Virus genome (UHGV): UHGV-0261633
Direction: 5' to 3' (one strand)
Length of the DNA: 18,805 nucleotides
From: a virus
The position numbers and the translations under genes were made by a program. The notes beneath the pieces were generated by a model. The model had not been told where the DNA came from. It was given only the letters and a program-made list of their open reading frames with translations, and ran no database searches. This document shows, in pieces, positions 1-18,805 of this stretch (the first letter of the stretch is position 1; the number at the start of each line of letters is the position of its first letter).

Positions 1-1275
1 GGATTTACCAGCAGCGCCTGGGTCTTGAGGGATAAAAATACCAGTTCGCTTACCGTCACTTTCAGCAGTCAAATTAATTTGTGTTTCGACTCCAGAGGGT
101 CTATCTCTAAATCTTACTACATCAATGATATAATAGCAACCGTCTTTTTTAGATTTACCCATCTTAACACCTGCTGTCCAGTCTGGATTAGGGTTAATCT
201 CAGATGGTAAAGTTGCTGCTAAGTCCCATGCTCTGACATCGAATACATCTTCTGGGAGTGAATCAACAATTTCACACCATTGTCTTTGCCAATAGTTTGA
301 ACCTTCTGCACGAGCCTTCCAGTTACCGAAACGAAGTCTTGCAACGTTTACAGGGGTGTTGTTTTCCAACTTACCACGATATTTAGGTTCTAAGAAGTCA
401 AGAATTGGGTTATCATCAATCGTACCAGAGATGAATGTATATGTTTGAGGAATCTCAAGAGGAAACATTTCAAGAATCTTGTCTCTCTCCCAATCGGAAA
501 CCATAACACCATCATTCATTACATACCAACGAATACGACCACACTTTTCAGGGTCTGGGTAACCTTCTTCATCTAAGAATGGTTCTACCCAATCGTAAAT
601 AAAGTGGTCTCTGTCTGGGTTCATAGAAATCTTCATGTATGAATCACCTTCAGCCCCAGAACGTAGACGAGTCTGTAGGTATGAAATCTGTGAAGCAGAG
701 AAGTGCGTACCTTCGTCAAAGTAAATAGCTGAGTATTCAATACCCTGATGACCTTCAGCGTGCTTTTCAAGTTCTAGATAGGTAAACTTGATAGTTGCCC
801 CAGAAGGGAATGTGATAGTCATCTTCTGCTCGTGAGGAACCCCACCAAACTTACCAAATAGTTTCTTTGCAGCAGGCCACAAACCACCTTGTAGCTGTGT
901 TGTATTTCTACGGAAATATACAGCATTATAATTAGGGTCGTCAATAAACCTTAAAGAGTCCATTAACAATGCAGCAGTCTTACCAGCACCCGCAGCACCA
1001 CCATAGAGAACCAAGTCAGCATTAGTATTTAAAAAGACCTCTTGAGAACCCGGCTGAGGGGCTACATAGTTCTTATCAGTCATCAATTTGAAGATAAGTC
1101 TAACTTGGTCTGGTGTGTATCTTAATAAAGTCAGAATTTGAGTTGGAAGGAATTTAGAGGGGTCTTTACCGAATGATTTAATAATTTCTTTTACTTCATC
1201 AGAAAGCCCCAACTCTCCAGCTAGGACTTTCCTAACATCTTCCACTCGCTTCTGCTTAACAGCATTTAAGTCCAT
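1..1275 (-). CDS. terL: terminase large subunit (partial; N-terminal ~425 codons, C-terminus beyond window start)
   Basis: Minus-strand frame open from ATG (rc of 1273-1275) to the window edge; GGAGG RBS 7 nt upstream. Hand translation begins MDLNAVKQKRVEDV and contains Walker A LYGGAAGAGKT followed by FRRN, and Walker B-like AIYFDEGTHF. Assignment is from motif recognition, not a search. Confidence 0.65.
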   Translation of the reverse strand, partial: MDLNAVKQKRVEDVRKVLAGELGLSDEVKEIIKSFGKDPSKFLPTQILTLLRYTPDQVRLIFKLMTDKNYVAPQPGSQEVFLNTNADLVLYGGAAGAGKTAALLMDSLRFIDDPNYNAVYFRRNTTQLQGGLWPAAKKLFGKFGGVPHEQKMTITFPSGATIKFTYLELEKHAEGHQGIEYSAIYFDEGTHFSASQISYLQTRLRSGAEGDSYMKISMNPDRDHFIYDWVEPFLDEEGYPDPEKCGRIRWYVMNDGVMVSDWERDKILEMFPLEIPQTYTFISGTIDDNPILDFLEPKYRGKLENNTPVNVARLRFGNWKARAEGSNYWQRQWCEIVDSLPEDVFDVRAWDLAATLPSEINPNPDWTAGVKMGKSKKDGCYYIIDVVRFRDRPSGVETQINLTAESDGKRTGIFIPQDPGAAGKS

Positions 1276-1296
1276 TAAGCACCTCCGCAAATAGAA

Positions 1297-1497
1297 TTAT
1301 TCAGAGTCTGTAGCAGTCTCTTCTTTCTTAACTTCGAACTTTGCATCAACAGCATCAAGAAGTGCATCCATAGATGCTTCTTTAATATCAATACCTGTTG
1401 CTACAGACAATCTGTCTGCAATTGCCATGATAGTATTCTGCATAAATTCTAGCTTTTTGTTAGCTTCATAAAGTTCTTTATAAACGGTCTCGCTCAT
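1297..1497 (-). CDS. hypothetical protein (66 aa) directly upstream of terL
   Basis: ORF track; GGAG RBS about 9 nt upstream of ATG; stop 22 nt before the terL start. Confidence 0.5.
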   Translation of the reverse strand: MSETVYKELYEANKKLEFMQNTIMAIADRLSVATGIDIKEASMDALLDAVDAKFEVKKEETATDSE

Positions 1498-1532
1498 TAT
1501 GTTTTCTCCAAATAGTTAACCATGTTTCCCCT

Positions 1533-1557
1533 TAAAAAAGACGGTACAGAGACCGTC
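1533..1557 (-). terminator. intrinsic terminator (minus strand) downstream of the tRNA array
   Basis: Stem gacggt/accgtc (1540-1545 / 1552-1557), loop acagag, adjoining aaaaaa on + (1534-1539) gives a U-tract after the hairpin on the minus strand. Confidence 0.6.
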
Positions 1558-1700
1558 AAGGAGAAACCACAATGTACGTCAGAGACATACTGTATAAGAC
1601 TTCTTATAAAGTATAACTCTGTAAAAAAGCCCTGTCTAAAAATACTCTTCGGTAGCGAAAGGAAGAATACTTATAGCAGGGCATTATTATTATTTTAATT

Positions 1701-1717
1701 GAGAGAGAGAGAGAGAG
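1701..1717. repeat. (GA)8 dinucleotide microsatellite
   Basis: gagagagagagagagag read directly, just outside the tRNA-Cys 3' end. Confidence 0.9.
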
Positions 1718-1727
1718 TAAAATAACT

Positions 1728-1803
1728 TGGAGAATCCGAAGGGACTCGAACCCTTATAAACCTGTTTTGCAGACAGGCACATAGCCATTTCTGTCACGGA
1801 TTC
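1728..1803 (-). tRNA. tRNA-Cys (anticodon GCA)
   Basis: Hand fold: encoded CCA (tgg on + at 1728-1730), acceptor gaatccg/cggattc perfect, T-arm aaggg-actcgaa-ccctt, anticodon loop in tRNA sense CUGCAAA. Confidence 0.8.
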
Positions 1804-1807
1804 AAAT

Positions 1808-1900
1808 TGGAGGAAGATACCAGACTTGAACTGGTACACCGATTTCTCAGCTACTGGCAGTTTAGCAAACTGCTCCCTTACCTTTTAGGGTTAATCTTCC
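1808..1900 (-). tRNA. tRNA-Ser (anticodon GCU), type II
   Basis: Encoded CCA, acceptor ggaagat/atcttcc perfect, T-arm accag-acttgaa-ctggt, long variable arm, anticodon stem gcagt/actgc with loop UUGCUAA. Confidence 0.8.
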
Positions 1901-1902
1901 AT

Positions 1903-2637
1903 TTATTTCTGTAATGCGTTCTTCATTTCTGGTGTTGCAATAGTGTCAATTACACCAGTTTTACAAGCATCATCAAACCAGTCTGGTAAGATACCTGCTA
2001 AGAACCCATTGATATTCGTTTTAAGGTACTCTGCAATAAGGGCAGCTTCTTCTTCAATCATCTGCACAACTTCATCTGCATAAGCTGTAATCTTCGAGAT
2101 ACCTTCATTAATCTTACTAACAGCTTGGTTAGCTAAATCAGAAATAGTATCAAGACCTTTGTCAATAGCGTCTTGTAAGTCACTTAATACATCATTAACA
2201 CCGTCTAGTGCACTGTTAATCATATCAATAGCTTTTTGACCATACTCTGTAGCAACACCCATAATACCACTAAATGGTGTACAGCCAACTTGTTCACCTG
2301 CTGCACCCATAACATTAGAATAACCTTTTGCTACCTGCATACGTGATGAAAACTCATCAATGGACTTTTGACCGTAATCTGTCAGTGTTTTGGTAGTTGA
2401 TGTAGTGCTTGTCAGACTCGTGGTAAAGCTGTTAAGCAGAACTGTTGTAAGTCCAGCAGCAACAAGCTTATCCTTTACTGTAGGGTCTGATACAGAACTA
2501 ATAGAGCTTACAAGTGATGTAGAGGCAGCTACGGTTCCACCGAGAACTGCTGCACCAGTAATAAGGGGGTTAGAAAACCCTTTACCAGTTTTTAAGAGAT
2601 TAAAAATCTCCTTACCTTGTTCTGTCATCTCTTTCAT
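1903..2637 (-). CDS. hypothetical Ser/Thr-rich protein (~244 aa) embedded in the tRNA array
   Basis: ORF track 1903..2700, but the first 21 codons overlap tRNA-Phe and begin at a non-ATG codon; internal ATG at 2635-2637 has an AAGGTG RBS. Low-complexity S/T/A-rich N-terminal half. Confidence 0.55.
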   Translation of the reverse strand: MKEMTEQGKEIFNLLKTGKGFSNPLITGAAVLGGTVAASTSLVSSISSVSDPTVKDKLVAAGLTTVLLNSFTTSLTSTTSTTKTLTDYGQKSIDEFSSRMQVAKGYSNVMGAAGEQVGCTPFSGIMGVATEYGQKAIDMINSALDGVNDVLSDLQDAIDKGLDTISDLANQAVSKINEGISKITAYADEVVQMIEEEAALIAEYLKTNINGFLAGILPDWFDDACKTGVIDTIATPEMKNALQK

Positions 2638-2653
2638 TAAGCACCTTTGAAAT

Positions 2654-2730
2654 TGGTAGTCCAGTGGGATTTGAACCCTCTTCTCATGTTTTTCAGACAC
2701 GCGCTTTAACCATATAAGCTACTTGGACTA
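2654..2730 (-). tRNA. tRNA-Phe (anticodon GAA)
   Basis: Acceptor tagtcca/tggacta perfect, T-loop atttgaa (one mismatch in T-stem), anticodon loop CUGAAAA; 3' CCA encoding ambiguous. Confidence 0.7.
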
Positions 2731-2735
2731 TAAAT

Positions 2736-2811
2736 TGGGGTGACCTACGGGATTTGAACCCGTATAGACCATGTTCACAGCATGGGTCATTACCATTTAT
2801 GATAAGGCCAC
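2736..2811 (-). tRNA. tRNA-His (anticodon GUG)
   Basis: Encoded CCA, acceptor with one G-U, T-arm acggg-atttgaa-cccgt, anticodon stem ccatg/catgg with loop CUGUGAA. Confidence 0.8.
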
Positions 2812-2842
2812 ATTTAAGGACTCTCGTAAGAATCCTTAGAAG

Positions 2843-2918
2843 TGGCAGCGGCATAAGGATTTGAACCTTAATAAGACAGCTTCAGAGACTGCTGCATTGC
2901 CAGTTATGCTATACCGCT
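2843..2918 (-). tRNA. tRNA-Gln (anticodon CUG)
   Basis: Encoded CCA, T-arm taagg-atttgaa-cctta, D-arm gcat-tgccagtt-atgc, anticodon loop CUCUGAA. Confidence 0.75.
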
Positions 2919-2923
2919 AAATT

Positions 2924-3002
2924 TGGTACTCCATATCGGATTCGAACCGATACATAACACAGATTTTAAGTCTGGCCTCTCTGCCAATTGGAGTAATGGA
3001 GC
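2924..3002 (-). tRNA. tRNA with leucine anticodon UAA but type-I length (putative tRNA-Leu)
   Basis: Encoded CCA, discriminator A, acceptor actccat/atggagc (terminal G-U), T-arm atcgg-attcgaa-ccgat, anticodon loop CUUAAAA; about 7-nt variable loop, no long arm. Confidence 0.55.
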
Positions 3003-3004
3003 AT

Positions 3005-3080
3005 TGGCGGGGGATGTTGGAATTGAACCAACTTCTTCGATTTCAAAGACCGAGGTTTTAACCTTGTAAACTAATCCCCT
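3005..3080 (-). tRNA. tRNA-Gln (anticodon UUG)
   Basis: Encoded CCA, T-arm gttgg-aattgaa-ccaac, anticodon loop CUUUGAA. Confidence 0.75.
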
Positions 3081-3088
3081 TTAAATCT

Positions 3089-3646
3089 TTACTTTCTCAG
3101 TGGATGAATAAAGAATGCCAACATAACTCTTTCCCTTGAGAATGCTCTTTCTTCTGGGACAACACTTTTTAGCTTCCATCCAACATAAATTCTCCAGTAG
3201 AATTGTTTACCAAAGACTTTAATTGATGGGATAAAAGCGAATAATCCCCAAGCATTACTGTTCCACATTAGGAGATAACCTGTCTGATTATCTTCAGGGT
3301 CAGAACTTACGTTGATATTGCCTTTCCACTTAGTAACATCTTTTACATCTCTTCCTAACACATGGTAAGAGAAGTTATAAGCTTTGTTTCTCCAGAGCCA
3401 TCCAACTCTCTGCAAATAGACACCAAGCTTACCAATCTTTCTAATCTTAGCCCATCTTTTAACGTGACCTTCATCACCATCAATCGGGTTGTCATATGTC
3501 TCCATCCATCTGAATCCAAAAGGTAAGTGTCCTTTCTTCTCACTGTAAAATGGAACTACAAAAGGTGCTAAGATAACTGCTAAGATTGCTGCCAATGGTT
3601 CTAGCAAAGCTAAGAAAATCCATGAAGCATACTTCAAGTATCTCAT
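3089..3646 (-). CDS. hypothetical membrane protein (185 aa) embedded in the tRNA array
   Basis: ORF track; AGAGG RBS about 9 nt upstream; hydrophobic N-terminal segment IFLALLEPLAAILAVILAPFVVPF, Trp-rich remainder. Confidence 0.6.
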   Translation of the reverse strand: MRYLKYASWIFLALLEPLAAILAVILAPFVVPFYSEKKGHLPFGFRWMETYDNPIDGDEGHVKRWAKIRKIGKLGVYLQRVGWLWRNKAYNFSYHVLGRDVKDVTKWKGNINVSSDPEDNQTGYLLMWNSNAWGLFAFIPSIKVFGKQFYWRIYVGWKLKSVVPEERAFSRERVMLAFFIHPLRK

Positions 3647-3665
3647 TTAAATAGCCTCTTTAAAT

Positions 3666-3741
3666 TGGCGCAGGATAAGGGATTCGAACCCCTATTAACA
3701 GCTTCGTAGACTGTTGCTCTATCCATTTGAACTAATCCTGC
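3666..3741 (-). tRNA. tRNA-Arg (anticodon ACG)
   Basis: Encoded CCA, acceptor gcaggat/atcctgc perfect, T-arm aaggg-attcgaa-cccct, anticodon loop CUACGAA. Confidence 0.8.
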
Positions 3742-3855
3742 TTACCTACAAGAACACCATACAGTTTTTCACAAGAGTTGTTTTTACGCCTGTTTTTGAA
3801 TGACGCTATAAACTTTTTTGCAATTGATTTATTACTCATAGTGTTCTCCTAAAAT

Positions 3856-3933
3856 TGGTGTTCCAAGACGGATTCGAACCGTCACTAGTACAAGGTTTGA
3901 GCTTGCATCCTCTGCCAATTGGGATACTGGAAC
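3856..3933 (-). tRNA. tRNA with leucine anticodon CAA but type-I length (putative tRNA-Leu)
   Basis: Reverse complement GUUCCAG-UA-UCC..GGA-U-GCAAG-CUCAAAC-CUUGU-ACUAGU-GACGG-UUCGAAU-CCGUC-UUGGAAC-A-CCA; 6-nt variable loop, discriminator A. Confidence 0.55.
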
Positions 3934-3934
3934 A

Positions 3935-4009
3935 TGGTACTCACTAAAGGACTTGAACCTTTTTCTTCATCTTGTAAGGGTGATGTTTTACCATATAAAC
4001 TAAGCGAGT
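3935..4009 (-). tRNA. tRNA-Val (anticodon UAC)
   Basis: Encoded CCA, T-arm aaagg-acttgaa-ccttt, anticodon loop CUUACAA. Confidence 0.75.
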
Positions 4010-4011
4010 AT

Positions 4012-4102
4012 GAAAGAGGTCTGAAGTTGTGCCGCTAACTCAACTCCGTGGGATTTGTTACGGTCTTCAGTTGACTCAAAGCGGTCTTTCACTTGACCTC
4101 TA
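4012..4102 (-). ncRNA. tRNA-sized structured element without a canonical T-loop (possible tRNA-like RNA or degenerate tRNA)
   Basis: Outer stem agaggt (4015-4020) / acctct (4096-4101), inner stem ctgaag (4021-4026) / cttcag (4065-4070), internal hairpin ccgt..acgg (4046-4063); no GTTCGAAUC motif in either orientation. Strand not determined from sequence. Confidence 0.3.
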
Positions 4103-4105
4103 AAT

Positions 4106-4181
4106 TGGTGCTCCCACAAGGATTCGAACCCTGATAAGTTACTTACAAGGCAACCGTAATAGCCAATTATACGATAGGAGC
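4106..4181 (-). tRNA. tRNA-Thr (anticodon UGU)
   Basis: Reverse complement GCUCCUA-UC-GUAU-AAUUGGCUA-UUAC-G-GUUGC-CUUGUAA-GUAAC-..-CAGGG-UUCGAAU-CCUUG-UGGGAGC-A-CCA. Confidence 0.8.
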
Positions 4182-4188
4182 ATTAATT

Positions 4189-4263
4189 TGGAGCATCCAG
4201 AGGGAATCGAACCCTCAACCTCAGTTTGGAAGACTGTAATTTTCCCGTTTAAACTATGGATGC
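4189..4263 (-). tRNA. tRNA-Gly (anticodon UCC)
   Basis: Encoded CCA, acceptor gcatcca/tggatgc perfect, T-arm gaggg-aatcgaa-ccctc, anticodon loop CUUCCAA. Confidence 0.8.
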
Positions 4264-4269
4264 ACTAAT

Positions 4270-4345
4270 TGGTGGAGTCACCGAGAATTGAACTCGGTTC
4301 CCAAGTTTGCAAAACTCGAATTTTAACCATATAAACTATGACCCC
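4270..4345 (-). tRNA. tRNA-Ala (anticodon UGC)
   Basis: Encoded CCA, T-arm ccgag-aattgaa-ctcgg, anticodon loop UUUGCAA. Confidence 0.8.
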
Positions 4346-4351
4346 ATTGTT

Positions 4352-4427
4352 TGGTACAGGTGGAGGGAATTGAACCCATCGTCTTACTGATTAAGAGTCA
4401 GCCGCATAACCATTTTGCTACACCTGC
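4352..4427 (-). tRNA. tRNA-Lys (anticodon CUU)
   Basis: Encoded CCA, acceptor with terminal G-U, T-loop aattgaa (T-stem only 3 clean pairs), anticodon loop CUCUUAA; paralogous in outline to the tRNA at 5656-5731. Confidence 0.7.
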
Positions 4428-4434
4428 ATTAATT

Positions 4435-4512
4435 TGGTAGGAGACAAGGGATTCGAACCCTCAAACACCAACTTCTAAGGATGGTAGGTTTACCAATTAC
4501 CGTCAATCTCCC
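4435..4512 (-). tRNA. tRNA with leucine anticodon UAG but type-I length (putative tRNA-Leu)
   Basis: Encoded CCA, discriminator A, acceptor 7 pairs with two G-U, T-arm aaggg-attcgaa-ccctc, anticodon stem CCAUC/GUUGG (one mismatch) with loop CUUAGAA; D-arm poorly paired. Confidence 0.5.
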
Positions 4513-4593
4513 ATTAAATCTTTTTAGAGAACTTCTAAGAACCTAAGCAACAAGGTTCCACAACAAGCTGTAATAACCTTAGAAGCCCTCTAA

Positions 4594-4613
4594 AAAGACC
4601 TAAATAGGTCTTT
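4594..4613. other. AT-rich hairpin in array spacer (weak terminator-like)
   Basis: aaagacc-taaata-ggtcttt flanked by A/T runs; orientation and function unclear. Confidence 0.25.
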
Positions 4614-4767
4614 GCATAGTCTTGTTTAATCCGGTGACTAGAACCTTTGGAGAGCTTGATATTATCTCTTCTCCGTGACACCTACTAGGTGCTTTGACAG
4701 TGTACGACAATACACGAGGGATACCAAAGCAACATCCAAATGAAGCTTGGCTTTAAATCTTATTAGG

Positions 4768-4855
4768 CGGTAAGTAAAGGAGTCGAACCCTCACCGTATC
4801 TCTACAGTGGCAACTGTTTTCAAGACAGTTTGGCTACCATTAGCCGCTACCTACC
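4768..4855 (-). tRNA. tRNA-Ser (anticodon UGA), type II
   Basis: T-arm aaagg-agtcgaa-ccctc, ~20-nt variable region, anticodon stem actgt/acagt with loop CUUGAAA, acceptor ggtaagt/acctacc with one G-U; CCA apparently not encoded. Confidence 0.65.
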
Positions 4856-4868
4856 CCTAATAAGACTT

Positions 4869-4951
4869 TGGCATGGGACGGAGGAGTTGAACCCCTTTGA
4901 AACGGTTTTGGAGGCCGTTGCTCATGCCTTAGAGTCTTAACATCGTCCCAT
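4869..4951 (-). tRNA. tRNA-Trp (anticodon CCA)
   Basis: Encoded CCA, acceptor atgggac/gtcccat perfect, T-arm ggagg-agttgaa-cccct, anticodon loop CUCCAAA; D-region longer than canonical. Confidence 0.6.
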
Positions 4952-5093
4952 ATTATAATTCGAAGCTTACCCTGTTATCTCAACACTGTCAAGCTTCTTC
5001 TCAGATTATTTACATGTTCTGGAAAACATGAGATACAGACCACCTCCCTACAGGAAGACCCGCTAAGGCCGTCTAAGTAATCTGCTAACTATT

Positions 5094-5175
5094 TGGTCGA
5101 GGCGGCAGGACTCGAACCCGCATACTCCACTTACTCGGTTAACGGCGGTTTAGAAGACCGCTGAGATACGCCCCG
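5094..5175 (-). tRNA. tRNA-Arg-like (anticodon UCU) with non-canonical body
   Basis: Encoded CCA, acceptor cgaggcg/cgccccg, T-arm gcagg-actcgaa-cccgc, perfect anticodon arm GCGGU-CUUCUAA-ACCGC; but only 7 nt between acceptor and anticodon stem (no room for a D-arm) and 23 nt between anticodon and T arms. Confidence 0.45.
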
Positions 5176-5423
5176 TAATTATCTTTAAAGACTCTCTTAG
5201 AAAGCCCTTAAAGATGCCCACCTTATTAATCATACCGTGGGCGAGTACGCCAAATTCTTTAATGAGGGATTGGAAGACCTCACTGGTGTTTAGCCTATCA
5301 AGCTACTGCCAGAAAAACATTGTCGTTTGCATTTATTTTAAATTTGCAAAATAGACGCTACGCAACGAAAACTAAGGTTACTATAAAGTAGTCACATCTC
5401 AATGTCAACAACTTTATTGAAAT

Positions 5424-5498
5424 TGGTTGTAGGTGAGGGTATCGAACCCTCTTCTAACGGTTATCAGCCGTTTGCATTACCATTTATGCTAACCCACA
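5424..5498 (-). tRNA. tRNA-Ile (anticodon GAU)
   Basis: Encoded CCA, T-arm gaggg-tatcgaa-ccctc, D-arm gcat-taccattt-atgc, anticodon stem aacgg/ccgtt with loop CUGAUAA. Confidence 0.8.
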
Positions 5499-5500
5499 AT

Positions 5501-5577
5501 TGGAGGTTCAGATGGGAATCGAACCCACATTCATAGGGCTTATGAAACCCCTGCATTACCTTATCTGCGACTGAACC
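5501..5577 (-). tRNA. tRNA-Met (anticodon CAU), elongator-like acceptor
   Basis: Encoded CCA, acceptor ggttcag/ctgaacc perfect, T-arm atggg-aatcgaa-cccac, anticodon stem GGGGU/GCCCU with loop UUCAUAA. Confidence 0.7.
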
Positions 5578-5655
5578 AGAATAAGTACCCTAGTTAGAGA
5601 AACTGTTGAGTGGGTGTTTCCAGCCGCGCAGGTGTTTCTCAGTTAAGGGTGAATT

Positions 5656-5731
5656 TGGTAGAAGTGGAGGGATTCGAACCCATCGCCTGTCAGATTAAAA
5701 GTCTGCCGCATCACCATTCTGCTACACTTCC
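5656..5731 (-). tRNA. tRNA-Lys (anticodon UUU)
   Basis: Encoded CCA, acceptor with terminal G-U, T-loop attcgaa, anticodon loop CUUUUAA. Confidence 0.7.
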
Positions 5732-5736
5732 ATTAA

Positions 5737-5876
5737 ATTATCTTTGTAGATAAGCTACCCAGACTTGCTTAAGGTCTGTAGCGATGTGCCTTTTGGGTTT
5801 AAATCTAGAATTTACCCTTCACCCTTTGTGGTCGCATACTCACAGGTAAGCTTAATAACTTATCTACAAAGATAAT
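5737..5876. repeat. 18-bp perfect inverted repeat flanking a 104-bp ORF-free segment
   Basis: attatctttgtagataag (5737-5754) is the exact reverse complement of cttatctacaaagataat (5859-5876). Confidence 0.85.
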
Positions 5877-5920
5877 TACCAGACCGTTGTTTATCATCTT
5901 AAGTGCTACCATTACACCAA

Positions 5921-5975
5921 CTCGACATCTGCCGAGTGAAGGAATCGAACCTTCGCCTTTTCTTTACCGGAGAAA
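5921..5975 (-). other. tRNA fragment-like element (canonical T-arm plus one hairpin, no matching acceptor 5' strand)
   Basis: T-arm gaagg-aatcgaa-ccttc (5938-5954) and hairpin tttct-ttaccgg-agaaa (5958-5974); no complementary acceptor strand found downstream. Confidence 0.3.
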
Positions 5976-5990
5976 TAGATTGTTTAAGTT

Positions 5991-6018
5991 TTGCTGTAAA
6001 CGGTCTTCTGTAAATTTG
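5991..6018. repeat. 28-bp exact direct repeat, copy 1 (ttgctgtaaacggtcttctgtaaatttg)
   Basis: Identical 28-mer at 6471-6498; degenerate copies at about 6078-6097 and 6638-6658. Confidence 0.85.
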
Positions 6019-6130
6019 TTGAGCCAGACCAAGTTTTAAATTTTCAAAATTAAATTGGCTTGAAATTTCATACATTCTTGCTGTATTTGGTCTTCTGCTC
6101 CTTTAAAGAATACTCGTAAGAACTCTTTAA

Positions 6131-6153
6131 GGGAGGGGCTAAATAGCCCTCTC
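6131..6153. other. GC-rich hairpin gggaggggct-aaat-agccctctc
   Basis: Shares the 15-mer ggggctaaatagccc with a hairpin at 18364-18378. Confidence 0.5.
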
Positions 6154-6158
6154 AAAAT

Positions 6159-6235
6159 TGGCGGCTACGATGAGACTTGAACTCACATCATCTCCCGTGA
6201 CAGGGGAGTATTTTCTCCAGTTAAACTACATAGCC
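6159..6235 (-). tRNA. tRNA-Asp (anticodon GUC)
   Basis: Encoded CCA, T-arm atgag-acttgaa-ctcac, anticodon stem ctccc/gggag perfect with loop CUGUCAC. Confidence 0.8.
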
Positions 6236-6240
6236 TTTAT

Positions 6241-6328
6241 TGGTGTGCCGTGTAGGAGTCGAACCTACCGAGTCTCAATGACAAGGGATTTACAGTCCCC
6301 ACCGCTACCATCTACGGGATAACGACAC
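6241..6328 (-). tRNA. tRNA-Tyr (anticodon GUA), type II
   Basis: Encoded CCA, T-arm gtagg-agtcgaa-cctac, ~15-nt variable region, anticodon loop CUGUAAA. Confidence 0.75.
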
Positions 6329-6336
6329 ATTTAATT

Positions 6337-6413
6337 TGGCGGTTAGTCAGGGATTCGAACCCTGTGCCATTCGCTTAACAGGCGACCGCACATACCTTAT
6401 GTGCTTCCTAACC
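6337..6413 (-). tRNA. tRNA-Asn (anticodon GUU)
   Basis: Encoded CCA, T-arm caggg-attcgaa-ccctg, D-arm gcac-ataccttat-gtgc, anticodon loop CUGUUAA. Confidence 0.75.
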
Positions 6414-6470
6414 ATGTTTAGTATTACCAGACCGTATCTTTCAATTTTTCCGCTAAAAATTTAATAAGTA

Positions 6471-6498
6471 TTGCTGTAAACGGTCTTCTGTAAATTTG
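6471..6498. repeat. 28-bp exact direct repeat, copy 2, abutting the 3' end of a tRNA-Met gene
   Basis: Identical to 5991-6018. Confidence 0.85.
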
Positions 6499-6573
6499 GA
6501 GGCGGGTGCAGGAGTCGAACCTGCCGATACCATGCTAATGAGACATGTGAGACGCCCTTTCTCTATACCCGCA
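6497..6573 (-). tRNA. tRNA-Met (anticodon CAU), possibly initiator-type or tRNA-Ile2
   Basis: Encoded CCA, T-arm gcagg-agtcgaa-cctgc perfect, anticodon stem CAUGU/GCAUG with loop CUCAUUA, D-arm gaga-cgccctt-tctc; position 1-72 appears unpaired. Confidence 0.65.
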
Positions 6574-6664
6574 ATTCTTAATGACCAGACCAAATCTCTT
6601 CTTTGTCCGATTTACCTTCAGATGAATAAGATTAAGTTTGCTGTAATTGGTCTTCTGTCAAAAC

Positions 6665-6742
6665 TGGCGTTCCAGAAGGGATTTGAACCCTCAAATATCC
6701 ACTTTGAAAGAGTGGTGACTTTACCATTTTGTCTACTGGAAC
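6665..6742 (-). tRNA. tRNA-Glu (anticodon UUC)
   Basis: Encoded CCA, acceptor gttccag/ctggaac perfect, T-arm aaggg-atttgaa-ccctc, anticodon stem ccact/agtgg with loop CUUUCAA. Confidence 0.8.
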
Positions 6743-6749
6743 ATTAATT

Positions 6750-6826
6750 TGGTCTCTGTTGGAGGACTTGAACCTCCGGCCTTACCGCCCCAAACGGAAC
6801 GCTCTACCAAGCTGAGCTAAACAGAG
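6750..6826 (-). tRNA. tRNA-Pro (anticodon UGG)
   Basis: Encoded CCA, acceptor ctctgtt/aacagag perfect, T-arm ggagg-acttgaa-cctcc, D-arm gctc-taccaagct-gagc, anticodon loop UUUGGGG. Confidence 0.8.
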
Positions 6827-6991
6827 ATAAACTTTTAAAACTCTATGTAACCACTTTAACATTATTTTTTAGTGGCTGTCAAGAACTTTTTTAAAATATT
6901 TTTCAGTATCTTAGAAAAGCTCTCATTTCGTTTCTATGTAGAACATATTAAAGGGTATTAAACACATTGTCAATACCCTTTTTAAAACTTT

Positions 6992-8407
6992 TTACCAGAT
7001 ATAACGGTCAATCATTACTGCTTTGAGCATTACGCTGATTGGGTCAAACTTCTCACCACTAAGCAGAGCTTTTAAAGTGGCTGGAGAGAAACCAGATACC
7101 ATTGCTACACCGTTATCCTTAACAGATACTTCGCAAGTACCATTACGGTTTGCTAAGTACCAGAATACCAGTTGTGGCATCTCATATCCAGCTTTTTTGT
7201 ACTTACTCTGAATTGCTTCAAAGTTTGTACGACCGTTAGCTCCATCAACCTGATTGAACTCCATATCGGAGAAGATGATAAGCTTACTTGGCATATCTTT
7301 CTGAGTCAAGTTGTTTCTTTTACCTGTTTCAAGAATGCGGTCAAAAGCTGCTTGTAAGTTAGTTGAGCCATATTCAACGTGTCGCATCACCTGACGATGA
7401 CGGTTTCGTAAATCACCACTCAGTTCGATGAAGTGAGGGTTTGTCGAATAAACCATCAACTCATTCTTAAAGCAACCTGTATTGCGTTCTGCTACATACA
7501 AGGCAAGTGATACACCAATATCCAGAGCAGTAATGGAGCCAAAATTCACCCAAGACATTGAACTTGATACATCAGACATACACAAGATGTTTTCACCTTC
7601 TGCCATCCAGTTTGGTAGTGCTTTCCACTGCTCATTAGCAACATCTGCATTACCATACTTGACAGATTTAATCACATCGTATGGGTAAACAGCACCAGCG
7701 TTAATCTTAGTCTCACCTTTTGATAAGGACTCGATGTAAGCTTTGTAACGCTCTCCATCTTTACGGTTAAACAGTTTTTGGTAACGTGCAGCAGCAAGTG
7801 AAGGAATCTTACTGTAGTCAATCTTACCAAACTCATTAGCAGAGATTTTTTGCTCAACTGTATCAGATAGTGCAGACAACAGTGTGCGGTACTCTTTCTC
7901 ACTCAAGTTGGCAAACTTGCAGAAACGTTTTACAAACTGCTTATGACGTGGTTTGACTCGTGGTAACCACTTAGCCGCCAAACCTGCTGTTGCAGGGTCT
8001 AGTAATGCTGCTTCTAAATGTTTGAAGGCATCTGTCTCGAAACGAGTACCTACGAAGATTTTGAAGTCATCAAAACGACCAAGTTCTGCAATCTTATCCA
8101 TAATGCGAAGAACCTGTGTAGGCTCTAAAACTTTATCTTCAATTGCTTGAAGCAAAACAGTTCTGAAGGCTTTACGCTCACCCATACCTTCTCGTACATC
8201 TCGCATATGCAGTAAAATACGAACTGCAACATCAACATCCTCACGCAAAGCTTTGTAGAACAGGTCTGGTAAGATTTCTACATTGCTACGGCTTGAACCA
8301 GCAGCTTTGTAAAAGTCTACAAGAGCAGACATTGATGAAGTATGGTTTACAGCACCATTTTCAGTTCGACCTGCATGAAGGTGCGCATGTTTAAATAATT
8401 CGCTCAT
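6992..8407 (-). CDS. von Willebrand factor A (vWA/MIDAS) domain protein, 471 aa, with ~270-aa helical N-terminal domain
   Basis: ORF track; C-terminal half has a DxSxS MIDAS motif (ILCMSDVSSSMS) and a vWA-like hhhhSD motif (KLIIFSDMEFNQ); GAGAG RBS. Domain call is from motif recognition only. Confidence 0.8.
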   Translation of the reverse strand: MSELFKHAHLHAGRTENGAVNHTSSMSALVDFYKAAGSSRSNVEILPDLFYKALREDVDVAVRILLHMRDVREGMGERKAFRTVLLQAIEDKVLEPTQVLRIMDKIAELGRFDDFKIFVGTRFETDAFKHLEAALLDPATAGLAAKWLPRVKPRHKQFVKRFCKFANLSEKEYRTLLSALSDTVEQKISANEFGKIDYSKIPSLAAARYQKLFNRKDGERYKAYIESLSKGETKINAGAVYPYDVIKSVKYGNADVANEQWKALPNWMAEGENILCMSDVSSSMSWVNFGSITALDIGVSLALYVAERNTGCFKNELMVYSTNPHFIELSGDLRNRHRQVMRHVEYGSTNLQAAFDRILETGKRNNLTQKDMPSKLIIFSDMEFNQVDGANGRTNFEAIQSKYKKAGYEMPQLVFWYLANRNGTCEVSVKDNGVAMVSGFSPATLKALLSGEKFDPISVMLKAVMIDRYIW

Positions 8408-8446
8408 ATTTTACTCTCTTCTCTCATTTGTTGTTTGATGTGACAG

Positions 8447-8476
8447 ACTTTAGAGCAACTTTGTAGAGTCTGTCAA
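8447..8476 (-). promoter_or_regulatory. candidate sigma70-like promoter on the minus strand upstream of the vWA gene
   Basis: Minus-strand TTGACA (rc of 8471-8476), 18-nt spacer, TAAAGT (rc of 8447-8452); overlaps inverted repeat tgacagac/gtctgtca. Confidence 0.35.
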
Positions 8477-8488
8477 CACCTTTTAAAA

Positions 8489-8860
8489 TTATTTTTTGAG
8501 GGTTGCAACAGCAGAGAACGTTGGTTTGTTGTCTGTCTGAGACTGACCACCATTATCAGGGGTCTTCTTAGTGTCTGCTGCAATCGCTTTCATCTCACCT
8601 GCTGAGTGGGTCATGATAGTTTTACCAGCTTCCATCATCGACTTCAGGTTTACATCGTCAGTCGTCAAACCGAACTCTGCAAGCTTAGCAGCGTCCCTTG
8701 TAACAATCGCTTCAAACAACTTTGCAGCAAACTCAGCAGAATTATCAATGGTCAGTTGAGCTTTTACAAGTGAGCTTTTGTTACGTGAGCCTTTTGGTCT
8801 TCCAGATGGGTTTCCAGACTGGCCTTTTTTAAACTGGCCTTTGTTTGTTCTGTTTTTCAT
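8489..8860 (-). CDS. hypothetical basic protein (123 aa) with N-terminal GQSGNPSGRPKG motif
   Basis: ORF track; AAGAGG RBS 8 nt upstream. Lys/Gly-rich N-terminus; I recall this motif from small phage DNA-binding/terminase-small-subunit-associated proteins, unverified here. Confidence 0.65.
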   Translation of the reverse strand: MKNRTNKGQFKKGQSGNPSGRPKGSRNKSSLVKAQLTIDNSAEFAAKLFEAIVTRDAAKLAEFGLTTDDVNLKSMMEAGKTIMTHSAGEMKAIAADTKKTPDNGGQSQTDNKPTFSAVATLKK

Positions 8861-9035
8861 TGGTATGCCTCTTATAAGACCTCTTAAAAGGCTTTTAAGA
8901 TAAAAGATAGATATCCAGAAAGATATCTGTTTAAATAGCCTTTTTAGAGGAACCTTTTAAGTTATCTTCTAAGTATTTATAAGCCTACACCTTGTCAAGT
9001 ACTTTGTCAACAACTTTTTTAACTTGCAATAGTTC

Positions 9036-9064
9036 TTGACTTGTTGTATGGATTACTGTACCAT
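9036..9064 (+). promoter_or_regulatory. candidate sigma70-like promoter for the plus-strand gene block
   Basis: TTGACT (9036-9041), 17-nt spacer, TACCAT (9059-9064), in the divergent intergenic region 8861-9109. Confidence 0.3.
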
Positions 9065-9109
9065 CTTACTTAAAGCTGTAGGTCTGCCTTGTTCTACAAA
9101 GGAGACTTA

Positions 9110-9271
9110 ATGAGAAAATCAAATAACCCGAAGAAAGGTAAAAATACCAATCACTGTAAGGAATCAAAAAGGGTAGAGTTACTCTACTATTCATCCTCTG
9201 AAATTGGTCTGTACCTGTTCTTTCAAAATTACAGAAGACAAGAGGATTATCTATGTGTAGTTCCCAATTAG
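9110..9271 (+). CDS. hypothetical small basic protein (53 aa from internal ATG)
   Basis: ORF track 9089..9271 starts at TTG; ATG at 9110 has an AAGGAGA RBS. Confidence 0.35.
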   Translation: MRKSNNPKKGKNTNHCKESKRVELLYYSSSEIGLYLFFQNYRRQEDYLCVVPN

Positions 9272-9486
9272 AAATCGCAGATATTATAGATTTATATCAA
9301 ACTGCAAAGAGTCATGGCTATATAACCTCAATTGGAAAGAATAGTCACTATGATGCTTTGACTGGAATGTATTTCAGGGCAATGGCTCAATCTAGTGAAC
9401 AACACTTAATGGTTTCTTCCAGTGAGTTTACTTCGTTTCTCTATTGCAGCAAAATTATAAATCGCAGGAGAACTGAAAAATGTTAA
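9253..9486 (+). CDS. hypothetical protein (77 aa)
   Basis: ORF track; AAGAGGA RBS upstream; overlaps neighbours. Confidence 0.4.
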   Translation: MCSSQLEIADIIDLYQTAKSHGYITSIGKNSHYDALTGMYFRAMAQSSEQHLMVSSSEFTSFLYCSKIINRRRTEKC

Positions 9487-10070
9487 CAGTAAGTTTTAAT
9501 TACAATAGTGATGGCTCTGTATCAATTAATTCACCATATGCAAACGACCTATTGAAAGAGTTAGTTAATCAGTGTGACAGAGGTCTTCACTATGTTCCAA
9601 ATTCTTTTAAACAGAAGACTATTGCTAATAACTTGATGCGTGTAACAGTAACGTCATCGAATCCAAATTATGACTTTGATAGTGAAAGCCCGTACTCATT
9701 AGTTGCGCTTGGAGAGAGCAGCCAATTCAAACTTGTTTGCCACGACTCAGAAACATTCCTTAAGGTATTTTCCAACCTTATCCATAATAATAAGTACAGC
9801 TACGTTGATGGTAGTGTAAATTTCTATCCAGCAAACTATACATGTTTGTTGGTTGATAATATGAGAAAAAGTAAGCAAGAGCCTACGGAAATTTCATTTG
9901 ATGTGAACTCTAGTCCAGATGCAGAAACAAGTAAGAACTTTGATATGAGTTACGCATTGTCACTCAGTAAGAAATCCGAGTTCATTGATTATGTCAATGG
10001 ATTTGGTTTTAAGTTTGATGAGAGTATGAATCTTAAAAAACTTAAGAACCTACTTAAGACCAAAGCTTAA
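9480..10070 (+). CDS. hypothetical protein (196 aa)
   Basis: ORF track; AGGAG RBS about 8 nt upstream; followed by GC hairpin. Confidence 0.7.
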   Translation: MLTVSFNYNSDGSVSINSPYANDLLKELVNQCDRGLHYVPNSFKQKTIANNLMRVTVTSSNPNYDFDSESPYSLVALGESSQFKLVCHDSETFLKVFSNLIHNNKYSYVDGSVNFYPANYTCLLVDNMRKSKQEPTEISFDVNSSPDAETSKNFDMSYALSLSKKSEFIDYVNGFGFKFDESMNLKKLKNLLKTKA

Positions 10071-10078
10071 GTGTGAAT

Positions 10079-10096
10079 AGGGGCTTATGCCCCTTT
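10079..10096 (+). terminator. GC hairpin terminator-like element
   Basis: aggggc-ttat-gcccct followed by ttt. Confidence 0.5.
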
Positions 10097-10117
10097 AACT
10101 ATTTATAAGGATATTTA

Positions 10118-10489
10118 ATGAAAGCTAAGAGTGCAAAAGACTTTTATTGCTTCCTACAATCCTATATCAATTCCGTGCAAAATGGTGAAAGGTACAACCT
10201 TAATGATGTTATCCCAACACCTTTGACATGGAGACTCAGTAAATGGCCTGAAGAAGATATTACACCAACAAGCGAACAGCGTACCTACAAACCTGAAATT
10301 AATATTCCAGACTCTGAGAATCTATTATACCCAATGTTCCATATTGTTGGTCTTGGAAGATTCCTTATGGATATCCAGTATGTAATTGGTAAAGGTTATA
10401 AGGTTAAAGATATTGTCGTTGGTGATGTATCTCCGAATCACAAAGGTTATTTTAGACTAAACGCACATTTAGAGGCTGAAAAGAAATGA
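10118..10489 (+). CDS. hypothetical protein (123 aa), paralogous to the N-terminal domain of the next gene
   Basis: ORF track; shares an aligned pattern with the next ORF (YPDFKEF../KDFYCF.., GxRYx, W..PE.DI, YKP.., FxMDxQY). Confidence 0.7.
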   Translation: MKAKSAKDFYCFLQSYINSVQNGERYNLNDVIPTPLTWRLSKWPEEDITPTSEQRTYKPEINIPDSENLLYPMFHIVGLGRFLMDIQYVIGKGYKVKDIVVGDVSPNHKGYFRLNAHLEAEKK

Positions 10490-11622
10490 TTAAAGCAAAG
10501 ACTTACCCAGACTTCAAAGAGTTTGTGAAGGGCTTCATTGCAAACGTAAAGGCTGGTAAGAGATATGATTTTAGAACATATCAAGAGGCTATTTTACCAC
10601 TTACCTATAGCTCGTATTGGCCTGAAGCTGATATTGCAGAAGTTGAGAAGTTTGACTATAAACCAGACTACAAAGTTCCATTTAGTGATGAGTTGCTTTA
10701 CAGTGTTGGTGCTCAAATGAGAACTTCTGACTTCTTCATGGACTTACAATATGCAATTATCAATGGTAAAGACGTTGATACAGTTTATTGTGAATGGCTG
10801 GCAAGAGTTAAACCATTCTCAATGTTGAATGCTAAGTTGAAGGACGCTATCAAGCCACCATCAATCACTCAGCAACCAACCAATCAAACAGTAAATGAAG
10901 GTGGTACACTTACCCTAAGCGTTATTGCAACTAATGCCACTGGATATCAATGGAAAAAGGATGGTGAGGATATCACTAGCGCCACATCTGCAACTTACAC
11001 AAAACAGTCAGTAGCACCTTCTGACGCTGGTTCATATACTTGTGTTGTATCTGGGGAGGGTGGGACAAGTGTCACATCAGATGCAGCAACAGTTACTGTG
11101 AATGCCTTACCAGTGATTACCAAGCAACCTTCTAACCAGACCGTTAATGAAGGTGGAAACATCAGCTTAGCAGTTACTGCAACAGGTGCAACTGGTTACC
11201 AATGGAAGAAAGATGGTTCCGACATCCCTTCAGCTACAAAGGCCACATATAGCAAATCTGGTGCACTTCCAGCAGATGCTGGCTCATACACTTGCGTTGT
11301 AACAGGTGCTGGAGGTTCGGTTACTTCTAACCCTGCAACTATCACAGTAAACGCACTACCAGTTATTACTCAGCAACCAACAAATCAAGAAATCACAGAA
11401 GGTGAAACCTTGACACTAAGTGTTGTAGCTACTGGTGCAACAGGCTATCAGTGGAAGAAAGATAACGTAAACATTCCTAGTGCAACTGCTGCAACTTACA
11501 CCAAAGAAAGTGCAACGAGTGCAGATGATGCAGGAAGCTACACTTGTGTAGTAACTGGCGCAGGTGGTTCGGTAACATCTAATGCGGCAACAGTTACAGT
11601 TAATCCAGCAGGAGGTGAATAA
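10486..11622 (+). CDS. protein with paralogous N-terminal domain plus three tandem Ig-like domains (378 aa)
   Basis: ORF track; three ~82-aa repeats each with QPxNQxVxEGxxLxL..ATGYQWKKDG...AGSYTCVV.GAGGSVTS..ATVTVN, a typical Ig-like (I-set-type) signature. Confidence 0.85.
   Translation: MIKAKTYPDFKEFVKGFIANVKAGKRYDFRTYQEAILPLTYSSYWPEADIAEVEKFDYKPDYKVPFSDELLYSVGAQMRTSDFFMDLQYAIINGKDVDTVYCEWLARVKPFSMLNAKLKDAIKPPSITQQPTNQTVNEGGTLTLSVIATNATGYQWKKDGEDITSATSATYTKQSVAPSDAGSYTCVVSGEGGTSVTSDAATVTVNALPVITKQPSNQTVNEGGNISLAVTATGATGYQWKKDGSDIPSATKATYSKSGALPADAGSYTCVVTGAGGSVTSNPATITVNALPVITQQPTNQEITEGETLTLSVVATGATGYQWKKDNVNIPSATAATYTKESATSADDAGSYTCVVTGAGGSVTSNAATVTVNPAGGE
10861..11598 (+). repeat. three tandem ~246-bp coding repeats (Ig-like domain units)
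   Basis: Approximate unit boundaries 10861/11107/11353, read from the protein repeats. Confidence 0.8.
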
Positions 11623-12086
11623 TGCAACTCTCAAGGAAAGGTTTAGAAGCCATTAAGTTCTTTGAAGGTCTTAAGTTAGAGGCTTACGAAGACTCTGCCG
11701 GAATCCCAACAATCGGGTATGGTACAATCCGTATTGACGGGAAACCTGTTAAGATGGGTATGAAAATCACTGCCGAGCAAGCTGAACAGTATCTTCTCGC
11801 GGATGTTGAGAAGTTTGTTGCAGCAGTGAACAAAGCTATCAAGGTTCCAACTACTCAGAATGAGTTCGATGCACTTGTAAGTGAAACATACAACATCGGT
11901 ATCACAGCTATGCAGGATTCCACATTTATCAAGCGCCACAATGCTGGTAATAAGGTAGGTTGTGCAGAAGCTATGCAGTGGTGGAACAAGATTACAGTCA
12001 AAGGTAAGAAGGTAACTTCAAACGGCTTGAAAAATAGACGTAGAATGGAAGCTGACATTTATCTTGACAGTGTATATCCAAAGTAA
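11622..12086 (+). CDS. endolysin, T4-type lysozyme (glycoside hydrolase family 24)
   Basis: ORF track; N-terminal FFEGLKLEAYEDSAGIPTIGYGT matches the GH24 catalytic Glu/Asp/Thr region; GGAGG RBS; strong terminator follows. Confidence 0.9.
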   Translation: MQLSRKGLEAIKFFEGLKLEAYEDSAGIPTIGYGTIRIDGKPVKMGMKITAEQAEQYLLADVEKFVAAVNKAIKVPTTQNEFDALVSETYNIGITAMQDSTFIKRHNAGNKVGCAEAMQWWNKITVKGKKVTSNGLKNRRRMEADIYLDSVYPK

Positions 12087-12095
12087 TATCTTCAT

Positions 12096-12122
12096 AGGCT
12101 CCTTCGGGAGCCTTTTTTATTT
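12096..12122 (+). terminator. rho-independent terminator after the endolysin gene
   Basis: aggctcc-ttcg-ggagcct then tttttatttt. Confidence 0.85.
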
Positions 12123-12137
12123 TCTAAGGAGAAAACT

Positions 12138-12536
12138 ATGAAGCTTTGGGCTAGTGATTTTGGGACTTTTAAATACACTCGTAATGGTTCGCTTGTACGC
12201 ATCATTGGAAACAATGTAGTTTCAAGAGGCGACAAGGTGTATACACGGTTTACTGTAGAGCTTGTTGAGCTGTCACCTATTGAGTCTGTGAACAATGGTA
12301 TGTTCAAGTTTGAGACTTACAATGTCAATGAGCATGGACAATTCAATCCTCTTGGTGAAAGTGGACTTGATATTATTTCAGAGCACCCATTGACAAAAGA
12401 GCAACTTGCAGGTTACTATAAAACTGTTCTGGAAAGGCAGTTAGCAACACATGAACAAGAGGCTAACTATCATTTACAACATTGCGAAGCTTTAAGAGCA
12501 AAAATAGAACAAGCAGAGAGAGGTTTTTATGAATAA
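12138..12536 (+). CDS. hypothetical protein (132 aa)
   Basis: ORF track; AAGGAG RBS. Confidence 0.7.
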   Translation: MKLWASDFGTFKYTRNGSLVRIIGNNVVSRGDKVYTRFTVELVELSPIESVNNGMFKFETYNVNEHGQFNPLGESGLDIISEHPLTKEQLAGYYKTVLERQLATHEQEANYHLQHCEALRAKIEQAERGFYE

Positions 12537-12918
12537 AGAGATTCAAGTAAAAGTTGACACCTTTGGCCATGATGGTCGAGAAGATGCTGGACTTGCTGAC
12601 GCAGTGATTTTTGAGTGTAATGGAAATATTAGTCTTCGCTTTACAGGCTCAGGTAGCACCCTTCGCAGAATGCGAGATGATGCAGATGGTTGCCCTGTAT
12701 TTGGCTGGTATGATATGGAGTTTCCTCTTTACGCAATCCATTATCCAGATGGTGGAGAAGACTGGACAACCCAATCAATCCGTGACGAGCTTAACGGTAT
12801 TCCAGTTGAACAAGAAGAGCAAGAACCTGTTGAACTCACCTTTACTTTCATCAAAGAAGAGAAAGTTGGTGACTTGTCAGTAACTGAAGCAATTCAAGTC
12901 TCACAGGTTATTCGTTAA
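12529..12918 (+). CDS. hypothetical acidic protein (129 aa)
   Basis: ORF track; GAGAGG RBS; start overlaps previous stop. Confidence 0.7.
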   Translation: MNKEIQVKVDTFGHDGREDAGLADAVIFECNGNISLRFTGSGSTLRRMRDDADGCPVFGWYDMEFPLYAIHYPDGGEDWTTQSIRDELNGIPVEQEEQEPVELTFTFIKEEKVGDLSVTEAIQVSQVIR

Positions 12919-13211
12919 TGAGTAAAGTACAGGTTGTTTTCCCTATTTGTGACTTCTCACTAGAGCGTGAACTTGACCTGTACGAAGAAATTACTGACGA
13001 AATTATCTGGTCTGTTGTAGAAGAGGCTATCAAGAAGCTGTATGGTGGCCTCTTAAATCCATCAAGTAAAAAGCTCAACACTAAACAAGTAGCTGATACA
13101 TATACTTCATATGATGCCTACAACAAGCCTTTTGAAAATACCTGCTTTGACCTTATGGTAGGTAATAACAAAGTCAACTATTTCTTCGTCAGAGAGTTTA
13201 ACGATGAGTAA
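12918..13211 (+). CDS. hypothetical protein (97 aa)
   Basis: ORF track; start overlaps previous stop (translational coupling). Confidence 0.65.
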   Translation: MSKVQVVFPICDFSLERELDLYEEITDEIIWSVVEEAIKKLYGGLLNPSSKKLNTKQVADTYTSYDAYNKPFENTCFDLMVGNNKVNYFFVREFNDE

Positions 13212-13548
13212 GCTCCATGTCACAGTATACAAAAACTTCTCAGATATCAAAGAGTCTTTAACAAATAAGCTTGACTTACAACGTAAAAGACTCTTTTTAA
13301 TGTATGACATAGACAACTACAACCATCCTAAAGAGTTTAACTACAAAGATGGTACAAAGGTTGTTGAGTTTGAAGATTCTGTGACGGTATATGTCAAGCA
13401 TGACTTACCAGCAAAGTACATAGGGATGCTAGAGTACTACATATTCAAACATACTGGTATGCGTGGTGAGTCTGTTAAGATATCTTCTATAGAAGTTTTT
13501 GAGAAACCTAACACACAACTTAAAAAGTATTTAATGAGGAAACTGTAA
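13204..13548 (+). CDS. hypothetical protein (114 aa)
   Basis: ORF track; overlapping start. Confidence 0.65.
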   Translation: MSKLHVTVYKNFSDIKESLTNKLDLQRKRLFLMYDIDNYNHPKEFNYKDGTKVVEFEDSVTVYVKHDLPAKYIGMLEYYIFKHTGMRGESVKISSIEVFEKPNTQLKKYLMRKL

Positions 13549-14129
13549 TGTCAGAAGAACATGAGCATATCCAACCAGAAGTTACATTAGTAAAACATTT
13601 CGGAAATGTAGAAGGCTGTGTAGCACTTTTTCAAACCAACATCAATTCTCCAGTCAAACTGTGCAAATTGACGATAAACACCAACAATATCAGTGTATGT
13701 GTGAATGAAGAAGTCCAGTACTTCAAATTCAATGATAAAGAGGTTGATGCTGCACTATTAAAGTACAGAGCAAATCTTGAAAAAGATATTGACCATAAAG
13801 AGGTGGTGAGTCTCTTTGCAGACCTTCATAAGCTTCTTGATAAGGTTGAAAAAAGAACATATTACATGAATAATGGCTCAATCATCACTACCATGATTTC
13901 ACCATGTATCTCTGAGCCAATCTTCACAGATGATGGTGCTTACTATGTTGTAGCATCGGCAGTATCTGATTGGTGGTTAAAGAATAACGCACTGAAGACA
14001 GTGATTGAGGCTATCAGAGAACACATCCCTACATTTAGCCCGTGGAAAGGCAAAGGTGATGAATTTATCGCACTATTGAGTGAAGAGAGCAACAAGCGCA
14101 GTGCATTACTGCCTAAAAAATACTCTTGA
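13548..14129 (+). CDS. hypothetical protein (193 aa)
   Basis: ORF track; overlapping start. Confidence 0.7.
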   Translation: MSEEHEHIQPEVTLVKHFGNVEGCVALFQTNINSPVKLCKLTINTNNISVCVNEEVQYFKFNDKEVDAALLKYRANLEKDIDHKEVVSLFADLHKLLDKVEKRTYYMNNGSIITTMISPCISEPIFTDDGAYYVVASAVSDWWLKNNALKTVIEAIREHIPTFSPWKGKGDEFIALLSEESNKRSALLPKKYS

Positions 14130-14154
14130 CCGAGTATACAATATTGATTATGAT
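14126..14154 (+). promoter_or_regulatory. candidate sigma70-like promoter
   Basis: TTGACC (14126-14131), 17-nt spacer, TATGAT (14149-14154). Confidence 0.5.
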
Positions 14155-14183
14155 GGGAGCTATCGAGAGGTAGTTCCCTTTTT
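14155..14183 (+). terminator. hairpin plus T-run (terminator or 5' leader structure)
   Basis: gggagct..agttccc stem with one mismatch, then ttttt. Confidence 0.4.
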
Positions 14184-14212
14184 AGTTTCTAGAGAAACAC
14201 TACGGTGAAAGA

Positions 14213-14431
14213 ATGAAAAGACTAACTACAGTTGAAGATTACTACAAACTGTCCTTGTTAGAACAGTATCGCAGAAGCCAGAATATCAGAAAATGCTATG
14301 GTAAACACGCTGAAGGTGACTTTTACCATTGTTACGATGCAGATTTAAAAGGTGTAACACCTAGAGGCAAAGTACTACAAAGACTTGTTGACCTTGAGTG
14401 GAACAAACGATTGAGAGGGATTGGAAAATGA
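14213..14431 (+). CDS. hypothetical protein (72 aa)
   Basis: ORF track; weak RBS. Confidence 0.5.
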   Translation: MKRLTTVEDYYKLSLLEQYRRSQNIRKCYGKHAEGDFYHCYDADLKGVTPRGKVLQRLVDLEWNKRLRGIGK

Positions 14432-14931
14432 TTTACGAAGAAAGATACAAGATAGATTACCAGAAGACTGGTCATCATGTCTCCCTAAGAGTAACAAAAC
14501 CAAACGGAGATACTGGTATCATAGCACATTTTGGTGGTGATTATTGGTATGGTACAGGTTGCTTTGAAGGCTACACTCAAGAGTACTTGAAAGCTTTCTA
14601 CAGAGACTTTACAAACGACTACAACAGGGTTGTTGACGAAAAGAATAAGTGCATTAAGCATGAACACCATGCCAGAGGTTGTTTGAGTACAGTAATGGTA
14701 CTGGCATTTTTCTTAGCAACATTACTGGCAGTATCAGCAATCAGTTCCATAGCTCAAGATTTGACCATTACACAGATTACTGCAAAGGTATATGATGTTT
14801 GGTACTTGTATGTTGTCCCTTTAGTTGGTATCATCATCTCACTAATAAGATTCAGAGTTCATAAGAAACGACTTAAGGATTCTGAGGTTAAACTTGAAGA
14901 GGTAAGTAAAGAATGCAACCTACAATTATAG
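14428..14931 (+). CDS. hypothetical membrane protein, two predicted TM helices near the C-terminus
   Basis: ORF track 14398..14931; internal ATG at 14428 has a GAGGG RBS and avoids overlap; hydrophobic segments VMVLAFFLATLLAVSAISSIA and VWYLYVVPLVGIIISLIRF, then a charged tail. Confidence 0.6.
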   Translation: MIYEERYKIDYQKTGHHVSLRVTKPNGDTGIIAHFGGDYWYGTGCFEGYTQEYLKAFYRDFTNDYNRVVDEKNKCIKHEHHARGCLSTVMVLAFFLATLLAVSAISSIAQDLTITQITAKVYDVWYLYVVPLVGIIISLIRFRVHKKRLKDSEVKLEEVSKECNLQL

Positions 14932-15007
14932 CTGTATGTGTTCGTTTTGCAATCGCTGAAATGATTAACAAGGCAATCTTGAAAGATGCCTATGGAGAAA
15001 CTAAGTA

Positions 15008-15232
15008 ATGATTAAGACACCTGTACCAATTTTTGGATTTCCTTCTATAGAAGAGTTCAAAGTTTATCTTGACAAAAACTTCTACAATGAGCAGCCTGTT
15101 ACTTTACTGAAGAGTGACTTATCAGAGCTTCTTGATATGGTTATTAAGGCAACTTCTGAGAAGGAGCCTGAGCAGAAAGCTGAGAAGAAGACTAGTAAGA
15201 AATCCGACAAGAAGACTGAAAAGTCTGAGTAA
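15008..15232 (+). CDS. hypothetical protein (74 aa) with Lys/Glu-rich C-terminal tail
   Basis: ORF track. Confidence 0.55.
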   Translation: MIKTPVPIFGFPSIEEFKVYLDKNFYNEQPVTLLKSDLSELLDMVIKATSEKEPEQKAEKKTSKKSDKKTEKSE

Positions 15233-15240
15233 TAACTTGA

Positions 15241-15262
15241 GGGGTTACTTGATAGCCCCTTT
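15241..15262 (+). terminator. GC hairpin terminator
   Basis: ggggtta-cttga-tagcccc then ttt. Confidence 0.55.
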
Positions 15263-15286
15263 GTAGAAACTTAGAAGGTAGCGAAT

Positions 15287-15715
15287 ATGCAAATCATAGC
15301 TGGTCAAGAACTTGACATCATAGATGCAAAAACACAGGAGTACATCGCAACAGTGAAGGTTATAGGAGTCAGGGAGTGGAATACTGAATACCCAATTCAA
15401 TGCCTTGTGCTGGAGAAGTTTAAAGCTAATGGTGTACACTTTTACCACGGTGACTACATCAGCTTTAACAAAGATGGTTACTGGCGTGGTAGTGACCACC
15501 CTCAAGCAAATGAGTTTAATATGCGTCTAGCAATACCACAAAAAGATAACCAACAAAACGTAAAAGATATCCTTGTAGAAGCCTATGAAGAAGGTATAAT
15601 AGATGTTGTGCATGATGTTGAAAAAGCTTTAAAGCTTGTTATGCCACATTTAGAATCTGGAAAGCTGACTTTAGAGATGCTTAATAGGGTTATTCGGAGA
15701 GCTTATGAAAATTAA
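15287..15715 (+). CDS. hypothetical protein (142 aa)
   Basis: ORF track; GAAGG RBS. Confidence 0.7.
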   Translation: MQIIAGQELDIIDAKTQEYIATVKVIGVREWNTEYPIQCLVLEKFKANGVHFYHGDYISFNKDGYWRGSDHPQANEFNMRLAIPQKDNQQNVKDILVEAYEEGIIDVVHDVEKALKLVMPHLESGKLTLEMLNRVIRRAYEN

Positions 15716-16169
15716 AGAAACAGTTCGAAAAGCAATGCTTACCAATTCAACTAAAGATGAAATGTACAAAGAAATCTGTGATGAGTTGAATTGCTCAAGA
15801 CATGCTGCTAAGGTTCTTGTACATTGTTTTATCTGGGAATGTTCAGAAGCTTATATGCAATATGTAGCGTTTGAGAGTTCTTACTTACTAGGCGATGTAG
15901 AAGCTGGTGAGGAGCTAAAAGAACCTGAGATGAAAACAGTTCCTAAAGTTGGTAATGTATACCACCTTAAAGACTTCAAGACTGGAAAGATTGTTGCAAA
16001 AGGTGTAGTAGAATCTGTTTATCACGATGGTAAATACTTATTTAAAATATTTGAGTATGATAGCCACTACACACACTTATGTGGGATTACATTCTTAGTA
16101 ACAGAAGAAGACCTCATTAAGAACAACGGCAACAAGTTTGCAGTACCAGCTTACCAAGTTTTACGATAA
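15705..16169 (+). CDS. hypothetical protein (154 aa)
   Basis: ORF track; overlapping start. Confidence 0.7.
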   Translation: MKIKETVRKAMLTNSTKDEMYKEICDELNCSRHAAKVLVHCFIWECSEAYMQYVAFESSYLLGDVEAGEELKEPEMKTVPKVGNVYHLKDFKTGKIVAKGVVESVYHDGKYLFKIFEYDSHYTHLCGITFLVTEEDLIKNNGNKFAVPAYQVLR

Positions 16170-16182
16170 TGGTGTGATAGCT

Positions 16183-16731
16183 ATGGAAAAAGATAACTTA
16201 AAAGAAGTTGAAGGTAACTACCTAGTCCTTGACTGGAATGATATTCGTGGAGCACTCTACGAAGAAAGCCTTAATAGGTTAGAACAAATTATCTTTGCAG
16301 TACGGGGTTACAGAGAGGTTCAAAATGGTAAAGACCCACTTGAAGGAATCTTTGTAGAGAAGTCTTATCCGTTCTATGAAGACACTTTGCAGAAAGTTAA
16401 GATGCACTTTAAACAGAAGAACCGTAAAGTGGTCACTATGGTATCTCTTGGTGGACAGAGTATGTCTGTGATGGAAGATATCAACCCTAAGAGACCGAGT
16501 AAAGGCGTTTGTATAAAAATCACAGGTCATGAAGAGTATATCTCAGTAGATGACTTTAGAGCATTCTGTAGTGGTTCTTGTGTCTTTAATGGTTTTCACT
16601 ATGATATCCGAGTGTACCCAATCAAGGGAGATGATATCATGATGCAGGTATTCGATAATAACAATGGATTTACTCATTTTTATCAGACAACCAAGTCATC
16701 ATTGAAAACAGTTCTGGAAACACTGATTTAA
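16183..16731 (+). CDS. hypothetical protein (182 aa from internal ATG; ORF opens at 16138)
   Basis: ORF track 16138..16731; start uncertain (16138 overlaps upstream gene by 32 nt). Confidence 0.6.
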   Translation: MEKDNLKEVEGNYLVLDWNDIRGALYEESLNRLEQIIFAVRGYREVQNGKDPLEGIFVEKSYPFYEDTLQKVKMHFKQKNRKVVTMVSLGGQSMSVMEDINPKRPSKGVCIKITGHEEYISVDDFRAFCSGSCVFNGFHYDIRVYPIKGDDIMMQVFDNNNGFTHFYQTTKSSLKTVLETLI

Positions 16732-16742
16732 AATATCTTAAG

Positions 16743-16766
16743 AGCCTCCTTAATCGGGGGCTTTTT
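16743..16766 (+). terminator. rho-independent terminator closing the plus-strand gene block
   Basis: agcctcc-ttaatc-gggggct then ttttt. Confidence 0.75.
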
Positions 16767-16835
16767 AATTTTTATAAAATTTATCGGTTGTCCCAACCGC
16801 TGGGTCACCATCATATGTGAATAAAATATCTACCC

Positions 16836-17850
16836 TTCTTAACAACCTTCTTAATCTTACTCTCTATATAGTTATATAGTACTATATAGTATCTTAGTAT
16901 CTATCTAGTGGTCTTAATAGCCCCTCTGTATAGTCCTTCTAAACACTCTTCTAACAAGCCTTCTTAACAACCTATACAATCACCTTAACCATACCTCTAC
17001 ACCCTCTTAGAAGCCCCTATACACCTCTTAATCTCTAGGTTAGCTATGTTACCCTCTATAGGTGTTCACTAGGTACTACTAAACCTCTATATAGACTGTT
17101 TTAACAAACTTAACAGGAATATCTTCACAGACCTTATCTCACAAGGTCTAACACGGTACTAACAAGGTATCTTATAAGCCTGTTATTACCTGTATTTTTA
17201 AAAGACTGTATAGGTAATTATTCAGAATTTTAAAATTTTTATAAAATAGGGCTATCAAGTCATTTTTTAGGGTCTTTGAAGGAACTGAAAAATATCTGTA
17301 GAAGATGTATATCTGCTTGGTAGCCCTTAACAGCCCCCTTACAAGTACTTTGCAAAATTTTAAAATATCCTTAACAATCTCTTAACAGCTACTACAGCCT
17401 CTTAACATCTCTTCAGAGGTCTTAACAGATTCTTAACAGAACTAACAAGGTTGTAACAAGTTCTTAACAGTCGATACATGGTCTTTACAGAGTCTTAACA
17501 GATGACTAACAAGAGCTAACAAGTTAATTTTTAAGAGTTATTTTGTTAAGATAATTAACAAGTCTCTAACAAGTGTTTAATCTTTTTAACAAGCTATTAA
17601 CATGGTCACTACTCTTTTCTTATCGTTCCCTTTGCTTCTTAGTGATTCTTTAAACATACCTCTTAAAAGCTCTCTATAGCTCCTTGTAAGCTCTTTTAAG
17701 TCTCTTCCTAGTATTTACCCCCCAACTGTACAGATAGCTCTTTATAGGGCTTTACAGGAGCTTTTAAGGCTATGTCAAAGACTCTTACAAGGCTTTTACG
17801 TGGTCTTAACAGAGATTTAACAAGGGGCTAACAAGTTGCTAACAAGTGCC
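16836..17850. repeat. array of short direct repeats (core TTAACAR / CTAACAAG), iteron-like
   Basis: At least 20 copies by eye, e.g. 17381, 17401, 17421, 17433, 17442, 17453, 17463, 17494, 17506, 17516, 17555, 17566, 17586, 17805, 17817, 17828, 17839; many spacings of 9-12 bp; no ORF of 60 aa or more in any frame across 16732-18380. Confidence 0.75.
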
Positions 17851-18324
17851 TTAAAAGCATAACTATGTAGGGTTTGTTAAGAAATTGTTAAGAAAATGTT
17901 AAGGGGGCTAGCATTTACGTAACTTTTAAGCTACTTCAAAGTAACTTTATAGCCCCTATAACATACTTTAAAGGAACTACCAAGCCCTTTTTAGTAGTTC
18001 ACAAGAATACTAACGAGATGATAAAGCTTACACCCTTATAAGATTCTTCTAAGGCTCTGGGAAGCTCTATAAAGGGCTTTTTAGAGTGGGTTAATGCAAT
18101 CCCTTAAGTTAGGTTGATAAGGCTGTTATAGGGCTTTATAGAGCGTTTAAATGGTTGCCCTTCCCTTTCGGGTTATGGGCTTTTATTTAAGTTGATTTGA
18201 TAAGAGGTTATAGAGTAGACTATAGAGTTATTGCTTTTAAGGTACGGGATAGATTCTATCGAATTAGTGGGATAGATTCTGGAAAGGGAAGGGAAAGGGT
18301 TGTATAGAGGCTATTACAGAGACG

Positions 18325-18351
18325 TAAAAAAGCCCCTATGAGAAAGGGGCT
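18325..18351 (-). terminator. rho-independent terminator (minus strand) downstream of the 82-aa gene
   Basis: agcccct-atgagaa-aggggct preceded on + by aaaaaa, giving a U-tract on the minus strand. Confidence 0.7.
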
Positions 18352-18363
18352 GTAAAGGTATCT

Positions 18364-18379
18364 GGGGCTAAATAGCCCC
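18364..18379. other. GC hairpin ggggc-taaata-gcccc
   Basis: Shares the 15-mer ggggctaaatagccc with 6136-6150. Confidence 0.5.
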
Positions 18380-18389
18380 GTTGCGTCGA

Positions 18390-18638
18390 TTAGTTGTAAC
18401 CTTGTTTGCTGTAGTACAGAGAGATAATCAAGTCACCCCAATAATGGTAATGATATTCATCGTTCAACGCCTCTTTTACTGCATCTTTCCAGAAGTCATC
18501 AGTAGGGTTATAGTCTGGGATAACTTGTTTAATGACCGTCTTCACCAGTTCGAAACACTCATCAGTCCCGCCTATATCAAATTTAACGTCCAGAGTGTAG
18601 CAGCCATAAGAATTTACAATTGCGCGGATAGTTGCCAT
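18390..18638 (-). CDS. hypothetical acidic protein (82 aa)
   Basis: ORF track; GGAGA RBS about 9 nt upstream; terminator downstream on same strand; the overlapping + ORF 18381..18665 looks non-protein-like. Confidence 0.55.
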   Translation of the reverse strand: MATIRAIVNSYGCYTLDVKFDIGGTDECFELVKTVIKQVIPDYNPTDDFWKDAVKEALNDEYHYHYWGDLIISLYYSKQGYN

Positions 18639-18805
18639 TTTTTGAATCTCCAGTTTAGGAAGTAGTTTAAGGGTTTTATTTAGTGGGGAAGGTCATCCCC
18701 TCCCCGTTGATTAGTAATTTACTGCATATTGGCGTAGGTTGCAAGCCTTTTTTCGTTGTATTTTGTCAGAATTTCACAAGATAGAACATCGTACTTTGTA
18801 ACCGC

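Follow-up and report, generated by a model that had tools for sequence, protein, structure and literature searches.

We propose, with a probability of about one half, that the two AT-rich tracts found in the window (the whole 18,805-nt stretch of the virus genome UHGV-0261633 analysed here) are conserved cis-elements of a genome-end, or concatemer-junction, module rather than the unwinding element of an iteron origin. The array taken for iterons is a terminal repeat, since exact terminal duplications in relatives map to window positions 17319-17908. Sequence comparison places the two tracts astride one edge of this putative repeat, tract 1 outside and tract 2 inside. Tract 1, which is AT-rich, conserved and prone to melting, lies 72-96 bp beyond the boundary, and tract 2 is a conserved subterminal box 30-52 bp from the same physical DNA end.

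The source of the window is a myophage of the Felix O1 type (Felixounavirus), and the region is ~92% identical to more than 250 Felix O1-like phage records. For Salmonella and E. coli, these phages are in wide use as typing, biocontrol and therapeutic agents; Bas63 is an emerging engineering model. The tracts lie in a terminal region with the following limits:

16732-18389, 1,658 nt: gene-free terminal region between convergent, terminator-capped gene clusters
16740-16765, + strand: intrinsic terminator closing the + strand gene cluster, also annotated in the relative KhF2
16767-16780: AATTTTTATAAAAT, a twin of the tract 1 core, directly after the + strand terminator
18331-18351, - strand: intrinsic terminator closing the - strand gene cluster

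An ORF scan detected no frame of at least 50 aa in 16732-18380, and by the same scan the small “hypothetical proteins” annotated in this region of some records are not credible. The gene-free region is conserved at a level equal to or above that of the flanking genes; in Suspvirus and Mooglevirus, the flanking protein is 50-56% identical, compared to ~77-83% for the gene-free DNA. Used as an anchor to distant relatives, the flanking 197-aa protein was confined to the same three genera, and distant BLASTN with the noncoding DNA itself reached Erwinia and Pectobacterium phages. An Rfam scan of 16500-18805 (E<=1) matched no known family, giving only a sub-threshold Phe-leader match over the terminator. 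The knockout screen of Bas63 did not have the intergenic region among its targets.

The terminal repeat is defined by exact duplications of 581, 591, 592 and 613 bp at both record ends of four independently deposited relatives, all of which share the ends GGTAGCCCTTAACA... and ...GTTAAGGGGGC. Further records begin or finish at window position 17319/17320 or 17908. Moreover, Erwinia phage M7, which belongs to another genus, has a 444-bp exact direct terminal repeat (DTR) whose boundary is displaced by at most 2 nt from the homologous position. Packaging of the DTR type was assigned by PhageTerm to Pr103Blw (PMC8303462) and to other Felixounaviruses (PMC11737134). By homology, we infer that the repeat stands at both ends of the virion DNA and once per concatemer junction. 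This repeat has so far been a coordinate range in a few records, and its internal structure is not described in the literature searched. Its components are as follows:

17319-17908, 590 bp: direct terminal repeat, inferred from homology to relatives
17306-17332, + strand, 27 nt: invariant left-boundary block TGTATATCTGCTT / GGTAGCCCTTAACA, the slash marking the boundary
17321-17332, + strand: boundary motif TAGCCCTTAACA within the left-boundary block
17326-17846, + strand: TAACA-type sites CTTAACAG and CTAACAAG, with 20 TAACA cores inside the DTR
17521-17570: second AT-rich island inside the DTR, a rival opening site, with the invariant block GTTATTTTGTTAAGAT at 17537-17552
17866-17922, - strand: conserved right-boundary block, with three inverted TGTTAAG sites at 11-bp spacing, then GGGGGC/TAG, the slash marking the boundary
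17897-17910, - strand: inverted boundary motif TAGCCCCCTTAACA at the right boundary
17915-17922: palindrome TTACGTAA, just outside the DTR

The most conserved stretches of the region are the 27-nt left-boundary block, ~55 nt at the right boundary and the cores of both tracts. The same motif, TAGCCC(CC)TTAACA, marks both DTR boundaries in inverted orientation, with a difference of ~4 nt between the two in the position of the cut relative to the motif. Because 27 loci were fetched by a 23-nt pattern across the left boundary, the invariance of 17310-17332 arises partly by construction; 10 BLAST-derived relatives show the left-boundary conservation independently of this pattern, and GTATATCTRC together with the boundary is conserved to within 2 nt in M7. 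Such exact conserved boundary sequences could serve for orienting and trimming assemblies of the subfamily.

Within the gene-free region, TAACA occurs at 16.9 per kb, compared to 1.75 per kb elsewhere. Such a density is unique to the termini: when the 88-kb genome of a relative is divided into bins, no others hold as much TAACA as those at its ends. The array has a core of 7-8 bp and spacings of 9-11, 20, 31 bp and so on. The TAACA cores are phased at 10.3-10.4 bp (R=0.84 for 16 sites, against 0.60 at the 95th percentile of random positions), so that ~20 TAACA sites lie on one face of the helix. By analogy, this one-face phasing suggests a cooperative protein filament or a wrapped complex. The AA/TT/TA/AT periodicity, a proxy of curvature, reached an 11-bp power of 7.9 in the DTR, barely above the coding-segment maximum of 7.3.

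The two tracts and the conserved box that contains tract 2 are located as follows:

17223-17247: AT tract 1, cagaattttaaaatttttataaaat, 8% GC, 72-96 nt outside the left DTR boundary
17353-17370: AT tract 2, caaaattttaaaatatcc, 17% GC, 35-52 nt inside the left DTR boundary
17348-17370: tract 2 subterminal box, CTTTGCAAAATTTTAAAATATCC, 30-52 nt inside the DTR

The original prediction had placed both tracts correctly to within 1-2 nt and had them adjoin the densest repeats, which indeed start at 17370, immediately downstream of tract 2. It had also described them as an easily melted element, and the helical-stability check it called for bears this out for tract 1, which stands out from the window as a whole (39% GC). 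Ranked by nearest-neighbour duplex stability, only one 30-mer of the 18.8 kb is less stable than 17218-17247 (top 0.04%), and 17355-17384 comes about tenth, whereas the whole 151-nt span (29% GC) is less exceptional, ranking in the top 2.9% at 150 nt. In an approximate, single-run model of superhelical destabilisation, opening in the region is predicted mainly at tract 1, with a probability of 0.83-0.97 for 17178-17265 in domains of 3-4.5 kb at sigma -0.05 to -0.06. In the same approximate model, its homologue is the top or co-top opening site in 9 of the 12 relatives, including one Erwinia phage with a diverged but still AT-only tract 1. Tract 1 is thus genuinely easy to melt, and the region cannot be set aside as no more AT-rich or unstable than its surroundings. 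By contrast, tract 2 is not an opening site in the predicted melting.

Conservation provides the strongest evidence that the AT tracts are real rather than products of chance. Among 31 distinct sequences from three genera, the tract 1 core (17231-17249, TAAAATTTTTATAAAATAG) is invariant, whereas its left half is variable. In the same sequences, 17348-17369 of the tract 2 box is nearly invariant, with CTTTGCA and TTTAAAATATC as fully invariant blocks. The box occupies a three-turn gap between TAACA-type sites and is kept in Kolesnikvirus and a Pectobacterium phage (Erwinia phage Ea21-4, CCTTTGCAAAATCTTAACATATC, and Pectobacterium phage Arno18). As judged from these alignments, tract 2 is conserved base by base rather than in composition. 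Tract 1 and the boundary are variably spaced, with a 28-bp insertion between them in some relatives and a separation of about 160-190 nt in Ea21-4, which argues against a rigid architectural partnership of tract 1 with the cut site. No AT tracts comparable to tracts 1 and 2 were found at the right DTR boundary.

In the module that we propose, a phage DNA-binding protein, either the small terminase or an equivalent, would polymerise on the phased TAACA sites, and the resulting filament would bring the nuclease of the terminase to the boundary motifs at either edge of the repeat. As these stand in inverted orientation, opposite strands might be nicked ~590 bp apart, and strand-displacement synthesis from the nicks would then copy the repeat in the manner of the T7-type model. 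Tract 2 would belong to a sequence-specific recognition site beside the cut, whereas tract 1 might provide local melting or flexibility for strand separation, or for the loading of helicase and polymerase at the boundary. Cutting at the boundaries and duplication of the repeat during packaging are suggested here by the inverted motif and by analogy with the T7-type model. The particular role given to tract 1 is conjectural, and its features would also fit a promoter or a transcription-activated origin. A 66-aa ORF upstream of terL (1297-1497), a candidate small terminase, has no recognisable domain in Pfam or PHROG. The invariant boxes at 17231-17249, 17306-17332, 17348-17369 and 17866-17911 provide targets for work on end recognition and duplication in a short-repeat myovirus.

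A doubtful but still credible alternative is that tract 2 contains a sigma-70 promoter, in which TAAAAT and an upstream TTAACA-like hexamer would be read by the host RNA polymerase ~20-48 bp from the DNA end. Transcription would run inward across the terminal repeat, with a mirror-image site on the - strand firing outward; it would yield a non-coding RNA or would itself serve DNA entry, packaging or origin activation, and an UP-like or -10-like role would fall to tract 1. A promoter scan indeed placed two sigma-70-like sites over tract 2, CTTACA-N17-TAAAAT on the + strand (17338-17366) and TTAAGA-N17-TAAAAT on the - strand (17385-17357), each matching at 9 of 12 positions. The -10 hexamer TAAAAT and the N17 spacing persist across genera. 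Variants in relatives retain TTAACA or GTAACA at N17 from TAAAAT, and TTAACC-N17-TAACAT in Ea21-4 and TTTACC-N16-TAAAAT in Arno18 were recognised by eye at the homologous place. In T7, moreover, promoters adjoin the terminal repeat and pausing of RNA polymerase at the junction starts packaging (PMC3276506). However, the scan found promoter-like sites about as often as chance allows, 8 against 6.5±3.0 in shuffled sequences, all of them 9/12 matches. Conservation is higher in the presumed spacer (CTTTGCA...) than in the -35 hexamer, which is unusual for a promoter and suggests a site of protein binding. In addition, the region has no ORF of at least 50 aa to express and no Rfam family, and inward transcripts would run antisense into the convergent genes. 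A literature search for a Felix O1 origin, transcription start sites or a description of these repeats gave nothing relevant and no transcription-start data for the genus.

That the region is a replication origin, as first supposed, is unlikely. Tract 1 would then be the unwinding element, and either the repeats or a T7-style promoter in tract 2 would trigger its opening and the loading of a primase-helicase. Besides being the dominant local site of predicted opening, tract 1 is melt-prone in 9 of 12 relatives even where its sequence has diverged; the three least stable 30-mers of a relative's 88-kb genome all fall in this terminal region, and 1.66 kb of conserved noncoding DNA exceeds the needs of a cut site. 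The secondary origins of T7 (phiOL and phiOR), which consist of a promoter and AT-rich regions near the ends, also count in favour of an origin. If tract 1 were an unwinding element, packaging would be linked to replication initiation at the genome end.

Nevertheless, the classic iteron-origin layout lacks support. The supposed iterons are the DTR, and their 7-8-bp cores differ from the few iterons of 17-22 bp, usually about two helical turns apart, that define such origins. No initiator gene was recognised beside the region by Pfam or PHROG searches of the flanking proteins, which have no Pfam family and only PHROG matches of unknown function. DnaA boxes (TTATCCACA, at most one mismatch) occur at the chance level, with six found against 5.8 expected and one of them in the region, and the IHF consensus WATCAANNNNTTR has no match. 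In Pr103Blw, a relative with a complete genome, the genes for polymerase and primase-helicase lie 47-55 kb from the end and adjoin another AT-rich divergent intergenic site. No 100-mer of that genome is less stable than this site, which is predicted to open as strongly as tract 1. Every 5-10 kb there is another site of strong predicted opening, so melt-proneness is not diagnostic of an origin, and the cumulative GC skew of a complete relative simply follows gene orientation. Furthermore, the exact invariance of 19 nt in the tract 1 core goes beyond the needs of a compositional unwinding element. Nothing specifically marks a replication origin at the AT tracts, and mapping the “iterons and AT tract” to the terminal repeat avoids a false origin annotation.

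A still less probable extension is that the genome end doubles as a transcription-activated origin, in which an outward-firing host-polymerase promoter in tract 2 would send transcription across the DTR boundary to tract 1, ~100 nt away, and open it for a T7-like primase-helicase. Initiation, repeat duplication and packaging would then share one scaffold throughout the Ounavirinae, namely the filament on the ~20 TAACA sites.

The palindromes do not appear to act as hairpins. The palindrome first reported is an exact 11-mer, AATTTTAAAAT, which is indeed common to both tracts (17226-17236 and 17356-17366), but the true perfect palindromes are ATTTTAAAAT of 10 bp in both tracts and AATTTTAAAATT of 12 bp in tract 1 only. 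The 11-mer is marginally unexpected, with six matches at no more than one mismatch against 1.9 expected and six reached in 5 of 200 shuffles, the near-palindrome being scored on both strands. It is very improbable that a cruciform or hairpin formed by these palindromes is a processing intermediate in the duplication of the terminal repeat, although the palindromic tract 1 lies 72-96 nt outside the repeat boundary and a hairpin end ~190 bp from the T7 right end, reportedly described by Chung, Nardone and Hinkle in 1990, would be an analogue. This explanation is already disfavoured, as the palindromes are only 10-12 bp of pure A/T and their hairpin energies do not surpass those of shuffled sequence (z = -0.04 and +0.90 for tracts 1 and 2). 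Hairpin or cruciform folding of both DTR boundaries was likewise no better than in shuffles. The symmetry is also lost among relatives through substitutions and an insertion, while one half is invariant; in CHB7, a 29-bp insertion splits the tract 1 palindrome, although the insertion brings its own 7-bp inverted repeat, which would favour a hairpin. Equally improbable is that the tracts are ordinary AT-rich intergenic DNA without specific function, their palindromes arising by chance from A/T-only composition; the marginal 11-mer, the chance-level hairpins and the similarly stable AT-rich islands in other intergenic regions agree with it, but it is effectively refuted by a 19-nt block and ~20 further nt that are invariant in 31 sequences of three genera and partly conserved in two further lineages, with a neighbouring protein down to ~50% identity.

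Returning to the genome-end module, a close parallel is found in phages T7 and T3. The left end of T7 combines the repeat with promoters, its junction is where packaging starts, and the ends bring together repeat, promoters and packaging signals (PMC3276506; PMC13236587). Like the T7/T3 junction, the present one has a short DTR with fixed ends in noncoding DNA, flanked by short-repeat arrays, promoter-like sites and AT-rich tracts. However, it belongs to a myovirus without a phage RNA polymerase, and the repeat is ~590 bp compared to 160 bp and is itself filled by the short repeats, in helical phase. Transcription of the gene clusters on either side runs towards the ends, and there is no sequence similarity to T7. 

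The cos site of lambda and the pac sites of P1 and SPP1 have clusters of short repeats that bind terminase, together with a bend or an IHF site by the cut. The module resembles them in its multiple short sites, conserved cut site and nearby AT-rich element, in keeping with the mechanism proposed above, but it lacks the IHF consensus and, compared to P1 pac, contains no GATC sites at all; it has a duplicated 590-bp repeat instead of cohesive or headful ends, and far more sites (~24). In Twort-like phages (Herelleviridae), the repeat boundaries are bracketed by 12-bp inverted repeats (PMC7596081), as TAGCCC(CC)TTAACA is inverted at the two boundaries here. Their repeat is gene-bearing and ~8 kb long, whereas that described here is 590 bp, gene-free and filled with phased sites, and the motifs are unrelated.

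A melt-prone AT tract beside direct repeats is also found in iteron origins such as lambda ori, plasmid oriV and oriC. The present array differs from these in having a 7-8-bp core every 10.4 bp in ~20 copies, in coinciding with the genome termini, and in its lack of an adjacent initiator gene and of DnaA or IHF sites. ParR-type centromeres such as R1 parC are built of tandem 11-bp iterons, and the many short sites one helical turn apart on one DNA face resemble them, though in appearance only. Unlike R1 parC, the array belongs to a lytic phage without partition genes, according to the window and the annotation of a relative, and is situated at the genome ends.

The window comes from a Felix O1-like myophage. 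Its gene-free region, a 1,658-nt stretch (16732-18389) with no ORF of at least 50 aa, aligns with over 250 Felixounavirus, Suspvirus and Mooglevirus records (~77-95% identity) and corresponds to the gene 23/24 junction in Felix O1 numbering. It separates two convergent gene clusters, each ending in an intrinsic terminator. The window also contains tail genes, an endolysin gene and genes of unknown function, in addition to the features listed below, and no replication genes. The two AT-rich palindromic segments of the original prediction were located at 17223-17247 (tract 1) and 17353-17370 (tract 2).

Genomic setting of the tracts
1728-6826, - strand: cluster of 25 tRNA genes, directly downstream of the Ro60-like gene
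6992-8407, - strand: gene for a Ro60-like RNA-binding protein, 471 aa (phrog_850)
16740-16765, + strand: intrinsic terminator capping the + strand cluster
18351-18331, - strand: intrinsic terminator capping the - strand cluster

PhageTerm analysis of the related phage Pr103Blw indicated direct terminal repeat (DTR) packaging with 581-bp terminal repeats (PMC8303462). Its GenBank record annotates terminal repeats at both ends, and joining these ends and aligning them to the window placed the repeat at 17319-17908. Three further records, from other depositing groups and in both orientations, have exact terminal duplications (ZX4221, 591 bp; ECP2307, 592 bp; SeKF_63, 613 bp) bounded by the same pair of end sequences, GGTAGCCCTTAACA... 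and ...GTTAAGGGGGC, and several more begin or end at window position 17319/17320 or 17908. Erwinia phage M7 (Kolesnikvirus) has a 444-bp exact terminal duplication, the boundary of which lies at most 2 nt from the homologous position, beside a conserved GTATATCTRC. Judged by alignment to these terminal duplications, the repeat array beside the tracts, originally taken for iterons, is the DTR already known in Felix O1-like phages. The tracts flank its left boundary: tract 1 lies 72-96 nt outside, whereas tract 2 lies 35-52 nt inside and occupies a three-turn gap between TAACA-type sites.

The DTR consists of a single short motif in a phased array: 28 TAACA cores occur in the gene-free region, 20 of them within the DTR. 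Their phasing is 10.3-10.4 bp (R = 0.84 for 16 sites, versus 0.60 at the 95th percentile of random positions), and since 20 of 20 sites keep phase over 520 bp, they fall on the same helical face. Across the complete Pr103Blw genome (88 kb), the mean is 1.9 TAACA/TGTTA cores per 500-nt bin, whereas the terminal bins have 9-19. At the two boundaries the array motif follows a GC-rich prefix, and the two copies are inverted relative to each other: TAGCCCTTAACA spans 17321-17332, and TAGCCCCCTTAACA spans 17897-17910 on the - strand. The two physical DNA ends therefore start alike when read inward. This arrangement recalls the 12-bp inverted repeats that bracket the long terminal repeats of Twort-like phages (PMC7596081). 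We found no description of this internal anatomy, namely the phased TAACA array, invariant subterminal boxes, melt-prone tract and inverted boundary motif, which is of modest interest for phage biologists and of practical use in annotation.

A second motif family with ~10-11-nt spacing (GCTCTTTTAAG, CTCTATAG, CTTTATAGG and CTTTACAGG) occupies the middle of the DTR (17650-17800), and G-rich relatives of it in inverted orientation take up the right unique part (18040-18320); together they account for the flip in GC skew from -0.5 to +0.48 across the region. A perfect palindrome, TTACGTAA, is located at 17915-17922. A 66-aa ORF (1297-1497, - strand) directly precedes the large-terminase gene, which is truncated by the window start. 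It matches phrog_4397, of unknown function, but no Pfam family. Small terminases are usually encoded at this position, and the ORF product is a candidate TAACA-binding protein.

The tracts have a GC content of 8% (tract 1) and 17% (tract 2), compared to 39% for the window. In a nearest-neighbour calculation, just one 30-mer of the 18.8-kb window is less stable than 17218-17247, and 17355-17384 ranks about tenth in instability, although the full 151-nt span is only in the top 2.9% at its own scale. Stress-induced opening was modelled by a simplified Benham-type calculation that allows one open run, uses AT/GC copolymer energies and takes the stretch to be a closed domain. Predicted opening is dominated by 17178-17265, both in domains of 3-4.5 kb (p ~0.95 at sigma -0.055) and in the whole window at sigma -0.04, whereas tract 2 gave no opening site in this model. 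Both the stability ranking and the predicted opening thus agree with the proposal that tract 1 is AT-rich and unstable beyond its surroundings. Its homologue is the top or co-top predicted site in the junction domains of 9 of 12 relatives, including Ea21-4. The proposed palindromes are present, ATTTTAAAAT in each of the tracts and AATTTTAAAATT just in tract 1, but carry little weight: the exact 11-mer common to both tracts (AATTTTAAAAT, 17226-17236 and 17356-17366) is only marginally unexpected by chance, and the folding of either tract is no better than that of shuffles.

Each tract is matched by a twin close to where the last + strand gene ends: TTAAAATATC overlaps the stop codon (16728-16737; second copy at 17360-17369), and AATTTTTATAAAAT follows the terminator (16767-16780; second copy at 17234-17247). 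All four occurrences of AAAATATC are on the + strand and confined to the gene-free region. A tandem (C)TATATAGT block of ~3-5 copies (16863-16909) has the lowest stability in the window at both 30 and 50 nt and is very highly conserved (0.96); its homologue is the least stable of a whole relative genome, and in KhF2 this area, rather than tract 1, is the predicted opening site.

Alignment of 31 distinct sequences from three genera gave a mean conservation of 0.85 for the gene-free region and 0.88 for the DTR, whereas the adjoining 197-aa protein shares just 50-56% identity in Suspvirus and Mooglevirus.

Conserved blocks (at least 14 nt at 95% conservation or more, 31-sequence alignment)
17141-17158: conserved block
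17160-17183: conserved block
17231-17249: right half of tract 1, TAAAATTTTTATAAAATAG
17306-17332: left DTR boundary; invariance partly by construction for pattern-fetched loci, but holding independently in 10 BLAST-derived relatives
17537-17552: conserved block
18032-18048: conserved block

The tracts are under strong purifying selection. In tract 2, CTTTGCA plus TTTAAAATATC is invariant, whereas T-to-C or other changes break the palindrome in many relatives; in the alignment, the palindromic symmetry itself is not the conserved property. The tract 2 box is retained outside the three genera as well, reading CCTTTGCAAAATCTTAACATATC followed by CTCTTAACAG repeats in Erwinia phage Ea21-4, and GTGCAAAATTTTAAAATATC in Pectobacterium phage Arno18; the constraint on tract 2 is sequence-specific. 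The left half of tract 1 varies among relatives, and in CHB7 a 29-bp insertion splits the tract midway (window 17232). At this position Arno18 retains AATTTTTATA, whereas Ea21-4 has a different, yet A/T-only run, TTCTATTTTTTAAAAATTAA. As the predicted opening and the sequence are both kept, tract 1 is under sequence-specific constraint within the three close genera, plus a compositional one.

Discrete indels interrupt otherwise invariant DNA at window 17303, 17232 and 17911. In several relatives, a 28-bp segment (TTGATTCGGTAGAATCTACCTCATG...) is inserted 16 nt beyond the left DTR boundary, and CHB7 has a 44-bp duplication of a TTTACGTAAC unit just outside the right one. The sole poorly conserved patch of the gene-free region (18250-18279, 0.25) holds the direct repeat GGGATAGATTCT (18246-18257 and 18269-18280).

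We propose, with a probability of about 0.5, that the tracts serve the genome ends, for which a T7-type concatemer junction is the closest known kind. A phage protein would coat the phased sites, and the terminase would nick at the two boundary motifs, on opposite strands ~590 bp apart given their inversion; strand-displacement synthesis would then duplicate the repeat. Tract 2 may contribute to a recognition site close to the cut, and tract 1 may supply local melting or flexibility. Such a genome-end role would be compatible with the promoter and origin roles considered next, as T7 illustrates.

A promoter role for the tracts is doubtful. Both strands have sigma-70-like sites that overlap tract 2, and a TTAACA-like hexamer separated by N16-17 from TAAAAT/TAACAT recurs in four genera; however, such sites are no commoner than in shuffles, the spacer is better conserved than the -35 hexamer, and there is nothing to express. 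We found no transcription-start data for the genus in the searchable literature.

A replication origin at this site, as originally predicted, is quite unlikely. The melt-prone tract 1 fits that reading, and the three least stable 30-mers of the whole Pr103Blw genome fall in its terminal region. T7 has secondary origins, consisting of a promoter and AT-rich regions, near its genome ends. However, the repeats differ from classic iterons, no recognisable initiator gene is adjacent, DnaA boxes are at chance level and the IHF consensus is absent. Moreover, the DNA polymerase and primase-helicase genes of Pr103Blw lie at 47-55 kb; next to the polymerase gene, a divergent intergenic region ranks as the genome's least stable 100-mer and is predicted to open just as strongly (p 0.99). 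Most 5-kb domains contain strong predicted sites, and cumulative GC skew tracks gene orientation. A hairpin role fails on both folding energy, no better than that of shuffles, and conservation, as the symmetry is not kept.

Elsewhere in the window, the AT-rich divergent intergenic region 8861-9088, counterpart of Felix O1 genes 40/41, carries 12-nt tandem repeats and TTGTCAA/TTGACTT -35-like hexamers, and 8883-8982 is one of the least stable 100-mers. The two late operons probably start in this region. A knockout study of phage Bas63 proposes that the Ro60-like protein pairs with Y RNAs, which are tRNA-like, and acts against the ppl defence system. Two records, GU169904 (147-kb Staphylococcus phage SA1) and MG969406 (109-kb Salmonella phage), contain Felix O1-like sequence at ~86-89% protein identity and are probably mixed or chimeric assemblies. 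GATC is absent from both the 18.8-kb window (Markov expectation ~58) and the complete 88.4-kb Pr103Blw genome (~297), which suggests strong selection against Dam, MutH, SeqA or GATC-cutting restriction enzymes; CATG, CTAG and CCGG are also depleted, to a far lesser extent.

Follow-up and report, generated by a model that had tools for sequence, protein, structure and literature searches.

What are the CTATAG-type strings that recur in a long non-coding region of this virus genome? They had been read as copies of a self-complementary motif, and the original prediction offered two functions for them: sites for a dimeric protein, or promoter-like elements distinct from the TTAACA repeats of the same region. 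All ten strings quoted there were found, at positions 16862-18310 of the window (the whole stretch of 18 805 nucleotides that was analysed).

Genomic context of the motifs

The window belongs to a Felixounavirus (Felix O1-like myovirus; Ounavirinae): 257 records of the Felixounavirus group were matched by megablast. The motifs lie in an ORF-free non-coding region of 1658 bp (16732-18389) that separates two convergent gene blocks, each capped by an intrinsic terminator. The terminator of the + strand block (16740-16765) consists of a hairpin (-14.5 kcal/mol, z = -3.4) with a T-run after it, and is annotated likewise in the relative KhF2. That of the - strand block is at 18331-18351 (- strand). 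There are no small ORFs of more than 36 aa in 16732-18389. The region is 90-94% identical across 24 relatives and is as conserved as, or more conserved than, a neighbouring protein (79-95% amino-acid identity across the genus).

The region is AT-rich (24-41% GC), with minima of 24-25% GC at 17150-17299 and 17500-17599 and an AT palindrome at 17226-17237. A search of 16732-18389 for the IHF consensus found none. DnaA boxes number 46 in the window compared with 55.6 expected, with one exact match near the region. Comparison of the flanking genes with Pfam and PHROG revealed no recognizable initiator-like gene; as candidates for a binding protein, these genes have no Pfam match and fall into PHROG families of unknown function. 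The density of A-tracts equals that of coding DNA and their phasing over the region is not significant, and classical A-tract curvature was rejected for these reasons. Known RNA families were also rejected, the best Rfam matches of the region reaching 24.8 and 20.2 bits where the gathering scores are 55 and 79.

The direct terminal repeat

Positions 17317-17910 align, at 89% identity, with the 618-bp repeat annotated in phage UAB_69. This annotation served as the reference because the GenBank record of UAB_Phi87 is not opened at the physical ends of the genome; the 608-bp repeat of UAB_Phi87 was mapped experimentally by Bal31 digestion and run-off sequencing (PMC4837284). Phage Pr103Blw has a direct terminal repeat of 581 bp, and terminal repeats have been reported by PhageTerm in other relatives, H12 and E9 among them (PMC11737134, PMC8303462). 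The records of H12, E9, CRP22 and NBEco005 begin at about position 17908 of the window (17908/17909 for H12 and NBEco005), and the SPT-1 contig ends at about 17913. By homology to these annotated or experimentally mapped repeats, the region appears to hold a direct terminal repeat (DTR) of about 594 bp (17317-17910), collapsed into a single copy and dominated by TAACA-type boxes. Since homology places the collapsed repeat within it, the whole 1658-bp region can be read as a concatemer junction. The original prediction had overlooked the terminal repeat within 16866-18310.

Both boundaries of the repeat are marked by conserved blocks, as in the Felixounavirus repeats of UAB_Phi87, UAB_69 and Pr103Blw. 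The left block (17306-17325) includes TGTATATCTGCTT (17306-17318), which is identical in three genera; the repeat itself begins near 17317. The right block (17895-17912), also conserved across three genera, consists of AATGTTAAGGGGGCTA and then GC beyond the boundary. Three inverted TAACA boxes (TGTTAAG, - strand, 17875-17903), spaced by 11 bp, abut the right boundary. In the virion, the left unique flank (16732-17316) would adjoin the right-end copy of the repeat on its inner side, and the right unique flank (17911-18389) would do so for the left-end copy.

Enrichment of TATAG motifs

The original prediction called for a comparison of the motifs with the rest of the genome. Its result is positive for TATAG and CTNTATAG and negative for exact CTATAG. 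On the + strand, 15 of the 25 TATAG copies of the window fall in the 1658-bp region, where the density of the remaining window predicts about 1.16 (Poisson p = 2e-12) and the full 88-kb genome of KhF2, a close relative, predicts 1.15. Shuffling the region 2000 times with its dinucleotides preserved gave a mean of 4.5 copies and a maximum of 12. Enriched over both genome density and shuffles, the motifs are, as had been proposed, a non-random feature of the non-coding region. The longer form CTNTATAG has 10 copies on the + strand (about 0.4 expected), all of them within the region; on both strands of the window there are 16 matches compared with 3.5±2.1 in shuffles, and 15 of the 16 are within the region.

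The self-complementary hexamer behaves differently. CTATAG occurs six times in the window (5.4 expected) and three times in the region, where shuffles give 1.26 on average and 272 of the 2000 reach three; a C stands before TATAG in only three of the 15 copies. What is enriched is therefore an asymmetric unit, (CTN)TATAG, and not the self-complementary CTATAG that had been assumed. The exact palindrome was rejected as the repeat unit, as it shows no excess over local composition and the interiors of the boxes described below show no excess palindromy.

A common frame for the two types of repeats

A degenerate 8-bp box, CTNNNNAG (CT-N4-AG), with a consensus of about tCTTWAnAG, includes the TATAG strings as a subclass defined by position. 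There are 67 such boxes in the region. Shuffles give 11.8±3.3 and never more than 25, and other parts of the genome have about 16-18 in a stretch of the same length. The frame is strict: CT-N3-AG (two occurrences) and CT-N5-AG (five) are depleted relative to the approximately 12 expected. The TTAACA repeats (CTTAACAG, CTAACAAG) share this frame, so that the two types of motifs, held to be distinct, have the frame and a 10-12-bp lattice in common and differ only in placement: the TATAG type is mostly outside the terminal repeat and the TAACA type mostly inside.

Neighbouring boxes are 10-12 bp apart in 26 of the 66 intervals and 20-23 bp apart in 11. In three genera, the distribution of AG-AG distances has peaks at 11, 21-23 and 32-33 bp, and periods of 10-11 bp were found independently by Tandem Repeats Finder. 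The motifs are indeed dispersed, as the word 'scattered' in the original prediction implied, but they are placed on the lattice that the other repeats also occupy. Phase is only moderately coherent over long range: in the right flank, the phase of the boxes peaks at 11.1 bp and none of 1000 random placements reaches this peak, while the left flank is not significant (87 of 1000 random placements reach its value).

Smaller clusters of the same boxes are present at two divergent promoter regions (8871-8973 in the window and 52697-52837 in KhF2), where CTTATAAG, CTTAAAAG, CTTTTAAG and CTGTATAG are spaced by 9-14 bp, with six to seven boxes in each cluster. Such clusters point to a factor that binds or shapes DNA more generally and is not dedicated to packaging. 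A further strong cluster at 14974-15273 was rejected, as it corresponds to the Lys/Glu-rich coding tail (AAG and GAG codons) of a 74-aa ORF.

Position and conservation of the TATAG copies

The left unique flank is rich in TATAG-type boxes and pyrimidine-rich on the + strand, with 18 boxes in all. TATAG is its most over-represented 5-mer (seven copies compared with 0.39 expected), and four copies of TATAGT are present. A first cluster at 16864-16933 (CTATATAG, TTATATAG, CTATATAG, CTGTATAG) forms a local 8-10-bp tandem array, in which Tandem Repeats Finder detected periods of 8, 10 and 18; its first three TATAG copies are present in all 24 relatives. The second cluster, at 17014-17094 (CCCCTATACACC, CCCTCTATAGG, CCTCTATATAG), is present in 23-24 of the 24. 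A further CTGTATAG box (17206-17213, + strand), adjoining the AT-rich minimum of the region, is found in 12 of 24.

Within the DTR there are two TATAG-type boxes on the + strand (17672-17747), CTCTATAG at 17672 and CTTTATAG at 17740, both in runs of CTNNNNAG boxes 10-11 bp apart (spacings 10, 11, 10, 11 and 14, 10, 11) and both present in 22-23 of 24 relatives.

The right unique flank is G-rich on the + strand and carries boxes of the TATAGAG/TATAGGG type. TATAG is again the top 5-mer (six copies compared with 0.32 expected), and TATAGAG has four copies. The motifs of this flank include CTTTATAGCCCCTATAA (17945-17961), which belongs to repeat family D6; GCTCTATAAAG (18064-18074; CTTTATAG on the - strand), poorly conserved and found in three of 23 relatives; and two box pairs on the + strand. 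The pair TTATAGGG and TTTATAGAG (18122-18144), 10 bp apart and with periods of 10-11, is present in 22-23 of 23 relatives, and the pair TTATAGAG and CTATAGAG (18208-18227), 12 bp apart, in all 23. The last TATAG box, TGTATAGAGG (18301-18310, + strand), is present in 11 of 23.

Per-base conservation is 0.95-0.97 in the TATAG motifs compared with 0.89 in their surroundings, and Mordin, a Mooglevirus, retains 11 of the 15 TATAG copies compared with 37% for random 5-mers. For the boxes as a whole, conservation is 0.924 compared with 0.870 outside them, a difference reached by 10 of 5000 circular shifts. The stronger conservation of the TATAG motifs fits recognition by a protein. Several TATAG copies are retained by only about half of the relatives, and local tandem arrays and indel polymorphism are present in the region.

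The placement of the two box types follows the boundaries of the repeat. Counts in the left flank, the repeat and the right flank are 7, 2 and 6 for TATAG and 7, 20 and 1 for TAACA (Fisher p = 3.7e-4), and the same partition, TATAG outside and TAACA inside, was observed in all 26 genomes examined. The flanks contain the forms CTNTATAG and TTATAGRG, and the repeat contains CTTAACAG and CTAACAAG. Relatives infecting Erwinia have the same architecture, with TTAGAAG in the right flank. In one of them, phage phiEa104, TAACA boxes are found in the inferred repeat and the right flank holds all 12 TTAGAA motifs, paired at distances of 10-12 bp; this phage shows no enrichment of TATAG. Architecture and lattice persist in genera whose sequences have diverged past alignability.

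Comparison with known systems

Phage T7, the ends of which we read, has a 160-bp terminal repeat with arrays of the CCTAAAG type on both unique sides. These arrays were reportedly named SRL and SRR by Dunn & Studier in 1983. We know of no proven role for them, and a literature search on their function gave nothing useful. The T7 concatemer junction serves as a packaging signal in T7 phagemids (PMC13236587), and the title of a 1990 article by Chung & Hinkle, cited in the same paper, indicates that a plasmid carrying this junction and a T7 replication origin gives rise to transducing particles. In both T7 and the present phage, arrays of short motifs ending in AG occupy non-coding unique DNA beside both sides of the repeat, with some copies inside it, and the right-side array of T7 contains CCTATAGAG and CCTATAGGG. 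The differences are substantial. T7 has about 12 copies per side of the unit CCTAAAG (CT-N2-AG), about 13 bp apart, whereas the present phage has about 67 copies of CT-N4-AG, 10-12 bp apart, with a 594-bp repeat and different box types inside and outside it. The T7 junction has promoters for the phage RNA polymerase and the present junction has none, and the two phages are unrelated, one a podovirus and the other a myovirus. The array is an analogue of the T7-type flanking arrays and not a member, because its unit is CT-N4-AG, its spacing 10-12 bp and its carrier an Ounavirinae myovirus.

Short repeated sites also flank the cleavage position in lambda (the R sites of cosB) and SPP1 (the boxes of pacL and pacR), where three to about seven sites are bound by an oligomeric small terminase, often with the assistance of IHF. 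The present array similarly has multiple short repeated sites beside the cleavage position, their binding by terminase being putative, but it has no IHF site and its boxes are more numerous by an order of magnitude. In plasmid R1, parC consists of about 10 well-conserved tandem 11-bp iterons beside the par genes and is bound by ParR. Its units, like the present boxes, occur about once per helical turn, and a protein could polymerize along one face of the DNA; the present phage differs in being lytic, in the degeneracy of its boxes and in having no partition gene near them.

Possible functions of the array

The proposed palindromic sites for a dimeric protein find no support in the boxes: their interiors include seven perfect palindromes compared with 7.5 expected, CTATAG is not enriched, and self-complementarity is limited to the outer CT and AG, the interior being at column-frequency expectation. 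The promoter proposal would make TATAG a -10 element for the host RNA polymerase (TATAGT or TATAGG) or a site for a modified polymerase, giving non-coding or antisense RNAs. It is consistent with the TATAGG and TATAGT -10 hexamers predicted elsewhere in the genome of Felix O1 (PMC3185647), with the TATAGT copies of the left flank and with the fit of TTAACA to the -35 consensus at five of six positions. However, sigma-70-type matches (-35 and -10 separated by 16-18 bp) number seven compared with 5.3±2.0 in shuffles and none has a TATAG -10; no genes lie downstream, transcription from either side runs towards the region and is stopped by terminators, no Rfam family matches and the divergent promoter region at 8861-9253 lacks TATAG. 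Sigma-70 promoters were rejected on account of the lack of excess, of a TATAG -10 and of a downstream ORF of more than 36 aa. In addition, the bases immediately 5' of TATAG are variable and no conserved promoter of about 20 bp extends upstream. Single-subunit promoters of the T7/SP6 type (containing CACTATAG) were rejected on this variability and on the lack of a polymerase, none being annotated in KhF2 and the phage RNA polymerase being stated as absent in the Felix O1 genome paper (PMC3185647). The boxes are probably neither promoters nor palindromic protein sites, and a role of TATAG as promoter elements for non-coding or antisense RNAs is very improbable.

The most likely explanation, to which we give roughly an even chance of being right, is that the lattice acts in cis, as a protein-binding or architectural array that serves to recognize the termini and package the DNA. 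The binder would most plausibly be the small subunit of the terminase or else an accessory factor in packaging. With a box about every helical turn, an oligomer could coat or wrap the junction, and the change of box type between the repeat and its flanks, combined with the two boundary blocks, would signal to the terminase the start and end of the repeat. The terminase could then make its cuts at 17317 and 17910 and, while packaging from concatemers, generate the second copy of the repeat, as in T7-type phages. The location at the mapped repeat, the 67 boxes in frame, their spacing and conservation, the partition, the architecture kept in phiEa104, the invariant boundary blocks and the T7 analogue argue for this packaging array; the clusters at promoter regions, the moderate phase coherence and the loss of some TATAG copies from half of the relatives argue against it. 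A more elaborate version, which we consider unlikely, is that of a 'phage telomere', in which an Ounavirinae protein would polymerize on the approximately 67 boxes of the 1.5-kb junction and box type would act as a positional code: TAACA inside the repeat, CTNTATAG outside on the left and TATAGRG outside on the right (TTAGAAG in the Erwinia phages). Through this code the positions of the two terminase cuts would be fixed, and the code would change together with the protein from one genus to another. The protein might have a second place of action in the two divergent promoter regions and so link early transcription to packaging.

Three other explanations compete with the packaging array. A general architectural or regulatory protein, encoded by the phage or by the host (H-NS, Fis or HU), may coat AT-rich intergenic control regions, acting at the ends in transcription insulation or silencing, end protection or control of DNA entry and not in packaging. 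The box clusters in both divergent promoter regions, the AT-richness and the position between two convergent operons point in this direction, but the junction is far denser in boxes (67 in 1.66 kb) than those clusters, the partition tracks the boundaries of the repeat, the IHF consensus is lacking and A-tracts are neither commoner nor phased; this explanation is unlikely. We regard as distinctly improbable that the boxes are iterons of a replication origin, or mark the start of priming- or recombination-dependent replication at the genome ends. DnaA boxes are not in excess, there is no adjacent initiator-like gene, about 67 boxes over about 1.5 kb far exceed typical iteron sets and the box type switches exactly at the repeat boundaries, even though helically spaced tandem repeats next to AT-rich minima and an AT palindrome resemble origins made of iterons and an unwinding element, and terminal repeats of T7-type phages are involved in concatemer formation during replication. 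Finally, the boxes may be non-functional relics of replication slippage or unequal exchange in a dispensable spacer, their families reflecting the shared ancestry of duplicated units. The local tandem arrays, the indel polymorphism and the TATAG copies missing from about half of the relatives are compatible with this origin. A dispensable spacer, however, fits poorly with a region at least as conserved as the neighbouring protein, with boxes better conserved than the intervening spacers, with an N4 frame held strictly while N3 and N5 are depleted, and with an architecture and lattice that outlast alignable sequence in other genera; the relic explanation is hardly probable.

Possible uses of the junction in Felix O1-type phages

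Phages of the Felix O1 type are widely used in Salmonella and Escherichia coli typing, biocontrol, reporter phages and therapy. The papers and records consulted on Felixounavirus terminal repeats give the repeat and its length and do not describe the box lattice and flank motifs, and our literature search on Felix O1-type phages yielded no account of such boxes. The two conserved boundary blocks, the inner TAACA lattice and the outer TATAG arrays are targets for the mapping of packaging signals, for packageable phagemids and transducing particles, and for the rebooting and engineering of genomes without loss of packaging. The switch of the flank motif between genera (TATAGAG to TTAGAAG), with the architecture kept, offers a natural specificity-swap experiment. 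The same targets help to open and annotate assemblies at their true termini; in some Felixounavirus records, automated 'repeat_region' features cover fragments only.

Genomic setting of the non-coding gap

A megablast search returned 257 phage records matching the gap region near full length at about 80–93% identity. They are Escherichia, Salmonella, Shigella and Citrobacter phages of the genus Felixounavirus and its relatives, placed in the Ounavirinae in annotated records; in 24 relatives, identity over the gap is 90–94%. The window also carries a minus-strand cluster of 25 tRNA genes (1728–6826; including two tRNA-Met, three tRNA-Leu and two each for Ser, Gln and Lys), typical of Felix O1-like phages, and a divergent intergenic region at about 8861–9253.

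The gap (16732–18389, 1658 bp) separates convergent gene blocks: a plus-strand block of small genes ending at 16731 and a minus-strand gene starting at 18638 and ending at 18390. Intrinsic terminators lie at its left (16740–16765, plus strand) and right (18351–18331, minus strand) edges. It contains no ORF longer than 36 amino acids and no Rfam match; the two to six small 'hypothetical proteins' annotated within this ORF-poor junction in several GenBank records are probably over-calls.

Terminal repeat and its boundaries

The terminal repeat of Felixounavirus is already known. It was mapped experimentally in UAB_Phi87 by Bal31 digestion and run-off sequencing (608 bp; PMC4837284), and PhageTerm has identified terminal repeats in H12 and E9 (PMC11737134) and a 581-bp repeat in Pr103Blw (PMC8303462). 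By sensitive blastn, several GenBank records start or stop within the gap, those of H12 and NBEco005 starting at window position 17908/17909, and the record of Salmonella phage UAB_69 has a 'DTR' annotated there; this 618-bp repeat shares 89% identity with window 17317–17910. The repeat homology and the record ends inside the gap therefore indicate that the window is a view of the concatemer junction, with a left flank (16732–17316) of unique DNA adjoining the right-end repeat copy, one collapsed copy of the repeat (17317–17910) and a right flank (17911–18389) of unique DNA adjoining the left-end copy. The opening positions of GenBank records in this phage group are many and arbitrary, and some records divide the gap between their ends.

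The boundary blocks, TGTATATCTGCTT on the left (17306–17318) and AATGTWAARGKGGCTA on the right (17895–17910), are invariant or nearly so in three genera, Felixounavirus, Mooglevirus and Kolesnikvirus. Outside these blocks, hardly any of the gap can be aligned with the Erwinia phages.

Enrichment of TATAG-type motifs

The original prediction described CTATAG-type palindromic motifs recurring at 16866–18310, and all of its quoted strings were found. On the plus strand, 15 of the 25 copies of TATAG in the window fall in the gap, where the density of the motif in the other parts of the window predicts about 1.16 and that over the full 88-kb genome of KhF2, a close relative, predicts 1.15 (Poisson p about 2e-12). 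When the gap was shuffled with dinucleotides preserved, 4.5±2.0 copies resulted (maximum 12, n=2000). Enrichment is sharper for CTNTATAG, with 16 matches on both strands of the window versus 3.5±2.1, 15 of them in the gap. On the plus strand of KhF2, 10 matches lie in the gap, and the other 86.6 kb contain just 6. The hexamer CTATAG itself shows no excess, either in the window (6 versus 5.4 expected) or in the gap (3 versus 1.26 in local shuffles, 272 of 2000 of which reach 3). A C directly precedes TATAG in only 3 of the 15 copies, and CT stands two bases further upstream in 10. The observation thus holds for motifs of the TATAG type, not for CTATAG palindromes. By unbiased k-mer ranking, TATAG comes top in both flanks (7 versus 0.39 and 6 versus 0.32 expected) and TAACA within the repeat (20 versus 0.78).

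A common box frame on a 10–12-bp lattice

When the gap is cut after each AG, nearly all of it falls into units of 10–12 bp, which share the end ...C-T-(T/A)-(A/T)-N-(A/T)-A-G. The corresponding 8-bp box, CT-N4-AG, occurs 67 times in the gap, compared with 11.8±3.3 in shuffles (maximum 25) and about 16–18 per equal length elsewhere. The frame is rigid: CT-N3-AG (2) and CT-N5-AG (5) are depleted relative to about 12 expected. Successive boxes are 10–12 bp apart in 26 of 66 intervals and 20–23 bp in 11; AG–AG distances peak at 11, 21–23 and 32–33 bp, and Tandem Repeats Finder independently detected many local arrays with a period of 10–11 bp. Phase analysis of box starts gives a peak at 10.5 bp for the repeat and one at 11.1 bp for the right flank, reached by 11 and by none of 1000 random placements, respectively; phasing in the left flank is not significant (87 of 1000).

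TATAG boxes share this lattice with other box types, as in the run CTTAAAAG (17662), CTCTATAG (17672), CTTGTAAG (17683), CTTTTAAG (17693) and CTTCCTAG (17704), spaced by 10, 11, 10 and 11 bp, or that at 17923, 17934 and 17945 (CTTTATAG), spaced by 11 and 11 bp. The TTAACA repeats, from which the palindromes had been considered distinct, lie on the same frame (CTTAACAG and CTAACAAG, 8 times each), and the single-step series CTTAACAG, CTTTACAG, CTTTATAG, CTCTATAG joins the classes. TATAG is thus one flavour of a common box and not a separate system. In a genome-wide box scan, the only high-scoring coding region was a plus-strand ORF of 74 amino acids (15008–15232). Its C-terminal tail is rich in Lys, Glu and Ser, and the AAG and GAG codons there make up a spurious CTNNNNAG box cluster.

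Neither function proposed for the palindromes finds support. As sites for a dimeric protein, the box interiors contain 7 perfect palindromes, with 7.5 expected by chance, and box symmetry is confined to the outer CT and AG. As for promoter-like elements, sigma-70 matches number 7 versus 5.3±2.0, in none of which TATAG forms the −10 element, and there is no downstream gene; TATAG is absent from the divergent promoter region 8861–9253. Promoters of the T7/SP6 type need a conserved context of ~20 bp together with an RNA polymerase of the phage; the sequence immediately upstream of TATAG is variable, and no such polymerase is annotated in KhF2. None has been reported for Felix O1 (PMC3185647). A promoter reading of the TATAG boxes is unlikely. 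The right flank also has a stable conserved hairpin (18146–18191, plus strand; −16.2 kcal/mol, z = −3.35) with CUUUUAUUU behind it. It resembles either a terminator, with no transcript in evidence for it to end, or a structured element of DNA or RNA.

Partition and conservation of the boxes

The two flavours are unequally distributed over left flank, repeat and right flank: 7/2/6 for TATAG and 7/20/1 for TAACA (Fisher p = 3.7e-4). Each of the 26 genomes examined shows the same partition (means 6.2/2.5/5.5 for TATAG and 7.0/20.5/1.5 for TAACA). TATAGRG, the form extended by purines, occurs 0 times on the plus and 4 on the minus strand of the left flank, and 5 and 2 times, respectively, in the right flank; the motif therefore tends, on small numbers, to be directed outward from the repeat in either flank. 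Directly at the right repeat boundary, three inverted TAACA-type boxes (TGTTAAG, 17875–17903, 11-bp spacing) are oriented oppositely to all other TAACA boxes of the repeat bar one at 17544, an arrangement kept in the Mooglevirus Mordin and partly in the Erwinia phages.

Constraint on the boxes exceeds that on the spacers. Conservation is 0.90–0.95 at box positions versus 0.80–0.85 in the 3-bp spacers, and 0.924 versus 0.870 overall inside and outside boxes, a difference reached by 10 of 5000 circular shifts. Mordin, 73% identical over the gap, keeps 11 of the 15 TATAG copies, versus 37% for random 5-mers (95th percentile 60%), and has an even higher total (19 versus 5.5±2.1 in shuffles). Conservation in the gap is poor in one patch only, 18246–18280 (about 0–0.2 per column), where two copies of the direct repeat GGGATAGATTCT lie 23 bp apart; this duplication looks indel-polymorphic among relatives.

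The most informative comparison is with the Erwinia phages phiEa104 and SE5, which belong to Kolesnikvirus. Their gap keeps the position, boundary blocks, TAACA boxes and 11-bp AG periodicity and shows no TATAG enrichment (3 versus 1.8). It carries instead 12 TTAGAA(G) motifs (1.5±1.1 in shuffles), all in the right flank, in pairs or triples 10–12 bp apart that mirror the right-flank pairs of the window, TTATAGGG/TTTATAGAG (18126 and 18136) and TTATAGAG/CTATAGAG (18208 and 18220). Such constant architecture with a changed motif would be expected of a co-evolving protein–DNA recognition pair.

Possible function of the lattice

The concatemer junction is covered by a conserved lattice of ~67 boxes at a spacing of about one helical turn, with a switch of flavour at the repeat boundaries. 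On the leading explanation, about as likely as not, the lattice is a cis-acting assembly site for a sequence-recognizing protein that organizes terminus recognition. Such a protein would probably be oligomeric; the small subunit of terminase and an accessory factor are candidates. The flank arrays would label the outside on the left and on the right, allowing terminase to make its cuts at the two conserved boundary blocks and the repeat to be regenerated during packaging, as in T7-type phages. Read directly, the T7 genome ends have a 160-bp repeat followed on the left by CCTAAAG-type units with 13-bp spacing (175–333); a similar array, including CCTATAGAG and CCTATAGGG, precedes the repeat on the right (about 39600–39770). 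The T7 junction is described as a packaging signal in phagemids in PMC13236587, citing Chung & Hinkle 1990. Because the T7 arrays depart from the lattice in unit, spacing, extent and phage lineage, they are an analogue and not members of one family with it. The lattice is of the kind of short-repeat arrays flanking phage terminal repeats, and we infer its function.

The lattice, the shared CT-N4-AG frame, the inside/outside partition and the Erwinia motif switch are undescribed in the accessible literature and GenBank annotations. They amount to a clear map of cis elements, open to testing, in a phage group used in therapy; the mechanism of this packaging class is poorly understood (PMC13595956).

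Pure slippage debris is an unlikely source of the boxes, being hard to square with their pattern of conservation and with the strictness of the N4 frame. A replication origin in the gap is a further alternative of low probability: AT-rich minima occur at 17150–17299 and 17500–17599, and a perfect 12-bp AT palindrome, AATTTTAAAATT (17226–17237), lies in the most AT-rich stretch (24–25% GC), about 80 bp outside the left repeat boundary, where it could be an unwinding or hairpin element, but DnaA boxes are not enriched and no initiator-like gene adjoins the gap. Classical A-tract curvature of the gap is unsupported, and no IHF site was found in it.

Somewhat less improbable, though still unlikely, is a general architectural or regulatory protein as the box-binding factor. 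It becomes possible because small clusters of 6–7 CTNNNNAG boxes with 9–14-bp spacing occur in both divergent promoter regions, at 8871–8973 (within 8861–9253) in the window and at 52697–52837 (within 52689–52924; positions 7689–7924 of locus L032) in KhF2, with CTTATAAG, CTTAAAAG, CTTTTAAG and CTGTATAG found across both. The clusters point to a role for the box-binding factor at early or late promoter regions too. The two divergent regions also share a near-identical 22-bp element, CCTTGTCAAGTACTTTGTCAAC in the window (8990–9010) and CCTTGTCAAGTGCATTGTCAAC in KhF2 (~52868–52890), holding two TTGTCAA repeats 12 bp apart, which may be a shared operator or promoter element.
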